Source: Alphaproteobacteria bacterium (GTDB taxonomy: Bacteria > Pseudomonadota > Alphaproteobacteria > UBA7887). Taken from it: a DNA stretch of 64,000 bases. Of the stretch, positions 1-64,000 are shown piece after piece. Location: NCBI GenBank assembly GCA_965216755.1, contig CBDCGL010000011.1:4544001-4608000 (forward strand), given 5' to 3'. Under the pieces are notes generated by a model. The model saw nothing but the letters and a program-made list of their open reading frames with translations. It did not search any database and was not told the DNA's origin. The position numbers and the translations under genes were made by a program. How positions within the stretch are numbered: position 1 is the stretch's first letter; every line of letters begins with the position of its first letter.

Positions 1-134
1 GCTGGAAGTCGCGGGCCGACGTCACAATATGGCCAGCTTGGCGGGCTAAATTGCACCATTCGCAGCGGTCGCCTGTCGATCGCGTATTGCGTATGCTGCT
101 GCCAAATGACAACCAAAATGGGAGGCGCACAGTC

Positions 135-848
135 ATGACTACCGGGCGTTTTGCACTCGCCTTTGTGGCGCTATCCGCCGTGATGCTGATCGATGCCGTG
201 GCCGCACAGGCCGAGACGACATTTGTCTTGAGGATTCGGAATGTCAGCGAGGCCAATACCATGGCGCTCAGCGACGGCACGCGCGAGGCCGCGTTGTTGT
301 CGTGGGGTGTTTATGCGATTCACGATAGCGGCACGCCGATCTTCACACCCGGTCAAGCGGCAGGAGGCGCGGGACTGGAACCTTTGGCGGAAGACGGCGT
401 TGCGGACCAGTTGGCCGAATCGCTCCGGTCCGCGGCCGGTGTCAAGACAGCCGGCGTTCTGAAAGCTCGTTTGGTCGATGGCGTTCCGGTCATTCCCGCG
501 GGCGGCCTGATGCGCGCGGTGGCCAAAGCCAATCCGGGCGACCGTTTGTCTTTCGCCGTGATGTTGGAACAATCCAATGACTTGTTCTATGCATTCGCTG
601 AAACAGGGGTCCCTTTGTTTGATGATTCAGGCGCGCCGATTAGCGCTGATTTGACCCCGCAGATCATGCTTTGGGACGCCGGCACCGAGGTCAATCAGGA
701 TCCCGGATTGGGGCCGGACACGGGCAACAACGAGCAAGAGCTGAACCAAGGCCCCGACGAAGGTGGTGTCGTGCGACTGGTGGACGACGGCTTTACCTAT
801 CCGGCGATCGCCAATGTAATCAAGCTGACGGTTGAGCCGCGCGAATAG
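135..848 (+). CDS. Secreted spondin (Spondin_N) domain protein
   Basis: GGAGG at 121-125 before ATG 135; signal peptide ending AQA; spondin motifs LEPLAEDG, SFAVMLEQSNDLFY and LWDAGTEVNQ. Confidence 0.75.
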   Translation: MTTGRFALAFVALSAVMLIDAVAAQAETTFVLRIRNVSEANTMALSDGTREAALLSWGVYAIHDSGTPIFTPGQAAGGAGLEPLAEDGVADQLAESLRSAAGVKTAGVLKARLVDGVPVIPAGGLMRAVAKANPGDRLSFAVMLEQSNDLFYAFAETGVPLFDDSGAPISADLTPQIMLWDAGTEVNQDPGLGPDTGNNEQELNQGPDEGGVVRLVDDGFTYPAIANVIKLTVEPRE

Positions 849-3800
849 GGACCGCGCCAGCCTGCAATTGGTGGAGCAGGTCGGCCGCACCAATCAAGTC
901 CGGGCTGGTGAAACCTTCGCTAAACCAGTCGTAAACGGGCTTCAGTACGCAAATTGCGGCTGGGGTTTCACCTTGGGCGTGGCGTAAACGGGCGAGGGAC
1001 GTCGCGGCACGAAGTTCAAGCGACTTCTCGCCCTGTTCACGCGCGCTTTGCAGTGCGCTGCATAAGTCCTTTTTCGCCGCGTCGATGACAGAGTTGGGAA
1101 GGACACCACGCGTGCCCGCGGCCAATCGCAGTTCGCCGCGCAATCGGTAGAGTTCGGGCGCGATGGCCCGGCCGCCTTTGCCCGTTAAGCGGTCCAGCCC
1201 TTGCACAATCGCATCGTGCGCGGCGTCGTAACGACCGGCGCTGCACAGTGCTGTGGCTCGCGACGCAGAATAGAATGTTGACGGACCGCGTTGCCACATG
1301 GGTGCACCGGCTTCGAAGCCTCTGTCGATTTCGGCCAGGCCTGCCTCGATGTCGCCGGTTTCGACCATCGCCCAACCGCGATGGATCATGCTGTGGACGC
1401 GCCAGGTTGGGAAGTTGTGCTGTGTTGAGATAGCCAACGAGCGTTCGGCACGCGCCTTTAGCACATCCCACTGGCCCAACCGGGCATAGACCGATCCGCC
1501 GACGCTGAGAGCAAACGCTAGGCTAAACGGGTGGCCAATATGCTCTGCGGCCTCAAGGGCTGAATCCGCCGCCCGCGCGGCTTGATCAGGGTAGCCCAAA
1601 TACCATAGCACCAAAGCCAATACAGAGCGGCATACAACGCCGAGATCATTGAGTTGCGACCCGAGGATCTGACCGGCCTCGCTGGGTCGGTACATCAGTG
1701 AAGCACGCTCCAAATAGGCACGCGCTTTGACAATTTCGCCGTGATCATACAGGCACACACCGACAGCCGTATTGGCCGCCAGCGTGATTTCCGAGTCATC
1801 GACGCGCTCAGATAACGCCATGAGCCGTTCGGCATAGTGACGGGCCTCGCGCGCCCGTCCCGTGCTCAAATTGTGGCTATAAAAGCCAAGCAATGCGCGC
1901 GCTGTCTGCCGGTCATCGCCGAGTTCTTCGGCCAAAGCCAAAACGCGATCCAGGGATAGTCGAACCTGCGGCGCCGCGTAGCCGTGCGACGCGGCCAGCG
2001 CACCGGCACGCAGCGATCGTAAGCGCAGTTCCATGCATTTTTCGGCGCGACCCGAAGGCAACGTTTCCAGCCAGCCAAGACCTTTTTCCGTCTCGCTCAG
2101 CGCTTCGGCCATGGCGGCACTGCGCACGCTGCGTTCTGCGGCGCGGATGCAGTAGGTGAGCGCTTTGTCGAGCAAGCCGGCCGCCGCGTAGTGTCGGGCG
2201 ACGGTGCCCGGCGTCGCCTCGGCGATTCCAGGAAATTTCGTGGCCAGTGTGTCACCGATCGTGTGGTGATATTGCTGGCGTTTGCGTCTAAGCAGCGATT
2301 CGTAGGCGACGTCATGGATCAAGGCATGCCGGAAAACGTAAGACTCATCGGCGGTCGTTCGCCGTTTCGAAATGATGCCCGCGTTCACAAGCTGCGCAAG
2401 GGCGCCGCGCAATGCCGGTTCGGCCAGGGATGCGACGGATGCCAAGACATCGAAATTGAAGGTTCGACCGATCACCGACGCCAGCTGGGCGACATCTTTT
2501 GCGGCGCCGAGACCGTCAAGGCGTGCCATAAGCGAATCCTGCAGGGTCTCGGGGACGGCCAATACCGGATGTCTGTCGTTGTTGTCAGCGGATTCGGGGT
2601 CCTGTTCGGGATCACGCTGCAACAACATGCGCGTGACTTCCTCGAGAAATATGGGGACACCATCGGCGCGTTTGACAATTTTCGCGATGATCTCGGCGGG
2701 CAATCGCGCGGCACCTTCGATACCGTTGACGATCGCCGTAGCCTGATCGTTGTCCAGCCGTTTAAGGGGCAAATGCGCTACGTTCGGCAAATAGTGCCAG
2801 GGCGATTCATAGTCTGCGCGATGGGCGATCAACAGCAATATGCGGTGCGCAGGCGCCAGTTCGATAACGCGCTCAAAGAAGGCCGCCGTCGACGGGTCGA
2901 TCCAGTGGGCATCTTCCAGCACAATGAGCACCGGCTTTCGCGCGGCGATCGCCAACAATAGCGCGCACAGGCTCTCTAGCTTGCGTTCCTTCTGGTCAAT
3001 GCCGCTTGTCGCGGGCACTGCGAAGCGATCGTCAACCGGTACGGACAGCAACGCCGCAAACGCCGGCAAATGCGTTTCCACATCCAGTCCGAAGTGGCTC
3101 AACATCCGTTCCAGGCGCGCCTGCTTCTCCCCAACTTTCATTTCACGCGAGAATCCAAGACGCCGTTCCAAAGCGCGGATCAGCGGATGAAACGCGGTTG
3201 CGCTATGGTAAGTTGAGCAATAATGACGCAGCCAACTAAATTCTTGCGCTGAAAACTGCGCCCGCACGGCCGCAATAACGCGGGATTTGCCGATCCCAGG
3301 ATCACCAGTCAGTATGATCGTGCCGCCACGTCCTTCTTGCGTGCGGTCCCACGCTTGCGCGATCGCCTCAATTTCATGTGTGCGGCCGACCAACGGCGTC
3401 AGCGCACGGCCGACGGCGTCGAGACGGGTTGCGACATCCAGGCTTCCGTGCACCTCAAAGATCGGCATGGGTGCGTCAACGCCTCGCAAATCTTGCGATC
3501 CGCGGCCGACACAGTCGAAATATCCGGCGATCAGGCGATGGGTAGCCGCACTGACAAACACCGTATTTGGTGCAGCGGCGGCCTGGATGCGTGCGGCAAT
3601 ATTGGGGGTACCGCCAATGGCATCTTCCGAATTGAGCACGTCCGCGGTGTGCTCCTGACCGACAACAACGAGGCCGGAGTGGATGCCGACGCGGACCGAC
3701 AAGCCGGCGTCGTGATCCAGGTCCGCAACAACGTCGATGAGTTCCAATCCGGCTCGGACCGCCCGCTGCGCATCATCTTCGTGGGCGCTTGGATAACCGA

Positions 3801-4140
3801 AATAGACCAGGATCCCGTCGCCATAGAACTGGGCGACATAGCCCTCGTGCCCAGCGACGACACGGTTAGCCGTGGCACGATAGGTGCCCATGATTTCACG
3901 ATAGTCCTCTGGGTCCACGCTTTGTGACAGCGCGGTCGAGCCGACCAAATCGCAAAACATGACAGTTAAGTGGCGTCGTTCCGCGCCGCCACGTCTCGGA
4001 ACCGGGCGCGCGCCAGCGTCCGATGGGTGGCGCGCGGCGTCTGCCCCGGAGACCGTACCGTCCAGCCGGTTGCCGCATTGGCCGCAGAACCGGAAACGCG
4101 GATCATTTGGATTGTCAAAGCCGCAATGGCCACATTTCAT
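820..4140 (-). CDS. Class III adenylate/guanylate cyclase with N-terminal zinc ribbon, AAA ATPase and TPR-like region
   Basis: CGHC/CGQC ribbon; TVMFCDLVGST, FYGDG, VRVGIHSG and PNIAARIQ cyclase motifs; Walker A GDPGIGKS; LEDAHWID; C-terminal ELRAATSLARL. Confidence 0.9.
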   Translation of the reverse strand: MKCGHCGFDNPNDPRFRFCGQCGNRLDGTVSGADAARHPSDAGARPVPRRGGAERRHLTVMFCDLVGSTALSQSVDPEDYREIMGTYRATANRVVAGHEGYVAQFYGDGILVYFGYPSAHEDDAQRAVRAGLELIDVVADLDHDAGLSVRVGIHSGLVVVGQEHTADVLNSEDAIGGTPNIAARIQAAAAPNTVFVSAATHRLIAGYFDCVGRGSQDLRGVDAPMPIFEVHGSLDVATRLDAVGRALTPLVGRTHEIEAIAQAWDRTQEGRGGTIILTGDPGIGKSRVIAAVRAQFSAQEFSWLRHYCSTYHSATAFHPLIRALERRLGFSREMKVGEKQARLERMLSHFGLDVETHLPAFAALLSVPVDDRFAVPATSGIDQKERKLESLCALLLAIAARKPVLIVLEDAHWIDPSTAAFFERVIELAPAHRILLLIAHRADYESPWHYLPNVAHLPLKRLDNDQATAIVNGIEGAARLPAEIIAKIVKRADGVPIFLEEVTRMLLQRDPEQDPESADNNDRHPVLAVPETLQDSLMARLDGLGAAKDVAQLASVIGRTFNFDVLASVASLAEPALRGALAQLVNAGIISKRRTTADESYVFRHALIHDVAYESLLRRKRQQYHHTIGDTLATKFPGIAEATPGTVARHYAAAGLLDKALTYCIRAAERSVRSAAMAEALSETEKGLGWLETLPSGRAEKCMELRLRSLRAGALAASHGYAAPQVRLSLDRVLALAEELGDDRQTARALLGFYSHNLSTGRAREARHYAERLMALSERVDDSEITLAANTAVGVCLYDHGEIVKARAYLERASLMYRPSEAGQILGSQLNDLGVVCRSVLALVLWYLGYPDQAARAADSALEAAEHIGHPFSLAFALSVGGSVYARLGQWDVLKARAERSLAISTQHNFPTWRVHSMIHRGWAMVETGDIEAGLAEIDRGFEAGAPMWQRGPSTFYSASRATALCSAGRYDAAHDAIVQGLDRLTGKGGRAIAPELYRLRGELRLAAGTRGVLPNSVIDAAKKDLCSALQSAREQGEKSLELRAATSLARLRHAQGETPAAICVLKPVYDWFSEGFTSPDLIGAADLLHQLQAGAVPIRAAQPSA

Positions 4141-4270
4141 ATTTGCTGATTCCGACCCAACGCAGTGTACCTGCCAGTCCGTGCCAGATACGCAATTGGT
4201 GCCTCTATTTCAAGGCGATGCCGATGATCGTAAGATGACAATCCAGTTCCCGATCGACGTCGGACTTGGG

Positions 4271-5410
4271 TTAGGCGGCGGGTTCCGCATCGAAAGTTTG
4301 TAAGTCGGTATTGCCGAGGCCGAGATAAAGTGGCGCCGCGTGGCCGCGATAGATGCTCACCTTGGCGTTGAAAACGGTCCGACGGTGGCCGTGTTTATCC
4401 GAGACGCGATAGGACTTGACATTGAAGGATTGGCTGTCGAGCCGCTCGCCGGTCAAATACGCCTTGATCGCGGAGATTTGTTCACCAGCAAGTGTCACAT
4501 CCATCAAGCGGTCAAGTTGCTCTTGTGCGCGGCCCATAAAACTGGTCGTTGCCATCGGCGTCGGCGATCCGGCCCCGCTGTCGTCCGGGCGTTCGAAGCT
4601 CCCGATCAAGATCTGTCCGGCCAGGGCTTTTTGAACCATCCGTGCGAGTGTGATTGTCAGGTCACCGACGATGAAGCCATTCATTGATGGGTTGAGTCCG
4701 TCAGCCTGGTAATACTCGTAGTGGCTGCCAATGTGAAACGACGTTCGCAACACGGGCGTCGTGTTGGGTCGACCCTTGGCCATCGCCAGCGCGTTGTCGG
4801 CCAAAATCAGCATCATCAGATAGAATAGGTTGACGTCGGCCTCGATGCCGGTGTCGCGGTTCCAAACATAGAAGCCGTCGCCGGTCGTCGATCGGCCCAG
4901 GTCGATGGGCAGATCGTAAGCCATGGCTTTGCTCTGGGCGACGTTGATGCTGTACGACAGACTGTTGAGTAGGGTGACCTGTTCCAGTGGTGAATGCAGC
5001 GAGAAGCCGACGATGTCGAACAAGATCGCGGCCCGGTGTTCTGACTTGGTGACACTGTAGCGGCGCACAAGCGTATCGATCTCGGTCGACGCCGCCACGC
5101 CGCCGAGGGGCGCGGACGGCAGCTCGATCGCTGTCGGCTCTATGCCGCCATGGGTGGCGAGACGATCGAATTGCGCATCGCCGAGTTGGTGGCTTTCCGA
5201 CAGGATTTCTGCGTGCGCGTCGATCAACGACGGCAGCATGAATTGCGGCAGCACCAGAAGGTCGATGCCGTGCGGCGCCGGCCGCCAGCCGACAATCAAG
5301 TTACGGCCCAATTTCCAGATGGCATTGAGCGCTTGGTCGAGCTGGCGCAGATAGTCGCCCGAGGCGCCCACACTGAGCGCGGCCGAAACTGAAGACAGGC
5401 GGGCCGTCAT
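4271..5410 (-). CDS. Hypothetical protein with a divergent class III nucleotide cyclase-like domain
   Basis: ILFDIVGFS and STTGDGFY match the two metal-binding Asp motifs. LRTSFHIG and IVGDLTITLARM resemble later cyclase motifs but lack the catalytic Asn. Confidence 0.55.
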   Translation of the reverse strand: MTARLSSVSAALSVGASGDYLRQLDQALNAIWKLGRNLIVGWRPAPHGIDLLVLPQFMLPSLIDAHAEILSESHQLGDAQFDRLATHGGIEPTAIELPSAPLGGVAASTEIDTLVRRYSVTKSEHRAAILFDIVGFSLHSPLEQVTLLNSLSYSINVAQSKAMAYDLPIDLGRSTTGDGFYVWNRDTGIEADVNLFYLMMLILADNALAMAKGRPNTTPVLRTSFHIGSHYEYYQADGLNPSMNGFIVGDLTITLARMVQKALAGQILIGSFERPDDSGAGSPTPMATTSFMGRAQEQLDRLMDVTLAGEQISAIKAYLTGERLDSQSFNVKSYRVSDKHGHRRTVFNAKVSIYRGHAAPLYLGLGNTDLQTFDAEPAA

Positions 5411-5554
5411 CTACATCTGGTGATCATGTTTCGGGATCCATCCCATATATTGCGGTATTGGCGCGTACGTTTTGTCCTGCGCCATGCCACAGCAGAGAAT
5501 ATAAGCCGGCCAGGAAGACCACCCAGTGTGGCGCCCCGGCGTCACGCCGGCCGT

Positions 5555-5851
5555 CTAACGCCGCCAGCGATGGGATGCGACAACCCCACGGCTTGGCCAG
5601 TCGGGTCGGGCGTCGATTCGCCGCCCGCCGCACTGTCCGCATCGCAAGCGGCGCGCGACCTCCGGAACCGCTGTGCACCCGCCGAGACGCGTGACCAATA
5701 GCGTCACCGGGATGACGCGACGGTGGCCGCAATCCTCACACCAGGCCCAAATATCACAGCCCATATCGGCCAGTTCCCGGAGGCTCAGCGCCGAGACGCT
5801 CCGGTCTGTGGCCGGCCGTTGCCTTCGTTGTGGCGGCGCGCGATTGCTCAA
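5555..5851 (-). CDS. Small zinc-ribbon hypothetical protein, likely SOS-regulated
   Basis: Two CxxC pairs ([17 protein letters not shown]); the TTG start at 5851 is inferred; LexA box just upstream. Confidence 0.55.
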
Positions 5852-5868
5852 GAGAATCTCATTAGTTA

Positions 5869-5883
5869 GAACAAAAAGTGAAC
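5869..5883 (-). promoter_or_regulatory. Alphaproteobacterial LexA (SOS) box
   Basis: GAAC-AAAAAGT-GAAC on + (GTTC-N7-GTTC on -), an exact match to the alpha SOS consensus, in a divergent intergenic region. Confidence 0.7.
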
Positions 5884-5990
5884 ACATAGACGATCTAAAG
5901 GGCCGGGAAAGTCAAGCCTGTCGCCAAGACGTTGTATTATGTTGGCCGTTGACGGCCGAGTTCGGTCTTTGGCGCAAAGAGGGGACGCGC

Positions 5991-6374
5991 ATGCGACGAA
6001 TCACGATGGTCATGGGAAATGTGACGGTCACCGGTGTTTTGCACGATACGCCGACGGCGGACGCGATCTGGGCGGCGCTACCGATCCATGCGATCGCGCG
6101 CACCTGGGGTGAGGAAGTTTATTTTGACACGCCGGTTCGCGCCGATCGTGAGCCAGACGCCCGCGCGGTCGTCGAATGCGGCGAGTTGGCGTTCTGGTTG
6201 GCTGGCGACGCCATCGCGATTTGCTTCGGCCGCACGCCGGTTTCGACCGCGGATGAAATCCGGTTGATATCGGAGGCGAATATTTGGGGACGCGTAGATG
6301 GAGATCCGCGGGTGCTCGCGGATGTGCGCGACGGCGATGCGGTTGCCGTGGCTCGCGAAACGCGCGCGGCGTGA
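5991..6374 (+). CDS. Cyclophilin-like fold protein (DUF369/DUF3830-like)
   Basis: [26 protein letters not shown] and AICFGRTP motifs; purine-rich RBS before ATG 5991. Confidence 0.75.
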
Positions 6375-6383
6375 CGGCTGGCG

Positions 6384-6905
6384 TTACGGTACTTTGACGA
6401 ATTTGGCGAGCGTCGCGCGTAGGCCTTCTTCCAGTTGCTTGCCGATTTCGCCACCGTCGTCTTTGAGTTGTTGTTTGAACACCAGGGTCATGGCATCAAC
6501 GTGCACTTGCGACACAGGCACTTTCTCATCGTCGTTCAGTGTCGATTTGCGCAAAATCAGTGACAGCGAATCGGCAAACTTGGTCAGCAGCGGAAACCCG
6601 ATGCTGCTGCCGTAGCCCTTGATTTCGTGGGCGGCTTGTTGGATTGCCTTAAGCGAGTCCGTCCGCGCGTTCGGATTAGTCGTGAGCTCACGAAAGGCCG
6701 CCGTCAGGCGCTCCATATCCTTGTCGAGTTCTTGGATGAAGACGTCTGAGTAAGCTTCGGCGGCTTCTTCAGCGCGTTTCAACATTTCCGGATCAAATCC
6801 GTCGCCGGCAACGGGCTTGGCGCCGGCGACCTTGTTCTTGATCTTGTTCGGTGGTCGGATCACGGTGGCTGTTTCGTCCGTGGCGTTCACATCGCGGTCT
6901 GCCAT
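6384..6905 (-). CDS. Hpt (histidine phosphotransfer) domain protein
   Basis: AHEIKGYGSSIGF Hpt motif; downstream of a receiver gene. Confidence 0.8.
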   Translation of the reverse strand: MADRDVNATDETATVIRPPNKIKNKVAGAKPVAGDGFDPEMLKRAEEAAEAYSDVFIQELDKDMERLTAAFRELTTNPNARTDSLKAIQQAAHEIKGYGSSIGFPLLTKFADSLSLILRKSTLNDDEKVPVSQVHVDAMTLVFKQQLKDDGGEIGKQLEEGLRATLAKFVKVP

Positions 6906-6963
6906 GCTCCAATGCTCCTCAATTCCGGTCCATGCGGTCGCAATGCACCAGGTCGAAAATCTG

Positions 6964-7503
6964 TTAAAAGGCTCGAGACCGGGCGGCGATCAATTGTGCG
7001 CCATCCGCGCCGTCTTCGGTCGGTGGGCTCTTGCGCCGTTCCGGACCGTTATGCGGCATATCGCGGCGGCGTCGATCAGGCCCGAAGTAAGACTTGCATT
7101 GGACAAACGGTCGGGGGTGATTGATCACCTCCAGGACCCGGGAATAGGCGGCGCGCGCCTGAATGGGTTTGGTCAGAAACTCGGTCACACCTGCGTCGCG
7201 CGCCTCGACCACGGTGCCATAATCGCTGTAGCCGGTGACCATGATGACCGGAACAAATCGGTCCGGGCTGTCTGCACTGGTGCGCAATAGCTGTACGAAC
7301 TCAATGCCGCTCAACGGTTCCATGCTGTGGTCGCAAAACACCAAGTCAACCGGGCAGATTTGCATCTCTTTAAAGGCATCGGCCGCGTTGGTAAGTTGGT
7401 GTACGTCTCGGATGCCCAATCCACGCAGGATTTCGGCGATCAGTGTCAGCATGTAGCGGTTGTCATCAACAACCATCACCGAGACACGTTCCAGTCGATA
7501 CAT
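6964..7503 (-). CDS. Single-domain response regulator with Arg-rich C-terminal tail (Cle-like, CheY-type)
   Basis: VVDD, phosphoacceptor in VFCDHSM, MVTG and TKP; tail YFGPDRR...HNGPERR. Confidence 0.85.
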   Translation of the reverse strand: MYRLERVSVMVVDDNRYMLTLIAEILRGLGIRDVHQLTNAADAFKEMQICPVDLVFCDHSMEPLSGIEFVQLLRTSADSPDRFVPVIMVTGYSDYGTVVEARDAGVTEFLTKPIQARAAYSRVLEVINHPRPFVQCKSYFGPDRRRRDMPHNGPERRKSPPTEDGADGAQLIAARSRAF

Positions 7504-7646
7504 TCCGCGACCCTATTCAGCTGCGCATTGGGGAAACAGGTATACCCAACAGCCGTCGCACCCCAGATTCCGGGGGACGCGTCACCGTCTATTGACAATG
7601 GTGTCGGTCGGGTACGATTTCCACGCCGCGGCGCGATAGCCGACGA

Positions 7647-8420
7647 TTAGACTTTGTAAGACGGATCGCGGCGCTCAATCAGGCGGGTCAGAGCGGCGAA
7701 TGCCAGATGGCCATTATCACTGTCTTCCAGAGCGGATGCGTGCTGTTCACAAACGTCGTCAGTGGGGCGCAATAGTGGTTCACCCGTAGCCTGGGCGGTG
7801 GTTTGGACGCGACACGCCGTCTCCAATGCATATAGACGGATGAATGCCTCCGGGATCGTCCGACCGCAGCTCAATAGGCCGTGGTTGCGCAATATCAGGA
7901 AGTTCTTGTCGCCAAGGCTATCAACCAGGCGTTTCCGCTCATCCTCGCGTACCGTCAGGCCCTCGAAATCGTGATAAGCCACCCGATCGCGCAGCGCAAT
8001 TCCCGAAAAGTCGTGACATTTGAGGCCGGTCTTTGTCGCCGCGACGGCCATGCCCGCGGTTGTGTGAGTGTGCATGACGCAGCGCACGTCGTCGCGGGCC
8101 GCGTGAATGGCGCTGTGAATAACGAAGCCGGCCGGATTGACCGGGTGTTGGGTCGCGTCGACAATATTGCCGTCGAGGTCGATTTTGACCAGGTTCGACG
8201 CGGTTACCTCGCTGTAGAGAAGGCCGTACGGATTGATTAGGAAGTGCCTATCCGGGCCCGGGACGCGAGCAGTTATGTGGCCGTAGATTAGCTGTGTCCA
8301 CCCGAGATGGTCGAGAATCCGATAAGCAGCAGCCAACTGAATCCGCAGCGCCTGTTCGTCGTCTGGAACCTTGTCAGTGCGAAAGGACGCCAGTGACGTC
8401 ACACGATGATACTCGGTCAT
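7647..8420 (-). CDS. Class II aldolase/adducin family protein
   Basis: GHITARVPG, FLINPYG, GFVIHSAIH, MHTHT and LRNHG motifs. Confidence 0.9.
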   Translation of the reverse strand: MTEYHRVTSLASFRTDKVPDDEQALRIQLAAAYRILDHLGWTQLIYGHITARVPGPDRHFLINPYGLLYSEVTASNLVKIDLDGNIVDATQHPVNPAGFVIHSAIHAARDDVRCVMHTHTTAGMAVAATKTGLKCHDFSGIALRDRVAYHDFEGLTVREDERKRLVDSLGDKNFLILRNHGLLSCGRTIPEAFIRLYALETACRVQTTAQATGEPLLRPTDDVCEQHASALEDSDNGHLAFAALTRLIERRDPSYKV

Positions 8421-8944
8421 GGTGCCTGCCTCGGTGGGATACATGTGAATGCATAGCCGCGGCCCGCCACTGGATTGGGCACCGGCGGGCGGCGCTTAGC
8501 AAATTGCCGCAGCGGAGTAGTGTGCCACATCCCTGTGTGGCGGGTCGAGCGGCCGGTTGGTCGATCCGGCCAGAACGGTTTCCATGTGGTCGGCAAGACA
8601 GTCAGTTCGGACGCAATGTGTCTAAAAAGTAGTAGAAACATGAGATGACATCCTACAGTGGCCATCTCAATTGCAATTGATACGTCTTATACGAGTATAT
8701 GATTGCATTAACACTCGTTATGAGGCATGGATATCGCGACTGACGCGTTCGCGATTTTGCGGTCTGCGGGTCGTAGGAGTCCATGTTGTGACAAAGGCGT
8801 GGTGGCCTGCAAGTCGGGGGTACGGCGGCAACTGAGCCCGGACAGGTTGACCGAACGGCGCAACCGTTGGGGAAATAAGGTTTTGTGACAGCAACCACAG
8901 CTTTGGAGCAGGGTGGCGGCGCGACCGGGGAGACAATCTGAACC

Positions 8945-9331
8945 ATGCATGGTGATGAAAACGATCAACGATTGATCTGCTTGGAACAGGAATGGCGTGA
9001 TCTTGATCGCGTGGCGGCTGAGTTGGAGCGGCGGCACGGGCAGGTGCTCTGGCATTCGCCCGAGTGGAGCGCCGGGGATCGAGATCGCGCGTTTGAACGC
9101 GCCGACGTGCAAGCGCTGAACGAAGAAATCACCGAAATCGCGAGCAGATTGCGAAAAATCCCTTTCTTGGTTTCCGAAATCCCGGCTGTGTCGATTGTCG
9201 GCGCACTGGTCAAAGTGCGCTTGCTGCGCGAGAGTCTGGAGGCGGGATCGTCCGATCATGATTTACCGCTTTTGGCGTCTCTCGCGGACGATATCTCCCG
9301 ACTGCTGAACCATCCGAAGACCCGCGAATGA
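8945..9331 (+). CDS. Hypothetical protein
   Basis: 128-aa helical-looking ORF in an otherwise empty region; no recognised motif. Confidence 0.45.
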   Translation: MHGDENDQRLICLEQEWRDLDRVAAELERRHGQVLWHSPEWSAGDRDRAFERADVQALNEEITEIASRLRKIPFLVSEIPAVSIVGALVKVRLLRESLEAGSSDHDLPLLASLADDISRLLNHPKTRE

Positions 9332-9587
9332 TCCTGCCGCGGTGTGGTGTTGGGGTGCGGTAAGGCGCGATCAAACGGATCAACGGCGATAACCTAATCT
9401 TTGATGGTAGTGGGCGACCGCGCTGCGCTGTTTCGCGCACGACCATTCACAGTCCGTTAACACCTACGGGACTACGCTTGTGCGGCGGAATCCCGATCTC
9501 GCGTAGGACGATCGGGGTGCATGCGGCGGCCCAATCACCATCAGATTCGAAGCCGGGCAGAGTGGAACGAAACGGTAACTGGGGTCA

Positions 9588-10715
9588 ATGTCAGACAGAC
9601 TGAGCCGAACCGACGTCATTCGTCTACTTCACGATAAGTCGACCGTGGTTCGAGAGGAAACCGCGGCCAAGCTGGTCGCGGACTTCAATGGCGACGAGAT
9701 CACTGACGGCGAGCGGCGGATCGCCGAGGACATTCTGCGCATTATGGTTCATGACACGGCGATCCAGGTGCGCCAGGTCCTTTCGGACAATCTAAAAGAC
9801 AGCTCGATGGTCCCGCGCGACATCGCCAGCGCTTTGGCACGGGATGTCGACACGGTCGCACTGCCGGTCCTCGAATTTTCAAAAGTTCTGACCGATCAAG
9901 ACCTTATTGACGTTGTGCGGACGCGCGATCGCAACAAGCAGACGGCCATTGCGCGACGCACTCAAGTCTCTGCCGAGGTTTCCGATGCCTTGGTCGAGGA
10001 TGGTGGCGAAGACGTCGTCGTGACACTGCTTGAGAATGAAGGTGCGGACATCGCCGAACGGGCGATGCAAAAGGTGCTCGACACCTACGCCGAAAGCGAA
10101 GCGGTCAAAACCAAGATGACCCAACGGTCACGGTTGCCGATTACCGTTGCCGAACGCCTGGTCGTCATGGTTTCCGACAGTCTTAAGGAGTACCTGCTGA
10201 CCCATCATGAAGTGAGTCCCGATGTGGCCAGCAATCTCATCTTGCAAGCGCGCGAGCGCGCCACGACCTCGTGGTTGGCGGATGACGCCCAACCGATGGA
10301 CGTGGAGACTTTGGTCCGCCATCTGGACGAGAACGCGCGCCTAACGCCGTCGATTATTCTACGGGCGCTGTGCGTTGGCGACATGACGTTTTTCGAAGCG
10401 AGTTTGGCGCGTCGTGCCGGTATTCCGGTCCTAAATGCACAGAAACTGATCCACGATCCGGGTGGCCGCGGCCTCGAGTCTTTGCTTTCCGCGGCTGACA
10501 TACCAGAGAACATGTTCAGCGCGACACGTGTTGCCGTCGAGGTTGCCCATGAAACGGACTATGACGGGGGCGACAATGACCGCGAGCGTTACCGTCGCCG
10601 CATGGTTGAACGGATCTTGACCCAGTACGCCGATATTGACGCTCCGGATCTTGAGTATCTGCTTGGGATGTTAGCGGCGCAAGCTGGATCAGCGTCGCAG
10701 CACGCAGCGGCCTGA
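9588..10715 (+). CDS. DUF2336 domain protein
   Basis: LARDVDTVALPVLEFSKVLTDQDL, AIARR and LTPSIILRALCVGDMTFFE are typical of this alphaproteobacterial family. Confidence 0.85.
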   Translation: MSDRLSRTDVIRLLHDKSTVVREETAAKLVADFNGDEITDGERRIAEDILRIMVHDTAIQVRQVLSDNLKDSSMVPRDIASALARDVDTVALPVLEFSKVLTDQDLIDVVRTRDRNKQTAIARRTQVSAEVSDALVEDGGEDVVVTLLENEGADIAERAMQKVLDTYAESEAVKTKMTQRSRLPITVAERLVVMVSDSLKEYLLTHHEVSPDVASNLILQARERATTSWLADDAQPMDVETLVRHLDENARLTPSIILRALCVGDMTFFEASLARRAGIPVLNAQKLIHDPGGRGLESLLSAADIPENMFSATRVAVEVAHETDYDGGDNDRERYRRRMVERILTQYADIDAPDLEYLLGMLAAQAGSASQHAAA

Positions 10716-10911
10716 CCCTGCCGGTGGCGCCGGCACGCGCCGACGCGCCCCAGATTATGTGACCACCGTCACCAAGCGGTTCGATTCGAACCGGTGGCGT
10801 TTGGCAAAAACTCGTCAAACAGCGTCACGCCTATCATATCGCTGGCAAACCGGACATGCCGCCACGGGCGTGATCCGGCGTTGCCGCTGCCCAGAAGGAA
10901 CTAGGCCGACC

Positions 10912-11067
10912 ATGAAGCTCAACGAAAACTATCACCAGGAACTTGCCCAACGTCTCATCGACGCCCTCGGAATCGCGCAGGCTATTGAGACCGCCAAGGC
11001 GAACCACTGGGATGCGGTTCTGGCACTGGTCGAAGGCAAACCGAACGGGTCGCCCGCAGACCGATAG
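10912..11067 (+). CDS. Small hypothetical protein (51 aa)
   Basis: AAGGA upstream of ATG; helical sequence LAQRLIDALGIAQAIETAKANHWDAVL. Confidence 0.45.
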   Translation: MKLNENYHQELAQRLIDALGIAQAIETAKANHWDAVLALVEGKPNGSPADR

Positions 11068-11177
11068 CACCGCGCAAACGCTTGCGCTTGGACGCCCGCA
11101 TCGCAATGATCACCTCGCGATCGGGGGCCGCGCAATAGGTCTGGTGCCGATCGCCTGGTACAGGGGAGCGGGCCGAA

Positions 11178-11663
11178 ATGTTTGCGTGGATGAGACTATG
11201 TTTTTCGTTTTTCGTGATTGGTATTGCTGGTTGTGCGGCGGTATCCGACGCAAAGTCGCCGGATGTCAGGCTGGCGGATTTGAAGCTGCTCAGCAGTGGC
11301 TTGTTCGAACAGCGCTTTCAGCTGGATCTGCGGGTATCGAACCCCAACGATTTTGCGCTTCGCCTGGACGGCCTGACGTTCAATCTTGATCTAAATGACG
11401 CGTCATTCGCGACTGGCCAGTCCGATCAGAACGTGACCGTGCCCAGCCTTGGTGAAACATTGGTCTCCGTCCAAGCGTCAACGACGTTTCTGGACGTCGC
11501 GCAGCAAGTGCTCGCCCTAACCGAGGGTGGAAATGTCAAATACCGGCTCAGTGGGATTGCGTTTCTGCGCGGTCTGGGACGCAACGAAGTGCCCTATGAG
11601 AAGGAGGGCTCGCTGCGCCTTTTCGACGCGCTGGGGGGCGGCCGGACGTTGGTTCCGCGCTAG
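11178..11663 (+). CDS. LEA type 2 (WHy domain) lipoprotein
   Basis: Lipobox IAGC; LRVSNPNDFAL motif. Confidence 0.8.
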   Translation: MFAWMRLCFSFFVIGIAGCAAVSDAKSPDVRLADLKLLSSGLFEQRFQLDLRVSNPNDFALRLDGLTFNLDLNDASFATGQSDQNVTVPSLGETLVSVQASTTFLDVAQQVLALTEGGNVKYRLSGIAFLRGLGRNEVPYEKEGSLRLFDALGGGRTLVPR

Positions 11664-11674
11664 CGCAGGCGCCC

Positions 11675-12442
11675 CTAAAAGGGTGGCTGAAACTTGGCCA
11701 GCCGCGCTTGGGCAGCACGCACCACCGTCACATAGGGGCCGTACTTGCTCAGGGTGAGTTCCGTCCCCGCGTTTTCCGCCAATTCCGCGACCAATTGTGC
11801 GTGTTGGTCGGGCGGCGGGAGGATCTCGTATCCGGCCGGATCCTCGACATAACGCGCGATGGCGGACTTGGCGCCGACGAACGCACCGCCGATGCTGGCA
11901 TCCAACAAATCGCGCCGATATTCAGCGGTAATTGGGTGTTTGGGAACCGCGCCGTTCCAATGTTCGATTTCGCGCGACATGCCCTCCAGATACGGGCGAC
12001 AGTGGCTGTATGCGCGTTCGACCACCGCCGTGAGCGGACGTTCAAACGCCTCTGTGTCGCCGTTCCTTAGGAGGTCGGTCAAAGTCGCGTCGGTTGCCAC
12101 ACCCGTTACGGTAACCGACCCAACACAACCGAAGTGAAGCTGCTTCCACGGTTCCAACACGCGCTCGGCCGCGCCAAACAACTTCGGCCGGTCGGTTCGG
12201 TCGGCCTGAGAAATCGGGGTGATGTCTTGGCCCAATGTGCGGCCGCTGAAACATAACCCGATCGCCAACGCGGCCAACGACACGGTAACAAGGTGGGGCA
12301 CAGCATGAGGGCTTCGGCCGCGGCGGCAATACCCGCGGACAACTTCACCCAGTTGCCCAAGAGTTGTGATCATCGGCCATAGCCTCCGCGCAAGCGATCC
12401 GTCATCAAGGCCCGAACGCGACCCGATCCGCCGCATCGCCAA
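11675..12442 (-). CDS. Hypothetical exported protein (start uncertain)
   Basis: Long ORF with a hydrophobic signal-like segment; no recognised family. Confidence 0.4.
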   Translation of the reverse strand: MAMRRIGSRSGLDDGSLARRLWPMITTLGQLGEVVRGYCRRGRSPHAVPHLVTVSLAALAIGLCFSGRTLGQDITPISQADRTDRPKLFGAAERVLEPWKQLHFGCVGSVTVTGVATDATLTDLLRNGDTEAFERPLTAVVERAYSHCRPYLEGMSREIEHWNGAVPKHPITAEYRRDLLDASIGGAFVGAKSAIARYVEDPAGYEILPPPDQHAQLVAELAENAGTELTLSKYGPYVTVVRAAQARLAKFQPPF

Positions 12443-12615
12443 ACAATTGCGATCACGATTTAGCCTTCGGTCGGCCGCTGGTCGAGCGCATGATTATAGG
12501 CTATCAACGGGATCGACCATAGTTGAAGGCGCAGCCCGATGGCATAATGTGTGGCTGCGGGTACTATGGCATTCTAGCATTTGTGCCGATTATCTGAACC
12601 TTGAGAGAACGAGAC

Positions 12616-13410
12616 ATGATCGCGTACCGAATGGTCACCGCGTTATTTGGGTTCGTGGTATATGGGGCTCTTACTTCGGGGGTCCATGCTGCTGCCAGTG
12701 ACGATCCATTGGACTCGGCGCTTTGGCCGGAAATCTTTGCTATGGCCTTCGGTGAAAGTGAGCATGTCGCGGTGGTCTTTGACGACGCAATGCGTTTGAT
12801 GATGCCTGAGGTCGTGGAGGACGCACACCAGGTTCCGGTTATGGTCAAGATTCCTTCCGATCTGGGGACCGTGCGGGAATTTGTGCTGCTTGCCGAGAAT
12901 AATCCCATTCAAATGGTGACACGGGCTTTTCCGCACCGTCCGATCGAGGCGATCGGCATGAATATTCGGCTCGAAATGTCGACGCCTGTGCGGGCGGCGG
13001 CGCTGACCGGTGACGGCGTCTGGCACGTCAGTTCCGTCGCGGTGACGGTCATGGCGCCCGGTGGCTGTTCCATCGCATTACCTGGCGCCGGTGACGAGGT
13101 CGGCGAGGTGGCGCTAAAGACGTTTGATCGTGTCGGTGGGGCGGGCCGCGCCAAGGTGCGCATATTGCACCCAATGCACACAGGATTTGCGACCAACGAT
13201 GCGGGGAGCCTGATCCCTGCGTTCTATGTCGACCGCCTTGAAATCGCAGACGACGATGGGCCGATCGTTGACATGATCACCTGGGCGGCGATGGCGTCCG
13301 ATCCGACCATAATTCTCGATTTGCCTGCGCGTCGGCAGAGCCTGCGCATCACGGCCAGCGATTCCGAAGGCGGCCTGTTCGAGGCTTATGAGAACGCGCC
13401 GTCAATGTAA
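12616..13410 (+). CDS. Fused SoxY/SoxZ-like carrier protein (quinoprotein dehydrogenase-associated type)
   Basis: Signal peptide; VEDAHQVPV, ENNPI, GGC swinging-arm motif and SoxZ-like ILHPMHTG...IPAFY. Confidence 0.75.
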   Translation: MIAYRMVTALFGFVVYGALTSGVHAAASDDPLDSALWPEIFAMAFGESEHVAVVFDDAMRLMMPEVVEDAHQVPVMVKIPSDLGTVREFVLLAENNPIQMVTRAFPHRPIEAIGMNIRLEMSTPVRAAALTGDGVWHVSSVAVTVMAPGGCSIALPGAGDEVGEVALKTFDRVGGAGRAKVRILHPMHTGFATNDAGSLIPAFYVDRLEIADDDGPIVDMITWAAMASDPTIILDLPARRQSLRITASDSEGGLFEAYENAPSM

Positions 13411-13426
13411 ATGACGGCGCGCTCGA

Positions 13427-13933
13427 TCAAAGTCGATCACCATATTTTGCTTCATGGGCGGCTTTGGCTTGGGAAATCCAATCGTCTTGACGAATACGAT
13501 CCGGGAAACTCTTCAACACCTCCGCCACGCGGGCGATATCGTCATCGGTAAATTGGCCTATCTGGCGATAGGTGGTGATGCCCAAGCTATTTAGCCGTTT
13601 CTCCAAGACCGGACCTATCCCTTTGATTTTTTTTAGATCATCTGGTTCGGTCGTAGCTGTCGCGGGCGGCGACCAAGCCACAGGCGTAGCGTCGGCGGCG
13701 GCGGCGGCGTCCGAGGTCAACTCCAACTCGTGAATGCGGGCGTCGCGTGCACGAACCTGTTCCTCTAGGTCGCCTATCTCTGCGCGCAGGCGATCTTCAT
13801 TCGCCGAAACCGTGGCCGGTTGCGCGATTTCTGCCGCCGACCAATCTGCGGCAGCCATGTCTTGGCGCGCGCGTCGTTCGCGCAGCATCCAACCCAAAAT
13901 AAACCCCAAGATACCCCCGACGATGAACCACAT
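13427..13933 (-). CDS. Membrane-anchored protein with a C-terminal helix-hairpin-helix-like domain
   Basis: N-terminal TM segment MWFIVGGILGFILGW; DDLKKIKGIGPVLEKRLNSLG...WISQAK domain. Confidence 0.75.
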   Translation of the reverse strand: MWFIVGGILGFILGWMLRERRARQDMAAADWSAAEIAQPATVSANEDRLRAEIGDLEEQVRARDARIHELELTSDAAAAADATPVAWSPPATATTEPDDLKKIKGIGPVLEKRLNSLGITTYRQIGQFTDDDIARVAEVLKSFPDRIRQDDWISQAKAAHEAKYGDRL

Positions 13934-14185
13934 GCCGTCCCCCAATTCGACGTTCGATCTGACGCAGTATGTGCCTGGCGCCATTCTCACCGGCGGTGGC
14001 GCTCGGCGCAACGGTGCTGCACATCGCACAGTAATCTGCCGACCCACCATATGGCGTTTGCGTGGCCAATCGGCATCATTCGGCAAAGGTTCACCACGAT
14101 ACCTCGCCGATTGCAGCAAGAGACCCCATTCTGTATCGGGGAGCCCCATTTCACGGGTTGCGGGGCACGCAGAAAGAGGCGCGTC

Positions 14186-15034
14186 GTGCCCAGCTATATC
14201 GACCGATTTCACGAGCAAGGGTTCGCGGTGATACGCGGCGTGTTCAGCGTTGAAGAGGTCCGCGCCATGCAAAACGCATTCGACCGCGTATACGCCCGGG
14301 CGATGGATTATGGGGCCACATTTCGCCACCAAAACGTCCTGTATCGCCTCACCGACGACAAGAACCTGGGCCGTATCGTGCGCATGGTCCAATGGCCCTC
14401 TTACGTCGATCCGGCTTTGGCCGCAATTCGAATCGATAAAAGAGTTTGCGATATATTGAAGCCACTTATAGGAAATAATTTGAAGCAAATTATCAATCAG
14501 ATGCACTGGAAACCGCCGGGTGCGGAGTCTGTTGAGTTTGGCTATCACCAAGATATTCGATTTCGTCGTCCACGATCGGCGTATAGGAGGCCGAGTGCCT
14601 CATACATTCAGACCGGCATCGCAGTTGATCCCCATTCCATGGCCAACGGTGCCATGGTCTTTTGTCCCGGGAGCCACAAGCGTGGCGAGGTGAACATCGA
14701 CCCGGCGACGCGCGTCATGGATCGGCCGCTGACAGACGCCGATCTGACCAAAATCGGCATTGACCCCGCGACGAAAGTCAGCCTGGACTTGGCGCCTGGC
14801 GATCTCGCTCTATGGCATCTTCTGGCCATTCATGGCTCCGGCGAAAACCGCGCCCCGATCGACCGGCGGCTTTACATCAACGGCTATGTGATCGCGGACC
14901 GTTGCGACCGCGGCGAATGGGCCTTTCGCAATGGCGTACCGATACAGCTGGGCACGCCGGTGCTGGTCCACTATGAGCAACTCTACGAACGACCCGAACC
15001 GCACTATGTCGATCAACCGCCACCAAACGATTGA
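14186..15034 (+). CDS. Phytanoyl-CoA dioxygenase (PhyH) family 2OG/Fe(II) oxygenase
   Basis: QGFAVIRGVF, HQD facial-triad motif, PGSH and IHGSGENR. Confidence 0.85.
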   Translation: MPSYIDRFHEQGFAVIRGVFSVEEVRAMQNAFDRVYARAMDYGATFRHQNVLYRLTDDKNLGRIVRMVQWPSYVDPALAAIRIDKRVCDILKPLIGNNLKQIINQMHWKPPGAESVEFGYHQDIRFRRPRSAYRRPSASYIQTGIAVDPHSMANGAMVFCPGSHKRGEVNIDPATRVMDRPLTDADLTKIGIDPATKVSLDLAPGDLALWHLLAIHGSGENRAPIDRRLYINGYVIADRCDRGEWAFRNGVPIQLGTPVLVHYEQLYERPEPHYVDQPPPND

Positions 15035-15175
15035 AAAGTCGAGGTTTGAAATTTACCTCCTCCTAACAGAGCTCGCATAGCATTAGGGACGCCAGGCATC
15101 CGGGTGCCACACGGGACGCTTTTTTGCAGAAGGCCAGCGACCTTGATCCAGCAGTTTCCGCCGCGGCGTTCCGCG

Positions 15176-16627
15176 ATGAACCGGCCCACCGAGGACGCCA
15201 ATCGAACCCAAGATAAGGGCCTGGAAGGATTGGTCCGAGCCAGTTTCGGGGATCATCGGCTTTATCGCACCGTGCTCGAGAATATAACCGACGCCCTATA
15301 TGTGCGCGGGCCTGGCCGTGAACTGTTGTATATGAACCCGGCCGCCGAGCGCCTGACGGGCTGGTCACGTACCAAAGCCGAGGTTTTACCCTGCTACGAG
15401 GTGTTTGGCGACGTTGGCCAGGCTTGCAATCGCAATTGTCCCGTCGACCGCGCGTGCGCTGAGAGAACAAGTGTCACACATGTCGAGGGCAATGTGGTTC
15501 GAAAGGATGGCACCAAATTGCCCGTCGCAGCGTCGATATCGCCCGTGTACGAGGGCGATCATGTCGTTGCCTCGATTGTCTTGTTGTCGGATTTGACGGA
15601 GTTGCAGGCGCTGCAACGGGCGAATAACGATGCCCTGACGCGGCTCGCGAAGATGCACGAGGCGCTGCAAAAGAGCGAGAGCCTGTTCCGTGATTTCGCG
15701 GAGGTTTCTTCGGATTGGTTTTGGGAAACTGATGAAGAACATCGCTTCAGGGACGTCTTTGGCGAATCCTTAAGCCCTCCGAGTTCTTTTCTAGGCAAGA
15801 CACGTCGGGATGTGATCGCACACGATGTGGCGCCGGATGTTTGGTCCACTCATGAGGAAGATCTGGCGGCGCGCCGTTCGTTCCGCGACTTTGTTTATCC
15901 AATGCGAGGGCCCGGTGGTCATTTGGTTTGGGTCCGCATTTCCGGCAAGCCCATACAGTGCGCCGACGGCTCGTTCGCAGGCTATCGCGGCGTCGGTCAT
16001 GATGTGACCGCCGAAATGGAAGCCCGACGGCGCATTGAACGCTTGGCCAGCTATGATGATTTGACCGGTTTGGCCAATCGCCGCCTGTTTGATGATCTAT
16101 TGGCAAAATCAATTGCCCGCGCGACCCGAGATCGGCGAATGCTGGCGCTTTTGATGATCGATCTTGACGGGTTTAAGGCTGTCAACGACGGTTTCGGACA
16201 TCAAGCGGGTGATGCGCTCTTGATCGACGTTGGCGACCGTCTGACGGTGGCGGTACGCGCCAGTGACACCGTTGCGCGCTTGGGCGGCGATGAATTCGCG
16301 GTGATCGTGCCCGATGCCGCGGATCAACGGGCGATTACCGCGGTGGCCCAGAAAATCGTGTCGGCGGTTCGACAACCGGTCACAATAGGTGACAACGAGG
16401 TGGCGGTATCTGCGAGCGTCGGTATCGCTGTCTATCCGGATGACGCGGTCGACCCGGCGGTCTTGTTCCGGCGCGCTGACATGGCGATGTACGCGGCCAA
16501 AAATGCCGGCAAAAACAACTATGTCAGGTACGTGCCTCCACCGTCGACCGAGCTATCCAAGGATCCGGCGGGCGTGTCGAATCCGTTGAGAGATCGCAGG
16601 CGTGCGCGCAAACAGGCGCGCACGTGA
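15176..16627 (+). CDS. PAS-PAS-GGDEF diguanylate cyclase
   Basis: Two PAS/PAC domains; YDDLTGLANR, DLDGFKAVND and intact RLGGDEF. Confidence 0.9.
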   Translation: MNRPTEDANRTQDKGLEGLVRASFGDHRLYRTVLENITDALYVRGPGRELLYMNPAAERLTGWSRTKAEVLPCYEVFGDVGQACNRNCPVDRACAERTSVTHVEGNVVRKDGTKLPVAASISPVYEGDHVVASIVLLSDLTELQALQRANNDALTRLAKMHEALQKSESLFRDFAEVSSDWFWETDEEHRFRDVFGESLSPPSSFLGKTRRDVIAHDVAPDVWSTHEEDLAARRSFRDFVYPMRGPGGHLVWVRISGKPIQCADGSFAGYRGVGHDVTAEMEARRRIERLASYDDLTGLANRRLFDDLLAKSIARATRDRRMLALLMIDLDGFKAVNDGFGHQAGDALLIDVGDRLTVAVRASDTVARLGGDEFAVIVPDAADQRAITAVAQKIVSAVRQPVTIGDNEVAVSASVGIAVYPDDAVDPAVLFRRADMAMYAAKNAGKNNYVRYVPPPSTELSKDPAGVSNPLRDRRRARKQART

Positions 16628-16674
16628 TGCGCGTGGCACGCACGCCGGCGACTTAGACGGTTCGGCCGCGAATT

Positions 16675-16824
16675 CTATTCCTGGGCTTCTTTTTCGATCG
16701 CCTCGCCAGCCTTTTGAACATCTCTGCCGAAACCCTCGGCGGTGTTGCATCCTGTCAAGGAAAGCAGCGCCAAAGTGACGACCGTCACCGCCAATGCCGA
16801 CCAGTTGCGTGACAAACGTAACAT
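16675..16824 (-). CDS. Entericidin A/B family lipoprotein
   Basis: 49 aa; lipobox LTGC followed by NTAEGFGRDV; AAGGAGG RBS. Confidence 0.85.
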   Translation of the reverse strand: MLRLSRNWSALAVTVVTLALLSLTGCNTAEGFGRDVQKAGEAIEKEAQE

Positions 16825-16973
16825 GTTTCCTCCTTCCCGGATTCTGCCCGTGACTGTGGTCTTTGGTCCCCGACCGTGCAGCCTATCAAAGTGTAGCAAC
16901 TTGCCCGCGGGGACGTCCGAACCAAGTTTACTTATGACATACGGGCATTTAACGCAAAATCGGGGGCAAGAAC

Positions 16974-17237
16974 ATGATCCATGACGATGTGGAGATCGAC
17001 GAACCGGAAGGTATGTGGCGGATCTGGGTTGACCGCGATCCATCCGGTGCGTTTCGGCGCTTGTGCATTGGCCAATCGCCACCAGAGGCTGCCGAAGTCT
17101 TGTTCGAGAGCGAGAACATTGATGTCGTCCAACGACAGAAATGGGCGATCGAATGGCGGATCGCGAATGGGCAGCAGGATCTCGGCAACGACGAGGATCA
17201 GGCGCCTGTGGCCACCACCGGCACAACCGGCCGCTAG
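16974..17237 (+). CDS. Small hypothetical protein
   Basis: 87-aa acidic ORF; no motif recognised. Confidence 0.35.
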   Translation: MIHDDVEIDEPEGMWRIWVDRDPSGAFRRLCIGQSPPEAAEVLFESENIDVVQRQKWAIEWRIANGQQDLGNDEDQAPVATTGTTGR

Positions 17238-17500
17238 CATACACCCGACGGTCTGCGGTCGATTGCACGCACGACAGCTGTCGCCGTCGCCGGACAGTGG
17301 GAACTTTATTGCTGAAAGTGGATTGCGCCCCCGTGGCTTATGTATACTCAGCCGCCGTCTATCGGTCGGCAGGTCACGTCTTCACGCCTGAGAGAGTCCA
17401 AGACATTCGATCAACACCCCGCGCGCCCGGCTGTGGGCGCATCGCAGGTATCTAGCAGTGCGGCGCCGGCATTTGGGGTATCGCCGAGGAGGAATGAAGT

Positions 17501-18502
17501 ATGGCGAATAGTCCGTCAACACCTGCGGTCAAAGGGTTGGACCTGGGCACGAGCCGAATCGTCGTTGCGCGCCCCCGCGGGGAAAAGGTTGCTTTCGATG
17601 AACAACTCAATGCCTTTGTGGCGCTGCCATACGCAAAGATGACCGAAGGAATGTTGGAGCGGGAATCGATTTCGTATCGCGTCGAGAACGACGAGATCCT
17701 CGCCTACGGCAATCGCGTCGACGAGTTTGCGAATATTTTTGGTGGCGACACGCGTCGGCCCATGCAGACCGGGTTGCTGAATTCAAGCGAACCCCTGAGC
17801 CTGCAAATGGTCGAGCTGATGCTGGAGGAGATGGTCGGCGAGGCCCGCAAGGGCGAGAAGATTTGCTTCAGTGTGCCCGGCGCTCCCCCCGGTCATGAGA
17901 GCGATCTCTTGTACCACGAACGCACGGTAACCCAATTTCTGGAAGCCCTCGGGTATCAAGTAAAGAGCTTGAATGAAGGTCTTGCGATCGTGTTTTCGGA
18001 ACTGGAAAGTGCGGGTTTTACCGGCATTGGCGTCAGTTTCGGCGGCGGCATGTGCAATGTCTGTTTGGCTTACCTTGGTCTGCCGGTCATCACGTTCTGT
18101 ACCGTCCGCGCTGGCGACTATATCGACCGAAGCGCTGCTTCGGTCACCGGCAACACCCCCGTTAACGTGCGCATGCACAAGGAAGAGGACTTCGTTCTTG
18201 ACGGATTGAGTGACGACAATCTTGACCAAGCGTTGTCTGTATATTACGGCGACGTGGTGCGCAGTGTCGTTGATGGCTTGGAAACACATTTGGCAGATAC
18301 CAGCAAGCTGCCACGAATCACCAAGCCGATTCCGATCGCCCTGGGTGGCGGTACGGCCCGCGTCGATGGTTTTGAAGCGGAGTTTGAGAAGGCGGTGAGG
18401 GAAGCGGATTTACCGATTGAGATATCGGACGTTGAACTGGCCAAGACGCCACATTTCTGTACGGCCAAGGGAACGCTGATGGCGGCACTGTTGAATATGT
18501 GA
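17501..18502 (+). CDS. Actin-like ATPase resembling the haloarchaeal volactin family
   Basis: Phosphate-1 GLDLGT, connect-1 NEGLA, phosphate-2 SFGGG and adenosine LGGGT motifs; strong AGGAGG RBS. Confidence 0.8.
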   Translation: MANSPSTPAVKGLDLGTSRIVVARPRGEKVAFDEQLNAFVALPYAKMTEGMLERESISYRVENDEILAYGNRVDEFANIFGGDTRRPMQTGLLNSSEPLSLQMVELMLEEMVGEARKGEKICFSVPGAPPGHESDLLYHERTVTQFLEALGYQVKSLNEGLAIVFSELESAGFTGIGVSFGGGMCNVCLAYLGLPVITFCTVRAGDYIDRSAASVTGNTPVNVRMHKEEDFVLDGLSDDNLDQALSVYYGDVVRSVVDGLETHLADTSKLPRITKPIPIALGGGTARVDGFEAEFEKAVREADLPIEISDVELAKTPHFCTAKGTLMAALLNM

Positions 18503-18550
18503 TTTTGTTTGGCGGGGCCTTTTCGCGACTGACATGGGGATGTTCGTCGG

Positions 18551-18835
18551 ATGGGGGAGGCGAATTCAGAGGCCAAGGCAGCCAGCACAAGGCTACCGGG
18601 TGCCGGGTCGGACGCGGGCTCGTCGGCGGTTGTTGGCGAGGGGCGCGAGGCCGACTTGTCGCTCGAGGAGCTTAAGGCCGCGGCACGCCGCCTCAAGTCC
18701 GAACATGACCTGTTTCACCTTCTAAATCGCTTGAGCAAGCCTCTTGATGAGGACGCCGGCGCTGGCAAAGGCGCGCGCCTCGCTTCACGGTGGCTCACGC
18801 GCTTGCTCAGACGGGTCGGTCGCCGCAAATTGTAG
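18551..18835 (+). CDS. Small hypothetical protein with a basic amphipathic C-terminal helix
   Basis: Co-oriented 48 nt after the actin-like gene; ends LASRWLTRLLRRVGRRKL. Confidence 0.5.
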   Translation: MGEANSEAKAASTRLPGAGSDAGSSAVVGEGREADLSLEELKAAARRLKSEHDLFHLLNRLSKPLDEDAGAGKGARLASRWLTRLLRRVGRRKL

Positions 18836-18872
18836 CTTGCGGTTGCCGGCGGCGCGTTGTTTGGATCAGCTC

Positions 18873-19901
18873 TCAGAACTCGTAGGCGAGGCTGGCCTTG
18901 GTAACCGTGTCCGTTGCAACGGAATCGGTGGGCGGGCTGCTATTGTGCCGAACCTCGAAGGCGAGCTTGCCCGACCATTGGGCCATGATCTTGGCCGAAA
19001 GCGCCGTGACTGTTTTTGTGGTCGTGCGTTCTTCGCCGACAACCACCGACGTGTCGTTTGTCAGTGCCGCGTTGTCTGAAATCTGCCACTCTAAACCACT
19101 GGTAATTCTGCCAATCAGCTCGACCTCGGTTTGGCCGGTGGCGGTTACGCGGCTTTGGCGCGAGCCTGGACCCGCCTCGAGATCGAAAGTCAGTCTTGGC
19201 CGATCGATAAGCCGGTAGCCAACACCAATACTCTCAGTCAATTGCCAGTCAAATCCGCTGAATCGGTCATCTTCATACTCGATGAATCCGAAGCTATAGG
19301 CGCGGCCATTGAAGTGGTAGCGGGTCTCGCCGTTGACCAGCAGGCGCTGTTTCTTGGTTTCCCCGTCGTCGCGGGCAAGATCGAAGCTTGAGCCCAGATC
19401 ATGCTCCCAGTCGGAATAAGTGCCGACGAGCTTTGCCGCCACGCTGACACTGTCCGTCCGGCTATTTCCGGTAGTCCGGCTGCCGCCGAGCTCGATTTCG
19501 CCGGACCAGGGCGGCTCGGCACCGGGCGCGCTTGCTTCACTCGGCGCGGCCGTCGTATCTGCCGCGGCGACCACACCGCCATAGGCGGCTTGGCGTATGA
19601 TGCCGTTAAAGCCCGGATAGGCGCTGGCCACCCTATCGGCAATGGCCTCGGCATTATCCGGATCAATCGAAACCGCGTAGCCGACAAGCGCCGCGCTGAA
19701 CTCAGGGCGTCGGCTGATTTCGGCGATTATCGTGCTGATCAAGACATTGCCGCCGCCCTGGCGAAACGCATTGTCCAGGGCCGCCGTCGCGTTTGCGGGC
19801 AAGGTTGTTTGGCCGAACGCCGCCGACGTTACGACGATGATGGTCAGGCTAACAGCGAAGCTATTGACTACCGTGCGGGACTGACGGTCGCTGTGGGCCA
19901 T
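18873..19901 (-). CDS. DUF481 (YdiY-like) outer-membrane beta-barrel protein with an N-terminal helical extension
   Basis: WSGEIELG..TTGNS, YEDDRFSGFD, GVGYRL; C-terminal LAYEF; start uncertain. Confidence 0.8.
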   Translation of the reverse strand: MAHSDRQSRTVVNSFAVSLTIIVVTSAAFGQTTLPANATAALDNAFRQGGGNVLISTIIAEISRRPEFSAALVGYAVSIDPDNAEAIADRVASAYPGFNGIIRQAAYGGVVAAADTTAAPSEASAPGAEPPWSGEIELGGSRTTGNSRTDSVSVAAKLVGTYSDWEHDLGSSFDLARDDGETKKQRLLVNGETRYHFNGRAYSFGFIEYEDDRFSGFDWQLTESIGVGYRLIDRPRLTFDLEAGPGSRQSRVTATGQTEVELIGRITSGLEWQISDNAALTNDTSVVVGEERTTTKTVTALSAKIMAQWSGKLAFEVRHNSSPPTDSVATDTVTKASLAYEF

Positions 19902-20104
19902 GATGGCCGGCAACTCCGATTGCGAGCGGGGCGGCATCATCGTGCATTGGCGCGGCAAGGGCCAGTGACAACAAAAATACTCGCTGTGATTATTTTTCTT
20001 CCCGTGAGCTGAGCATATCTTGTAGCGCTCATGAAAAGGGAAGGCTATATTTCGTGCCGGCAACGTTGGGAGGCACACATATCTATCCTATCGGGGGGCA
20101 TTGA

Positions 20105-20503
20105 ATGTCACTTTCTGACGCGGATTTGGACGTCACTAAGGGCTTGTACGAACGACTACTCTCTGAACTCTCCGACATGGAGGTCCGTCTACAAAAAGGG
20201 CACACCAACGCGGCGCGTCTGATGTGCGGGTCGTTGGTTTTTGCAGCGTCGGCCTATATCGGTTCGTGCCTCGCCGACGATGTATTCGAGGATGACAAGA
20301 AAGACGGGGACGTCGAAGACCAAGTCGAGTTGGTGGCCGGATGGATGCGTCTGTTTGGAGAACATGTGGCAAAGTCGTTACAACATCGCGTCGAGCACAA
20401 GCGGGATGTTGACAAGGATGTGCCGCCGCCGCTGGACGACGCGGGCGAGATCGACTTCTCGGGTTTCGATACACCAGTGTTTGCGCGCCAAGGGCTTCGC
20501 TGA
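20105..20503 (+). CDS. Hypothetical protein
   Basis: 132-aa ORF with a G-rich RBS; no motif recognised. Confidence 0.45.
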   Translation: MSLSDADLDVTKGLYERLLSELSDMEVRLQKGHTNAARLMCGSLVFAASAYIGSCLADDVFEDDKKDGDVEDQVELVAGWMRLFGEHVAKSLQHRVEHKRDVDKDVPPPLDDAGEIDFSGFDTPVFARQGLR

Positions 20504-20683
20504 TTTCCGCCCAAGATGGTCGCAGGCGCCGGCCGGCGCGTGTAGCCATTTGCTGATCGTTTGATGATTTGGATCAATGCGCGCGCATCCTGGCATGAGC
20601 TAAGGACAGCGTTTGGCGTCGGTAATTTCGATACTTAGTCGGAGTTCTGGCCAAACGCCTGAAATCAGTCCACGAGCTGTGTC

Positions 20684-21325
20684 ATGGCCTCAAGCCTCAT
20701 CGAGAGACCCGTGGATATTCTGGACGCAACCGTGCCTGGATATCTGCGTCTGCCGGATGCGCCGCAAGGAATTGTCGTCTATAGCGGCGACGATGACGAT
20801 CCACATGACGACGCCGTCGCAGAAGAGGCCGCCGTGGTATTGGATGGGCGCGCGATTGGGTTTCTGCGCGTGCCGTTGATGTCTCCGCGCGAACGGCTTG
20901 TTCATCACGCAGGTGCGGTCTTGGACATCAAACGCTTGGCCTTACATCTGATGGCGGTGACCGATTGGGCGGTGGGACAGGCGGATCTGGGCGACCTGTC
21001 CCTCGGCTATTTGGGTGTCGGCGCGGGCGGCGCCCCGGCGTTGATTGCCGCCGGAGATATGGGCACGCGTGTACGCGCGCTCGTCGTTGAACGTGGCCAT
21101 CCTGATCTTGCTAATCATGACCTTTCCAAGGTTACGGCGCCGACTCTGCTGGTGACCGGGGAAGTCGACTGGCCGCGTGTAACCGAGTCGATCGATGCCT
21201 TTCACATGTTGCGCTGTCAACGCGCGCTTCATGCCGTACCAAGCGTCGGCAATGTCTTTGCAGATCCCGACTCACGCGGCCACGTTTTGTCCGTCGCGGC
21301 CGATTGGTTTCAAAAGCATCTCTGA
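20684..21325 (+). CDS. Dienelactone-hydrolase-like alpha/beta hydrolase, probably degenerate
   Basis: LGYLGVGAGG at the nucleophile elbow (no Ser/Cys); HPDLA...VTAPTLLVTG; C-terminal ADWFQKHL. Confidence 0.6.
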   Translation: MASSLIERPVDILDATVPGYLRLPDAPQGIVVYSGDDDDPHDDAVAEEAAVVLDGRAIGFLRVPLMSPRERLVHHAGAVLDIKRLALHLMAVTDWAVGQADLGDLSLGYLGVGAGGAPALIAAGDMGTRVRALVVERGHPDLANHDLSKVTAPTLLVTGEVDWPRVTESIDAFHMLRCQRALHAVPSVGNVFADPDSRGHVLSVAADWFQKHL

Positions 21326-21356
21326 TCCATTTTTGGGCACTGTCTGTCCGCCGTGT

Positions 21357-21815
21357 TTCGGCATCCCCATTTATGGCACGATGACCCATTCCTATGTGCA
21401 AGCCCACGACAGTGAGGCGATGGCCTTTGAGAGCTTCGCGCGCCCACGTCCGGAAAGCGTGGTGCTGCTGATTGATACCTACGACACCGAAAACGGCGCG
21501 CGCAAGGTCGCTGCCTTGGCACCGAAATTACGTGGGTCCGGGATCTCGGTGCACGGCGTCCGATTGGACAGCGGCCATTTAATTGAATACGCACATACCG
21601 TGCGCGCAATATTGGATGATGCCGGGCTACGTGGAATTACGATTTTTGCAAGCGGTGGCCTAGATGAAAATGCCTTGCGGCGGATCACCGCGTCGCGCGC
21701 GCCGATTGATGGGTTCGGCATTGGCTCCAGCCTGACCACGGTGGCCGACGCGCCGGCGCTGCATGCGTTGACCATGGCCGTCGGTCGAGACAATCCGGAT
21801 TTGACCAACCGCTAA
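21357..21815 (+). pseudogene. pncB: Nicotinate phosphoribosyltransferase internal fragment
   Basis: GIPIYGTMTHSYVQ, LLIDTYD, GVRLDSG, IFASGGLDE and IDGFGIGS are present; the N-terminal and C-terminal parts are missing. Confidence 0.75.
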
Positions 21816-21876
21816 ACCGTTTCCGTTCCGCGCTTGTTCACGAAATTACAAGCCCCCGCTGTGATTTCGGTTTGAT

Positions 21877-21897
21877 TATACAAATGGATTTTGTATA
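21877..21897. promoter_or_regulatory. Palindromic operator candidate upstream of rrf2-cysK
   Basis: TATACAAA-TGGAT-TTTGTATA, a perfect 8-5-8 inverted repeat in an AT-rich promoter region. Confidence 0.5.
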
Positions 21898-21962
21898 TGT
21901 ATATAGAAGACACGCAATATCTGTCGATCGCAATAATGATCCACAGTCTGTTGAAGTAGGGC

Positions 21963-22418
21963 ATGACATTGATTCTGCGTTTTTCCGATAAGGAAATCGC
22001 GGCCATCGAAGCAGTCCTGGATATCGCTTTGAATGGCGGCGGAGGGCCTGTGCAAAGCCGCGATATCACGCGGCGCCAAGGCATTCCGCCGCGCTATTTG
22101 GAACCGGTGTTGCAACAGCTCGGCCGGGCTGGGCTCATCGTCGGTATTCGTGGGCCGAACGGTGGTTATCGTCTCGCTCGCGAGCGTCGGCGAATCACGC
22201 TTGCGGACCTGCTCAATGCCATGGAGCCGGAGCGGACCGCTACCCACGGGTCTGCGAATGATGATCCTTTGCGGTCCATGCTTCAGGGCGTTTTCGAAGG
22301 TCTGGAAAGCGACATGCAGGCGCGTTTGGCGGCGGTTACGGTCGAGGCATTGTGTTGGCGCGCGCACGGGCTTATGCAAGCCGAAGCGCCCGACGGAAAA
22401 GTGAGTTTCAGCATTTGA
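21963..22418 (+). CDS. Rrf2 family transcriptional regulator (CymR-like position, no Fe-S Cys triad)
   Basis: IPPRYLEPVLQQL, GIRGPNGGYRLAR and ITLADL; directly upstream of cysK. Confidence 0.85.
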   Translation: MTLILRFSDKEIAAIEAVLDIALNGGGGPVQSRDITRRQGIPPRYLEPVLQQLGRAGLIVGIRGPNGGYRLARERRRITLADLLNAMEPERTATHGSANDDPLRSMLQGVFEGLESDMQARLAAVTVEALCWRAHGLMQAEAPDGKVSFSI

Positions 22419-22428
22419 GTGCGCGGTC

Positions 22429-23430
22429 ATGACCAAAGTCGCGCCAAAGCGCCGGGCCAACCAAGGCATGGCGCAAACCGGCATCGTGCCCCACCGTGGG
22501 CGCGTTTTTGATGATGTGTTGCAGACCATCGGTTGTACGCCGGTGATCCGCCTCAGTCGTTTGATGGCGCGCCATGGCTGCGCCGGCGACGTCCTTGGAA
22601 AATGTGAATTTTTCAACCCGTTGGGTTCGGTCAAGGATCGTATCGGCTATGCCATGATCGAGGCGGCCGAGCGAGAAGGCCAGCTGTCGCCCGGCACCGT
22701 CGTGATCGAGCCGACTTCGGGCAACACCGGGATCGCGCTGGCGTTCGTGTGCGCGGTCAAGGGCTATCGGTTGATACTGACGATGCCAGCGGGGTTGTCG
22801 AACGAACGCACCAAGATGTTGCGTTTGTTGGGGGCGGAAATCGAATTGACACCCGCGGCACTGGGGATGCGCGGCGCCATCGACCGTGCCCACGCATTGG
22901 TTCAACAGGTACCCTCGGCCTTTATGCCGCACCAGTTTGCAAACGCTGCCAATCCTGACGTGCACAGCCAAACGACGGCCGAGGAGATCTGGTTGGATAC
23001 CGGCGGACACGTTGATGTCTTGGTCAGCGCAATTGGCACGGGCGGGACTTTTACGGGCGTCGCCCGTGTGCTCAAGGCGCGGAATCCAGAATTACGGCTG
23101 GTGGCCGTCGAGCCGGAAGACAGCCCTGTCTTGTCCGGCGGTCCGGCTGGCGTGCACCAAATCCAGGGAATCGGGGCCGGTTTCGTGCCGGAGATCTTGG
23201 CCACCGATTTCATCGACGAAGTGCTGCGTATCGGCAACGAGACCGCTTTCGCGACCGCGCGCGAAGTTGCCCGGTTCGAGGGCTTGCCCGTCGGCATTTC
23301 GTCGGGTTCTGCCTTGGCGGCGGCGCTGGAAGTGGCGACGCGCCCGGAGATGGCCGGCAAACAAATCGTCGTCATTTTGGCGTCATTCGCCGAACGCTAT
23401 CTTTCATCGGCCTTGTTCGAGGGCATTTAA
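22429..23430 (+). CDS. cysK: Cysteine synthase A
   Basis: NPLGSVKDRIG (PLP Lys), EPTSGNTG, GTGGT, HQIQGIG and ERYLS. Confidence 0.95.
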   Translation: MTKVAPKRRANQGMAQTGIVPHRGRVFDDVLQTIGCTPVIRLSRLMARHGCAGDVLGKCEFFNPLGSVKDRIGYAMIEAAEREGQLSPGTVVIEPTSGNTGIALAFVCAVKGYRLILTMPAGLSNERTKMLRLLGAEIELTPAALGMRGAIDRAHALVQQVPSAFMPHQFANAANPDVHSQTTAEEIWLDTGGHVDVLVSAIGTGGTFTGVARVLKARNPELRLVAVEPEDSPVLSGGPAGVHQIQGIGAGFVPEILATDFIDEVLRIGNETAFATAREVARFEGLPVGISSGSALAAALEVATRPEMAGKQIVVILASFAERYLSSALFEGI

Positions 23431-23511
23431 GCGTCGGCACACGGGCGCAGTTCCACCCGCGCATTCCGACACGTGAAGCCGCACAATGCGGCAGCATCGG
23501 CGGTCGCAAAA

Positions 23512-23532
23512 AATACAGAAAATAAATGTATT
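23512..23532. promoter_or_regulatory. Second ATACA-N9-TGTAT palindrome, upstream of the cobA-cysI-cysH operon
   Basis: AATACA-GAAAATAAA-TGTATT; same core and spacing as the site at 21877. Confidence 0.5.
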
Positions 23533-23619
23533 GAAATGTAATTCACGTGATGATGTCGTTGCTACACGGAAAGAGCGAATCACGGACGTTTATTATACAT
23601 ATTCCGGATAGGAGCCGAT

Positions 23620-23808
23620 ATGGCGATGACGGCCTTGGCACGCCAATTTCAGACCCAAGAACGACTCGATCGGAATCGGATTCAGACCAATCTGCCGGCC
23701 GGTGCGCCGAGCCATGAGACCGATAAGGAACCCATTGCACCAACCGAACGCCAAAGTGAGGTGACGCCGGCGACGGCCGAACCACTTGTCTGGCGCGCCC
23801 ATTGGTAG
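23620..23808 (+). CDS. Small hypothetical ORF leading the sulfate-reduction operon
   Basis: AGGAG at 23610-23614; 62 aa; overlaps the start of the cobA frame. Confidence 0.3.
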   Translation: MAMTALARQFQTQERLDRNRIQTNLPAGAPSHETDKEPIAPTERQSEVTPATAEPLVWRAHW

Positions 23809-24685
23809 ACGCAACGTGACACGACTCACGAAATCGCCGCCAGCAGACGCGGCACCTGCACCTATCGTCGCCTTTGCTGATCGGGCCGCCGCGGCCGCGC
23901 CGGCACGCGACGGCCAGGGGCGGGTCACGTTGGTTGGCGCCGGTCCCGGGGACCCCGACCTGTTGACCTTGCGGGCGGTCCAGGCTTTACGGCGCGCGGA
24001 CGTCGTGATCTACGACGGCTTGGTCGATTTGCAAATTCTGGATCATGTCCGTCCTGGTGCGCATCGCGTGTTGGCCGGCAAACGGGCCGGGCGGCCGGGT
24101 CGTTCACAGCTAGAGATCAACGCCATGATGGTGCACCACGCGCGCTTGGGCCGCGATGTTGTGCGGCTTAAAGGTGGCGATCCGATGATTTTCGGCCGTG
24201 CCGGCGAGGAACTCGCCTATTTGCGCGGTCATAGCATTGCGGTTGATGTTGTGCCCGGCGTAACCGCCGCGACCGGTTGCGCTGCGGCGGCCGGATTTTC
24301 GCTCACCCACCGGGATGCCTCTCACGCAGTGACGTTCTTGACCGGGCAGGAATGCTGTCAGACATCGGCGCTCGATTGGCGGGCATTGGCCACGCTCGAT
24401 CAAACCATGGTGGTCTACATGGGTGTCGGGTCGGCGGCGACAGTCGCGGTTCGCTTGATCGAACACGGTATGTCGGCGGAAAAACCAATTGCCATCATCG
24501 AAAACGGCACGCGGCCGAACAGTCGGACGTTGCGCGGCCAACTGTGTGATTTGGCGAGTCTGATCGCGGACCACGGCATTCGATCACCCGCGCTGCTGGT
24601 CATTGGCGATGTCACCACGTCCGTGAATACATCCATCGAAGCCATTGCAACGCACGGTCACTTTTCGATAGGGAGCCAGTCATGA
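23786..24685 (+). CDS. cobA: Uroporphyrinogen-III C-methyltransferase (CysG methyltransferase domain); start uncertain
   Basis: VTLVGAGPGDPDLLT, VRLKGGDPMIFGR, VPGVTAA and VVYMG. Confidence 0.9.
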   Translation: MSGAPIGRRNVTRLTKSPPADAAPAPIVAFADRAAAAAPARDGQGRVTLVGAGPGDPDLLTLRAVQALRRADVVIYDGLVDLQILDHVRPGAHRVLAGKRAGRPGRSQLEINAMMVHHARLGRDVVRLKGGDPMIFGRAGEELAYLRGHSIAVDVVPGVTAATGCAAAAGFSLTHRDASHAVTFLTGQECCQTSALDWRALATLDQTMVVYMGVGSAATVAVRLIEHGMSAEKPIAIIENGTRPNSRTLRGQLCDLASLIADHGIRSPALLVIGDVTTSVNTSIEAIATHGHFSIGSQS

Positions 24686-24984
24686 GTGATAAGATCATTA
24701 CTGCCAATCGCTTGAGCGATGGTCGCGTCATCTATCTGGCTAACTCTGGCAACTGGACCGAAGAACTGGCTGAAGCCGCGCGCGCCGCGGATCCGGGCGC
24801 CGAAGCCCGTCTGTTGGCTGTGGCGGAAGACGAAAGTCAGCGATGGATCGCTATCTCGCCCTACGTAATCGACGTGGGTGATTCAGCCGATACGACGCGG
24901 CCAAAGAGGTTCAGAGAATGGATCCGCGCGTTCGGCCCGACCATACGCACCCCTGTTGGGCCCCAGCCAGATCAACAGGTTTGA
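24682..24984 (+). CDS. DUF2849 domain protein
   Basis: KIITANRLSDGRVIYL and REWIRAFGPT; usual position before alphaproteobacterial cysI. Confidence 0.85.
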   Translation: MSDKIITANRLSDGRVIYLANSGNWTEELAEAARAADPGAEARLLAVAEDESQRWIAISPYVIDVGDSADTTRPKRFREWIRAFGPTIRTPVGPQPDQQV

Positions 24985-24986
24985 TC

Positions 24987-26645
24987 ATGTATCGCTATGA
25001 CGAATACGATCACACTCTGGTGCGTGAACGCATTGCCCAGTTCCGCGACCAAGTCGCGCGGCGTATCAGCGGCGATCTCACCGAGGACGAGTTCAAGCCG
25101 TTACGCTTGATGAATGGCCTCTATTTACAACTGCACGCCTATATGCTGCGGGTCGCGATACCCTATGGCACGTTGTCGTCAGGGCAGTTGCGCGCTTTGG
25201 CTGATATCGCGCGCCGCTTTGATAAAGGCTACGGGCATTTTACCACCCGGCAGAACCTCCAATACAACTGGCCGAAATTGGTTGAGACGCCCGATATTCT
25301 CGATGCGTTGGCTGATGTTGAGATGCATGCCATACAAACCAGTGGCAATTGCATACGCAATGTCACAGCTGACCCTTATGCGGGCGTCGCCGCCGACGAA
25401 ATTGAGGACCCCAGAGTCTATTGCGAGTTGATTCGTCAGTGGTCAACCCTGCATCCGGAATTCTCTTTCCTGCCACGCAAGTTCAAGATCGCTGTGACTG
25501 GGGCCAGGCAGGATCGCGCCGCTGTGCGGGTTCATGACATTGGCCTGGTTATGAAACGGTCGGACGACGGCGAGATCGGTTTTGAGGTGATGGTTGGTGG
25601 CGGCCAAGGTCGCACGCCCCGGCTCGCACGAACCATACGCCCATTTCTGGCCAAGCGAGACATGCTGTCCTATTTGGAGGCCATCCTGCGTGTCTACAAT
25701 CAGCTTGGCCGGCGCGACAATCTCTATAAGGCGCGGATCAAGATCCTGGTTGACCAGGTGGGCGTCGACGCATTCCGCGATATGGTTGAGGAGGCGTGGG
25801 CGTCTATACGAGACGGAGTCCTGGATCTTGACGGGGAGGCGTTGGAACGAATTGCGGCGTTCTTCGCGCCGCCGAACTACGAGTCTTTGTCGGCAAGGTG
25901 CCAGGCGCTGGACGAGGCCCGTTCTGCCGATGCAGATTTTGATCGCTGGGTCGCGACCAATGTACGTCCCCACAAACAGCCGGGATACGGAATTGTTGAA
26001 ATTTCACTGAAGCCGATCGGTGGGATCCCGGGCGACGCCACGGCTGCGCAGATGGAAACCGTTGCCGATTTGGCCGAAGTCTATGGTTTCGGCGAGATTC
26101 GCGTTAACCATACACAAAACCTGGTGCTGCCCGATGTGCGGTTGCAGGACCTCGCCGATTTGTGGCGTGTCCTGGTCGCCAATGGGCTTGGCACGGCCAA
26201 TCTGGGTCTGGTCAGTGATATCATTGCCTGCCCAGGGCTGGACTATTGCGCTTTGGCGAATGCCCGGTCGATACCGGTGGCAACAGCCATCTCACGGCGT
26301 TTCCACGATTTGGATCGCCAGCACAATATTGGTGAGCTGAATATAAAAATCTCGGGCTGTATCAACGCGTGCGGCCACCATCATGTTGGTCACATCGGGA
26401 TTCTCGGCGTCGATCGCAAAGGTGAAGAGTATTACCAGGTTACCCTGGGCGGGACGGCCGACAATGGCGCCGCGATTGGCAAGATCATTGGGCCGGCGTT
26501 CGCCGAGAACAAGATCGTCGATGCGGTCGAAACGATCGTCGATACGTATTTGGAATTGCGCGCCAACGACGATGAGCGCTTTGTCGAGACCTATCGTCGT
26601 GTTGGCGCATCACCTTTCGCGGAGGTCCTCTATGGTTCTCGTTAG
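24987..26645 (+). CDS. cysI: Sulfite reductase hemoprotein (siroheme/4Fe-4S)
   Basis: MYRYDEYD start; HFTTRQN, LPRKFK, IACPGLDYC and SGCINACGHH. Confidence 0.92.
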   Translation: MYRYDEYDHTLVRERIAQFRDQVARRISGDLTEDEFKPLRLMNGLYLQLHAYMLRVAIPYGTLSSGQLRALADIARRFDKGYGHFTTRQNLQYNWPKLVETPDILDALADVEMHAIQTSGNCIRNVTADPYAGVAADEIEDPRVYCELIRQWSTLHPEFSFLPRKFKIAVTGARQDRAAVRVHDIGLVMKRSDDGEIGFEVMVGGGQGRTPRLARTIRPFLAKRDMLSYLEAILRVYNQLGRRDNLYKARIKILVDQVGVDAFRDMVEEAWASIRDGVLDLDGEALERIAAFFAPPNYESLSARCQALDEARSADADFDRWVATNVRPHKQPGYGIVEISLKPIGGIPGDATAAQMETVADLAEVYGFGEIRVNHTQNLVLPDVRLQDLADLWRVLVANGLGTANLGLVSDIIACPGLDYCALANARSIPVATAISRRFHDLDRQHNIGELNIKISGCINACGHHHVGHIGILGVDRKGEEYYQVTLGGTADNGAAIGKIIGPAFAENKIVDAVETIVDTYLELRANDDERFVETYRRVGASPFAEVLYGSR

Positions 26646-27906
26646 AGACGGCGGCACGGCCGAAGATATTTGGCTGAAGGTCGACGACGAGGCCGCTTTG
26701 CCCGCGGATGGCGCAGTTCTTGTGTCGTTGGCGCGTTGGCGGCGCGATCGGGACGTTCTGCTGGGCCGCGGAGACGTCGTCGGCGTGCGCCTGGCGAGCG
26801 ATCAGGAGCCAAAGGAAATTGCCGAGGACCTCGATGCGTTGTCGCTTGTCGCGCTTGAGTTCCCCCGATTCACGGACGGGCGCGCCTTTTCACACGCCAG
26901 AGTATTGCGCGAAAACTATCGTTTTCGTGGCGAGATCAGGGCGGTTGGCAAGGTCTTGCGTGACCAGTTCTTGTTTTTGCAACGGTGTGGCTTTGACACG
27001 GTCGAAGTGGACAATGCTGCCGATGCTGCTGCCTGGCCAGCGGCGACATCTGAGATATCGGTATTCTATCAACCGAGCACGGACGGCCGCGCGACGCCGT
27101 CCATGCTCCGTCGGCGGTTGTCGGCCGGTGCGAATGCCCAAAGTGAATGCGGTGTCGTGCGGTCGTTCCTCCACGACCGGTCTGGGCCGGCGACCGCCGC
27201 GCGCATGGCACGCGACTTGAACCGTCGCTACGGCCACCTTGACGGCGAAGAGCTGCTGCGGCCGCTCATGACACAGGTTTTTCCTGAAAGGATCGCATTG
27301 GTGACGGCGTTTGGCGCCGAATCGGTGGTGTTGCTCGACATGGTCGCGCGCATCAACACGGCAACCCCGATCATCTTCCTGGACACGGGCAAGCATTTTG
27401 ATGAGACGTTGGCTTATCGTGATGAGCTGGTGCAGACCTTTGGGTTGACTGACGTGCGCGCGATTGGCCCCAATCTTGACAGTATCCGTCGCGCCGACGC
27501 GGCTGGCACATTGTGGGCCAGCAACCCCGATCGGTGCTGCTACTTGCGCAAGGTCGAACCATTGCGCCGCGCCCTGATCGGGTTTGATGCCTGGATCGCC
27601 GGCGCCAAACGCTATCACGGCGCTGGGCGGGAAGCCTTGCCGGTGATTGAGGCCGACGGCGGCCGCATCAAGATCAATCCTCTGGCAAGTTGGTCGCCCG
27701 ATGACGTGGATCAGGCTTTAGCAGCACGTCAACTTCCTCGGCATCCCCTGGTGGCCGCGGGTTTCCTGTCGATTGGCTGCGCACCGTGCACCGCGCCAAC
27801 CGGCGACGCGGCGCGACCGCGCAGCGGCCGTTGGCCGGGTTTCGAGAAGACCGAATGTGGCATTCATATGCGCCAGTTTGGCGCCGTGGCCGGGGGAAAG
27901 CTCTAG
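26632..27906 (+). CDS. cysH: Fusion of DUF934 with APS/PAPS reductase
   Basis: N-terminal FPRFTDGRAFS...RAVGKVLRDQ...RCGFD (DUF934), in frame with AFGAES, FLDTG, CCYLRKVEP, SIGCAPCT and ECGIH. Confidence 0.85.
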   Translation: MVLVRDGGTAEDIWLKVDDEAALPADGAVLVSLARWRRDRDVLLGRGDVVGVRLASDQEPKEIAEDLDALSLVALEFPRFTDGRAFSHARVLRENYRFRGEIRAVGKVLRDQFLFLQRCGFDTVEVDNAADAAAWPAATSEISVFYQPSTDGRATPSMLRRRLSAGANAQSECGVVRSFLHDRSGPATAARMARDLNRRYGHLDGEELLRPLMTQVFPERIALVTAFGAESVVLLDMVARINTATPIIFLDTGKHFDETLAYRDELVQTFGLTDVRAIGPNLDSIRRADAAGTLWASNPDRCCYLRKVEPLRRALIGFDAWIAGAKRYHGAGREALPVIEADGGRIKINPLASWSPDDVDQALAARQLPRHPLVAAGFLSIGCAPCTAPTGDAARPRSGRWPGFEKTECGIHMRQFGAVAGGKL

Positions 27907-28400
27907 GGCACTCCACTCAAATGCATCGCCCTAGCCGCTTTGCCATTTCAGGATGCATGCCTTATTTGGCGCATATTGCGCATTAGGTTAGAGTCACCGA
28001 CGTGGCAAGGAATGTACGGTCGGCCTCAAAGTCCATCCAACACGCCATCTGCGCCATCAATTGCCCCAACATTGTCGCACGTTCAATGGCGTGTTGGTCG
28101 GCCGCGCAAGGCTTTACGCTGATATAACGTAGCGCGATCCACGAACGGACGTGCGCTGTACGGGCAATACGACGGCAGGCTCCATCCGCTCGGAACACTG
28201 CCGCATCAGTGCGTACGACATCGCGGTCAACTCTAGAATTTGCTGTGAGATATCAATACCCGCGCTCGCCATTCAATCGGTGAACGCGGTCGGTTTTGCG
28301 GCACCCGTCGCTTATTGATCAACCTTGTCGTTGAACACCGCCGCAGCATGGCGTTGGCTATCCTCGGTCGAGGGATTATCTTTACATACGGCGTCCGTCG

Positions 28401-30749
28401 ATGGAGAGGCCGTGCATGGGAAAACAAGCCAAATTTTGCGCTAAAGATACTGGGCAGAATGTATCGTCCACTATTGATCATTTCGATAACTATGCAAGAA
28501 ATTGTGCACAAGGGATCTTGGTTCATATCGAATTTGTGCCGCTCTATGTGAATTCGGTGGCGGCCTCCATGCTGGGATATGACGATCCCGGCGTCGTGCG
28601 CGCCATGGACACGGTATTGCCGCTCATCAGTCCGGTAACGTTCCGATCGACACAATCCGAATCGACTGGTCGTGCATCTGGCGATCAGCTTCCAGAGCGC
28701 TACCGACTTGAGATTCATCGTGCCGGAGCGCCGTCGCAATTGCTTGAGTGTTTTTCCAGTACCATGATCTGGCACGGCGAGCGCGCCACCGTTACGACAA
28801 TGGTCGATGCCGGTAAGACGGCGGCGGCGGATTCTTCAGGGCATGAGACGGAACAAATTCGGGCTGAGGGCGAAGACCTGCTTCGCGAATTTGTCCGGAC
28901 ATTGCCTGACTGGTATTGGGAAACCGATGTTGATCACCGCTTCGTCGATCGATTTCAATGGCCGTATTGGATTCCCCAGAAAAACTATGGTCGCAAACGC
29001 TGGGAAATCGCAACCGCCGAAGACGTTGGGGCGAACACGGAAAAGTGGCGCGAACATCGAAATGCCCTGAACGACCATCGTCCTTTCAAGGACTTCCGTT
29101 ATCAGTCGCGCAACCAGAACAATGAGGTGATTTGGCTGCGCACAAGTGGACGGCCGGTTTTCGATAGTCAAGGAATTTTCAAAGGCTATCGTGGTTTTGC
29201 GAGCGATATCACCGAAGTGGTTTCGGCGGAGAACCGTGCCCGTACCGCCCGTGAGCAGCTCATGGCGGCAGTCGATGCCTTTGACGCGCCGGTTGTCTTG
29301 TTCGATCCGGACGATTGCGTCGTCCTCTCGAACGAAGCTTACAAAAGAATGTTCGACGATCGCGACGGATCGATCACGCCAGGTCGCCATGTCGAAGATC
29401 TTACGAGGCATCTCATAAACACAAACAGATTTCCCGAAGCGATCGGCTGCGAAGAAGAGTGGTTAGCGGAACGGTTGCAGCGATTTCGGCAAGGCAATCA
29501 GCCGTTCGAAGTACGTCGAGCCAATGGCGATGTTTACTTGGTTCGCGACGTGCGTTTGCCGGACGGCAGCACACTGGTCATTCCGACCAACATCACGGAA
29601 CGGATCAAGGCAGAGCACGCGCTCAATCTCGCCAAGGTCGCGGCGGAACAAGCCAGCCAATCAAAGACGCGTTTTTTGGCAGCCGCCAGTCACGATCTGC
29701 GCCAGCCTTTGCAAGCCCTGACGCTGTATGTGGACATGTTGTCGTCGTATGTGCATGCAGGGAAGGGCGTGAAAGTCATCAGCAACATCCGTGACAATGT
29801 GCGCTCCATGGCTGGCATGCTGGATATGCTGCTGGAGATTTCGGAATTTGATGGGGGCGTCATCAAAACGAACATTGCACCGATTTCCGTGGCAAGTGTG
29901 CTGCACCGGTTGGAACGCGATTTTGCCGTTCAGGCAGGTGCCAGTCGTATAGGTTTCAAAACGGTTGGATGTTCACTTTGGATCGAAAGTGACGCCGAAC
30001 TATTGACGCGAATTCTGGAGAATTTTGCCTCGAATGCCATACGTTACAGCGGTGGTGGGCGTGTCTTGGTGGGATGCCGACGGCATGCGAGAAGTTTGAC
30101 AATCGAGGTTTGGGATACCGGCATTGGTATTCCAGAAGATCAACTGGACGCGATTTTCGAGGAATATCATCAGCTCCATAACCCCGCACGCGACCGCAGC
30201 AAGGGTCTAGGACTGGGGTTGTCGGTTGTGAAGCGTATTGCCAATCTTCTTGGTCACACGATCGAGGTCCGCTCCATTGTTGGCAAAGGATCAATGTTTG
30301 CGGTCTCGGTACCTGTGACCACGCCGCCTTTTGTGGCTAACGTCGAGAAAATCAAATCGGCCCCGGTCCCCGTGGACCTAACCGGAAAACACGTCATCTT
30401 GGCCGAAAACGACGATCGCGTTCGGGATGGGATCCATCAGGTTTTGGCTGCGAATGGCGCCGAGGTTCACAGCTTCTACAATGCCAGCGATGTGGCCGTG
30501 ACGCTGGCAGGGGCGACATGGCATCCGGCTTTGGCGATTGTCGACTATTGGCTTGGCGACGGCGTAACCGGCGCGGCTGTTGTTTGCGCGATCCGGCGGC
30601 AATCGGAGATGGAAGTTCCGGCAATAATAATGACCGGTGATATGGGACCTGGACCCAAACAATCGGCGCGCGAAGCCGATTGCGAGGTTTTGTACAAGCC
30701 CGTTGCCAGAGATACAATTTGTGCGGCAATTTCACGTGCTTTGTCTTAG
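28401..30749 (+). CDS. PAS-domain hybrid sensor histidine kinase/response regulator
   Basis: PAS domains; ASHDLRQP H-box; NFASNAIRY, DTGIG and GLGLGL boxes; C-terminal receiver (VDYWL, MTG, KP). Confidence 0.9.
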   Translation: MERPCMGKQAKFCAKDTGQNVSSTIDHFDNYARNCAQGILVHIEFVPLYVNSVAASMLGYDDPGVVRAMDTVLPLISPVTFRSTQSESTGRASGDQLPERYRLEIHRAGAPSQLLECFSSTMIWHGERATVTTMVDAGKTAAADSSGHETEQIRAEGEDLLREFVRTLPDWYWETDVDHRFVDRFQWPYWIPQKNYGRKRWEIATAEDVGANTEKWREHRNALNDHRPFKDFRYQSRNQNNEVIWLRTSGRPVFDSQGIFKGYRGFASDITEVVSAENRARTAREQLMAAVDAFDAPVVLFDPDDCVVLSNEAYKRMFDDRDGSITPGRHVEDLTRHLINTNRFPEAIGCEEEWLAERLQRFRQGNQPFEVRRANGDVYLVRDVRLPDGSTLVIPTNITERIKAEHALNLAKVAAEQASQSKTRFLAAASHDLRQPLQALTLYVDMLSSYVHAGKGVKVISNIRDNVRSMAGMLDMLLEISEFDGGVIKTNIAPISVASVLHRLERDFAVQAGASRIGFKTVGCSLWIESDAELLTRILENFASNAIRYSGGGRVLVGCRRHARSLTIEVWDTGIGIPEDQLDAIFEEYHQLHNPARDRSKGLGLGLSVVKRIANLLGHTIEVRSIVGKGSMFAVSVPVTTPPFVANVEKIKSAPVPVDLTGKHVILAENDDRVRDGIHQVLAANGAEVHSFYNASDVAVTLAGATWHPALAIVDYWLGDGVTGAAVVCAIRRQSEMEVPAIIMTGDMGPGPKQSAREADCEVLYKPVARDTICAAISRALS

Positions 30750-30923
30750 TAGTACGCGCGTGTGTGGGTCGACTGCGCGATAGCGCGACCAGAAAGGACA
30801 CAGCCAAGTTCTTGGTAGAATGCCTGCCGACCCTGAGCGTATGGTTCCGCTATTGGAGCTATCTGTTTCGAGCTTGGTAGCGTCGGGGGTCGCCGGTTGC
30901 GTCAGCCTAATGCCAACTGCGCG

Positions 30924-31151
30924 CGGATCGAGATCGATCCGCTGGCGCGTTGGTTGGCCGACGACGTGGATCAGGATTTGGCCGCGCGCCAACCGCCTCG
31001 GCGTTCCCTGATGGCCGCGGGCTTCCCGTCGATTGGTTGCACCCCGCGCACGGCCCCAACTGGCGACGCAGCGCGCCCGCGTGGCGGCCGCTGGCCGCGC
31101 TTCGAGAACACCGAATGCGGCATTCACGGTGCCTTGGCGCTCACCAAATAA
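30924..31151 (+). pseudogene. cysH: Orphan, diverged copy of the cysH 3' end
   Basis: 30924-31127 aligns gap-free with 27664-27867 (38 mismatches in 204 nt by hand count); CAPC has become CTPR; no 5' part. Confidence 0.85.
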
Positions 31152-31169
31152 CCGATGGCCAAAGCGCGA

Positions 31170-31991
31170 TTACTCCGCTGCCACAAACACCTCCGGCGTG
31201 ATCGTTACCGCCAGCACTTCGGCGGCAGGCGGATAATAGTAGCCGTCGTCGATCGGCTCGACGGGTTCGGATTCAGCTGGGCCGGTATCTTGGCCGCGTT
31301 GGAACATGCCGGCATCCGGCCCAAAGCCACCTTCCTGATTGACCTCGGTACCCGCGTCCCAAAGCACGATTCGCTTCGACACATCGCCCGAAATCGGCCG
31401 GCCATCCGCATCGAACAGATCGAGGCCGCCGCCGGCCGGCGCATAGATGGCGTCGTTCGACTGCATCAACATGGTCGCGAATGACAGCTTGTCACCGGGA
31501 TCCGCGGTAACGCGGAACTCATAGGCTTTGCCCGGCCACAATTCCTCGTCTTTGATGGCGCCGACGGGCATGTAAAAGATGCCGCCTTCCAAAACATCTG
31601 GATGCTGGAACAAGTAATATTGCAGCGGCCGCACATTGCCGTCTTCGGCCAATTCTTCCAGGCCGGACCCGGCCACGGCTTCGGTGCCCGGTTCAAACAG
31701 CGGCGCGCCCTGGCGGTAGACGGCGTAGTTCCCGTGTGACATGCCGGCCGCCCACGTGCGATCGTGCCCCGATGCCATGGCATCCGGCGGTGATATGTTT
31801 TCGATCCGAATCTTGAATGTCGTTCGTCCCAACCGCATGCGCCAGACATCGGGAACGCGGGTTACGGCTTGGCCCTGCGCCAAACGTTCTGTGGCGCCGA
31901 CCACGGGTTTTTGCAAGGGCATGGCCTGGCCGGCCAGCGATCCGACCAGTAGCCCAATCGCGGTCAGCACGATCGTTCGATGATACGACAA
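31170..31991 (-). CDS. Second secreted spondin domain protein
   Basis: GGAGG RBS before TTG; signal peptide; LEELAEDG, SFATMLMQSNDAIY and LWDAGTEVNQ. Confidence 0.75.
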   Translation of the reverse strand: MSYHRTIVLTAIGLLVGSLAGQAMPLQKPVVGATERLAQGQAVTRVPDVWRMRLGRTTFKIRIENISPPDAMASGHDRTWAAGMSHGNYAVYRQGAPLFEPGTEAVAGSGLEELAEDGNVRPLQYYLFQHPDVLEGGIFYMPVGAIKDEELWPGKAYEFRVTADPGDKLSFATMLMQSNDAIYAPAGGGLDLFDADGRPISGDVSKRIVLWDAGTEVNQEGGFGPDAGMFQRGQDTGPAESEPVEPIDDGYYYPPAAEVLAVTITPEVFVAAE

Positions 31992-32230
31992 AATTTCACC
32001 TCCTACCTCACCACGAGGTCCGCAAAGCTGTAATTTGCCCGACATCGCCGGACTGATACCTGGATTAGAAGATATCGGGTTCGCCCCGCGCCGCGTGCTC
32101 ACTTATCTTCATAATGATGTGTTGTGTCTGAGCGGCCGTGGTTGACGATGTAGTCAACTGACGCGCAAAAAGGCGCTGCGTGTGGTCGATCGACCGACAG
32201 GGTGCCGAAATCCCGATCATTGGGGCGTGG

Positions 32231-32965
32231 ATGTTTCAAGGCTTGATTGCATTTGGCCGAACTGTTTTTTCGTCCTTGCGCGATTTGGCGCCGATCATCG
32301 CCGTTGTGGCGTTCTTTCAGATTGTGATTTTGCGCCAGCCGTTTCCAAATCCCGAACAGCTGGTCGGCGGCCTGATTCTGGTGATGCTTGGGCTGGCGTT
32401 CTTTATCCGCGGGCTTGAGATTGGGTTGTTTCCGATAGGCGAGTCGGTTGCCGGTGCGTTTGCGCGCAAGGGCAGCGTGTTTTGGCTCTTGATCTTTGCT
32501 TTTGCCCTTGGCTTCGGCACGACGGCCGCGGAGCCCGCGCTTATCGCGGTTGCCGACGAGGCCGCGCGCGCCGCCGCAGCCGCCGCCTTGATCGCGTCCG
32601 AGCCGGATGCTTTGTTCGCCTACGCACTGGAACTGCGCATGACCGTCGCGGTCTCGGTCGGGTTTGCCCTGGTGATTGGCGTTTTGCGCATTTTGAAAGG
32701 GTGGCCAATCCAATATTTCATTATCGGCGGTTATTTGGCCGTGGTTCTGATTACGTTTGCGGCACCGGAAGACATTGTTGGCATTGCTTACGATTCAGGT
32801 GGCGTCACCACGTCGACCGTGACCGTGCCGCTGGTCACCGCACTAGGGGTCGGGCTGTCGACCGTCATTCGTGGTCGTAATCCGCTGATCGATGGCTTTG
32901 GGTTGATCGCGTTCGCCAGCCTGGCGCCGATGATTTTTGTGCTCACATTTGGAATCGTGCGGTGA
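32231..32965 (+). CDS. DUF1538 family membrane protein
   Basis: [30 protein letters not shown] and DGFGLIA. Confidence 0.88.
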
Positions 32966-32972
32966 TCGCCAG

Positions 32973-33758
32973 ATGACCGAGACCTTTGTCGCTGTCGGTG
33001 TCGCGCTTTTGGCCACAATTCGAGATGTGGCGCCGATCGTATTGATACTTATCGGTTTTCAAGTGTTCGTGTTGCGCCGCCCAATCCCCAATTTGGGGCG
33101 CGCGATCGTCGGATTTGTCTATGTCGTGATTGGATTGGCACTGTTTCTGGTCGGGCTGGAAGAAGCGTTGTTTCCGCTCGGCAAGGCCATGGCGGAGCAA
33201 TTGACGGCACCGGAGGTGATTGGCGCTGGATCCGCCGACGATGCCGACTGGTCACGCTATGTGTTGGTTTATGCATTCGCCGCCGCCATCGGATTCTCGA
33301 CCACCGTCGCAGAGCCGGCGTTGATCGCGGTGGCCATGAAGGCCAGCGAAGTATCTGGCGGTGGCCTGCGGGCATGGAACCTGCGAATCGCGGTGGCCTG
33401 TGGTGTCGCGATTGGGGTTGCCTTTGGAACACTGCGCATTGTCAATGGCTTGCCGTTGCATTATTGCATCATCGTTGGTTATGCGATCGTCATCATTCAA
33501 ACAGCCTTTGCGCCACGCGCCATCATTCCGTTGGCCTACGACTCAGGTGGCGTGACCACGTCAACGGTGACGGTCCCGTTGGTTACGGCTTTGGGCTTGG
33601 GATTGGCGATGAATATTCCTGGGCGCAGTCCGCTGATTGATGGATTTGGATTGGTTTCGCTCGCGAGCTTGTTTCCGATGATCACGGTTATGGGCTACGC
33701 GCAAATCGCGGCATGGTGGGAGCGCCGTCAGGCGCAAAAAGCTGATGAGGTCCTTTAA
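32973..33758 (+). CDS. DUF1538 family membrane protein (paralog)
   Basis: Same [20 protein letters not shown] and DGFGL motifs. Confidence 0.88.
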   Translation: MTETFVAVGVALLATIRDVAPIVLILIGFQVFVLRRPIPNLGRAIVGFVYVVIGLALFLVGLEEALFPLGKAMAEQLTAPEVIGAGSADDADWSRYVLVYAFAAAIGFSTTVAEPALIAVAMKASEVSGGGLRAWNLRIAVACGVAIGVAFGTLRIVNGLPLHYCIIVGYAIVIIQTAFAPRAIIPLAYDSGGVTTSTVTVPLVTALGLGLAMNIPGRSPLIDGFGLVSLASLFPMITVMGYAQIAAWWERRQAQKADEVL

Positions 33759-34109
33759 ATGAAGTTCAAACTGATCGTGGTCTTGGTCCAGGATGAACAG
33801 ACCGAGACCGTTCTCAAGACGGCGCGGGAGCAGGGGGCAACCGGCTGCACGGTGATAACGAATGCACGCGGTGAGGGCCTTCACCCTCGCAAAACGTTCC
33901 TTGGCCTGACCCTGGAGGGTCAACGCGATATGATCTTGCTGCTGGTCGAAGAGCATTTGAGCCGCGATATCTTGGAGGCTCTCGAAAAGGCCGCCGAACT
34001 CGACGAACGGCCCGGCAGCGGCATTGCTTTTCAAATCGATATCGAGGATGCGGTCGGACTGTCATCCCAGTTCCAGAGCATTGCACACGAAATAGAAGAC
34101 CAGCTATGA
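33759..34109 (+). CDS. PII-like signal transduction protein
   Basis: FKLIVVLV...GATGCTVITNARGEG...GSGIAF PII-fold pattern. Confidence 0.8.
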   Translation: MKFKLIVVLVQDEQTETVLKTAREQGATGCTVITNARGEGLHPRKTFLGLTLEGQRDMILLLVEEHLSRDILEALEKAAELDERPGSGIAFQIDIEDAVGLSSQFQSIAHEIEDQL

Positions 34110-34534
34110 GCAATACCACGCATGTACCCGTGCGCGATGTCATGACGCCGGGTCCGAAAACGATCAATGGCCTGGCCACTATTCGCGAGGCCGTGCAAAC
34201 TATGCGCGACCAAGACGTCAACTCGCTGATCATCGATCGACGTCACGAGCATGACGAATACGGCGTCGTCACGATTTCCGACATAGCGGAAAAGGTGGTC
34301 ACGCCGCGACGGTCTTATGACCGCACCAATGTCTACGAAGTGATGTCAAAACCGGTCATGACTGTGCATGGCGATATGCATATTCGCTACGCCATACGGC
34401 TCTTGTCCCGATTTGGTTTGTCGCGCGCGCTGGTTGCTGACAAGACCGGTCCGATTGGGATTATCAAACTGCGCGATATGGTCCACCGCATGGTCCTTGA
34501 TACAGCCGACGGGGGCGAAGAAAGCCAGACCTAA
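34106..34534 (+). CDS. CBS domain protein
   Basis: VRDVMT, YGVVTISDI and VYEVMSKPV tandem CBS motifs; ATGA-coupled to the PII gene. Confidence 0.85.
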   Translation: MSNTTHVPVRDVMTPGPKTINGLATIREAVQTMRDQDVNSLIIDRRHEHDEYGVVTISDIAEKVVTPRRSYDRTNVYEVMSKPVMTVHGDMHIRYAIRLLSRFGLSRALVADKTGPIGIIKLRDMVHRMVLDTADGGEESQT

Positions 34535-34601
34535 TTAGGGCGCCGGCTCGCCGTGGTCGCGAGCCCGCACCCCGCAAAAATATTAATAGCTGGCGCAGAT
34601 T

Positions 34602-34708
34602 CTAGAGCATTTCACGCTCGCTCACGATCGTGTGTCATGCTCTATCTATCTGATATCGACCAACTTATCTTCGTTCAAACGGAATCGTTTGAACGAAGGT
34701 TGATCTAG
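34602..34708. repeat. Short palindromic intergenic element (RIME/REP-like)
   Basis: Bounded by CTAG at both ends; arm pair TAGAGCAT...ATGCTCTA and hairpin CTTCGTTCAAACG-GAAT-CGTTTGAACGAAG; lies between convergent genes. Confidence 0.6.
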
Positions 34709-35112
34709 TAGGTGATCACCGGGTCAATTTCCTTGGCTTGTGCGACCCATTTTTCAACTTCGCTGGCCGAAGGGTTGCGCCGGGCAAGTTTCTTTTCGCC
34801 ATTCACTTCGGCCATCTTGGCCGTTAGATTCTCAGGGTTGCGGTGACGCAGCTCCTTGACAGTATCGACGCCCGCGGCTTCCAGCAGTTCCGAGTATTCT
34901 TCACCGACCCCCGAAATGCGCATCAGGTCGGCCATGTTCGTCCATTTCAACAGGACCTTGGTGGAAAAGCCTGTTTTCTCCGCGACCGTATCGCGACCTT
35001 TCGGCGTGCAGCATTGCTGCAATAGATCGTCAGTGGTCTTGATATCAGCGGCGGCAAGTTTCTCCGTGTAAGCGGGCCCAATGCCCTCAATCTCGTCGAT
35101 CTTGTAGCCCAT
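34705..35112 (-). CDS. DUF4332 domain protein
   Basis: IDEIEGIGP, ADLMRISGVGEEYSELLEAAGVDTVKEL and RNPENL. Confidence 0.85.
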   Translation of the reverse strand: MGYKIDEIEGIGPAYTEKLAAADIKTTDDLLQQCCTPKGRDTVAEKTGFSTKVLLKWTNMADLMRISGVGEEYSELLEAAGVDTVKELRHRNPENLTAKMAEVNGEKKLARRNPSASEVEKWVAQAKEIDPVITY

Positions 35113-35372
35113 CGTACGGCACCCCGTGGTTGTTCGGTCGTTGCGCGTGCCACTATTGCCCAGCTTGCTCGTGGGGTCCAGACGCCCGCATGATCCGAAC
35201 CATCTTCTTGGTCATTCAAGGCCGGAAGTGTCACTGGATTGATCAGCGATCGGATTGGGCGATCCGTGCAGCCGCTAGCCCCGAAAAAATAAGGAGTTGC
35301 AATTCACTCTGAATTGCGATGAGAATGTGTCGCATTCGCGTGACGACTGTCAGTGCTTTGGGAGGTTGCAGA

Positions 35373-36602
35373 GTGGCGCAAGAACTGAGCGGGACGATCG
35401 CGTTTTGCGCGGCGATGATGCTGGCGGTGCCGGCATCTGGGCAGGATGCGCTGCCGACCCGCGAAGAGATGTGGGCGATCATTCAACAACAGCAGGCCGA
35501 GATCGAGCGCCTGAAGGAAAGGCTGGACATCACCGACGAGAAAGTCGAAGCGGCGGGCGAGATGATCGCGGAAGCGGGCGCCTCATCCGACGGCGGCCAG
35601 CCGGGTTGGTGGGAGCGCACCAGCCTCGGCGGCTATGGCGAACTTCACTACAATGGTGGCGATGTCGACGAATTGGATTTGCATCGATTCGTGCTGTTTC
35701 TGGGGCACGAATTCAACGACCGCTTTCGCCTCGCCACCGAAATCGAAATCGAACACGCTTTGGCCGGAGATGGCGCGCCGGGCGAGGTTGAAATTGAGCA
35801 GGCATTCATCGAATACGACATCAACGCGAACTTCGTGACACGCGCGGGTGTGTTTCTTATCCCCGCTGGCATTTTGAATGAAACGCACGAACCGCCGACA
35901 TTTTTTGGCGTTGAGCGCAATCGCGTCGAGTCGGAAATCATCCCGACAACCTGGTGGGAGGCCGGTGCCGGCCTGACCGGGCGATTTGGTACTGGTCTGA
36001 GCTTCGACGTTGCAGCGACCGGTGGTCTCAACACGCCGATCACGGGCGGCAGTGCTTTCCGAATTCGTAGTGGCAGGCAAAAGGTGGCTGAATCGATCGC
36101 CAAGGATCCGGCCCTGACCGGCCGCCTGCGATGGACCGGCATTCCCGGCGTTGAACTCGGCGTGACCGGGCAATGGCAGTCGGATATCACCCAAAGCCAG
36201 TTGGGCATCTCGGCGGCTTTGGTGGAGGCCCATGCCGACATCCTGATCGATGGCTGGGGCTTGCGTGCGCTTTACGCGCGGTGGAAGTTGGAGGACGGCG
36301 CGCCAGGCACTGGCCCCGCCGCGCTCGGGCGAGACGTTCAATATGGCTGGTATGTCGAGCCGTCATATCGCTTTCCGGTGGCCTCGTGGGGCCAATTGGG
36401 CGTGTTTGCGCGCTATAGCCAGCTTGACAATTTCGCCGGCAACAGTGTTAGCACCAGGGTCAGCCAGTTCGATATTGGCGTCAATTATTGGCCGATCCCG
36501 GATATCGTTCTGAAAGCGGATTTTCAGTGGGCGAAACGACCGGCCGCGATCGCCGCTGACGACGACAATCGGTTGAACGTCGGTATCGGATGGCAATTCT
36601 GA
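35373..36602 (+). CDS. Outer-membrane porin-like beta-barrel with an N-terminal coiled coil
   Basis: Signal peptide; QQQAEIERLK; GGYGELHYN, HRFVL, EIEQAFIEY, HEPPTFFGVERN; terminal Phe. Confidence 0.8.
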   Translation: MAQELSGTIAFCAAMMLAVPASGQDALPTREEMWAIIQQQQAEIERLKERLDITDEKVEAAGEMIAEAGASSDGGQPGWWERTSLGGYGELHYNGGDVDELDLHRFVLFLGHEFNDRFRLATEIEIEHALAGDGAPGEVEIEQAFIEYDINANFVTRAGVFLIPAGILNETHEPPTFFGVERNRVESEIIPTTWWEAGAGLTGRFGTGLSFDVAATGGLNTPITGGSAFRIRSGRQKVAESIAKDPALTGRLRWTGIPGVELGVTGQWQSDITQSQLGISAALVEAHADILIDGWGLRALYARWKLEDGAPGTGPAALGRDVQYGWYVEPSYRFPVASWGQLGVFARYSQLDNFAGNSVSTRVSQFDIGVNYWPIPDIVLKADFQWAKRPAAIAADDDNRLNVGIGWQF

Positions 36603-37135
36603 TGCGAGCCGTGGCGAGCCGATGGCTCTGGCTTATCTGGCTCGCCGCACTATACCTGGCGCCGGTGGCGTATGGCGAGGAGGTGTATTTAGCGCCCGAG
36701 TTGTTTCTATCGGAAAGCTTCGATGGCGACGTGCCTGACCCCGAGGTCATTTGGGTAACCAAGAGCCTTAAGGGTGATGTCGCCGACATTCGTGGTCATA
36801 GTGGCGGGCCGCGGCGCATTCGCTATTGGGCCTCTGGCCGACGGAGTGCGTGGATACTCGAAGAGATCGGCAAGGTTGAGCCAATCACCACTGGAATCGT
36901 GGTTGATAACGATGCGATTGTGCGCGTGGCGGTACTCATTTACCGGGAGAGCCGTGGATGGGAAGTGCGGCATCCGTTTTTCACCGACCAGTTTATCGGC
37001 GCGCGCCTTGTGGAAGACCGGCGTCTCGATCGACGCGTTGACGGCATTTCCGGGGCAACCTTGTCTGTTGATGCGTTGACCCGTTTGGCCCGGTTGGCAC
37101 TCTATTTGGACAGTCGGGCGAGCGAACAGAGATGA
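36602..37135 (+). CDS. Periplasmic FMN-binding (flavinylation-motif) protein
   Basis: Signal peptide; YRESRGWEV; VDGISGATLS flavinylation motif. Confidence 0.8.
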   Translation: MRAVASRWLWLIWLAALYLAPVAYGEEVYLAPELFLSESFDGDVPDPEVIWVTKSLKGDVADIRGHSGGPRRIRYWASGRRSAWILEEIGKVEPITTGIVVDNDAIVRVAVLIYRESRGWEVRHPFFTDQFIGARLVEDRRLDRRVDGISGATLSVDALTRLARLALYLDSRASEQR

Positions 37136-37142
37136 GTATCCG

Positions 37143-37886
37143 ATGAGCCGTAGATCCGCGCGCTATCGGCGCGCGGTTTATGTGTGGCACCGGCGGCTTG
37201 GCCTGTGCGCGGCCGCCGTGTTGCTGGTCGTTGCAGTGACGGGTGTGATCTTGAATCACAGCGACCGACTGGGCTTGGCTACACAAACAGTCAGTTGGTC
37301 GCATCTGTTCACGGTCTACGGTATGACCGATGGCGGGCCGACCATAAGTTATCACCTTGATTCAACATGGTTAACTTGGCACGACCAGGCACTTTATATC
37401 GACGGTCGACCGTTGAGTATTCGCCTGAATGACCCAACCGGCGCCGTGGCCACGGCAGATTTTTTCGTTGTCTCGGGCGACAAAGAACTGCTCTTGTTGG
37501 ACCCCGATGGCGTTCTGATCGAAAGGATTTCGGGCGCTGGGCTACCGACTCTGCCGAGCCGCCTTGGTCTTGCCGTTGGCGGCGAGGTCGCGCTCTCCGA
37601 CGGTGGGACCACATATCTTGCCGATGCAGATCTTTTGACTTGGCGTCGTTGGCCGAATGCCGACGTCGTGTGGAGTACGTCAAAAGCTGCGCCTGACACG
37701 TTGGCGGATGCGGTTGCCAAGCATCGCTACGGCGATGGTTTGAGCTGGGAGCGCGTTTTGCTTGATTTGCACAGCGGTCGCTTGTTTGGGTCGCTGGGGC
37801 CCTATGTTGTCGATGCGGCCGGACTTGGAATCGTGATTCTTATCGTGACCGGCGCTTACAACTGGTTCGTGCGGCGCGGGCGATGA
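37143..37886 (+). CDS. PepSY-associated TM helix domain protein
   Basis: WHRRLG...VTGVILNH and LDLHSGR...TG motifs. Confidence 0.8.
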   Translation: MSRRSARYRRAVYVWHRRLGLCAAAVLLVVAVTGVILNHSDRLGLATQTVSWSHLFTVYGMTDGGPTISYHLDSTWLTWHDQALYIDGRPLSIRLNDPTGAVATADFFVVSGDKELLLLDPDGVLIERISGAGLPTLPSRLGLAVGGEVALSDGGTTYLADADLLTWRRWPNADVVWSTSKAAPDTLADAVAKHRYGDGLSWERVLLDLHSGRLFGSLGPYVVDAAGLGIVILIVTGAYNWFVRRGR

Positions 37887-37914
37887 GCGGTGCAAGTAAA
37901 AGCGCGCTCGAAAA

Positions 37915-38225
37915 TGGTGCCGCCGGCGTGAATTGAACACGCGACCCCACCCTTCATACCACGATCACTTTCGTAACCCCGGCGATCCACTGATCACCAG
38001 GTTCGTGGCCTGGACCATCCCTTAGCCGTATCGCCCGTGTGGCGACTTAGGCTCCGCCCGTCTGGCCTCTACACCTTTCCGGCCATCTGCCGGACTTGGC
38101 TCGGGATTGCCATGGGCCGTGTGGCCGTTAGGTTTCCCCGACTTTGAGCGGTACTGTCCCACCGGTTTTCCGATGGGTGGGCAAGTGATTACCAAGGGTG
38201 TGCTCTACCCCTGAGCTACGGCGGC
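37915..38225 (-). tRNA. tRNA-Thr(GGU), intron-containing
   Basis: 5' exon 38225-38191 (GCCGCCGTAGCTCAGGGGTAGAGCACACCCTTGGT) plus 3' exon 37954-37915 (AAGGGTGGGGTCGCGTGTTCAATTCACGCCGGCGGCACCA) join to a fully paired 75-nt cloverleaf with encoded CCA. Confidence 0.95.
37955..38190 (-). ncRNA. Group I intron (IC3-like), 236 nt, no ORF, inserted between tRNA positions 36 and 37
   Basis: 5' splice site after U and terminal omega-G. P1 GGUAA-UCAC-UUGCC has a U.G wobble at the splice site. Core elements P AAAGUCGGGGAA, Q AAUCCCGAGC, R GUAGAGGCCAG and S AAGGGAUGGUCC; P2-P9 helices are identifiable. Confidence 0.93.
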
Positions 38226-38412
38226 ACATAAATGTTTGCGTACCCGGCGACCGCAAGAAGACGCATCGTCGAGTTAAAGGGACAGTGCCATACGCGCGGA
38301 ATCGGCGCAAGATCCACACGACGTTGGCTGCCATCACAGCGACAAAACTTGACTCAAGTGCGATGAGACGCAATGTGATTCAGGGAAGATAGATCGAACG
38401 AAGGCAAATCCA

Positions 38413-38625
38413 ATGGCCAGTGAAGTGGAGTCGATCTACAGGGTGGCGCCGGTGTCGGCGGGCGTGCGAAGAAGCGCGCGCCAACAGCGACAGGCCGAGC
38501 AATTGCGCGAGAATTTGCGGAAACGTAAGGCTCAGCAGCGGGCCCGCGCAGAGGCTGAGGCACGCAAGGCGTCGGAAAACGACGAGCCTGTAGGCGAAAA
38601 GCATTTGGCGGATATCGAGGTCTGA
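38413..38625 (+). CDS. Small basic hypothetical protein upstream of murA
   Basis: LRENLRKRKAQ motif, typical of this alphaproteobacterial position. Confidence 0.6.
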   Translation: MASEVESIYRVAPVSAGVRRSARQQRQAEQLRENLRKRKAQQRARAEAEARKASENDEPVGEKHLADIEV

Positions 38626-38869
38626 CGGCGCCACAAAGTTTAGGTGGTACCGAATTGCCAGGTTAGGCACGGCGCAACTCTCGCACCTTATTTGTGCCGG
38701 TCGGAACCTTCGGGCCTGTCGTACACGTCTTGTGATTGGCGAATTGCTGCTCTACAACGTGGCGCTGCGCGCGCGCCGGCGCACTTTGGCCTTCGCAAAT
38801 CATCACGACAAGTCCCATTTGTAAGGCCATGTTTCCCATAATCCCCGTCACAAACTGCCAGGACTCCTA

Positions 38870-40171
38870 GTGGACCGAATTCGTATACGCGGCGGCCAGC
38901 CGTTGCAGGGCACGATCTCGATTGGTGGCGCAAAAAACGCGGCGTTGCCATTGATGGCGGCCACGTTGCTCACCGAAGATATGCTGACCCTCGATAATTT
39001 GCCGCATGTCGCGGATATCGCGACCATGACCGAACTTTTGGTCCAACTTGGCGTGTCGGTTCACATGAACGGCGGCTACGGGCGGACCGAGGATGGCAAT
39101 GGCAGTGCCGAGGGGCGCATGTTGGGCTTGAGCGCCGCCGATCTCATCAACCACACCGCCCCATATGACTTGGTTCGCAAAATGCGGGCCTCTGTATTGG
39201 TTTTGGGACCGCTGCTCACGCGGTTGCGGCGGGCGCGCGTGTCTTTGCCGGGCGGCTGTGCCATCGGACCGCGACCGGTTGACCTGCATCTCAAGGGCTT
39301 GCAGCAGATGGGTGCCGAAATCACGCTCAATGACGGCTATATCGATGCCTCCGCGCCCAGAGGCTTGACCGGTGCCCACATTGCGTTGCCGTCAGTATCG
39401 GTCGGCGCCACAGAGAATTTGATGATGGCCGCGGTCCTGGCCGACGGCGTCACAACGATCGCCAATGCCGCGCGCGAACCAGAGGTCCAAGATTTGGCCA
39501 ATTGTTTGGTCGCCATGGGCGGACAGATCACCGGGATTGGTTCCGATACCTTGGAGATCACCGGCGTGCCACGTCTGACCGGCGCGCAGTATCGTGTCTT
39601 GCCCGATCGTATCGAAACCGGGACGTACGCCATCGCCGCAGCGGTTACCAACGGCGACGTCGAGCTGCTCAATACGGATCTAGACCTGATTGATGCGGTC
39701 GCCGAGAAGCTCACCGACGCGGGAATCCGGCTGACACCCACGGCGCGCGGATTCCGGGTGCGGCGCGACCACCCGCGGATTCGCGGAATAGATTTGATCA
39801 CACAGCCATTTCCGGGTTTTCCGACCGACATGCAGGCACAAATGATGGTTTTGTTGACCGTTGCCGATGGCGCGTCGCTGATCACCGAAACAATATTCGA
39901 AAATCGCTATATGCATGTGCCGGAATTGACACGCATGGGCGCGAATATCACGGTTCACGGCGCCTCGGCGATGGTGCGGGGAACTGACAAGCTGACCGGC
40001 GCGCAAGTGATGGCGACCGATTTGCGTGCCAGCGTATCCCTGGTCTTGGCTGGCTTGGCGGCCGATGATGAAACGGTCATCAACCGGGTGTATCACTTGG
40101 ATCGCGGCTATGAGCGTGTTGAAGAAAAATTGGCCGGGTGTGGCGCCGACATCGAGAGATTGGTCGGCTAA
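38870..40171 (+). CDS. murA: UDP-N-acetylglucosamine 1-carboxyvinyltransferase
   Basis: [37 protein letters not shown] and HLDRGYE. Confidence 0.97.
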
Positions 40172-40186
40172 GCCGGAGCTGAGGTG

Positions 40187-40669
40187 ATGGCGCGCCGCCC
40201 GAAACCCGTGCGCCTGCGCGCCTGCGGCGCCGAAGATCTCACGGTCGTCGCCGCCTGTTTGCAAGATGCCTTGATGCCATTGCGAGAGATGGGATTCCGC
40301 CCGGCGGAGCAACGGTTCGTCGCGGTTTGTGATCGGTTCACCTGGGAAGACCTATCCGCCCACGGCGAGTCATTTGGTGGCGGCGCGGCGCGTTTGCATC
40401 GCGTCAAGGCCGGCTTGCGCTTTGAAGGCGTGACGCGGGCGCGCGTGTCTGGGATCGACCAACGGGAAACGCGCCAGGTTCTGGAACTGTTGACTTTGAC
40501 CCGCGAACCCGGAGCCTTGACCATGCTGTTCAGCGGCGGTGCGGCGATTCGATTGGAAGGCACGCAAATCCGGTGTTTGTTGGAGGATCTGGCGCCGGCG
40601 CGCCCAGCGCGCCAAGTCCCAACACACCCCATCGGCGATGGGCGGCGAGGCGCCACACATGACCAGTGA
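40187..40669 (+). CDS. DUF2948 family protein
   Basis: [18 protein letters not shown] and FSGGAAIRL; conserved position after murA. Confidence 0.8.
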
Positions 40670-41321
40670 AAAACGTATCGTTATCGCCGTACCAAAAGGC
40701 CGCATCCTGGGTGAGCTTGAACCGCTGATGGCCAAGGCGGGCTTGAACCTTGAGCCCGCGTTTCGCGATCCCAACGTGCGCCAGCTCAGTTTTGCGACCA
40801 ACCACCCCGAAGTCAGCGTGATCCGGGTCCGCAGCTTTGATGTTGCCACATTTGTGGCATTTGGTGCGGCCCATCTGGGTGTGGCCGGTCGTGATGTCTT
40901 GATGGAATTCGATTATCGGGAAGTTTATACACCGCTGGATTTGGGTATCGGCAGGTGCCGCATGGCGGTTGCGGAACCGGCAGAATTGGCAACCAATGAC
41001 GATCCAATGCGGTGGAGCCATGTACGTGTGGCGACAAAATATCCGGAGACGACACGGCGTCACTTTGCCGCGCGTGGTGTGCACGCCGAGTGCATCAAAC
41101 TCAGCGGTGCGATGGAACTCGCGCCAACCCTGGGTTTGTGCCGGCGCATTGTCGACTTGGTTTCGACCGGTGGCACACTCAAGGCCAATGGCTTGGTGGA
41201 AGTCGAACGTATCGCCGATATCAGCTCGCGCTTGGTGGTCAATCGGGCCGTGGCCAAAACCATGCCCGAAGAAATGAATGGTTGGGTCGAGAGATTTCGG
41301 AGCGCGATCGATGGTGCGTAG
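40659..41321 (+). CDS. hisG: ATP phosphoribosyltransferase, short form
   Basis: [19 protein letters not shown] and [16 protein letters not shown]. Confidence 0.95.
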
Positions 41322-42603
41322 ATTGGATGTTGCGGCGCCCGGTTTTGACGCGGCGTTTGCCGAAGTCCTGGCCGCCAAACGCGAGACCTCGGAAGATGTG
41401 GCGGCGACTGTGGCCGCCATTCTGGCGGATGTGCGGGCGCGCGGCGACGCGGCACTGATTGACTATACACGCAAGTTTGATCGGATCGATTTGGCCGAGT
41501 ATGGCGTGCAAATTAGCGCCGACGCGGTTGCTGCGGCCCGCGCGGCCTGCGATGCGGCGACATTGGCAGCGTTGGACGTGGCGGCGCAACGCATCAAGGA
41601 TTATCACCGGCGCCAATTGCCCACAGATACGATGTATACGGACGATTCTGGCAATCGTCTGGGGGCCAAATGGCGGCCGATCGGCGCCGTTGGGATGTAT
41701 GTGCCGGGTGGCAAGGCGTCGTATCCAAGCTCGGTCCTCATGAATGCGATCCCCGCGCGCGTTGCCGGGGTCAAGCGCTTGGCCATGGTCGTGCCGTCGC
41801 CCGACGGGATGATTGACCCGCTGGTCTTGGCTGCCGCGGACCTCGCCGGGATCACGGAGATCTACAGAATTGGCGGCGCGCAGGCGATTGGCGCGTTGGC
41901 TTTCGGAACCGAAAGTGTCGCCGCGGTTGACAAGATCTGTGGGCCGGGCAACGCCTACGTCGCAGCGGCCAAACGGCAAGTTTTTGGGACTGTTGGCATT
42001 GAAATGATTGCCGGACCATCAGAAATCATGGTTGTCGCTGACAATCAAAATGATCCGAGTTGGATCGCCATCGATTTGCTATCGCAGGCCGAACATGACG
42101 AGGCCGCGCAATCGATATTGGTCACGGATGATGCCGCCTTTGCTGACGCGGTCATGGCGGCGGTCGAGCAGCATCTGTTGACTTTGGACCGCGCCGCGAT
42201 TGCCAGTGCAAGTTGGCGGGATCATGGCGTCGTTATCCTGGTACCAGATCTCCATGCCGCTGCGGCACTGGTCGACCAAGTCGCGCCAGAGCATCTGGAA
42301 TTGGCCGTCGCTGACCCGGATGAGATGGTCGAAGCGGTCACCAATGCCGGCGCTATATTCATGGGGCGGTTCACGCCCGAAGCGGTTGGTGATTATGTGG
42401 CCGGCCCCAACCATGTATTGCCGACCGCTCGCAGCGCGCGCTTTGCGTCGGGCCTGTCGGTCTTAGATTTCATGAAACGTACCAGCATCGTGCAATGTAC
42501 CGCAGACGGACTTGCCGCTATCGGCGCGGCGGCGGTCACCTTGGCCACCGCCGAGGATTTGGGAGCCCACGCGCGGTCAATCGACGTACGGCTGAAGCGC
42601 TGA
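41311..42603 (+). CDS. hisD: Histidinol dehydrogenase
   Basis: [31 protein letters not shown] and [12 protein letters not shown]. Confidence 0.96.
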
Positions 42604-42718
42604 CCGCCAATGCTGGCCGCGCGCATCATGACTGATGGACAAAGCTATCGGATTGGCCATCAAAATCGGACGGTAAGCTTACGGCCCGTGTACATGCGAT
42701 GTGGCGCCGGTGTCTGAG

Positions 42719-43222
42719 ATGAGCGGTTCCGATCCCACCAAGACTGATATGTCGCGCCAGCGCATCGTCGATGTCGAGCTGGATCAGGGCAGCGTTGTGC
42801 GGTGGAGCCCGGAGATCGAGCACGAACGCAAGGTCGCCATTTACGACCTGCTGGAAGAGAACCTTTTTGAACCCGTCGCCGGCCATCTGGGGCCATTCGC
42901 TTTGCGTCTGGCGATCGAGGAAAATCGCATCATCCTCGACGTTCGTCTGGCGGACACGCTTGATTGCCTCGAACGCATCACTTTGCCGCAATCATCACTG
43001 CGGCGGATCGTGCGTGACTATTTCACCGTGTGTGAAAGCTATTACGCGGCCATCAAGAACGCCCGGCCGTCGCAAATCGAGGCATTGGACATGGCGCGAC
43101 GCGGCCTTCACAACGATGGCTCCGAGATCCTTCGCGAGCGCCTGCGCGAGAAGGTTACGATGGATTTGAACACGGCGCGCCGGTTGTTCACGTTGGTCTG
43201 TGTGCTGCATTTGCGGCCGTAG
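42719..43222 (+). CDS. UPF0262 family protein (start uncertain)
   Basis: EHERKVAIYDLLEEN, IEALDMARRGLHN and ARRLFTL. Confidence 0.88.
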   Translation: MSGSDPTKTDMSRQRIVDVELDQGSVVRWSPEIEHERKVAIYDLLEENLFEPVAGHLGPFALRLAIEENRIILDVRLADTLDCLERITLPQSSLRRIVRDYFTVCESYYAAIKNARPSQIEALDMARRGLHNDGSEILRERLREKVTMDLNTARRLFTLVCVLHLRP

Positions 43223-43231
43223 GACTCGCCC

Positions 43232-43672
43232 GTGGTGGCCGCAACAAGCGTCCTGTTCTGTTGTTCCCAGAATGCGATCCGCTCGCCAATGGCGGCGGCG
43301 CTGACCGGATGGATGTTTGGCCATCGCCTTTTTGTGGAATCGGTCGGGCTTCGTGCCGGGACGCCGGACCCGTTCGCCGCCGCCGTTATGGAAGAGATTG
43401 GCCTGGACATATCCGGATATGCGCCGAAGACCTTCGATGACCTTGACGAGACGTCGTTCGACTTGATCGTATCGCTATCCCCCGACGCACATCATCGGGC
43501 GATCGAGCTCACCCGTGTCGTGGCGACCGAGGTCGAGTTTTGGAACACATTCGACCCATCGCTTGTCGAGGGCAATCGTGAGTCGCGCTTGGCAGCCTAC
43601 CGCGCCGTTCGCGATGGACTGAAAGACCAAATTGCCAAACGTTTCTCACATCCCAATGCTAGTTCGCCATGA
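43232..43672 (+). CDS. Low-molecular-weight phosphatase/ArsC-like protein
   Basis: LFCCSQNAIRSPMA P-loop; DP motif; conserved position before infA. Confidence 0.85.
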   Translation: MVAATSVLFCCSQNAIRSPMAAALTGWMFGHRLFVESVGLRAGTPDPFAAAVMEEIGLDISGYAPKTFDDLDETSFDLIVSLSPDAHHRAIELTRVVATEVEFWNTFDPSLVEGNRESRLAAYRAVRDGLKDQIAKRFSHPNASSP

Positions 43673-43846
43673 ATTGCGACTGCTGTGAGCGACATGTACG
43701 ACGGCAAATGGCAGCGTTTACCTTGACCATCGCGGCAAGCACGCTCATGTTTGCGCTCACCGTGTCTGAGTTTATTGGGGCCGGTGGCCACGCCACGTAG
43801 CGTCAAATGGAGACTCAATGGCCGATCGAACAGCAAAAGAGGGTTT

Positions 43847-44065
43847 ATGGCAAAGGAAGATGTCCTGGAATTTCCTGGTGTTGTAACAGAGCTCCTGCCG
43901 AACGCTATGTTTCGGGTCAAACTCGAAAACGATCATGAAATTCTCGCTCACACATCCGGTCGCATGCGCAAGAATCGCATCCGTGTTTTGGCGGGCGATA
44001 AGGTTACGGTCGAGATGACCCCGTATGACTTAACCAAGGGCCGGATTGTATTTCGACACAAGTAG
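43847..44065 (+). CDS. infA: Translation initiation factor IF-1
   Basis: MAKEDVLEF...LPNAMFRV...[11 protein letters not shown]. Confidence 0.97.
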
Positions 44066-44101
44066 TCGGGATACAGTGATTCGGGTCCATGCACCCAGGC
44101 A

Positions 44102-44701
44102 ATGTGCCTGATTTTGGCATCGTCGTCGTCGCGGCGGCTCGATTTATTGCGTCAAATCGGCATTGAGCCCGATGCTGTTGAACACGCGCAGATTGATGAG
44201 GCGCAACGACCGGGCGAACGGCCTGGCGACATGGCTGTGCGTCTGGCGGACGCGAAAGCCGCAAAGATCGCGGCGCGCCGACCGGGCGCTGCGATCTTGG
44301 CAGCCGATACAGTGGTTGCGTGTGGTCGAAGAGTGCTGGCCAAGGCAGCGGATGCCGATCAGGCGCGCGCCAGCCTAAGAATCTTGTCAGGACGGCGGCA
44401 CCGCGTGCATACCGGTGTGTGCGTTGTCATGCCGGAAGGCGCGTGTCGGCGCCGATTGGTGACCACGATCGTCCGCTTTAAGCGACTGACGGACTGCGAA
44501 ATAGATGCCTATGTGGCCGCCGGGGAGTGGCGCGACAAAGCCGGCGCCTATGCCATTCAGGGGCGCGCCGGCGCCTTTGCCATCGCGATTAACGGTTCCT
44601 ATTCGAACGTCGTCGGCTTGCCGCTGTACGAAACGTTGGCATTGTTGACCGGGTGTAGCGTACTCGACACGCCGCGTTGCCGGTCGGGGGCGGCGCCGTG
44701 A
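44102..44701 (+). CDS. maf: Maf family nucleotide pyrophosphatase
   Basis: LILASSS.RR, ADTVV, DKAGAYAIQG and NVVGLPL. Confidence 0.93.
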   Translation: MCLILASSSSRRLDLLRQIGIEPDAVEHAQIDEAQRPGERPGDMAVRLADAKAAKIAARRPGAAILAADTVVACGRRVLAKAADADQARASLRILSGRRHRVHTGVCVVMPEGACRRRLVTTIVRFKRLTDCEIDAYVAAGEWRDKAGAYAIQGRAGAFAIAINGSYSNVVGLPLYETLALLTGCSVLDTPRCRSGAAP

Positions 44702-46146
44702 GTTGTCAGCTGCTGGTGAGTGTGTCGCTCGGGGAAACGCGGATCGCGTTACGTCGTGACGGACGCCTCATTGAACTGGCGGTTGAACGACCGGAGGCGA
44801 CAAGTTTGATTGGCAATGTCTACCTCGGGCGGGTGATCAAAGTGTTGCCCGGCGTCGAAGCGGCATTTGTCGATTGCGGTCTTGGGCGATCGGCGTTTTT
44901 GCCGGCGTGCGATGCGACCCCCGATGGCCTGGATTCGGATCCGCATGCGCGCATCGCCACGTGCGTGCATGAGGGCCAAACCCTGCTGGTACAAGTGATC
45001 AAGGATCCGACTGGTGACAAAGGCGCCCGCGTTAGCACGCGCATTGCCCTGCCGGGCCGCTATTTGGTTTTTGCGCCGCATGGCACCGGGGTTGCAGTTT
45101 CACGACGCATTCGCGATGAGCAGGAGCGCGCGCGTCTGGTGAGCCTGGTCGATGGCGTCAATTCAGACGACCGCGGGTTCATCGTCCGCACCGCCGGTGA
45201 GGGCGCCGTCGCCGAGGCCATTGCCCGCGACGCAACCAACATGCGGTCGGTTTGGGCAAACATTGAAAGCGCGGTACACGACCGGTCGCCGCCCTGTTGC
45301 GTGTATAACGACCTGGATCCGGTGTGTCGCTATTTGCGTGATCGGATGAACTATGACGTCGTCGAAGTTCTTATCGATGATCGCGCGACATTGGAGGCCG
45401 CGCGCGACTTTTGCCGGCAGACTATGCCGCACCTGGCCGATCGACTGAGCTTGTTTGTCGAGCCCGAGCCCCTTTTTGACGCCTTCGGCGTTGAGGATGA
45501 TATTAGCGGCGCTTTGACATCCGCCGTGCGACTGGCATGTGGCGGGACATTGGTGATCGAGGAAACCGAGGCGCTGACCGTGATCGACGTCAACACCGCG
45601 CGTTTCACAGGCGTGTCGACGCAATCCGATACTGCGCTGCGCACCAATCTGGAAGCGGCTGGCGAGATCGCACACCAGTTACGGCTGCGCAACATTGGTG
45701 GCATCGTGGTCATCGATTTCATTGGTATGCAAACGGTGGCACATCGCGAGCGCATTTTACAGGCTCTGACACATGCATTGGCGGAAGACCCCGCGCCATC
45801 GCGTGTCTATGGATTGTCGGAATTGGGGCTGGTTGAAATGACCCGAAAGCGGACACGTGATTCACTCCATCAGATCATGACCGACCATTGTGGTGCATGC
45901 GGCGGCCGCGGCCGGATCAAGAGCGCCGAGACAATTGCTGCGGAGATCGGGCGCGCCGTGACCCGCGCTGCCGCCGGCGCGCGCGGCAATGAGATCACGA
46001 TCGTTGCATCGCCGGAGATTTTCGCGTGGTTGAGCGATCGGGACGACGCTAGCTGGTGGGCGGGGGTGAAACGCGCGGCGGGCACGCGTATTGCCCTGAT
46101 GCCCGATCCGACATTCTCGCGCGAGCGGTTCGATGTCGCGACATGA
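44698..46146 (+). CDS. rng: Ribonuclease E/G family protein (RNase G-like)
   Basis: GNVYLGRV, AAFVD, VIDVNT, QLRLRNIGGIVVIDFI and EMTRKR. Confidence 0.88.
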   Translation: MSCQLLVSVSLGETRIALRRDGRLIELAVERPEATSLIGNVYLGRVIKVLPGVEAAFVDCGLGRSAFLPACDATPDGLDSDPHARIATCVHEGQTLLVQVIKDPTGDKGARVSTRIALPGRYLVFAPHGTGVAVSRRIRDEQERARLVSLVDGVNSDDRGFIVRTAGEGAVAEAIARDATNMRSVWANIESAVHDRSPPCCVYNDLDPVCRYLRDRMNYDVVEVLIDDRATLEAARDFCRQTMPHLADRLSLFVEPEPLFDAFGVEDDISGALTSAVRLACGGTLVIEETEALTVIDVNTARFTGVSTQSDTALRTNLEAAGEIAHQLRLRNIGGIVVIDFIGMQTVAHRERILQALTHALAEDPAPSRVYGLSELGLVEMTRKRTRDSLHQIMTDHCGACGGRGRIKSAETIAAEIGRAVTRAAAGARGNEITIVASPEIFAWLSDRDDASWWAGVKRAAGTRIALMPDPTFSRERFDVAT

Positions 46147-46162
46147 GCATGGGTGGCTGGTA

Positions 46163-46366
46163 ATGAAGGACCGTACCAACGGCAGCGGCGCGGGTGGGCG
46201 CGCGCCACACCATTGTGTCGAATGCGGCCGCGCCGTGACCCCAGAATTTGCCCCATTCTGTTCGCGGCGTTGCGCGGATATCGATTTGGGCCGCTGGTTG
46301 TCCGGCAGCTATGTCATTCCAGGCCGGCCTCTTGGGCTGGGCGACGACGATGACGAAGAGACATGA
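46163..46366 (+). CDS. yacG: DNA gyrase inhibitor YacG
   Basis: CVECG...PFCSRRC..IDLGRW zinc finger. Confidence 0.9.
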   Translation: MKDRTNGSGAGGRAPHHCVECGRAVTPEFAPFCSRRCADIDLGRWLSGSYVIPGRPLGLGDDDDEET

Positions 46367-46459
46367 CGTGGCGGATTTTTGGCCGTTCGCGCGACCGCCC
46401 CTGGACAGCGGCCGCAGGTTTCGATATTAGGACCGTCGCCTTGTGCTTCGGCGCAACGT

Positions 46460-46535
46460 GCCCAGGTAGCTCAGTTGGTAGAGCAGTGGACTGAAAATCC
46501 TCGTGTCGGTGGTTCAATTCCTCCCCTGGGCACCA
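46460..46535 (+). tRNA. tRNA-Phe(GAA)
   Basis: 76-nt cloverleaf GCCCAGG...CTGAAAA...TTCAATT...CCTGGGCACCA. Confidence 0.95.
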
Positions 46536-47080
46536 TTTATTTCAAAGGGTTAGTTGGCGCGGTTCAGATATTCTGTCTTAATCCGCGCCGTCGCTTTGTG
46601 AACGGATCAGGGGCGTACGTCTCCGTCCAGCGTCTCAAAACCGTGACCATGGCCCTAACGGGCAAACTCGCTGGCCGGATGTCGCGTTAGGTCAAAGCCC
46701 GAAATTCTTTGTCAGCTCGGCCGGTCGCAGATCACGCATGGGATCTGCACGCTGTTGGTTGAGTGCTGTGACGCGATGATCGTGATTTCGAACTCCGACC
46801 TTGTTCCGCAAGTGGCATAACCGGCCGAGAACGTATTCGAATCCTTGCCTGCGCTTTTGCCGGACAGCCGAAAGTTTTCAGAGATAGCAACCTCCTTCAA
46901 AAGCTTGGACGGAACGAGGAGCTTGAAGAGCCGCTGAAAACGATCCGGAAATTTGAGCAAAGTCGCGATCCTCGTCACAGACCTACCCAAAGCGCCTCGG
47001 CGCAGAATCATACATCGACAAACCGCGCCACAAGGATGGCATGGCCCTGGCGGTTTGCATCGCGTCCGCCGAATGTGTTG

Positions 47081-47803
47081 CTACGGCTTTCGTTTGAACA
47101 AGAGATCTGCCTGTGTCGGACCAAAAGCATCCGTATGGGACAAGTTATAGGCGCCGCGAAGAACATAACCAAGCCGGCTAAGAAACTCTATGAGTTCGTG
47201 AGCCAATATTTGTCCAGAATATAGTTCCACAAACGATGCTTCAGTGTAAATAAATTCAATCTTCTCCAAAACACCGGTACTTCCACTTAGTACCGTGTCT
47301 TCCGCGCCTTGTACATCAATCTTGAGCAAAACGCGATCTGACGAAATACATGTACCGACAACCTGGTCCAGACGTCTCACATCCACGGTGATCGTGCGAC
47401 TCTCGCTCACATTATAAGCTTGGTTTTGGCCTGCCCCAATTTGAAGAAGTGAAGAGCTGTCCGCACGATCAGCCACGTGAAGGGTGGCTCGCCCGGACGT
47501 GTCTGCGAGGGCGAATTCGAACAGTTCTACTTTTGAAGAAGAACCCAGATTCTGCCTAAATATTTCTGCTTCGGACGGTAAAGGTTCAAAGGAATAGACT
47601 TTCGAGACGCCGACTTGAATCGCGGCCAGAGCGAATCGGCCATTGTTTGCGCCGACATCGATGACGGTGCGTGGCCGAACGAATCGAAGCATTTCGAGAT
47701 GCTCGACTGCGACAGCGGTTCTTGTCTTAAGATAGGCTTTCCGAGCATATGGAGAACGAATTAGACTTGCGATTTTCTTTATTTTACTCATCCGTAAACT
47801 CAT
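47081..47803 (-). CDS. FkbM family methyltransferase
   Basis: IDVGANNG, SFEP and LLKIDVQGAE; true start at 47803 or 47791 (the ORF-track extension is IS-derived). Confidence 0.88.
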   Translation of the reverse strand: MSLRMSKIKKIASLIRSPYARKAYLKTRTAVAVEHLEMLRFVRPRTVIDVGANNGRFALAAIQVGVSKVYSFEPLPSEAEIFRQNLGSSSKVELFEFALADTSGRATLHVADRADSSSLLQIGAGQNQAYNVSESRTITVDVRRLDQVVGTCISSDRVLLKIDVQGAEDTVLSGSTGVLEKIEFIYTEASFVELYSGQILAHELIEFLSRLGYVLRGAYNLSHTDAFGPTQADLLFKRKP

Positions 47804-47861
47804 GGATATTTGTTTTGCAAAATAAAAGCGAGAGTCAGTTCTCACATCATCGGATTCCTGC

Positions 47862-48110
47862 GGGATGTCGACCCCGTTTGACCAGACACGCGGCGATGTG
47901 ACTTGGGATCCTCGGAATTCGTGCAGTGATTCCCAATTGAGAGCGGAATGTGGATGGTTGTCATTGTAATCCTCGAACCATCCGGTAATTTGTTCAAGTG
48001 CGGTTTTCGCGTGGGATTTCACTGCCCCGAATACATACGCGCTTGACGGTTTTCACAACTGCCTCGGGCGATCGCTGGCTCTTGTTCGACCGACCAAGGC
48101 CGTCCATGTG
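47862..48110 (-). mobile_element. IS3-family (IS2-like) transposase 3' remnant
   Basis: Frameshifted EAVVKTVKR and WFEDYNDNHPHSAL match the IS3-family OrfB C-terminus; followed by a terminal-repeat-like GTGTCTGGTCAAACGGGGTCGACATCCC. Confidence 0.65.
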
Positions 48111-48485
48111 CGGTTCCTGTGATCGCTTCAATCCGTCGAAAGTCATCAGACATAAGCATACGCCTATGGCGATGCCTAAGCTTCCCTGCTTACGCCAACT
48201 GTCCGGTCCAAATGGGGCCAATTCAACAGGATCATCAACTCTACGCTGCTGCCCGATCATCGCCCAACAGCGGGATTCGTGCTTATCGACAGAATTGCTT
48301 TAGTGTGACGGACGGATGCGCGAAATTCACCCCTGATCTGACCAAATCTTTGAAATGTCGGTTGTTCTGTTGTTGTCGGACATCGTTTTGATTTGGCGAT
48401 CTTGGTAGCCTCGAGACAGAGGTAACGGTCATGGCTTTTCGCCTGGCCTCACTTAACTCCGCCCCGCGGTCTTGCCGAAGTCTTG

Positions 48486-50078
48486 CTATTCGAGCACCAA
48501 CGTGGGCGCAAGGTTCGGGTCTCCGTGGTCGTTTGCGCCTTCGATTGAGTAGTATAGGGCTTTGCCGCTTGGTCCTTCGTCGGTCTTCTTTATGAGCCAA
48601 GTTGTTACGCCAGCCAGTACATCATCCGTCACGTCCCAAGTGACCTCACCGAGCAAACCATTTGTGTGAAGCACGGGGGGCGCTGTTGCCGGCCCAAAAT
48701 TGCCGCCATTCCATTGCAACGAACAATCCGGCTGTTGATTGGAAATTTCATCGTCTACCGCGCAATTCCACGTAACCCCCGGTCCGTTTCCACGAGTAGA
48801 TTGTGACCCTGGAACACCGGCGTTCTGACCATTGCCTTCGGTGAAGTCCTCGAGCAATGGATGCGCATCCACAGTGCGTCCGTTCGTACTCCAATTGTTG
48901 CCATTCTCGGCAATAGTGAGCGAAAGAGTTGCACCCGTCAAAGATGCCGCGTTTAGAAACGCATCTATTGCAGCACTGTCAAAGGCTACCAGCGCGCGGT
49001 TGTTGCCGCTTGCTCTCACGCGGAGCCTTGGGTTGGCGCCTTCGTTGCGATTCGAGTTGCCCTTGCGAAGAATACTGTCTTCCACCGCTGCCAATGTGGC
49101 GCTGGGGGAAAACTGAAGAGCGACCCCCTGAGTGCCGATCAAACCGGTATTGATGATCTCCTCAAGACCACTCCCATCAGTACTCAACCGATAAATCTTC
49201 GCAGCGGGCACACCCACACTCACGTAGAGTTTCTGGTCAGAAGAGTCGATTTCAAGTCCGGTCGGCTCTGGACTGATGCCTGAGATGGGAATGTTCTCAA
49301 CGTTGGTCCCGTCCAAGTTGGCACGCTGGATCTTGGGCGCAGTGGGCAGACTTTCAGTCCAATACATTTTGGCATTAGCCAAATCCAAGACGAGGTCGAT
49401 AGGCATTCCCAAACCTTGGACCAGAGGTGTCAAATTCCCTTGTGACAGTGGAACCGAAAAATCTCCGGTCATGTCAGCTCTATATATTTTCCCCGTCGAA
49501 ACCTGCTGGCCGCCAAGCTCGACCCAGTACATATTTCCAGCCTGGAGGTCGAGATCCAGCCCTAGCTCCAGACTCGTGCTTCCGATCACCAAATCCTCAA
49601 CATTGGAATTCAGGCCGTCCATGTCAGCGCGCTGAATTTTTGCAAGACCCGGCAGGTCGCGCGTGCCAGCAGTCCAATACACCTTCCTAGCAATCAGATC
49701 TAAAGCCACGCCCCTGGGATTAGCCAACCCCGTTGCAACATCTTCTACCAGAGTGCCGTCCAAGTTCGCACGACGAACGACGCCGTTTTCCTGACTTTCG
49801 AAGATTTCGTCGGCCCAGTAGATTTTGTTACCCGCCGCGTCCACGACAATTCCCCGAAGCGCCCTTTGATTTGTCGCATCCTGTGGTGTCACCAAGACTT
49901 CCCTTGAAGGTGGCGTACCGTCCGGATCAGAACGCTCAATGATGTCGGTGTGGTTGTCCGTCCAATACAACTTGATTGGATCAGCTTGCGCGGTCGCTGC
50001 GGCAACGAACGCGAACGAAACCGCAAAAAGCATCTGGAACAGCAAGCCCTTCGCCCACTTAATTTGGATTGGACGCAT
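48486..50078 (-). CDS. Secreted protein with a six-bladed YWTD (LDL-receptor class B-like) propeller and a C-terminal DNRLRE-like beta domain
   Basis: Signal peptide ending AQA; repeats KLYWTD, KIYWAD, KVYWTA, NMYWVE, KMYWTE and KLYVSV with IxRAxxDG; C-terminal EDSILR...NEG...RALVAFD. Confidence 0.75.
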   Translation of the reverse strand: MRPIQIKWAKGLLFQMLFAVSFAFVAAATAQADPIKLYWTDNHTDIIERSDPDGTPPSREVLVTPQDATNQRALRGIVVDAAGNKIYWADEIFESQENGVVRRANLDGTLVEDVATGLANPRGVALDLIARKVYWTAGTRDLPGLAKIQRADMDGLNSNVEDLVIGSTSLELGLDLDLQAGNMYWVELGGQQVSTGKIYRADMTGDFSVPLSQGNLTPLVQGLGMPIDLVLDLANAKMYWTESLPTAPKIQRANLDGTNVENIPISGISPEPTGLEIDSSDQKLYVSVGVPAAKIYRLSTDGSGLEEIINTGLIGTQGVALQFSPSATLAAVEDSILRKGNSNRNEGANPRLRVRASGNNRALVAFDSAAIDAFLNAASLTGATLSLTIAENGNNWSTNGRTVDAHPLLEDFTEGNGQNAGVPGSQSTRGNGPGVTWNCAVDDEISNQQPDCSLQWNGGNFGPATAPPVLHTNGLLGEVTWDVTDDVLAGVTTWLIKKTDEGPSGKALYYSIEGANDHGDPNLAPTLVLE

Positions 50079-50632
50079 GAGAACTCCCTCCCAATCGCTG
50101 GAAACGATGTGCAAATCTTCGGCTGTGTCCTTGGCTGCACAGCTGACAATCACCGATTGGTGGAATGTGCGATCGGTTTCGAGATTTCGCACGGCGCATC
50201 GTGCGGGTGTGCGTTATTTGGTTCAGTCGCACACGAGCAACCTCGAATCCACAGCCAGGTCACCTCCGCGGCCACCAACTCAATGAAACATTGACATCCA
50301 GCGACTGCACATGCGCGGCGCTGTTGACATCGTCACCAATGAAATAGACAGCCTACGAACCAGTGAAAGCTATATCAAATAGGAATACTATTGATTGAAT
50401 TTGTCAACTAGTAGTTCTACCAGTTCGTGTATTTCGCAACGTCAAGTGTCGCACTGGCAACAGGTCTAGCGCGTGACATGGTATACCGTTATAGCATTAC
50501 TCGGCATAGGAATGAGTCGCAACTAGTCAGTCGAGCTGAGCCGTGAGCGAAAGTGATTGATCGTGCATTGAAGGAAGTGACGCGTCTTGATGATGGATGG
50601 CTGGCCGCGTCCCCGGGGCGAAGCGGTTGGCC

Positions 50633-50812
50633 ATGAAAGACAACACTGTAGTTCGGCTATCCCAACCGGGAGAAGTCGAGGAACGGTTGACCGCAGTCTT
50701 GCGTGCCGGTGCGCGCAACCTTTTGTCGGAAGCAATTGATGCGAAAGTCACGGAGTGTGTGAAAGGCCGATTCGAACAGGAAAACGCACAAAAGCTGTGG
50801 TCGGCAATTTGA
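50633..50812 (+). mobile_element. IS256-family transposase 5' remnant
   Basis: MKDNTVVRLSQPG...LTAVLRAGARNLLSEAIDAKV resembles IS256-family N-termini; truncated after about 60 codons. Confidence 0.5.
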
Positions 50813-51496
50813 TCTTGGAACGGAAGGAAAGCGACGAGGTTTGGCGATGACAGGTTGCGCTTAGGGCGAGGCACGCGTGAACACGCTGCTTCCGGACACA
50901 TTTGCGCTTTGTGAAAGCCCATAGGCTGCTGGTCCAACCAGTGGTCGGGCATCGAAATGACAAAGGTCGTGGCGAGGGTCTGGGCGCGGTTCATATGACC
51001 CTCGGATTCGACCGGCACAGCAAAATCGTGGTCACTCACCATGCGGGTTTGAAAGTCAATGCCCGGCACTGGCTGGCGACCCATGTGTGTCGGGCGCGCA
51101 CTGATTCGTCGGACTTTATGCGGTAGCCTGGAATTGCCCAAGATAGTTTGCCTGTATGGCAACGTTATTTCGTCTATGGCAACGACGACGTTGCCCATGC
51201 TGTCGCGACAAGTGGTTTCGGGCGACTCTTGAACGTATCGTCGACCAAGCCATTGATAATTCAGCCATGCGAACCAAGCGCCGAAAGGTTTCTATCTGGC
51301 GGCGGATGACCTGCGTTCGGCCATTGTCATTTGGGGACGCCGGCGGCGCCGGAGATCAGGGAGCGGTATAGCTGTGCGTGACCGAGTGCGATACCGTGCG
51401 TGAGATGGTCGAGACCGATTTCATCCATAGGCTTGGCGGCAACCGTGCGTGGGTTTTCGAAGATGGTTCGAGGCAGGCCAATGACCGCTGCGCAAT

Positions 51497-52120
51497 ATGG
51501 AATCGGACGTGGCACTAAAGCCGGTAATCACCTTGTCGGAGCAAGGATTGCGGCAGGCCTCGAGCCAACTTATCGCCCAAATGGAAATCGCTGGCTTTTG
51601 CCCCGAGGCGATCGTTGGCATCGCCACCGGTGGTGTTCGGGTCGTGGCGGCGATACCGGGTGTCGAGCGTTTCGATGTGGTGAGCTGTCGGCTGTCGCGT
51701 CCGGAAACCGAGTGGAAGAAAAGGCTGCGACTCAGTTTTGTGCTTCGCTTCCTGCCGTATCGCGTGACTGACCTGATGCGCGTTGTTGAGGATCGTTTGA
51801 CCTATCGCCGACGACGCGCATTCCTGGCCGCGACTTCGCAAGTTGATCTGGCACTGGAGAAAGAATTCGACCGCATTGCCACAGAAGTTGCCCGGTCGAG
51901 CCGGCGGCGGGTGGCAATAATTGATGACGCCGTTGACAGCGGGGTGACTCTTGCCCTGGTCTACCACGGACTTCGCAATAGGCTTGGTCCCAACGTGGAC
52001 CTGCGCACCGCGGTCATAACCAAGACGCGATCGCAAACAGCCCTTGAACCAGATTTCCAACTCTATGACATGACTCTGTGCCGCTTTCCATGGTCATTCG
52101 ACTACAAAGCTTCCGCATGA
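51497..52120 (+). CDS. Type I phosphoribosyltransferase family protein
   Basis: IVGIATGG and PRPP-binding loop VAIIDDAVDSGVTL; FPWS near the C-terminus. Confidence 0.85.
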   Translation: MESDVALKPVITLSEQGLRQASSQLIAQMEIAGFCPEAIVGIATGGVRVVAAIPGVERFDVVSCRLSRPETEWKKRLRLSFVLRFLPYRVTDLMRVVEDRLTYRRRRAFLAATSQVDLALEKEFDRIATEVARSSRRRVAIIDDAVDSGVTLALVYHGLRNRLGPNVDLRTAVITKTRSQTALEPDFQLYDMTLCRFPWSFDYKASA

Positions 52121-53046
52121 CCAGCACAGGTTCTAGAGCCGTCCTTTTCGTCGACTTGGACGGAACTTTGGTGTTGGACAACTCTTTTCATTTGTTTCTT
52201 CGGGCGATTGCCGAGCTTGGTACGGTACGCTTGCGGCTTGTGCTTTTTTGCGCGCTGGGGCTTCGACTGGTCGGGCGGTTTTCCGGAGGCCACGAAGGGC
52301 TTAAGCGGCGCGTGCTTGTCGCATTTTCGATTGCCCCAGAGTCTTGCCGATCGGCAATCATCGACCGGACTCTCGACCTGCTGGAACATGTGCGGTCCCG
52401 CCCGATTATGTCGCGCATCGTCGCATGGCAGGCCGCTGGGGGGCGTGTGGTGCTTGCGACGGCGGCACCTGATTGGTACGCCGTGCCTTTTGCTCGAATC
52501 GTGGGAATTGGCGACTGCATCGCGACGGCAGGCGTGCCGGCGCGGGGTTGGCACGAGTTGCTGGCGGCGGCCAAAGCGGCGGCTTGCTCAGACTGGCTCG
52601 TGCACAATGGCTTTGGCCCCGGGACTCGGGTCGGCGTATTGACGGACCATACCGATGATCTCGACCTGTTGCGGATTTCGGGCGAAGCGACTGTCCAAGC
52701 AAATCCGGCGTGCTTCGCGCGAATCACCCAGGCGCTTGCAGGCAAGGGGCCGCGGCTCGAGCATATCGATCCGGTTTCGTCGCAGGAAGGCGGCGGCAGC
52801 TGGCTTTGGTTTGATGATAGGCCGGTCGGACCTCTCGATCCCTGGGAAGTACGAACGATCCTAACGAAACACCGCTATGCACTCATCTATGGTCGCGAAG
52901 GCCGCTGGCGCCGCATCCGTCGCGGTCGAGACATCGGCATAGGCGTTCCGCGTGTCGATTGTCCCATTGTGCCCGATACACATACACGCCTTTTGATCAG
53001 CGCGAAGCGTCGTATCGTAAGGGACTGGATCGGCCTCTTTCATTGA
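52117..53046 (+). CDS. HAD-superfamily hydrolase with a C-terminal extension
   Basis: FVDLDGTL (motif I), LATAA (II), K (III) and TDHTDDL (IV); ATGA-coupled to the PRTase gene. Confidence 0.8.
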   Translation: MTSTGSRAVLFVDLDGTLVLDNSFHLFLRAIAELGTVRLRLVLFCALGLRLVGRFSGGHEGLKRRVLVAFSIAPESCRSAIIDRTLDLLEHVRSRPIMSRIVAWQAAGGRVVLATAAPDWYAVPFARIVGIGDCIATAGVPARGWHELLAAAKAAACSDWLVHNGFGPGTRVGVLTDHTDDLDLLRISGEATVQANPACFARITQALAGKGPRLEHIDPVSSQEGGGSWLWFDDRPVGPLDPWEVRTILTKHRYALIYGREGRWRRIRRGRDIGIGVPRVDCPIVPDTHTRLLISAKRRIVRDWIGLFH

Positions 53047-53092
53047 GGCGCGCATCGAAAGGAACGATCCTAACAATTGCCGATGTTGAACA

Positions 53093-54073
53093 ATGACCGA
53101 ATTCGTAGTGATCGCCGATTACCGAACAGATCCAGCTGAGGGCATGCAAGCGATCTCCAAGGCTCTGGTTGACGGTTTGCGATGCGCGGCGCACAGCGTA
53201 GAGGTTGTGAAGCCGGCGTCGCTGCCCCGGCGGCTTCTGGGCCTAGTGCTGCGGCGTCCCAAGCGAGTCGTGTTTACTCACGGCCCTGGCAAGGGGGGCG
53301 TGATTGCGTCCGTGATCTTGCGGAATCTGACGGGGGCACGAATCATTTGGGTCGCGACCCGGCCAGAAGTTGATGGATTGCCGCGAATACTGCGCGGGTG
53401 GCAAAGCGCGCATGTGGTTGTTTGCAACCGCGTGCGCAAAGATCTGCAAGCTGTGGCCCCTGGAGCGGTATTTCGACGCCAATTCATCGGTATCGATCCG
53501 GGACGGCTACACTCTAGCGCCGGACAGGCGCCGGATTGGGCAAAATTGCGCGCAATCGGACGCCCCATCGCGCTTCATGTGGGGCACTTGCGTCGTAACC
53601 GGGGGCTCGACCTGCTGGTCGAAGCCAAAAAGCGGCTCGGGGACCGTATCGAAATTGTTGTGCAGGCAAGCCCGACCTTCGCTCCCAACGCAGGGCTGGT
53701 TGAAGAACTGAAGAATGCCGGTCTTCACGTCCATTGCGACTATGTACGTGACTTGGCTGGCCTCTACGCCGCGGCGGATCTCTACCTGTTCCCGGTGCGG
53801 CCTGACGAAGCGGGAGCTGTCGAGCTTCCTTTGTCAGCGATTGAGGCCGTCGCCTGTCGTCTTCCTGTGCTCTCTACCGCTTATGGGGCCCTGCCCGATG
53901 CGCTCGCCGAAGTGGCTGGGGTGCGCTTCGCATCGCCTGACGCCTTTGCGGCTTCGCTAGAGGCGATGCTTGACGAGCCCGGCGCTCTGTCGGTCCGGCC
54001 ACTGGGGCTGCCAAAAGCGCTGCACGCTGACCGGATCACGAATGCAGTGATTCAGGCGGCGGAGCTGAATTGA
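53093..54073 (+). CDS. Glycosyltransferase family 4 (GT-B)
   Basis: HVGHLRRNRG, YAAADLYLFP and PLSAIEAVAC.LPV. Confidence 0.85.
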   Translation: MTEFVVIADYRTDPAEGMQAISKALVDGLRCAAHSVEVVKPASLPRRLLGLVLRRPKRVVFTHGPGKGGVIASVILRNLTGARIIWVATRPEVDGLPRILRGWQSAHVVVCNRVRKDLQAVAPGAVFRRQFIGIDPGRLHSSAGQAPDWAKLRAIGRPIALHVGHLRRNRGLDLLVEAKKRLGDRIEIVVQASPTFAPNAGLVEELKNAGLHVHCDYVRDLAGLYAAADLYLFPVRPDEAGAVELPLSAIEAVACRLPVLSTAYGALPDALAEVAGVRFASPDAFAASLEAMLDEPGALSVRPLGLPKALHADRITNAVIQAAELN

Positions 54074-55959
54074 TGCGACAGCTCATTTGCATTATCGGCA
54101 CCGATGGCAGCGGCAAGACCTCGTTGAGCGACGAAGCTGCGCGGCGCATGAACGACGGCGGCCAGAATGTCGCCCATGTCTGGCTGGGTGCCGAAAGTTA
54201 TTTGATGGCCCCGGCGCGAAAACTTCTGAAAGTCGTTTGGAAGCGACGCAGCAAGAAGCTGGCGACGTCCGGCGATACTTCGAAGGCACAAAAGACGGAC
54301 TACCAAGTCGAGCTTGAATCCAAGAACGCACTCGCACAGCGATATCGCTGGGGCATCCGATTCTATCTCATACTTGCGTCTGTCGACTACCAGTTGCAGT
54401 TGTGGCTGAAATTATTGTGCAACCGAAGTCGAGACACGATCATCGCAGATCGGTACGTGTTCGATGTTGCCGTCAACATTGGCTTAACTCTGGGTTGGTC
54501 GCCGGAACAAGTCATCCAGTTTGTGCAACGACAGCTTAGGCGTCTGCCGTTGCCGGGCGTAAGGCTTTTCTTGCGCGTGGAGCCTGAAGTCTCGGCGTCG
54601 CGCAAGGATGATATTCCGAGCATCGAGTATTTGCGCCTTCGCCTCGTATATTATGAAGCGCTAGCAAGGGCCTTTGGTTTTATCCAACGTGACGGTACGT
54701 TGCCGATCTCGCAGAATGCAGATTGGCTGATACAGCATGCTTCGGCTGAGTTGGCCCGACCACACGTCCACTATGTCCACGCCAACAACGAGGACGTTGG
54801 CGGCGCGGACAAAGTGCTTGCTCTAATGGCCAGGCATATGCGCGATCATGAACGTGAGGCGGGTGCCGGATATCGTGTTTCGGTCAGCCTTCGTTTGCCA
54901 ACGCCCATCTTGGAAACACATGCCTCGGCAGGGATCCCGGTGATTCTAGCGCCTTTTGTTCGCCCTCAATTCAGCGGCGGGGCGGGGGGACTCGTTGTAT
55001 TCGTGTTTCGAGCTCCCCTCACGCTGTGGTATTTTCTGCGCTTGTTCGGTCGTCAGCGTCCCGACATTGTTCATGTGAACGATTTGTATGATTTCCTGCC
55101 GGCGCTGGCGGCGCGAATGCGCAGCATTCCAGTCGTTTACCATATTCGGATGATACAGACGAAGCCAGCGGTCCAAAAAATAATGTCCGCGCTTGTCGGG
55201 CGTTTGTCGGCAGTCTCGGTCTCTGTGTCCGAGGCGGTGCGGACGCATTATTTCCCTGTTTCGGTGCCGGGGCGCTGCGACCAAGTGATTCACGATCTTG
55301 GTAACGCGATCCTCACAACTGACCAAGGCGATGTTACGCTATGCGGTCGGCGACCCGAAGGTATCCCCATCGGCGGAAGGCTTGTTGTGATGGTGGGGCG
55401 CATCGAGGAATGGAAAGGCCAGCACGTATTTGTCGAGGCTGTCCGCCAATTGCCGAATCATCTGCGCGCGCGGAATGTTTTCTGTCTGGTCGGTGGCGGG
55501 GTTCCTGGCAAGGACGCGTACTTGTCCCGTGTTACGGGGGAGGCACGTGCTCTTGGCATCCATTGCCTCGGCAGCCGTGACGACGTGCCTGCGATTCTGC
55601 GCGCGGCCGATATCTCGGTTCATGCGTCCACATCTCCAGACCCATTTCCGGGAGTGGTGATCGAAAGCATGCTCGCTGGGGCTGCAATCATCGCGGCGGA
55701 CGCGGGCGGTGTGCAGGAGATGATCGACCCCGGCCTGTTCGGCCTGTTGGTTGCACCTGGGGATGCAGTTGCGCTGTCTGCGGCGCTGTGTGATTCGCTG
55801 GAGGCCGTCGTTCCGCCGCGCATCGCCCACGCCGCGGTTGCCCGGCGTAAGGCACTTTCGTTGGTGGATTCTGTTGCGGTGGACAAGAAGATGGCGACCC
55901 TCTATCGGAGCCTCGTTCCCTCGCTTGCGACCACCGCGCCGACATTGGTCTGTCGCTAG
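54073..55959 (+). CDS. Fusion of a thymidylate-kinase-like P-loop domain with a GT4 glycosyltransferase
   Basis: N-terminal IGTDGSGKTS and IIADRYVFD; C-terminal GGADK, VGRIEEWKGQ and DPFPGVVIESM. Confidence 0.8.
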   Translation: MRQLICIIGTDGSGKTSLSDEAARRMNDGGQNVAHVWLGAESYLMAPARKLLKVVWKRRSKKLATSGDTSKAQKTDYQVELESKNALAQRYRWGIRFYLILASVDYQLQLWLKLLCNRSRDTIIADRYVFDVAVNIGLTLGWSPEQVIQFVQRQLRRLPLPGVRLFLRVEPEVSASRKDDIPSIEYLRLRLVYYEALARAFGFIQRDGTLPISQNADWLIQHASAELARPHVHYVHANNEDVGGADKVLALMARHMRDHEREAGAGYRVSVSLRLPTPILETHASAGIPVILAPFVRPQFSGGAGGLVVFVFRAPLTLWYFLRLFGRQRPDIVHVNDLYDFLPALAARMRSIPVVYHIRMIQTKPAVQKIMSALVGRLSAVSVSVSEAVRTHYFPVSVPGRCDQVIHDLGNAILTTDQGDVTLCGRRPEGIPIGGRLVVMVGRIEEWKGQHVFVEAVRQLPNHLRARNVFCLVGGGVPGKDAYLSRVTGEARALGIHCLGSRDDVPAILRAADISVHASTSPDPFPGVVIESMLAGAAIIAADAGGVQEMIDPGLFGLLVAPGDAVALSAALCDSLEAVVPPRIAHAAVARRKALSLVDSVAVDKKMATLYRSLVPSLATTAPTLVCR

Positions 55960-55979
55960 CCGAGGAGGCGAAGGCCACC

Positions 55980-57071
55980 ATGTTGTCTCAAGCGGAACAA
56001 TCCCGGGTCGTCTTCCAGACCATCGGGTGGCCGATCGGAACAGGCACTGCAACGCCTGCGACCGAGACTCTGGAACAGCTGACAGAGTTCGCCTTCAAGA
56101 ACCGCGTTGGACTTCTGTTTCTCGAAGAGTGCCTGCGCAAAGGCATTCGGCTAGGCCCCTCGGCGCAAGAACTGCATACGTCGCTCTCTCGTCGGCGCAA
56201 GGCTACGGACCGCGTGATTGCCAAGCTAACCCGAAAGCTCGACGAGATCGCCAAGGGTGAATGGGTAATATTCAAGTCAATCAAGCCCTTCGCTTCCACT
56301 CCGAACGATACCGACTGGTTTCCGTTGGAGCAGGGCCGACACAAGGCCTTATGTAATCATCTGCAACAAAACGGCGATTTCATTCTGATGGAAGTCGCCC
56401 CGCGGCAAATGACGTTGATCGAGGCCGGCGGTGCCAATGTAACCGATACGACCAAGAAGGGTGGTGTCTACTACGTTGATTGCTATGTCGCCCCTTCGAC
56501 CGACTACTTCGTTTACCTGGATCCACGCCGGCTGAAGCCCCATGTCGGTCAGACCGAAGTCGCGGGCCAGTTGGTTCCGATACTTGCGCCGCACGCGGAA
56601 TTAGCGGCGATAATGTTCCACAACATCTTTCCCGAAAAGAGTTTCTCGATCGAGAGCTACTACCTTATCAAGCGGTACCTGGACCTGATTGAGGCCGAGG
56701 GGACGCAAGACCAATTTGTCGCGGTTTCGCGAGACCAGAGAATGGAATACGCGGTCGCCTGCAACTTGGCGCTTGTCGCTGCTATCGATAGCGCGCAGTT
56801 CGGTTTTTTCGATCGCCGCGTTACAACCTTTTTGAAACTGTTTCGCCGGCCCGACTTCAAGGTGGCGCGGTTTGACCCGGAAGGCGCCTTTCCCCATGAG
56901 TTTTCGAACCAGGTCTTTTGGCGAACGTTCTTATCCAAGCAGCGCGACCGCACCTCTTTCATATCGACGCTCAATCAAGCCGCGCACATGCTCAATCCGT
57001 TCTTCTTTGCGGATGTGATGCGGGTCATCTATAAACGTTGCATTAAAGGCGGCGTCTATCGGCAGAACTAA
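55980..57071 (+). CDS. Putative nucleotidyltransferase (uncharacterised NTP_transf_5-like)
   Basis: VIFK...PNDTDWF (DxD), a third acidic YVD strand, and LAAIMFH. Confidence 0.55.
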   Translation: MLSQAEQSRVVFQTIGWPIGTGTATPATETLEQLTEFAFKNRVGLLFLEECLRKGIRLGPSAQELHTSLSRRRKATDRVIAKLTRKLDEIAKGEWVIFKSIKPFASTPNDTDWFPLEQGRHKALCNHLQQNGDFILMEVAPRQMTLIEAGGANVTDTTKKGGVYYVDCYVAPSTDYFVYLDPRRLKPHVGQTEVAGQLVPILAPHAELAAIMFHNIFPEKSFSIESYYLIKRYLDLIEAEGTQDQFVAVSRDQRMEYAVACNLALVAAIDSAQFGFFDRRVTTFLKLFRRPDFKVARFDPEGAFPHEFSNQVFWRTFLSKQRDRTSFISTLNQAAHMLNPFFFADVMRVIYKRCIKGGVYRQN

Positions 57072-57078
57072 GGCAGAT

Positions 57079-57987
57079 TTGATAGCAACTGTAGATCAGC
57101 AGATTGGCCAACCGCGCGCCAATGCGCGGTTTGGCATTGTGATCCCCGTGCGGATGATGGCCGACACGCTGCGGGCAGCCATCGATTCAGTCCTCGAACA
57201 AGAGATTGAGGGCAGGCGCGTGAACACTGGAAGCCGCCGCGACGTGGATCTGATTGTTGTTGTCGATGATATCGATTCCAAGACCAGATCTGTTTTAACG
57301 TCCTACGGCGATTGTCTCCGTTGGTGCCTTGGCGACGCTAGGGGCCAGGCAGCGGCGGTGAACAAGGGGTTGACTCAGTTGGATGCTGAGATCGTCAAAT
57401 GGTTGAATGCAGATGATATTCTCTTGCCGGGCGCGCTTGAGGCCATGGACCGGACCTTTGGCCGCAATCGTGATATCGATTTTGTTTATGGGGACATTGT
57501 ATTTTTGGACAGCGAAGGTCACCGTCGCGGCGAGCATCGCGAGCCTGCCTACTCGTATTTTATATTGGTTTACGGGCACAACCTCTTCGCCGATCCCGCC
57601 TGTTTCTGGCGAAAAACGTTGCATGATCGAATCGGCATGATATCTGAGGAGACTCGGTATTCGCTCGACTACGAGTTTTGGGTCCGTATCGCGCGCGCTG
57701 GACGGCGTGTCGCGCAAGTTCGCAAGGAAATAGCGGCTTATGCGGTCACCGGGATTAATATGACCGTGGTGAACCATAAGGCGATGCGCAACGAACACTA
57801 CGACGTCTTGGCCAGGCACTCAGTTTTTTGGGGGCGTATGCCACGCGGATTGCGCAACCAAATGTTGGCAGGGTTGTTGATTCTCGCGCGGGCCTGGAAA
57901 AAACTGCGCACGACATTCGAGCGCGGTTCTTTGGAGTTCGGGACATTCAACCGCCTCATTTCAAGCGCGCGGAATGCTTCAGAATAG
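57079..57987 (+). CDS. Glycosyltransferase family 2
   Basis: IVIP...AIDSVLEQ, GQAAAVNKG, WLNADD and DYEFWVR. Confidence 0.88.
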   Translation: MIATVDQQIGQPRANARFGIVIPVRMMADTLRAAIDSVLEQEIEGRRVNTGSRRDVDLIVVVDDIDSKTRSVLTSYGDCLRWCLGDARGQAAAVNKGLTQLDAEIVKWLNADDILLPGALEAMDRTFGRNRDIDFVYGDIVFLDSEGHRRGEHREPAYSYFILVYGHNLFADPACFWRKTLHDRIGMISEETRYSLDYEFWVRIARAGRRVAQVRKEIAAYAVTGINMTVVNHKAMRNEHYDVLARHSVFWGRMPRGLRNQMLAGLLILARAWKKLRTTFERGSLEFGTFNRLISSARNASE

Positions 57988-59518
57988 GGACTCTCCGCCT
58001 CGCAATCACTTCGCTCTGTCGGCCAGGAATGTCACGCTCTCCCACGTCGCCTGGGGACTCACGGTTGCCTTTTCGGGGCGGATCGCGGCCGGCGTTGGCC
58101 CTTGGTTGCCAGTGCTGACTTGGGAACTTATTGTCCTCTTCCTCGTCCCCCTTTTCCTACCGTTACGATATCGTCTGGCCACGCTCATTTCCGTTATAGT
58201 ATTTCTTGACCAATCCCTCTGGTTTTTGCATGGGCGGATCGAGGTTGATACGATATACGAACATGCCGCGACCCTCGTTAAGCCACCTGAGATCGTGCTG
58301 TTCGCGTTATGTCTGAGGCTGGTGTCGGCCAATTGGCGGCAGAGCGGATTTCCGGCGATTATGCTGTGTATTTACGCCCTGTGGCTCTTCGTGATCCTCA
58401 TCAGTGTTGGGGTGGCACTACACCACGGAAACGGGTTTGGGGACATACTCGTCTTTTCAGAGTTTCGTGTCCTTGTTTCGTCGTTCCTGGCAGTCTTGAT
58501 CCTTTTTCAAACAGCAAGGCGTAACCTCGCGTTTGTCGTCGACTGTTTCGCAATTCTCTTAGCAATTCAATTGTTTATCAGTTTGGTTTCCTGGTCGTTG
58601 GGTCTGTCTTTGCTTTGGCAAAGTTATGCACCCAACTACGTAGGTAACTGGGCGGCTTTTTTTGGCGCCGACGAATCAGTCATGGTCGCACTTGTTGGCT
58701 TTGTTCTCGCCATTTCGCTTATGCTCGCGCCGGATGGTAGGCCGGAGTTGACGCGGCTTCCCCGTTGGTTTTGGGGGATTCTGCTTTCTATTACATTATT
58801 TGCAATTTTGGCTTCCGCGCGTCGCGGCGGTATAGCGTCGGTTACCATCGTGATCAGCTCGGTCGCGATTTTCGCATCGCTCCATACTAAATACCGCCTG
58901 GTTCTTAGTGGGGCATTCCTTGCAGCAATCTTGGCAGGGCTCGTCGTTTTTGACCCCTTCAGTTCCGTCGCCGATAACGTCATGTCTCGATTGACTGGCA
59001 AGGGCAATGTCGTTCAATCGGATACGGGGAGAGCGCTCGATAAATTGCAGGCTCGCGAATATGTGGACGATCACTTTGTGTTCGGTACGGGTCCTGGGAC
59101 AAAACTGCCGTTGCTGCGCACCCAGGCTTATGGTGTTGTGGAATCCCTTTCCATTCATCACAGCCTTCTTCACGTTTGGGTACGCTTCGGGTTGGCGGGA
59201 ATCGTACTCTACTGTGCGCTGTACGCTGTTCCAGCGACCTTTGCTTTGCGTTTGGCGACCCGACCCAGTCGGGTCGCTTCTGCGGCGTGGCACCTGCTGA
59301 TATCGGCATCCCTTGGGTATATTTTGGCTCAGTTCCTGTGGGGCCTTTACACGCCAGCCATCTATATCAATTTCCGACAGATGTCTTCCCTGATACTGGT
59401 GACCAGTTTCATTTTGGTTGCGCGTAACGCCTTTGATCGGCCGGTACGATCGGGTGCCGGCGCGATTGCTGTGCCGAGGACGTCCGTGCGCCGGACGCGC
59501 CGCGAGACATTCGAATGA
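57974..59518 (+). CDS. O-antigen ligase/Wzy polymerase family membrane protein
   Basis: Many TM helices; SARRGG; periplasmic SDTGR...FGTGPG...IHHS...GLAG motif. Confidence 0.8.
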   Translation: MLQNRDSPPRNHFALSARNVTLSHVAWGLTVAFSGRIAAGVGPWLPVLTWELIVLFLVPLFLPLRYRLATLISVIVFLDQSLWFLHGRIEVDTIYEHAATLVKPPEIVLFALCLRLVSANWRQSGFPAIMLCIYALWLFVILISVGVALHHGNGFGDILVFSEFRVLVSSFLAVLILFQTARRNLAFVVDCFAILLAIQLFISLVSWSLGLSLLWQSYAPNYVGNWAAFFGADESVMVALVGFVLAISLMLAPDGRPELTRLPRWFWGILLSITLFAILASARRGGIASVTIVISSVAIFASLHTKYRLVLSGAFLAAILAGLVVFDPFSSVADNVMSRLTGKGNVVQSDTGRALDKLQAREYVDDHFVFGTGPGTKLPLLRTQAYGVVESLSIHHSLLHVWVRFGLAGIVLYCALYAVPATFALRLATRPSRVASAAWHLLISASLGYILAQFLWGLYTPAIYINFRQMSSLILVTSFILVARNAFDRPVRSGAGAIAVPRTSVRRTRRETFE

Positions 59519-60909
59519 TAAGAATAGCCGGGAAATTGGGTTTGACCCGAGAGTCACGACGAAACCTCTTTTCCAGCGACACAGCACTTGGTGAGATCGT
59601 CGTCGGATCGGGTCTGACATTGCTATCGCGCACAATGTTTGCGGTTATCAGTCTCATTGTTATCACTATAACAAGCCGCTTTTTTGGTCCAATCGCAGTT
59701 GGGCAGGTTGCGACCATAACAACGCTCGTAACCATGGGCGCGATTGTCGCCAGCCTCGGTACGACGAGTTCTGTGAATTACTATATGGCAAGTCAACTTG
59801 CCCGAGTTTCGACCCGCTCAGCCCGTTTAACTTATTGGCGGATTATGGGAACTTGCGCATTGGGGAGCACGTTCGCGGTATTTTCCATTCTTCTCCTCTT
59901 AGAGACCTTGAGTGACACGCTATTCGGCGGCACCGTTCAGAGCTCCCTTCTGGTGGCGGCCGCCCTCGGCATTTTTTTTAAAGTGACATTGGACATATCG
60001 ACACTGGTCGCAAGGACGCTCAATGCGATGATCGCCTTTGCGGCGTTTCAGGCCCTTCCGGCTTTCGTGAATTTGACCCTGGTCGTGTTCCTAATCCATT
60101 CAACCGCGACCGTCTCCGGCCCGGCCTTCGCATGGATCGTGTCGATAGGTCTTGTCGGTGTGGCCGGTCTTGTCTTTGTTCATATGCGGTTTCACCGGGC
60201 CACGGATGCAAGAACCGAAATTGAAATTCCGGACTACTTTGAGATCTTCAAGCGCTCATTTCCTATGTTGATCTCGACGATGGGGGCCTTCACGATTTCG
60301 GGCTCCGGAATTATCCTCATGGCCGGGTTTGCTGATCAAGCGGCAGTGGGTGTGTTTTCGGTGGCTCTCAAGCTGGCGACCACAGCGTCTTTCGTTTTGA
60401 TTTCAATTAATTCTATTACGACACCAATTTTTGCGCGTCTACATAGTATTGGCCAAATTCCGGAAATGATTTCCGTTGCGCGCAAGACGTCTATGTTGAT
60501 GTTTTGGGCGATTGCACCGATTGTTTTTGTCTTGTTCATTTTCGGCCGGCCCATGCTGGAAATTGTGTTCGGGCATGACTTTGTGGCCGCCTATCCAATC
60601 TTGCTAATCTTGCTATTGGGCCAATTAGTAAACGCTATGACCGGGCCAACAGATTTTCTGATGAACATGGCCGGGCATGAAAAAGCCCTTAGGAATATTA
60701 TACTGCCTTCCGCAGTTCTCAACGTGGTACTTGGCCTTTTCATGATCCCGCAATTCAACATGTTTGGCGCGGCGTTTGCGTATACTATATCGATGATTGT
60801 TTGGTATTTTGTATCAACTGCGTATTTAAAAAGAATTTATGGTGTATGGATTGGATATGTGCCGATTGTTCCTGTGGTTCTTGGTTACTTGCGAAAAAGT
60901 AACTGTTGA
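59515..60909 (+). CDS. Wzx-type polysaccharide flippase
   Basis: About 12 TM helices; VGVFSVALKLA, LGQLVNAMTGP and LNVVL...IPQF...GAAFA. Confidence 0.88.
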   Translation: MIRIAGKLGLTRESRRNLFSSDTALGEIVVGSGLTLLSRTMFAVISLIVITITSRFFGPIAVGQVATITTLVTMGAIVASLGTTSSVNYYMASQLARVSTRSARLTYWRIMGTCALGSTFAVFSILLLLETLSDTLFGGTVQSSLLVAAALGIFFKVTLDISTLVARTLNAMIAFAAFQALPAFVNLTLVVFLIHSTATVSGPAFAWIVSIGLVGVAGLVFVHMRFHRATDARTEIEIPDYFEIFKRSFPMLISTMGAFTISGSGIILMAGFADQAAVGVFSVALKLATTASFVLISINSITTPIFARLHSIGQIPEMISVARKTSMLMFWAIAPIVFVLFIFGRPMLEIVFGHDFVAAYPILLILLLGQLVNAMTGPTDFLMNMAGHEKALRNIILPSAVLNVVLGLFMIPQFNMFGAAFAYTISMIVWYFVSTAYLKRIYGVWIGYVPIVPVVLGYLRKSNC

Positions 60910-61195
60910 CTGGACCTGAACACAGTCCTTGCGTTGTGAACAATCGCAACGCCAAGCTGCAAACAGAATCGGCTCTGTATTATCGGATACGGCTCTAGCC
61001 GTCTCAGGTAACAGGGCTCAGCTGTGCGCGGGAATGCTTGGCCGTGTTGCCGAAGATCTGACCGCCGCAAGCGGGGTTTCTGTGGGTCCCGCGCGCTCCG
61101 CGACATTAAGCGGCTTATTTCACATGTTTGGCGCAAATCTGAGAGCAGTCAGTGCTCACATGCGTTCGTACGATATTCTCGAGCCGTTTGATTTT

Positions 61196-61247
61196 GATCA
61201 ACCCAACTTCGTTTGAACAGAGTCGTTTGAACGAAGTTAGGTTGATC
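61196..61247. repeat. Imperfect palindrome related to the element at 34602-34708
   Basis: GATCAACCCAACTTCGTT...AACGAAGTTAGGTTGATC; shares TCGTTTGAACGAAG and GTTGATC with the 34.7-kb element. Confidence 0.5.
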
Positions 61248-61711
61248 GGCATCTGACGAAGCAATAGGACGATAGTATAAAGGCGACCTATCATAGTCGC
61301 ACTAATCACGTGTAGCATATTGGATTTGAGGCGAGGCTGACACACAAAACTCGCGATGTCGTCTGCGGCAGGTTTTGGGGACACCTGCTGGAGGCAATCA
61401 AAGAAACTTCAATATGCAACGCGATTCTGTGTTGACCGCAATTAGAAACGTTCAAGGGTACCTTGTAAGATGGGCAAATGAGGAGAGCTTTTTGCGTTGA
61501 GCCAGACAATGCAATAGGCTGTCTAGCATGGGGACGTTGCGCGACCGTTTTGGGCGGACATGTGCATGGCATTGAAGGGCGGCGTCATGCTGCGTTGGGT
61601 TCGTTTGTGCCGCTCCGCTTGGCGGATGCGCGAGGCGTTGGTCTTTTGTTTTGGGGCCGGTATTTACGTGGCAGTGACCGCGCAGCGTCGTTCATTTTAG
61701 GCAGAGCCGGT

Positions 61712-64000
61712 ATGTCAAACGGGAAAGGTATTGGCGGTCTAATCGGGTTACTGACGATACTTGGCTTGATGCTGAGGGTGCCGCAACTCGGTGACACACC
61801 ACTCGATCTTGACGAAGCGTTCAGTCATTGGATGAGTACGCATGCTGTGTCGGCGATATGGGGTAGTTTGACCCTATATGACACCGTGCAACCACTTTAT
61901 CATGTCCTGCTTAAGGGCTGGGCCGCGGTATTCGGTGAAGAACGACGCGGCCTTCGTGCTTTGTCGGTGTTGCTGGGCGGCGGGTTGATACCAATTGTCT
62001 ACGCGGTCGCTCGAAACGTTGGTGGCAAAGGCGTTGGGATCACCGCCGCAGTTTTTGTCACGATATCGCCAATTCACGTGGAGTTTAGCCAACGCGCAGA
62101 GCCACCTGTACTGTTGGTTTTGCTGGTCGGTTGTGCGCTGTTGGCTTTGATGAGGATTATGGGCGCGGCGGATCAGCGACCCGTATTTCCGGGCGGTGAC
62201 AGCGGTGCGTGGTTCGTTTTTGTCGTGTCCGCGTCATTGGCGCTCTTGACCCATCACGCGGCATTGTATTTCTGGTGGTCGTCGCTGCTTGTGATGTTGG
62301 CTTGGGCGTATCGTTGCCCTGATTCTGCCACGCGAATTCAACAAGTCTTGCTGGCCAATTTCCTTATTCTCGTGGTCTGTGCGTTGTGGCTGCCGAGCCT
62401 CATCGATGGCGCACTCGGTGTATCCGGTGCAGATGGTGAGTTTCTGATGGATGCGCGCCAGGCCGGCAAGGCCGTACATGCGATCTATGCGGGCCACACG
62501 CTGGTTGGGCCACACATCTATCGTCCGATTATCGGTATCGCTGTCGGTGTTCTTATATTTGGCGTTGCCGGTTGGGCGATCAGGCGACACGGGCGGTCGG
62601 ACCCACGGCTCTGGCTGCTGGTTGTTGTTGGAGTTTCGGCGCCAATAGCTTTGCTCAGCATTGGCCTACATGCACCGGTGATCGCCATACGTCCCCTATT
62701 CTTGACAGTTGTACCGTTGGTCTTGGTTCTGGCCATGGGCATAGACGCAATGCCGCGCCGTTTCCTGGCCTCCGTCGCGTTTATCGGCGTTGTTACGGTG
62801 AGCGCCTGGGGTGTGTTAGTTTATTTCACTGTTTACGAAAGACCCGCATGGGATCTGGCCGCCGAAACGCTGGCCGCAAAAGCCGAACCCAAGGACCTGG
62901 TTATATTCAGTGCGGCAGCAGGCATTTTGCCCGTTATGTATGCACTGAACCACGGTTCCGCAAATATTGCTTTTGAAACGGTTGACAGTGATGGATTTGT
63001 CGGCGGACTGGGATCATCCGTGACCCACGATACGGCATCGGCGCTGGGCGCCGAGATTGCGCGCCGGCATCGCGTTTGGTTGGTGCGCGCCCGTGACGAT
63101 GTTGTCGACAGTCTTGGGCTCGTGCCGTTCGAGTTTGAACGACGTGGCGCCGTTGCTGATCATATTTCGTTTCCGGGTGTCGAGTTGGTTTTGTATGAGA
63201 TCGGTTCGCAGATAAACTTTTCGCGCCGAAGTTATGAATTGGCTTCGCCGCCGACGGCCATGGCATGGGCCCCCGACGGAGCGCTTTACGTCAGTGAATT
63301 GCTTGGTCCGTTGCACCGATTAACGTTTGAAGAGTCATACGAGGTCGTGTTAGACGACGTGATCGATAGCCTCACGAAAGGTGCGCCTCGGTTGATATTG
63401 GGGCTCGCCATTGATCCGGAGTCGACGCCCCAATCCGTGATTGTATGGGTCTCGCATTCCCACGGCGACGACTATCGTGGTAAACCCAATACAGGCACGA
63501 TCTCGCGATTGTCTGGCCCTGACCTGACCGAGGTGACGCACGTTATCACGGGATTGCCCCGTTCGATGGCCAATCACGCCACCAACGCAATTCATTTTGG
63601 ACCAGATGGTCGCCTATTTATTGCACAGGGCGGCAACACGGGTGCAGGCGCGCCGAACCTTGCCGAATCAGAGTTTGAAGACTTTCCGGAGCAGTTTTTT
63701 TCCGCGGCGCTGTTGGTCGCAGACGTTAAGGATCCCAATTTCAACGGCGATTGCCTCGACAAATCCGATCCGATTCGGTCGGCGCCGTGTGATGTCGACT
63801 TGGTCGCCACCGGCATCCGCAACATGTACGACTTTGTGCATCATTCCAATGGCGCAATCTATGGCGCGGACAATGGGCTCGGGGTCATTGGTTCGTTCCC
63901 CGCCCGCGCCGCGCCACCGTGTGACGGCTTGGCGAGCGCCGAGCCGGTTGTTGACGGCGGGCAGTATCCCGGTGAACAACCTGATCTCCTCTATCGTATT
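61712..64000 (+). CDS. GT-C (PMT/ArnT-like) membrane glycosyltransferase fused to a glucose/sorbosone-dehydrogenase-like beta-propeller; runs off the window end
   Basis: Hand translation gives 763 codons with no stop (absent from the ORF track). LDLDEAFS, PLYHVLLKGW and multiple TM helices, then PTAMAWAPDGALYV, GLPRSMANHATNAIHFGPDGRLFIAQGG and ATGIRNMYD. Confidence 0.75.
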   Translation, partial: MSNGKGIGGLIGLLTILGLMLRVPQLGDTPLDLDEAFSHWMSTHAVSAIWGSLTLYDTVQPLYHVLLKGWAAVFGEERRGLRALSVLLGGGLIPIVYAVARNVGGKGVGITAAVFVTISPIHVEFSQRAEPPVLLVLLVGCALLALMRIMGAADQRPVFPGGDSGAWFVFVVSASLALLTHHAALYFWWSSLLVMLAWAYRCPDSATRIQQVLLANFLILVVCALWLPSLIDGALGVSGADGEFLMDARQAGKAVHAIYAGHTLVGPHIYRPIIGIAVGVLIFGVAGWAIRRHGRSDPRLWLLVVVGVSAPIALLSIGLHAPVIAIRPLFLTVVPLVLVLAMGIDAMPRRFLASVAFIGVVTVSAWGVLVYFTVYERPAWDLAAETLAAKAEPKDLVIFSAAAGILPVMYALNHGSANIAFETVDSDGFVGGLGSSVTHDTASALGAEIARRHRVWLVRARDDVVDSLGLVPFEFERRGAVADHISFPGVELVLYEIGSQINFSRRSYELASPPTAMAWAPDGALYVSELLGPLHRLTFEESYEVVLDDVIDSLTKGAPRLILGLAIDPESTPQSVIVWVSHSHGDDYRGKPNTGTISRLSGPDLTEVTHVITGLPRSMANHATNAIHFGPDGRLFIAQGGNTGAGAPNLAESEFEDFPEQFFSAALLVADVKDPNFNGDCLDKSDPIRSAPCDVDLVATGIRNMYDFVHHSNGAIYGADNGLGVIGSFPARAAPPCDGLASAEPVVDGGQYPGEQPDLLYRI

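Follow-up and report, generated by a model that had tools for sequence, protein, structure and literature searches.

An actin homolog (ORF A) followed by a small orphan frame (ORF B) raises three questions: to which family the actin belongs, where its gene came from, and whether the small protein might attach it to the membrane. Both frames lie in the window, by which we mean the whole 64,000-nucleotide stretch of DNA that was analysed, and both had been placed correctly in the initial annotation. That annotation had also taken the host for an alphaproteobacterium; the host RpoB core is 77–79% identical to those of three alphaproteobacterial MAGs, a comparison made within the class that is consistent with the assignment and goes no further. 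The features of the locus are as follows.

16974..17237, forward strand: ORF U, 87 aa, acidic, a coding-like orphan upstream on the same strand
17501..18502, forward strand: ORF A, 333 aa, a volactin-family (Pfam PF25216) actin-fold ATPase, as judged from codon score, motifs, and model
18503..18550, forward strand: spacer between ORF A and ORF B, 48 nt, with GGGGA 10 nt before the ATG
18551..18835, forward strand: ORF B, a 94-aa orphan, of low complexity at the N-terminus, with one helix in the middle and a basic amphipathic one at the C-terminus
18650..18715, forward strand: ORF B residues 34–55, the part that a complex model docks on ORF A
18770..18832, forward strand: ORF B residues 74–94, a basic amphipathic helix and candidate membrane-targeting sequence

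An additional actin of the volactin family

ORF A is a member of the volactin family. A Pfam search matched it to PF25216 (Volactin) with an E-value of 6.3e–78 and 262.9 bits against a cut-off of 35, residues 11–329 aligning to model positions 3–321 of 321, that is, over the full length; the likeness to volactin put forward in the initial annotation is thereby borne out. A six-frame search of the genome with the same model returned ORF A at 262.6 bits. Among 14 control genomes Haloferax volcanii alone passed the cut-off, with E. coli, Deinococcus, and Thermotoga scoring under it, and the host's own MreB reached 21.4 bits, also under 35. That ORF A is not MreB, MamK, salactin, or ParM is supported. 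None of the MreB, MamK, and salactin models was passed: salactin scored 19.6 bits (PF25229, cut-off 27.1) and 18.6 bits (NF053533, cut-off 400), aligning solely to the C-terminal third of ORF A, MamK scored 26.2 bits (NCBIfam NF040964, cut-off 400), and MreB_Mbl (PF06723) gave no Pfam match at E ≤ 1. Among the best 150 cluster representatives nearest to ORF A none is haloarchaeal-like in composition, so that Haloferax VolA is probably a distant cousin. Close phage relatives were looked for as well, and the 17 viral loci obtained share only 27–37% identity with ORF A.

ORF A carries the phosphate-1 residues D14, G16, and T17, residue E159, the phosphate-2 motif S179-x-G-x-G-M-x-N186, and the adenosine residues G283 and G284. 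Conservation over 116 family representatives extends to D14, G16, T17, E159, G181, G183, N186, G283, and G284. The Ser in place of the phosphate-2 Asp, noticed in the initial annotation as SFGGG, proved to be a family trait: it is found in 110 of the 116 representatives and in 77/77 related loci. N186 is likewise kept in 110/116, and ORF A has both S179 and N186, whereas the host's own MreB has Asp at the phosphate-2 position. Ser followed by G-x-G-M-x-N would thus be a family-wide signature of volactins, which is our own reading of the alignments rather than a published definition.

The AF2 model of ORF A (pLDDT 90.8, pTM 0.88) has an actin (ASKHA) fold that, in a structure search of the PDB, is nearest to filament-forming actins. 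The best Foldseek match is MamK (5ljv, E 7.7e–16, TM 0.71); MreB and BeeR (8r2n, TM 0.74) are the other top matches, and nearly all of the 46 matches listed are filament-forming actins. ORF A is most likely an ATP-binding protein that forms filaments in the cytoplasm; filament formation is quite probable in view of its fold, its unimpaired nucleotide motifs, and what volactin does in Haloferax. The host has an ordinary MreB as well, a separate MreB-like gene being present in its genome at C11:4109281, so that ORF A is an additional actin.

Origin and surroundings of the actin gene

PF25216 passed its cut-off in 0/400 other genomes sampled from the host's class (1/401 when the host is counted) and in 1 of 61 relatives, that one being the host itself, versus 65 of the 151 genomes of one Bryobacterales order (the order of a Bryobacterales MAG). 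In the IQ-TREE phylogeny, ORF A groups with all 17 alphaproteobacterial loci (SH-aLRT 92), and this clade is nested in sets of 21, 23, and 40 tree rows that are otherwise Acidobacteriota (SH-aLRT 98, 100, and 97, respectively); FastTree agrees on the placement of ORF A. Because of this contrast in distribution and the Acidobacteriota-nested position, ORF A is probably foreign to its host. Horizontal acquisition, which had been suggested from the sequence at the outset, is therefore probable, and most likely took place in a lineage that crossed into Alphaproteobacteria from Acidobacteriota. GC content over the ORF A gene is 0.56 versus 0.58–0.60 in the surroundings. No signs of a mobile element were seen, integrase, transposase, and phage genes all being absent within 4–34 kb of the locus. 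These observations weigh neither for nor against transfer.

We found no mre, fts, par, or mam genes within 4–34 kb of ORF A, and neither mreCD nor rodZ near it, as the initial annotation had stated for mreCD, fts, par, and mam. The sole tRNA in the window is at 46460. A PADLOC search of the locus gave no match, and a defence-system reading was discarded; a promoter scan and an Rfam search of the locus returned nothing of note. The DUF481 gene beyond ORF B had an ortholog in just 1 of 25 relatives in a synteny comparison, at 34% identity. ORF U has a total codon score of 17.3, no Pfam domain, and no PHROG, and was dropped as a candidate partner of ORF A since it matched nothing in 80 related loci or elsewhere in the host genome; it may or may not form part of a unit with ORF A and ORF B. 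In the 48 nt that separate ORF A from ORF B a scan found no terminator-like site, from which we infer that the two frames may be co-transcribed.

Partners in related loci and the small downstream frame

In 75 of the 80 related loci the actin gene has a partner gene upstream, of an amidase type in 59 and a coiled-coil type in 16. In Acidobacteriota the partner is a bitopic membrane protein whose peptidoglycan-amidase domain is external; most gene-carrying Alphaproteobacteria have the coiled-coil protein. Amidase_2 is carried by 58 of the 59 amidase-type partners, a TM-like segment separates the N-terminal motif from the amidase domain in 37/44, and a structural model of this partner type matches AmpD, AmpDh2, AmiD, and T7 lysozyme. 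In these relatives the gene directly upstream would couple the actin filament to the cell envelope. Neither partner type is present in the window, and the search of the whole host genome gave no match at E ≤ 10 for the alpha-type HMM and a single generic Amidase_2 match, about 3.8 Mb away, for the amidase-type HMM. We therefore rejected the idea that either type is encoded elsewhere in the host.

The initial annotation had proposed a two-gene module of ORF A and ORF B, which is not supported as a conserved unit; absence of the small frame beside homologs had been named there as grounds for refutation, and this is what we found. ORF B has no match better than E 0.6 and no positional counterpart in the 80 related loci, where the ORFs downstream of the actin gene are heterogeneous and spurious-looking, and the relatives have different partners, located upstream. 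In a collection of 5.8 billion proteins, ORF B found only itself among proteins of 51–165 aa and nothing longer. It was also rejected as a diverged alphaproteobacterial partner, since a full HMM of 15 such partners scored it at 0.1 bits (E 44, 1298 window segments). A resemblance of residues 34–50 to the N-terminal motif of the partners, noticed by eye, was abandoned when the motif HMM ranked ORF B 3943rd of 52,633 scored genome segments.

ORF B nevertheless looks like a real gene, judging by its coding-like codon usage and its extreme amphipathic tail. Its codon score of 0.142 per codon is reached by only 3.5% of 889 spurious ORFs, and both other reading frames are negative. The Trp/Arg amphipathic C-terminal helix described in the initial annotation is indeed extreme: its hydrophobic moment of 0.88, with a net charge of +6, is reached at the C-terminus in 0/1518 long ORFs and in 4 of 35,370 open segments of 60–140 aa taken across the genome. 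No transmembrane segment is predicted in ORF B.

In a model of the complex, ORF A and ORF B scored ipSAE values of 0.82, 0.83, and 0.83 against 0.01 for the best of three controls, which were globular proteins and not other amphipathic helices. The pair passes a mark reached by 116/157 solved complexes and 2/215 mismatched pairs. ORF B, which was folded without an alignment, has a pLDDT of 52–54 in the complex, and the model runs share at least 46% of their contacts. The contacts on ORF A involve residues 7–8, 25–30, 165–174, 191–194, and 316–333, a surface that, from general actin-fold topology, we take to be the cleft between subdomains IA and IIA. Helix-in-cleft complexes have been solved for ParM–ParR and for actin–WH2, and the score may therefore reflect likeness to these. 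Conservation of the interface was discarded as support for the complex: the docking surface scores 0.423 versus 0.507 for the rest of ORF A, and 95.6% of random residue sets are as high. On this model it is possible that ORF B is translated and that it attaches to ORF A, and we put this forward tentatively; if it does bind, tethering to the membrane is reasonably probable. The central helix (residues 34–55) would dock on the C-terminal helix of ORF A, its 25–30 hairpin, and residues 165–174 and 191–194, the basic amphipathic tail (residues 74–94) would lie on the inner membrane, and the two together would tether ORF A filaments, possibly by their ends. ORF B is thus a candidate lineage-specific membrane adaptor, with codon usage, tail, and complex model leaning that way. 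Overall, a transferred volactin-family actin with ORF B as such an adaptor is the best explanation of the locus, to which we assign a probability of roughly 0.55.

ORF A might instead be a working volactin-family actin and ORF B no partner at all, being either a frame left open by chance in GC-rich sequence or a small protein that has nothing to do with the actin, which would then act alone or with unlinked partners. The orphan status of ORF B, the low pLDDT reached without an alignment, and the lack of extra conservation on the docking surface are all consistent with this, as are four related loci (L016, L019, L029, and L035) that are likewise missing a recognisable partner. Moreover, the DUF481 gene is convergent with ORF B and ends only 37 nt past it, which would fit a long 3' region here. 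The frame-specific coding signal, a tail so rarely equalled among open segments, and the complex score relative to its controls argue against such a reading, and the partner kept next to the gene in nearly all relatives makes a partnerless state the exception. We consider it doubtful. It is improbable that ORF B, bound to ORF A, regulates assembly (by capping, sequestering, or nucleating) and does not serve as a membrane tether. The IA/IIA surface in actin-like filaments takes part in contacts along the filament, and the modelled contact at the junction of these subdomains would suit a regulator, but the extreme basic tail, which the modelled interface does not include, has no easy explanation in a purely soluble protein.

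The absence of both partner types from the host genome, bar the generic amidase match, could also mean that ORF A is the stranded remnant of a transferred two-gene module with no current function. This is quite improbable, as the frame is unbroken and keeps all its nucleotide-binding motifs, and its codon score of 0.247 per codon exceeds the host coding mean of 0.166, a point in favour of a long stay under selection. A ParM-like DNA-segregation system is very improbable: DNA-binding domains do occur as fusions in part of the family (among 38 extended PF25216 representatives scanned, HU in 1 and ParB-HTH in 4), yet the fused forms sit in clades other than that of ORF A, neither ORF U nor ORF B has a DNA-binding domain, the locus has only two-copy repeats of 10–14 nt in place of iteron-like or centromere-type arrays, and it lies on a 4.85-Mb contig amid housekeeping genes, plasmid and phage genes being absent. 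Least probable of all is a non-polymerising ASKHA-fold enzyme or chaperone, with which the Ser in place of the catalytic phosphate-2 Asp and a PDB sequence search without a match at E ≤ 10 would agree, since that Ser is common to the whole family, filament-forming volactin included, and the first 25 structural matches listed are all filament-forming actins (MamK, MreB/Mbl, BeeR), a EutJ-type chain appearing at rank 38.

Known systems and the wider family

The preferred reading, a transferred actin with a lineage-specific membrane adaptor, resembles several known systems in part. MinD, FtsA, and MreB have amphipathic membrane-targeting helices, and ORF B likewise ends in a strongly amphipathic basic helix, which however would sit on a separate 94-aa adaptor and not on the filament protein. 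As with ParR on ParM, a short partner helix is modelled in the IA/IIA cleft of ORF A, but this locus is chromosomal and has neither centromere repeats nor a DNA-binding adaptor. MamK is the best single structural match, although ORF A falls far below the MamK cut-off and has no mam genes near it. MreB is among the top structural matches too; ORF A differs in having no PF06723 match, 12–19% identity to solved MreBs, and no mreCD or rodZ nearby. The amidase-type layout of 59/80 loci is like MreB–RodZ in combining an actin-like filament, a bitopic protein, and peptidoglycan metabolism, except that the partner in the relatives carries a hydrolase instead of guiding synthases, and the window has no such partner. 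Mad28, an actin-like protein of deep-branching magnetotactic bacteria, keeps only 3 of 5 ATP-binding motifs and polymerises in vitro (PMC10653835); the window has no magnetosome island.

Haloferax volcanii volactin (VolA, HVO_2015) forms dynamic filaments of which only the tips touch the membrane, and only in Haloferax are such dynamics in living cells and a cell-shape function known (PMC10869688). Tip-only contact, as described there, is what an end-binding tether would give. ORF A shares with VolA the actin fold and a full-length match to the same Pfam family, but it is bacterial, has different neighbouring genes, and is probably only distantly related, and the role of VolA in the rod-to-disk transition is not transferable to it. 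The literature searched treats volactin as a haloarchaeal protein, and PF25216 was not found named in it; as far as that literature reaches, the family is uncharacterised in bacteria, in line with the initial annotation.

The volactin family is common in soil Acidobacteriota, as judged from the one order surveyed, and is almost always paired there with a membrane-spanning peptidoglycan amidase. Such a pair would connect actin to the cell wall in a second way next to MreB, in this case through a hydrolase. More speculatively, and we regard this as unlikely in its full extent, bacterial volactin-family actins could form a widespread cytoskeleton with interchangeable, unrelated envelope adaptors that each dock through a short helix, all of them at one face of the actin. 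Three types would exist: the transmembrane peptidoglycan amidase of Acidobacteriota, the coiled-coil protein of most gene-carrying Alphaproteobacteria, and, here, a 94-aa tail adaptor that arose de novo after loss of the original partner. If true, the amidase adaptor would mean filament-positioned cell-wall hydrolysis in Acidobacteriota. In the window one would see the outcome of a gene move into another phylum, in which the partner was lost and an orphan small protein may tether the actin instead. With two small proteins it would thus be possible to test directly how a cytoskeletal module exchanges its partner, and perhaps how a new adaptor gene arises.

ORF A and its family

The actin gene (ORF A), the small ORF downstream of it (ORF B) and the small ORF upstream of it (ORF U) lie among the following genes.

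Genes at the actin locus
15104-16627, plus strand: PAS-PAS-GGDEF diguanylate cyclase, just upstream of the actin locus
16675-16824, minus strand: entericidin-family lipoprotein, 48 aa, just upstream of the actin locus
16974-17237, plus strand: ORF U, acidic product of 87 aa; codon usage is coding-like, and GGGGG stands ahead of the ATG
17501-18502, plus strand: ORF A, 333 aa
18551-18835, plus strand: ORF B, 94 aa, after a 48-nt gap from ORF A
18873-20078, minus strand: DUF481 protein, converging on ORF B, with 37 nt between the stop codons
20105-20503, plus strand: 132-aa ORF of no known family, next after the DUF481 gene and divergent from it

The cyclase, the lipoprotein and the DUF481 protein give no clear lead to what the filaments organise. 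ORF U, sole occupant of the about 675 nt between the lipoprotein gene and ORF A, matches no Pfam or PHROG model and nothing in the related loci. The genome holds no paralog of it, so that the actin gene is flanked by orphans on both sides. Farther upstream, SoxY and SoxZ domains share a single ORF (12601-13410, plus strand), which thus encodes a sulfur-carrier fusion; the neighbours scanned include no further sox gene.

By every sequence and fold test run, ORF A belongs to PF25216 ('Volactin'), whose model matches it over positions 3-321 of 321 (E 6.3e-78, 262.9 bits, cut-off 35). The initial annotation had pointed to a likeness to volactin, and this full-length match bears it out, together with 14 control genomes in which the model exceeds its cut-off in Haloferax volcanii only. 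It responds below cut-off in three MreB-bearing bacteria, and gives 21.4 bits for the host's own MreB-like gene, ~450 kb from ORF A. MreB, MamK and salactin are ruled out as identities, since none of these models passes: Salactin scores 19.6 bits (cut-off 27.1), NCBIfam MamK and salactin score 26 and 18.6 bits (cut-off 400 for each), and MreB_Mbl is absent from the matches at E<=1. A ParMRC system is likewise ruled out, with no repeats above two copies and no DNA-binding adaptor. PDB chain sequences gave nothing at E<=10.

The AlphaFold2 model of ORF A (35 homologs) has a mean pLDDT of 90.8 and a pTM of 0.88. Its first Foldseek matches in the PDB are filament formers, headed by MamK (5ljv, E 7.7e-16, TM 0.71) and then Caulobacter and Thermotoga MreB and BeeR (8r2n, TM 0.74), with FtsA, actin and Arp2/3 further down, all at 10-19% identity; a EutJ-type chain does not come before rank 38. 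For the active site, we aligned 116 full-length representatives of the clusters together with 77 of the related loci. Phosphate-1 residues D14, G16 and T17 are near-invariant, as are E159, G181, G183, G283 and G284. The Ser that had been noticed in place of the phosphate-2 Asp of MreB ('SFGGG') is real and occurs in 110/116 representatives and 77/77 loci; hence it is a family signature rather than a peculiarity of ORF A. An Asn follows seven residues later in 110/116 representatives. We infer that ORF A polymerises. Mad28, a bacterial actin-like protein of magnetotactic bacteria, keeps three of the five ATP motifs and polymerises in vitro (PMC10653835).

The family is large. A word-indexed protein search with ORF A returned 2473 proteins at E<=1e-3; PF25216 is present in all of the best 120, which are 56-68% identical (ORF A itself aside) and include few named proteins, these being bacterial 'hypothetical proteins'. 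Exhaustive search of 50%-identity clusters gave 1119 at E<=1e-3, of which 301 reach E<=1e-30. Species-representative genomes hold at least 578 pattern-matching stretches, at least 524 of them confirmed, and the best 80 confirmed loci come from MAGs without exception. These 80 include alphaproteobacterial loci (Acetobacteraceae, Geminicoccaceae, Stellaceae and Rhodospirillales; 54-61% identity), Acidobacteriota (mainly Bryobacterales and Terriglobia; 44-61%) and two loci labelled Clostridia (L072 and L080). The latter two carry near-identical actin genes with an amidase-type gene ~390 nt upstream and group with an HU-fused representative; their label may reflect a binning effect or a further transfer. 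Among ESM Atlas clusters with the Volactin domain, chiefly from Acidobacteriota, one is 51% viral, and viral contigs hold 17 relatives of ORF A at only 27-37% identity. The amino-acid composition is not of haloarchaeal type in any of the 150 best representatives, so Haloferax VolA is probably a distant cousin.

Extensions of more than 60 aa are N-terminal in 43 and C-terminal in 12 of the 116 full-length representatives. All 38 extended representatives scanned keep a full Volactin domain. Among them are fusions to HU (1), ParB-HTH (4), a zinc ribbon (3), a receiver domain (1) and a Wzz/tyrosine-kinase-like module (1), and tandem forms with two Volactin stretches (2). The fused and tandem representatives (P0125, P0171, P0200, P0208, P0209, P0133, P0145, P0150, P0146, P0203, P0126 and P0170) suggest that other branches of the family serve in DNA-linked or signal-controlled roles.

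Distribution and probable horizontal origin

The initial annotation regarded horizontal acquisition as possible; rarity in the host's class and a tree position nested in Acidobacteriota now support it as probable. The host alone exceeds the Volactin cut-off among 61 relatives (22 of the others from the same family) and in an even sample of 401 genomes of its class. In its phylum, 22/401 genomes do so, and the 21 besides the host (G583, G589, G607 and 18 other genomes; loci L094-L098) fall into four families of other classes. One of these, f228, accounts for 17 of the 21; most of its sampled genomes carry the gene, in frames of 375-430 aa. By contrast, the gene is found in 65/151 genomes of the order of one Bryobacterales MAG.

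With 67 rows, IQ-TREE (run in quick mode, with SH-aLRT as the only support measure) places ORF A as a deep third branch of a 19-row clade (support 92) that contains all 17 alphaproteobacterial loci. This clade is nested in sets of 21 (98), 23 (100) and 40 (97) rows, in which all other members with a name belong to Acidobacteriota. FastTree, applied to 197 rows, gives a concordant placement of ORF A. The root rests on a single, very long MreB branch, so the direction of transfer is tentative; passage from Acidobacteriota to Alphaproteobacteria is the simplest reading. ORF A scores 0.247 per codon versus a host coding mean of 0.166, hence any transfer was not recent. No mobile-element genes were found within 4-34 kb of the locus. 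The flanking DUF481 gene has an ortholog in only 1/25 relatives, which makes synteny with relatives unusable. The host RpoB core is 77-79% identical to those of three alphaproteobacterial MAGs, which fits the alphaproteobacterial label without proving it. Overall, ORF A is a bacterial variant of a known family and was probably acquired horizontally.

The downstream orphan, ORF B

ORF B has frame-specific, coding-like codon usage (0.142 per codon, at the 33rd percentile among real coding windows); of 889 spurious ORFs, only 3.5% score as well, and both other frames are negative. GGGGA stands 10 nt ahead of its ATG, and no terminator-like site was found between ORF A and ORF B. The amphipathic C-terminal helix that had been pointed out is borne out at residues 74-91 (hydrophobic moment 0.88, net charge +6), a value reached by 0/1518 long-ORF C-termini and 4/35,370 open segments. 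Inspection of the ORF A termini revealed no membrane-binding element of its own.

ORF B was originally read as the second gene of a conserved module, to be judged by its conservation next to homologs of the actin gene. It has no counterpart there, which refutes the module: the best match in the 80 related loci has E 0.6, and ORFs after the actin gene in relatives are heterogeneous and spurious-looking. A large protein collection returned only ORF B itself at 51-165 aa and nothing among longer proteins, and the host genome holds no paralog. Of the original interpretation, the volactin-family actin and the probable horizontal origin stand, and the conserved small-ORF partner does not. ORF B is not a conserved partner; a lineage-specific adaptor is credible.

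Complex models of ORF A with ORF B speak for binding: they reached ipSAE 0.82, 0.83 and 0.83, versus 0.01 for the best of three controls, which were globular proteins; this mark is met by 116/157 solved complexes and 2/215 mismatched pairs. ORF B was modelled without an alignment and at low pLDDT (at least 52), and the runs share at least 46% of contacts. In the model, ORF B residues 34-55 contact ORF A residues 7-8, 25-30, 165-174, 191-194 and 316-333. Helix-in-cleft complexes of actin-like proteins have already been solved, and the score may reflect likeness to these. Conservation on the ORF A side of the contact does not exceed that of the remaining protein (0.423 versus 0.507; 95.6% of randomly drawn residue sets match it). 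Taken together, we put real binding of ORF B to ORF A at slightly below even odds.

In the proposed mechanism, ORF A would form filaments, the central helix of ORF B would dock at the junction of ORF A subdomains IA and IIA, which we take from general actin-fold topology to be the contact surface, and its basic amphipathic tail would lie on the inner membrane. The IA/IIA face is engaged between subunits in actin-like filaments, so a partner there would either sit at the end of a filament or control its assembly. Attachment by the ends, as an end-binding ORF B would give, has been imaged for Haloferax volactin (PMC10869688).

Upstream partners in related loci

Clustering of all neighbour ORFs in the 80 related loci (actin gene at ~4001) revealed two types of upstream partner, both absent from the window and, one generic amidase match aside, from the rest of the host genome. 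L016, L019, L029 and L035 have neither type, and L033 is without upstream DNA. In 16/80 loci, all alphaproteobacterial, a gene of about 155-250 aa replaces the amidase gene (L017, L020-L028, L030, L031, L034, L045 and L054, upstream of position 4001). Its product has a strongly conserved N-terminal motif, a conserved Leu-rich segment and a coiled coil, with no Pfam family or membrane span; a moderately amphipathic basic tail is present in 3/15. ORF B showed no similarity to this partner in either of two HMM tests.

The amidase-type partner (~380 aa) occurs in 59/80 loci, mostly of Acidobacteriota, on the same strand and ending just ahead of the actin gene (loci L014-L093; for example, partner L014:2648-3946 and actin L014:4001-4999). 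Amidase_2 is found in 58/59, and the globular domain of the model (pLDDT 84.3) matches AmpD, AmpDh2, AmiD and T7 lysozyme. A TM-like hydrophobic stretch separates the conserved N-terminal motif from the amidase domain in 37 of the 44 proteins with both landmarks placeable, which implies a protein that crosses the membrane once, with its N-terminus predicted in the cytoplasm and the peptidoglycan amidase outside. RodZ with MreB has a similar layout.

In the openly searchable literature, which includes PMC10869688, PMC12050087 and PMC12186497 on volactin, neither this pair nor bacterial volactin-family members appear to be described. The accession 'PF25216' has no mention there, and the literature matches listed for an actin-like cytoskeleton with an amidase in Acidobacteria held nothing relevant. 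The most useful by-product of the analysis lies outside the window: a pair of an actin and a transmembrane amidase that is common in Bryobacterales.

Follow-up and report, generated by a model that had tools for sequence, protein, structure and literature searches.

Can a tRNA gene that is cut in two by 236 nucleotides still serve its cell, and what is the sequence that cuts it? The locus that raises this question lies in a 64,000-nt window (by which we mean the whole stretch of DNA analysed) of contig CBDCGL010000011.1 in assembly GCA_965216755.1, from an Alphaproteobacteria bacterium. With introns allowed, ARAGORN calls a tRNA-Thr(GGU) gene at 38225-37915 in which U36 is followed by an intron of 236 nt (38190-37955); this gene and all of its parts described below lie on the minus strand. 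The 5′ exon (38191-38225, 35 nt) comprises the acceptor strand, the D arm and the 5′ side of the anticodon stem and loop as far as U36, as given both by the intron mode of ARAGORN and by a computed splice. The intron (37955-38190) begins with an A at 38190 and ends with the omega G at 37955, and the 3′ exon (37915-37954, 40 nt, computed splice) runs from A37 to an encoded CCA. Joined by coordinate and passed to default ARAGORN, the exons form a perfect cloverleaf of 75 bases, the encoded CCA included. The first-pass annotation had described exactly this, two halves that give a perfect tRNA-Thr(GGU) with 236 nt between them, and the intron mode and our scripted splice agree on it. In the intron-less genes of relatives the same two halves adjoin each other. 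The junction returned by the intron mode reads ttggt/aatcac...ggtatg/aaggg. AA opens both the intron and the 3′ exon, which leaves three candidate positions for the cut; of these, solely the one after U36 gives a U at -1 together with a terminal intron G. That terminal G is found in 72/72 aligned Thr(GGU) introns, and all 72 complete genes read CUUGGU/A...G/AAGG.

The gene had been predicted to escape tRNA finders, and it does. Default ARAGORN and Rfam at gathering scores make one call in the whole window, a tRNA-Phe at 46460, and neither reports the tRNA-Thr(GGU). Given that both miss the gene, default annotation probably shows no decoder for ACC and ACU in this genome or in dozens of other genomes of Alphaproteobacteria. 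The intron mode alone is insufficient evidence, as its intron calls across the genome number 19. Three of the 19 were compared closely with the plain tRNA calls: the Thr(GGU) gene and two Ile(GAT) calls, and the latter were rejected, their span at 1100-1317 being that of plain Ile and Ala genes. A search with Rfam RF00028 (Intron_gpI), which the first-pass annotation had proposed as a check, had a mixed outcome: a permissive search of 551 nt finds a match of 21.9 bits at 38151-38054, over model positions 50-157 of 253 (P3 through the P3 3′ strand), but this lies below the gathering score of 50. According to Williams 2020 (bioRxiv 10.1101/2020.01.27.920355) the Rfam seed contains no bacterial sequences, and the cut-off used there was 18-20 bits.

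The group I fold was evaluated by comparison among homologues. We aligned 72 Thr(GGU) introns (70 from the pattern scan described below, that of the window and that of the relative G035), wrote the helices of the window by hand and counted pairs. Across the alignment 95.8% of cells were paired, in contrast to 83.3 ± 0.4% in shuffles, none of which reached the observed value (0/500), and to 25-46% in a control with slid partners. Changes on both sides were observed in 24 of the 44 pairs, the P3/P7 pseudoknot included. These double changes fall in P2, P3, P5, P7, P8 and P9, and every helix that varies has covariation support. P4 gives no such test because it is almost invariant, and the invariance of P1 and P6 is likewise uninformative. 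Moreover, the pattern by which 70 of the 72 introns were found prescribes part of P4 and of J3/4, so that some of the invariance in these columns reflects selection. Together these data bear out the earlier call of a group I intron at position 36/37 of tRNA-Thr(GGU), with boundaries as then claimed and with a fold that covaries across 72 introns; the helices it had named (P1 as GGU/AA with UUGCC, P3 as CCGCUC/GGGCGG, P4, P6, P7, P8 and P9) are all present.

At the 5′ end, P1 (38180-38193) pairs exon bases G34, G35 and U36 and intron bases A1 and A2 with the guide U7 U8 G9 C10 C11. The U36.G9 pair places a wobble at the 5′ splice site, as had been noted from the window by itself, and the G-C, G-C, U.G and A-U pairs of this helix are each found in 72/72 introns. 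There is also potential for P10, in that C6 U7 U8 can pair with AAG of the 3′ exon, the third position being C or U in 51 of the 72. The P2 hairpin (38158-38177, intron positions 14-33) consists of 8 bp, with double changes in 8/8 pairs. The 5′ strand of P3 (38146-38151, positions 40-45, CCGCUC) pairs with its 3′ strand at 38059-38054 (positions 132-137, GGGCGG); double changes occur in 4/6 of these pairs and 99.8% of cells are paired. P7, which forms the pseudoknot with P3, has its 5′ strand (positions 124-128, GGCCA) directly after J6/7 (GUGUAGA) in the segment 38063-38073, and pairs with 38017-38013 (positions 174-178, UGGUC), which J8/7 (AAGGGA) precedes. Here 2/5 pairs show double changes, with 99.7% of cells paired.

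Between these elements, P4 pairs positions 50-55 with 85-90 and encloses P5/P5a (positions 59-81), the whole spanning 38101-38141. Five of the six P4 pairs never vary, 99.8% of cells being paired, and P5 has one covarying pair, C-G in 49 introns and G-C in 21. P6/P6a occupies 38074-38099 (positions 92-117), with an invariant P6. In P8/P8a (38024-38053, positions 138-167) double changes are found in 3/4 pairs of P8 and 100% of cells are paired; the element also holds a CCUAAG...UACGG motif, which we take to resemble a tetraloop receptor. The P9 hairpin (37963-37978, positions 213-228) is capped by a GAAA tetraloop, as is that of 65/72 introns with the window included. It shows double changes in 6/6 pairs, yet only 76.3% of its cells are paired, and its outermost pair fails in 58/72.

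A covariance model (R1) was built from the P3-P7 core of 66 other introns, leaving out the window and dropping the five introns with the longest inserts. This model matches the window at 127.7 bits (E 1e-32; 38158-38010) over model positions 1-143 of 143, with no mispair flagged, and when searched against the genome it makes 1 match in 5.0 Mb, at the tRNA-Thr(GGU) intron. The minimum free energy is also unusual for the composition (z = -3.86), with 0/200 shuffles as good. The only open reading frame in the intron is a mechanical frame of 57 aa without a Pfam match, in agreement with the earlier statement that no homing endonuclease is encoded, and in no case among the 72 introns does the length leave room for an endonuclease gene of this kind. 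Its size, its site in a tRNA anticodon loop and the absence of an endonuclease ORF fit the small tRNA-type (IC3) group I introns. By BLAST its core is 70-83% identical to introns hosted by Leu(UAA) and Arg(CCU), two hosts whose classical tRNA introns are listed as IC3 in the intron database to which Williams 2020 refers.

These data allow us to propose, with high confidence, that the interruption is an endonuclease-less group I ribozyme intron at U36/A37 of the sole tRNA-Thr(GGU) gene, that it belongs to a Thr-targeted lineage found mainly in Alphaproteobacteria, that it is predicted to splice and that it arrived already aimed at this host. In the proposed mechanism, the steps of which follow the established group I pathway, the precursor tRNA would be transcribed with the intron inside, and the guide UUGCC would build P1 by pairing with exon GGU and with intron bases 1 and 2, U36.G9 marking the cut. 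Free guanosine held in P7 would then attack after U36. In the second step G236 would occupy the same pocket and the freed 3′-OH of U36 would attack behind G236, joining CUUGGU to AAGGG and restoring the anticodon loop.

Whether the cell depends on this reaction can be judged from its other tRNA genes. The 52 plainly detectable tRNA genes (default ARAGORN, whole genome) include Thr(UGU) and Thr(CGU). The first-pass annotation had asked whether a second, intron-less Thr(GGU) gene exists, and none was found in the genome by plain ARAGORN or BLAST. In 826 long open frames ACC makes up 42% and ACU 8% of Thr codons, 50% together. Given that the interrupted gene is the sole Thr(GGU) gene while half of all Thr codons are ACC or ACU, the intron very probably splices in vivo, as judged from gene content and codon use. 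In most bacteria Thr(UGU) cannot cover ACC efficiently, and the sole-copy argument assumes the same here. The interrupted gene is likewise the sole Thr(GGU) match in 4/4 other carriers checked (G035, G141, G296 and G411). The passages of PMC7717549 drawn on here describe a relative of the Thr(GGU) intron, hosted by Arg(CCU) in Alphaproteobacteria and inserted at the same point of the loop, which was shown to splice in vivo and to self-splice in vitro.

Seven sequencing runs were considered, three of them labelled as RNA. The RNA-labelled runs contain 4% of sampled words, and within 37700-38500 their coverage is confined to the two exon halves of the tRNA. A joint that skips 236 nt was considered as spliced RNA and rejected: it occurs in a single 2,817-nt contig of run X3, and because the flanks of that contig are unlike the window we attribute it to the intron-less Thr(GGU) gene of another organism. 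In a further sequencing run, X4, 77% of sampled words are present and the contigs end inside the intron.

The silence of the RNA-labelled runs, which at 4% of words show no spliced junction from this organism, could be read together with the RF00028 score under the gathering threshold and with an L2 loop unique among the 72 introns (AAAA; see below) as the signature of a relic, in which a splicing-dead intron is decaying, the tRNA is a pseudogene and some other tRNA-Thr reads ACC and ACU. We consider this very improbable. The tRNA exons are perfect, the match to a model made from other introns is full-length at 127.7 bits without mispairs, and a genome in which ACC alone accounts for 42% of Thr codons has this as its only Thr(GGU) gene, as do all four other carriers checked. 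The preservation of the intron argues in the same direction: 110 columns are conserved at 90% or more among the 71 other introns, and the window agrees with the consensus at 106 of them. Of the four deviating columns one is exonic, two lie in P6a and the remaining one opens the L2 tetraloop. The two in P6a are intron positions 97 and 113, which are U and A here where 69/71 relatives have C and 70/71 have G, respectively; from the sequences this reads as a compensatory double change that would keep a U-A pair in P6a, a pair that lies outside the structure used in the covariation test.

The fourth column leaves the L2 loop (38169-38166) as AAAA, in contrast to GAAA in 71/71 relatives. GNRA tetraloops on L2 and L9 are peripheral contacts of the IC3 subgroup, and the Azoarcus Ile(CAU) intron, which has the same P2-P9 layout with tetraloop-receptor contacts, is the structural reference for small tRNA introns. 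The AAAA loop of the window is not a GNRA loop, unlike the Azoarcus-type layout, and by analogy with the tetraloop-receptor contacts of small tRNA introns it could weaken folding. This loop is one reason to entertain a protein helper, that is, an intron that is removed in vivo but self-splices poorly by itself, having lost the L2 tetraloop contact, and a review, as cited in a passage of PMC7717549, presumes that group I introns need protein cofactors in vivo to a certain degree. We regard such a dependence as unlikely, given that all other core and peripheral elements are intact, the L9 GAAA included, that neither the intron nor its immediate flanks encode a candidate maturase, and that the related Arg(CCU) intron self-splices in vitro (in the same passages of PMC7717549). 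The reading of an intact, catalytically competent ribozyme is thus the one we prefer, with the AAAA loop in an apparently essential gene as its one individually notable feature.

The guide sequences vary with the host. Every one of the 72 Thr(GGU) introns has the guide UUGCC together with the U.G wobble; introns of other hosts carry AUUGGG (5/5 Arg(CCU)), UAUGCG (the one Thr(CGU)) or GAGU-type guides, which pair with CUU of Leu(UAA) and Lys(UUU). The match of guide to anticodon that had been seen in the window, UUGCC for GGU, is therefore upheld and, because each host has its own guide, extends across the whole family.

To place the intron among its relatives, 400 other genomes of its class were searched with the intron core, which was found at 36 places in 33 genomes. 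The commonest host is Leu(UAA), with 23/36 places, followed by Arg(CCU) with 4/36, Lys(UUU) with 4/36 (at two neighbouring subsites) and Thr(GGU) with 3/36. The host of the remaining 2/36 was not called, and one of these, G411, is a Thr(GGU) gene that lies across two contigs. Thr(GGU) carriers thus number 3 in the 400 sampled class genomes, or 4 with G411; with the genome of the window included, the class frequency is 4/401 (5 with G411) vs 4/401 for Arg(CCU). A Thr(CGU) intron is present in G012.

On a larger scale, we scanned one genome per species from 185,579 species with a pattern that combines the end of the Thr(GGU) anticodon loop with the conserved J3/4-P4 motif. The scan found at least 114 loci. 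Among the matches listed, 70 are complete Thr(GGU) genes, interrupted at this position by 194-342 nt of intron, 2 have a Thr 5′ exon cut by the contig end and 42 are unrelated chance matches. A Thr(GGU) intron at the same site is consequently present in at least 72 further species-level genomes. Taxonomic labels for the 70 complete carriers among the matches listed are Alphaproteobacteria for 61 and Pseudomonadota for 6, and the remaining carriers, one each from Chloroflexia, Bdellovibrionia and Acidimicrobiia, are all metagenome bins. The first-pass annotation had called Thr(GGU) an apparently new host tRNA, a claim that these counts from species-level genomes and from the class sample do not support. 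The intron of the window is a real and fairly ordinary member of a little-described family, and Thr(GGU) is very probably not a new host. As an element it is of a known kind.

The literature points the same way. Williams 2020 reports 5,292 tRNA genes split by group I introns in 80,413 bacterial genomes, 34.8% of them outside the four classical settings, and raises the number of tRNA settings from 4 to 21, i.e. by 17 new ones (running text of bioRxiv 10.1101/2020.01.27.920355). Of the classical hosts listed in the first-pass annotation, Leu(UAA), Arg(CCU), fMet and Ile2 are confirmed in that text. The method used there (tFind, gpI_bact_tRNA) accepts an Rfam score of at least 18-20 bits inside a split call by ARAGORN, and the gene described here scores 21.9 bits. 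Since this pipeline would catch the gene and its relatives, Thr(GGU) is very probably among the 21 settings. The running text of the preprint names no Thr setting, the 17 new ones being listed only in a table supplied as an image, and tRNA-Thr does not occur in that text or in the passages of PMC7717549 and PMC3984707 drawn on here. The group I intron passages of PMC4090602, PMC2686568, PMC8450103, PMC5733544 and PMC11915505 name no Thr host either, and in a full-text literature search none of the papers listed was seen to name a group I intron in Thr(GGU).

Among the closest described counterparts is the Arg(CCU) intron of the Agrobacterium type (BbgpI of Bartonella bacilliformis, in passages of PMC7717549), which uses the same site after nucleotide 36 (“5Ug” in the running text of Williams 2020). 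The two share the U.G wobble, the terminal G, a length of ~200-250 nt and the lack of an endonuclease gene, and the Arg(CCU) intron likewise occurs sporadically in the same bacterial class in host tRNAs that annotation misses (same passages of PMC7717549). Arg(CCU) members from the class of the window (L149, L157, L160 and L161) have 72-75% core identity by BLAST. They differ in the pairing of guide and anticodon, AUUGGG with CCU as opposed to UUGCC with GGU, and lie on the opposite side of the 95/92 branch in the full-intron tree described below. The Leu(UAA) intron has a homologous core, with 71-83% identity over P3-P7 in this class, but is inserted after U34 rather than U36 and carries a GAGU-type guide. 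Set beside these by description, the Azoarcus tRNA-Ile(CAU) intron occupies the same 36/37 site (“Ile2.5Ug” in the running text of Williams 2020) and differs in host and guide.

What the intron adds is therefore best seen at the level of the family. It provides a well-supported example for the list of tRNA hosts of small group I introns, which keeps growing, and it comes with a comparative set, the 72 Thr(GGU) introns and their Arg(CCU), Thr(CGU), Lys(UUU) and Leu(UAA) relatives with host-matched guides, that can serve to study the re-aiming of guides and the tolerance of such ribozymes for damage at their periphery. A stronger claim, that the Thr(GGU) introns form a distinct lineage unnamed in print, that one scaffold has been re-aimed repeatedly and that the copy in the window is a working natural L2 mutant, we put forward only tentatively, and we think it rather less likely to hold in full than to fail in some part. 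Were it true, the introns in Thr(GGU), Thr(CGU) and Lys(UUU) would be a natural record of one scaffold being re-aimed again and again among tRNA anticodon loops, and the window would hold a natural L2 mutant (GAAA to AAAA) that must still work.

How, then, did the intron reach this gene? In a tree of full introns 74 Thr(GGU) rows make up one side of a single branch (95/92), a separation that depends on the guide and P2 columns. When the guide columns are removed the Thr(GGU) label needs 5 changes, and an AU test keeps a single Thr(GGU) clade (p = 0.339). When P1, P2 and the last 8 nt are removed it needs 8 changes, and starred branches force at least 2. Both reduced trees leave out L147, L151, L156 and L023, which are without the landmark motif. 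On this evidence there may have been one retargeting or more than one somewhere in the family. The position of the window's own intron is steadier: it falls in a starred set made up entirely of Thr(GGU) introns, of 13 rows (95/90) when the guide columns are kept and of 12 rows (96/89) when they are dropped. Because it is nested in such sets, the intron appears to have reached this genome already aimed at Thr(GGU).

This placement runs against the proposal of the first-pass annotation that an Ile/Arg-type intron was newly aimed at Thr(GGU) here, by guide mutation and reverse splicing. Such an event would explain why the guide fits the anticodon, why the Arg(CCU), Thr(CGU), Leu(UAA) and Lys(UUU) relatives carry correspondingly different guides and why no endonuclease gene is present, and it would sit easily with trees in which Thr(GGU) is not one clade once the guide columns are removed (5 changes, or 8 with P2 also removed). 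The rows nearest to the window's intron are, however, Thr(GGU) without exception, the Thr-aimed form is already present in at least 72 further genomes, and the AU test retains the single clade. In addition, a 2014 review (PMC3984707, in the passage concerned) describes mobility by reverse splicing as without direct experimental support. Retargeting in this lineage is thus contradicted by the trees, and we judge it highly unlikely.

The favoured course is instead horizontal transfer of a pre-aimed intron into the resident gene, with no fresh change of guide. An empty site is found in relatives: intron-less Thr(GGU) is present at 15/16 of their loci, and also in G013 by direct reading. Within the window's own family, 10 genomes have an intron-less Thr(GGU) (9 by ARAGORN, G013 by reading of the junction), and none of the 22 genomes searched has a Thr(GGU) intron. 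The nearest intron among the matches listed is ~77% identical, which is too distant to point to a donor. The intron may have spread through reverse splicing or through recombination at tRNA loci.

In the surroundings of the gene, a scan for promoters and terminators gave 0 promoter-like sites and 2 terminator-like sites, vs 1.0 expected, both on the plus strand, with the gene on the minus strand. The same neighbour gene, of the EPSP-synthase family and with a product whose best matches, at up to 65% identity, point to Alphaproteobacteria as do the relatives of the intron, is found at 14 of the 19 loci examined, with or without the intron. Because this neighbour is shared, it is the resident tRNA gene that would have been invaded, with no foreign tRNA gene imported. 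A neighbour of the same family is also present in 27/70 named carriers among the matches listed.

The tRNA-Thr(GGU) gene is flanked on one side by a gene for a PepSY-associated TM protein (window 37143-37886, plus strand) and on the other by an EPSP-synthase-family gene (window 38870-40171, plus strand), and the latter adjoins tRNA-Thr(GGU) in an arrangement kept in many Alphaproteobacteria. Within the intron itself, the loop of helix P2 (L2; window 38166-38169, minus strand) reads AAAA, in contrast to the GAAA found in all 71 of the other Thr(GGU) introns. This AAAA may be genuine natural variation, or it may stem from an error in the base call; in the one sequencing run of this DNA that was compared with the window, no contig spans 38166-38169.

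Among the matches listed, three carriers of a Thr(GGU) intron (loci L030, L084 and L115) bear the labels Chloroflexia, Micavibrio and Acidimicrobiia, with the Micavibrio label corresponding to Bdellovibrionia by NCBI ranks. All three carriers are metagenome bins, and it is possible that their labels reflect misbinning or a real cross-phylum transfer.

Group I introns were also observed in other tRNAs. The tRNA-Thr(CGU) of G012, a member of the family to which the window's genome belongs, contains a 230-nt group I intron at 36/37 (L023, contig C89). Its guide, UAUGCG, fits CGU, and the intron tree places it apart from the Thr(GGU) introns on a very long branch. In tRNA-Lys(UUU), related group I introns occupy two adjacent subsites, dividing the loop as CUU|UUAA in L021 (genome G033) and as CUUU|UAA in three genomes of family f59 (L159 in G379, L172 in G080 and L174 in G251). 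These four Lys(UUU) introns form one clade within the Leu(UAA) introns (support 100/100), and the family f59 genes were wrongly named Arg(tcg) or Tyr(gta) by ARAGORN. Several Leu(UAA) intron genes (L003/L141, L140, L142, L143, L169 and L170) were likewise given a wrong name, Phe(gaa), Ser(tga) or Arg(gcg), when ARAGORN in intron mode shifted their boundaries; direct reading of the exons gave CUU|AAAA loops.

Elsewhere in the window's own genome (G000), ARAGORN called two 'tRNA-???' genes with two-letter anticodons (C10 16354-16439, minus strand; C11 2412911-2412985, plus strand) and a 95-nt tRNA-Val(tac) (C11 202542-202636, plus strand). The ten small contigs of this genome (C1-C10, 4-26 kb) have a G+C content of 0.53-0.69, compared with 0.59 in the 4.85-Mb main contig, and may represent mobile elements, repeats or contamination. 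One of them, C7, carries a second tRNA-Ser(cga).
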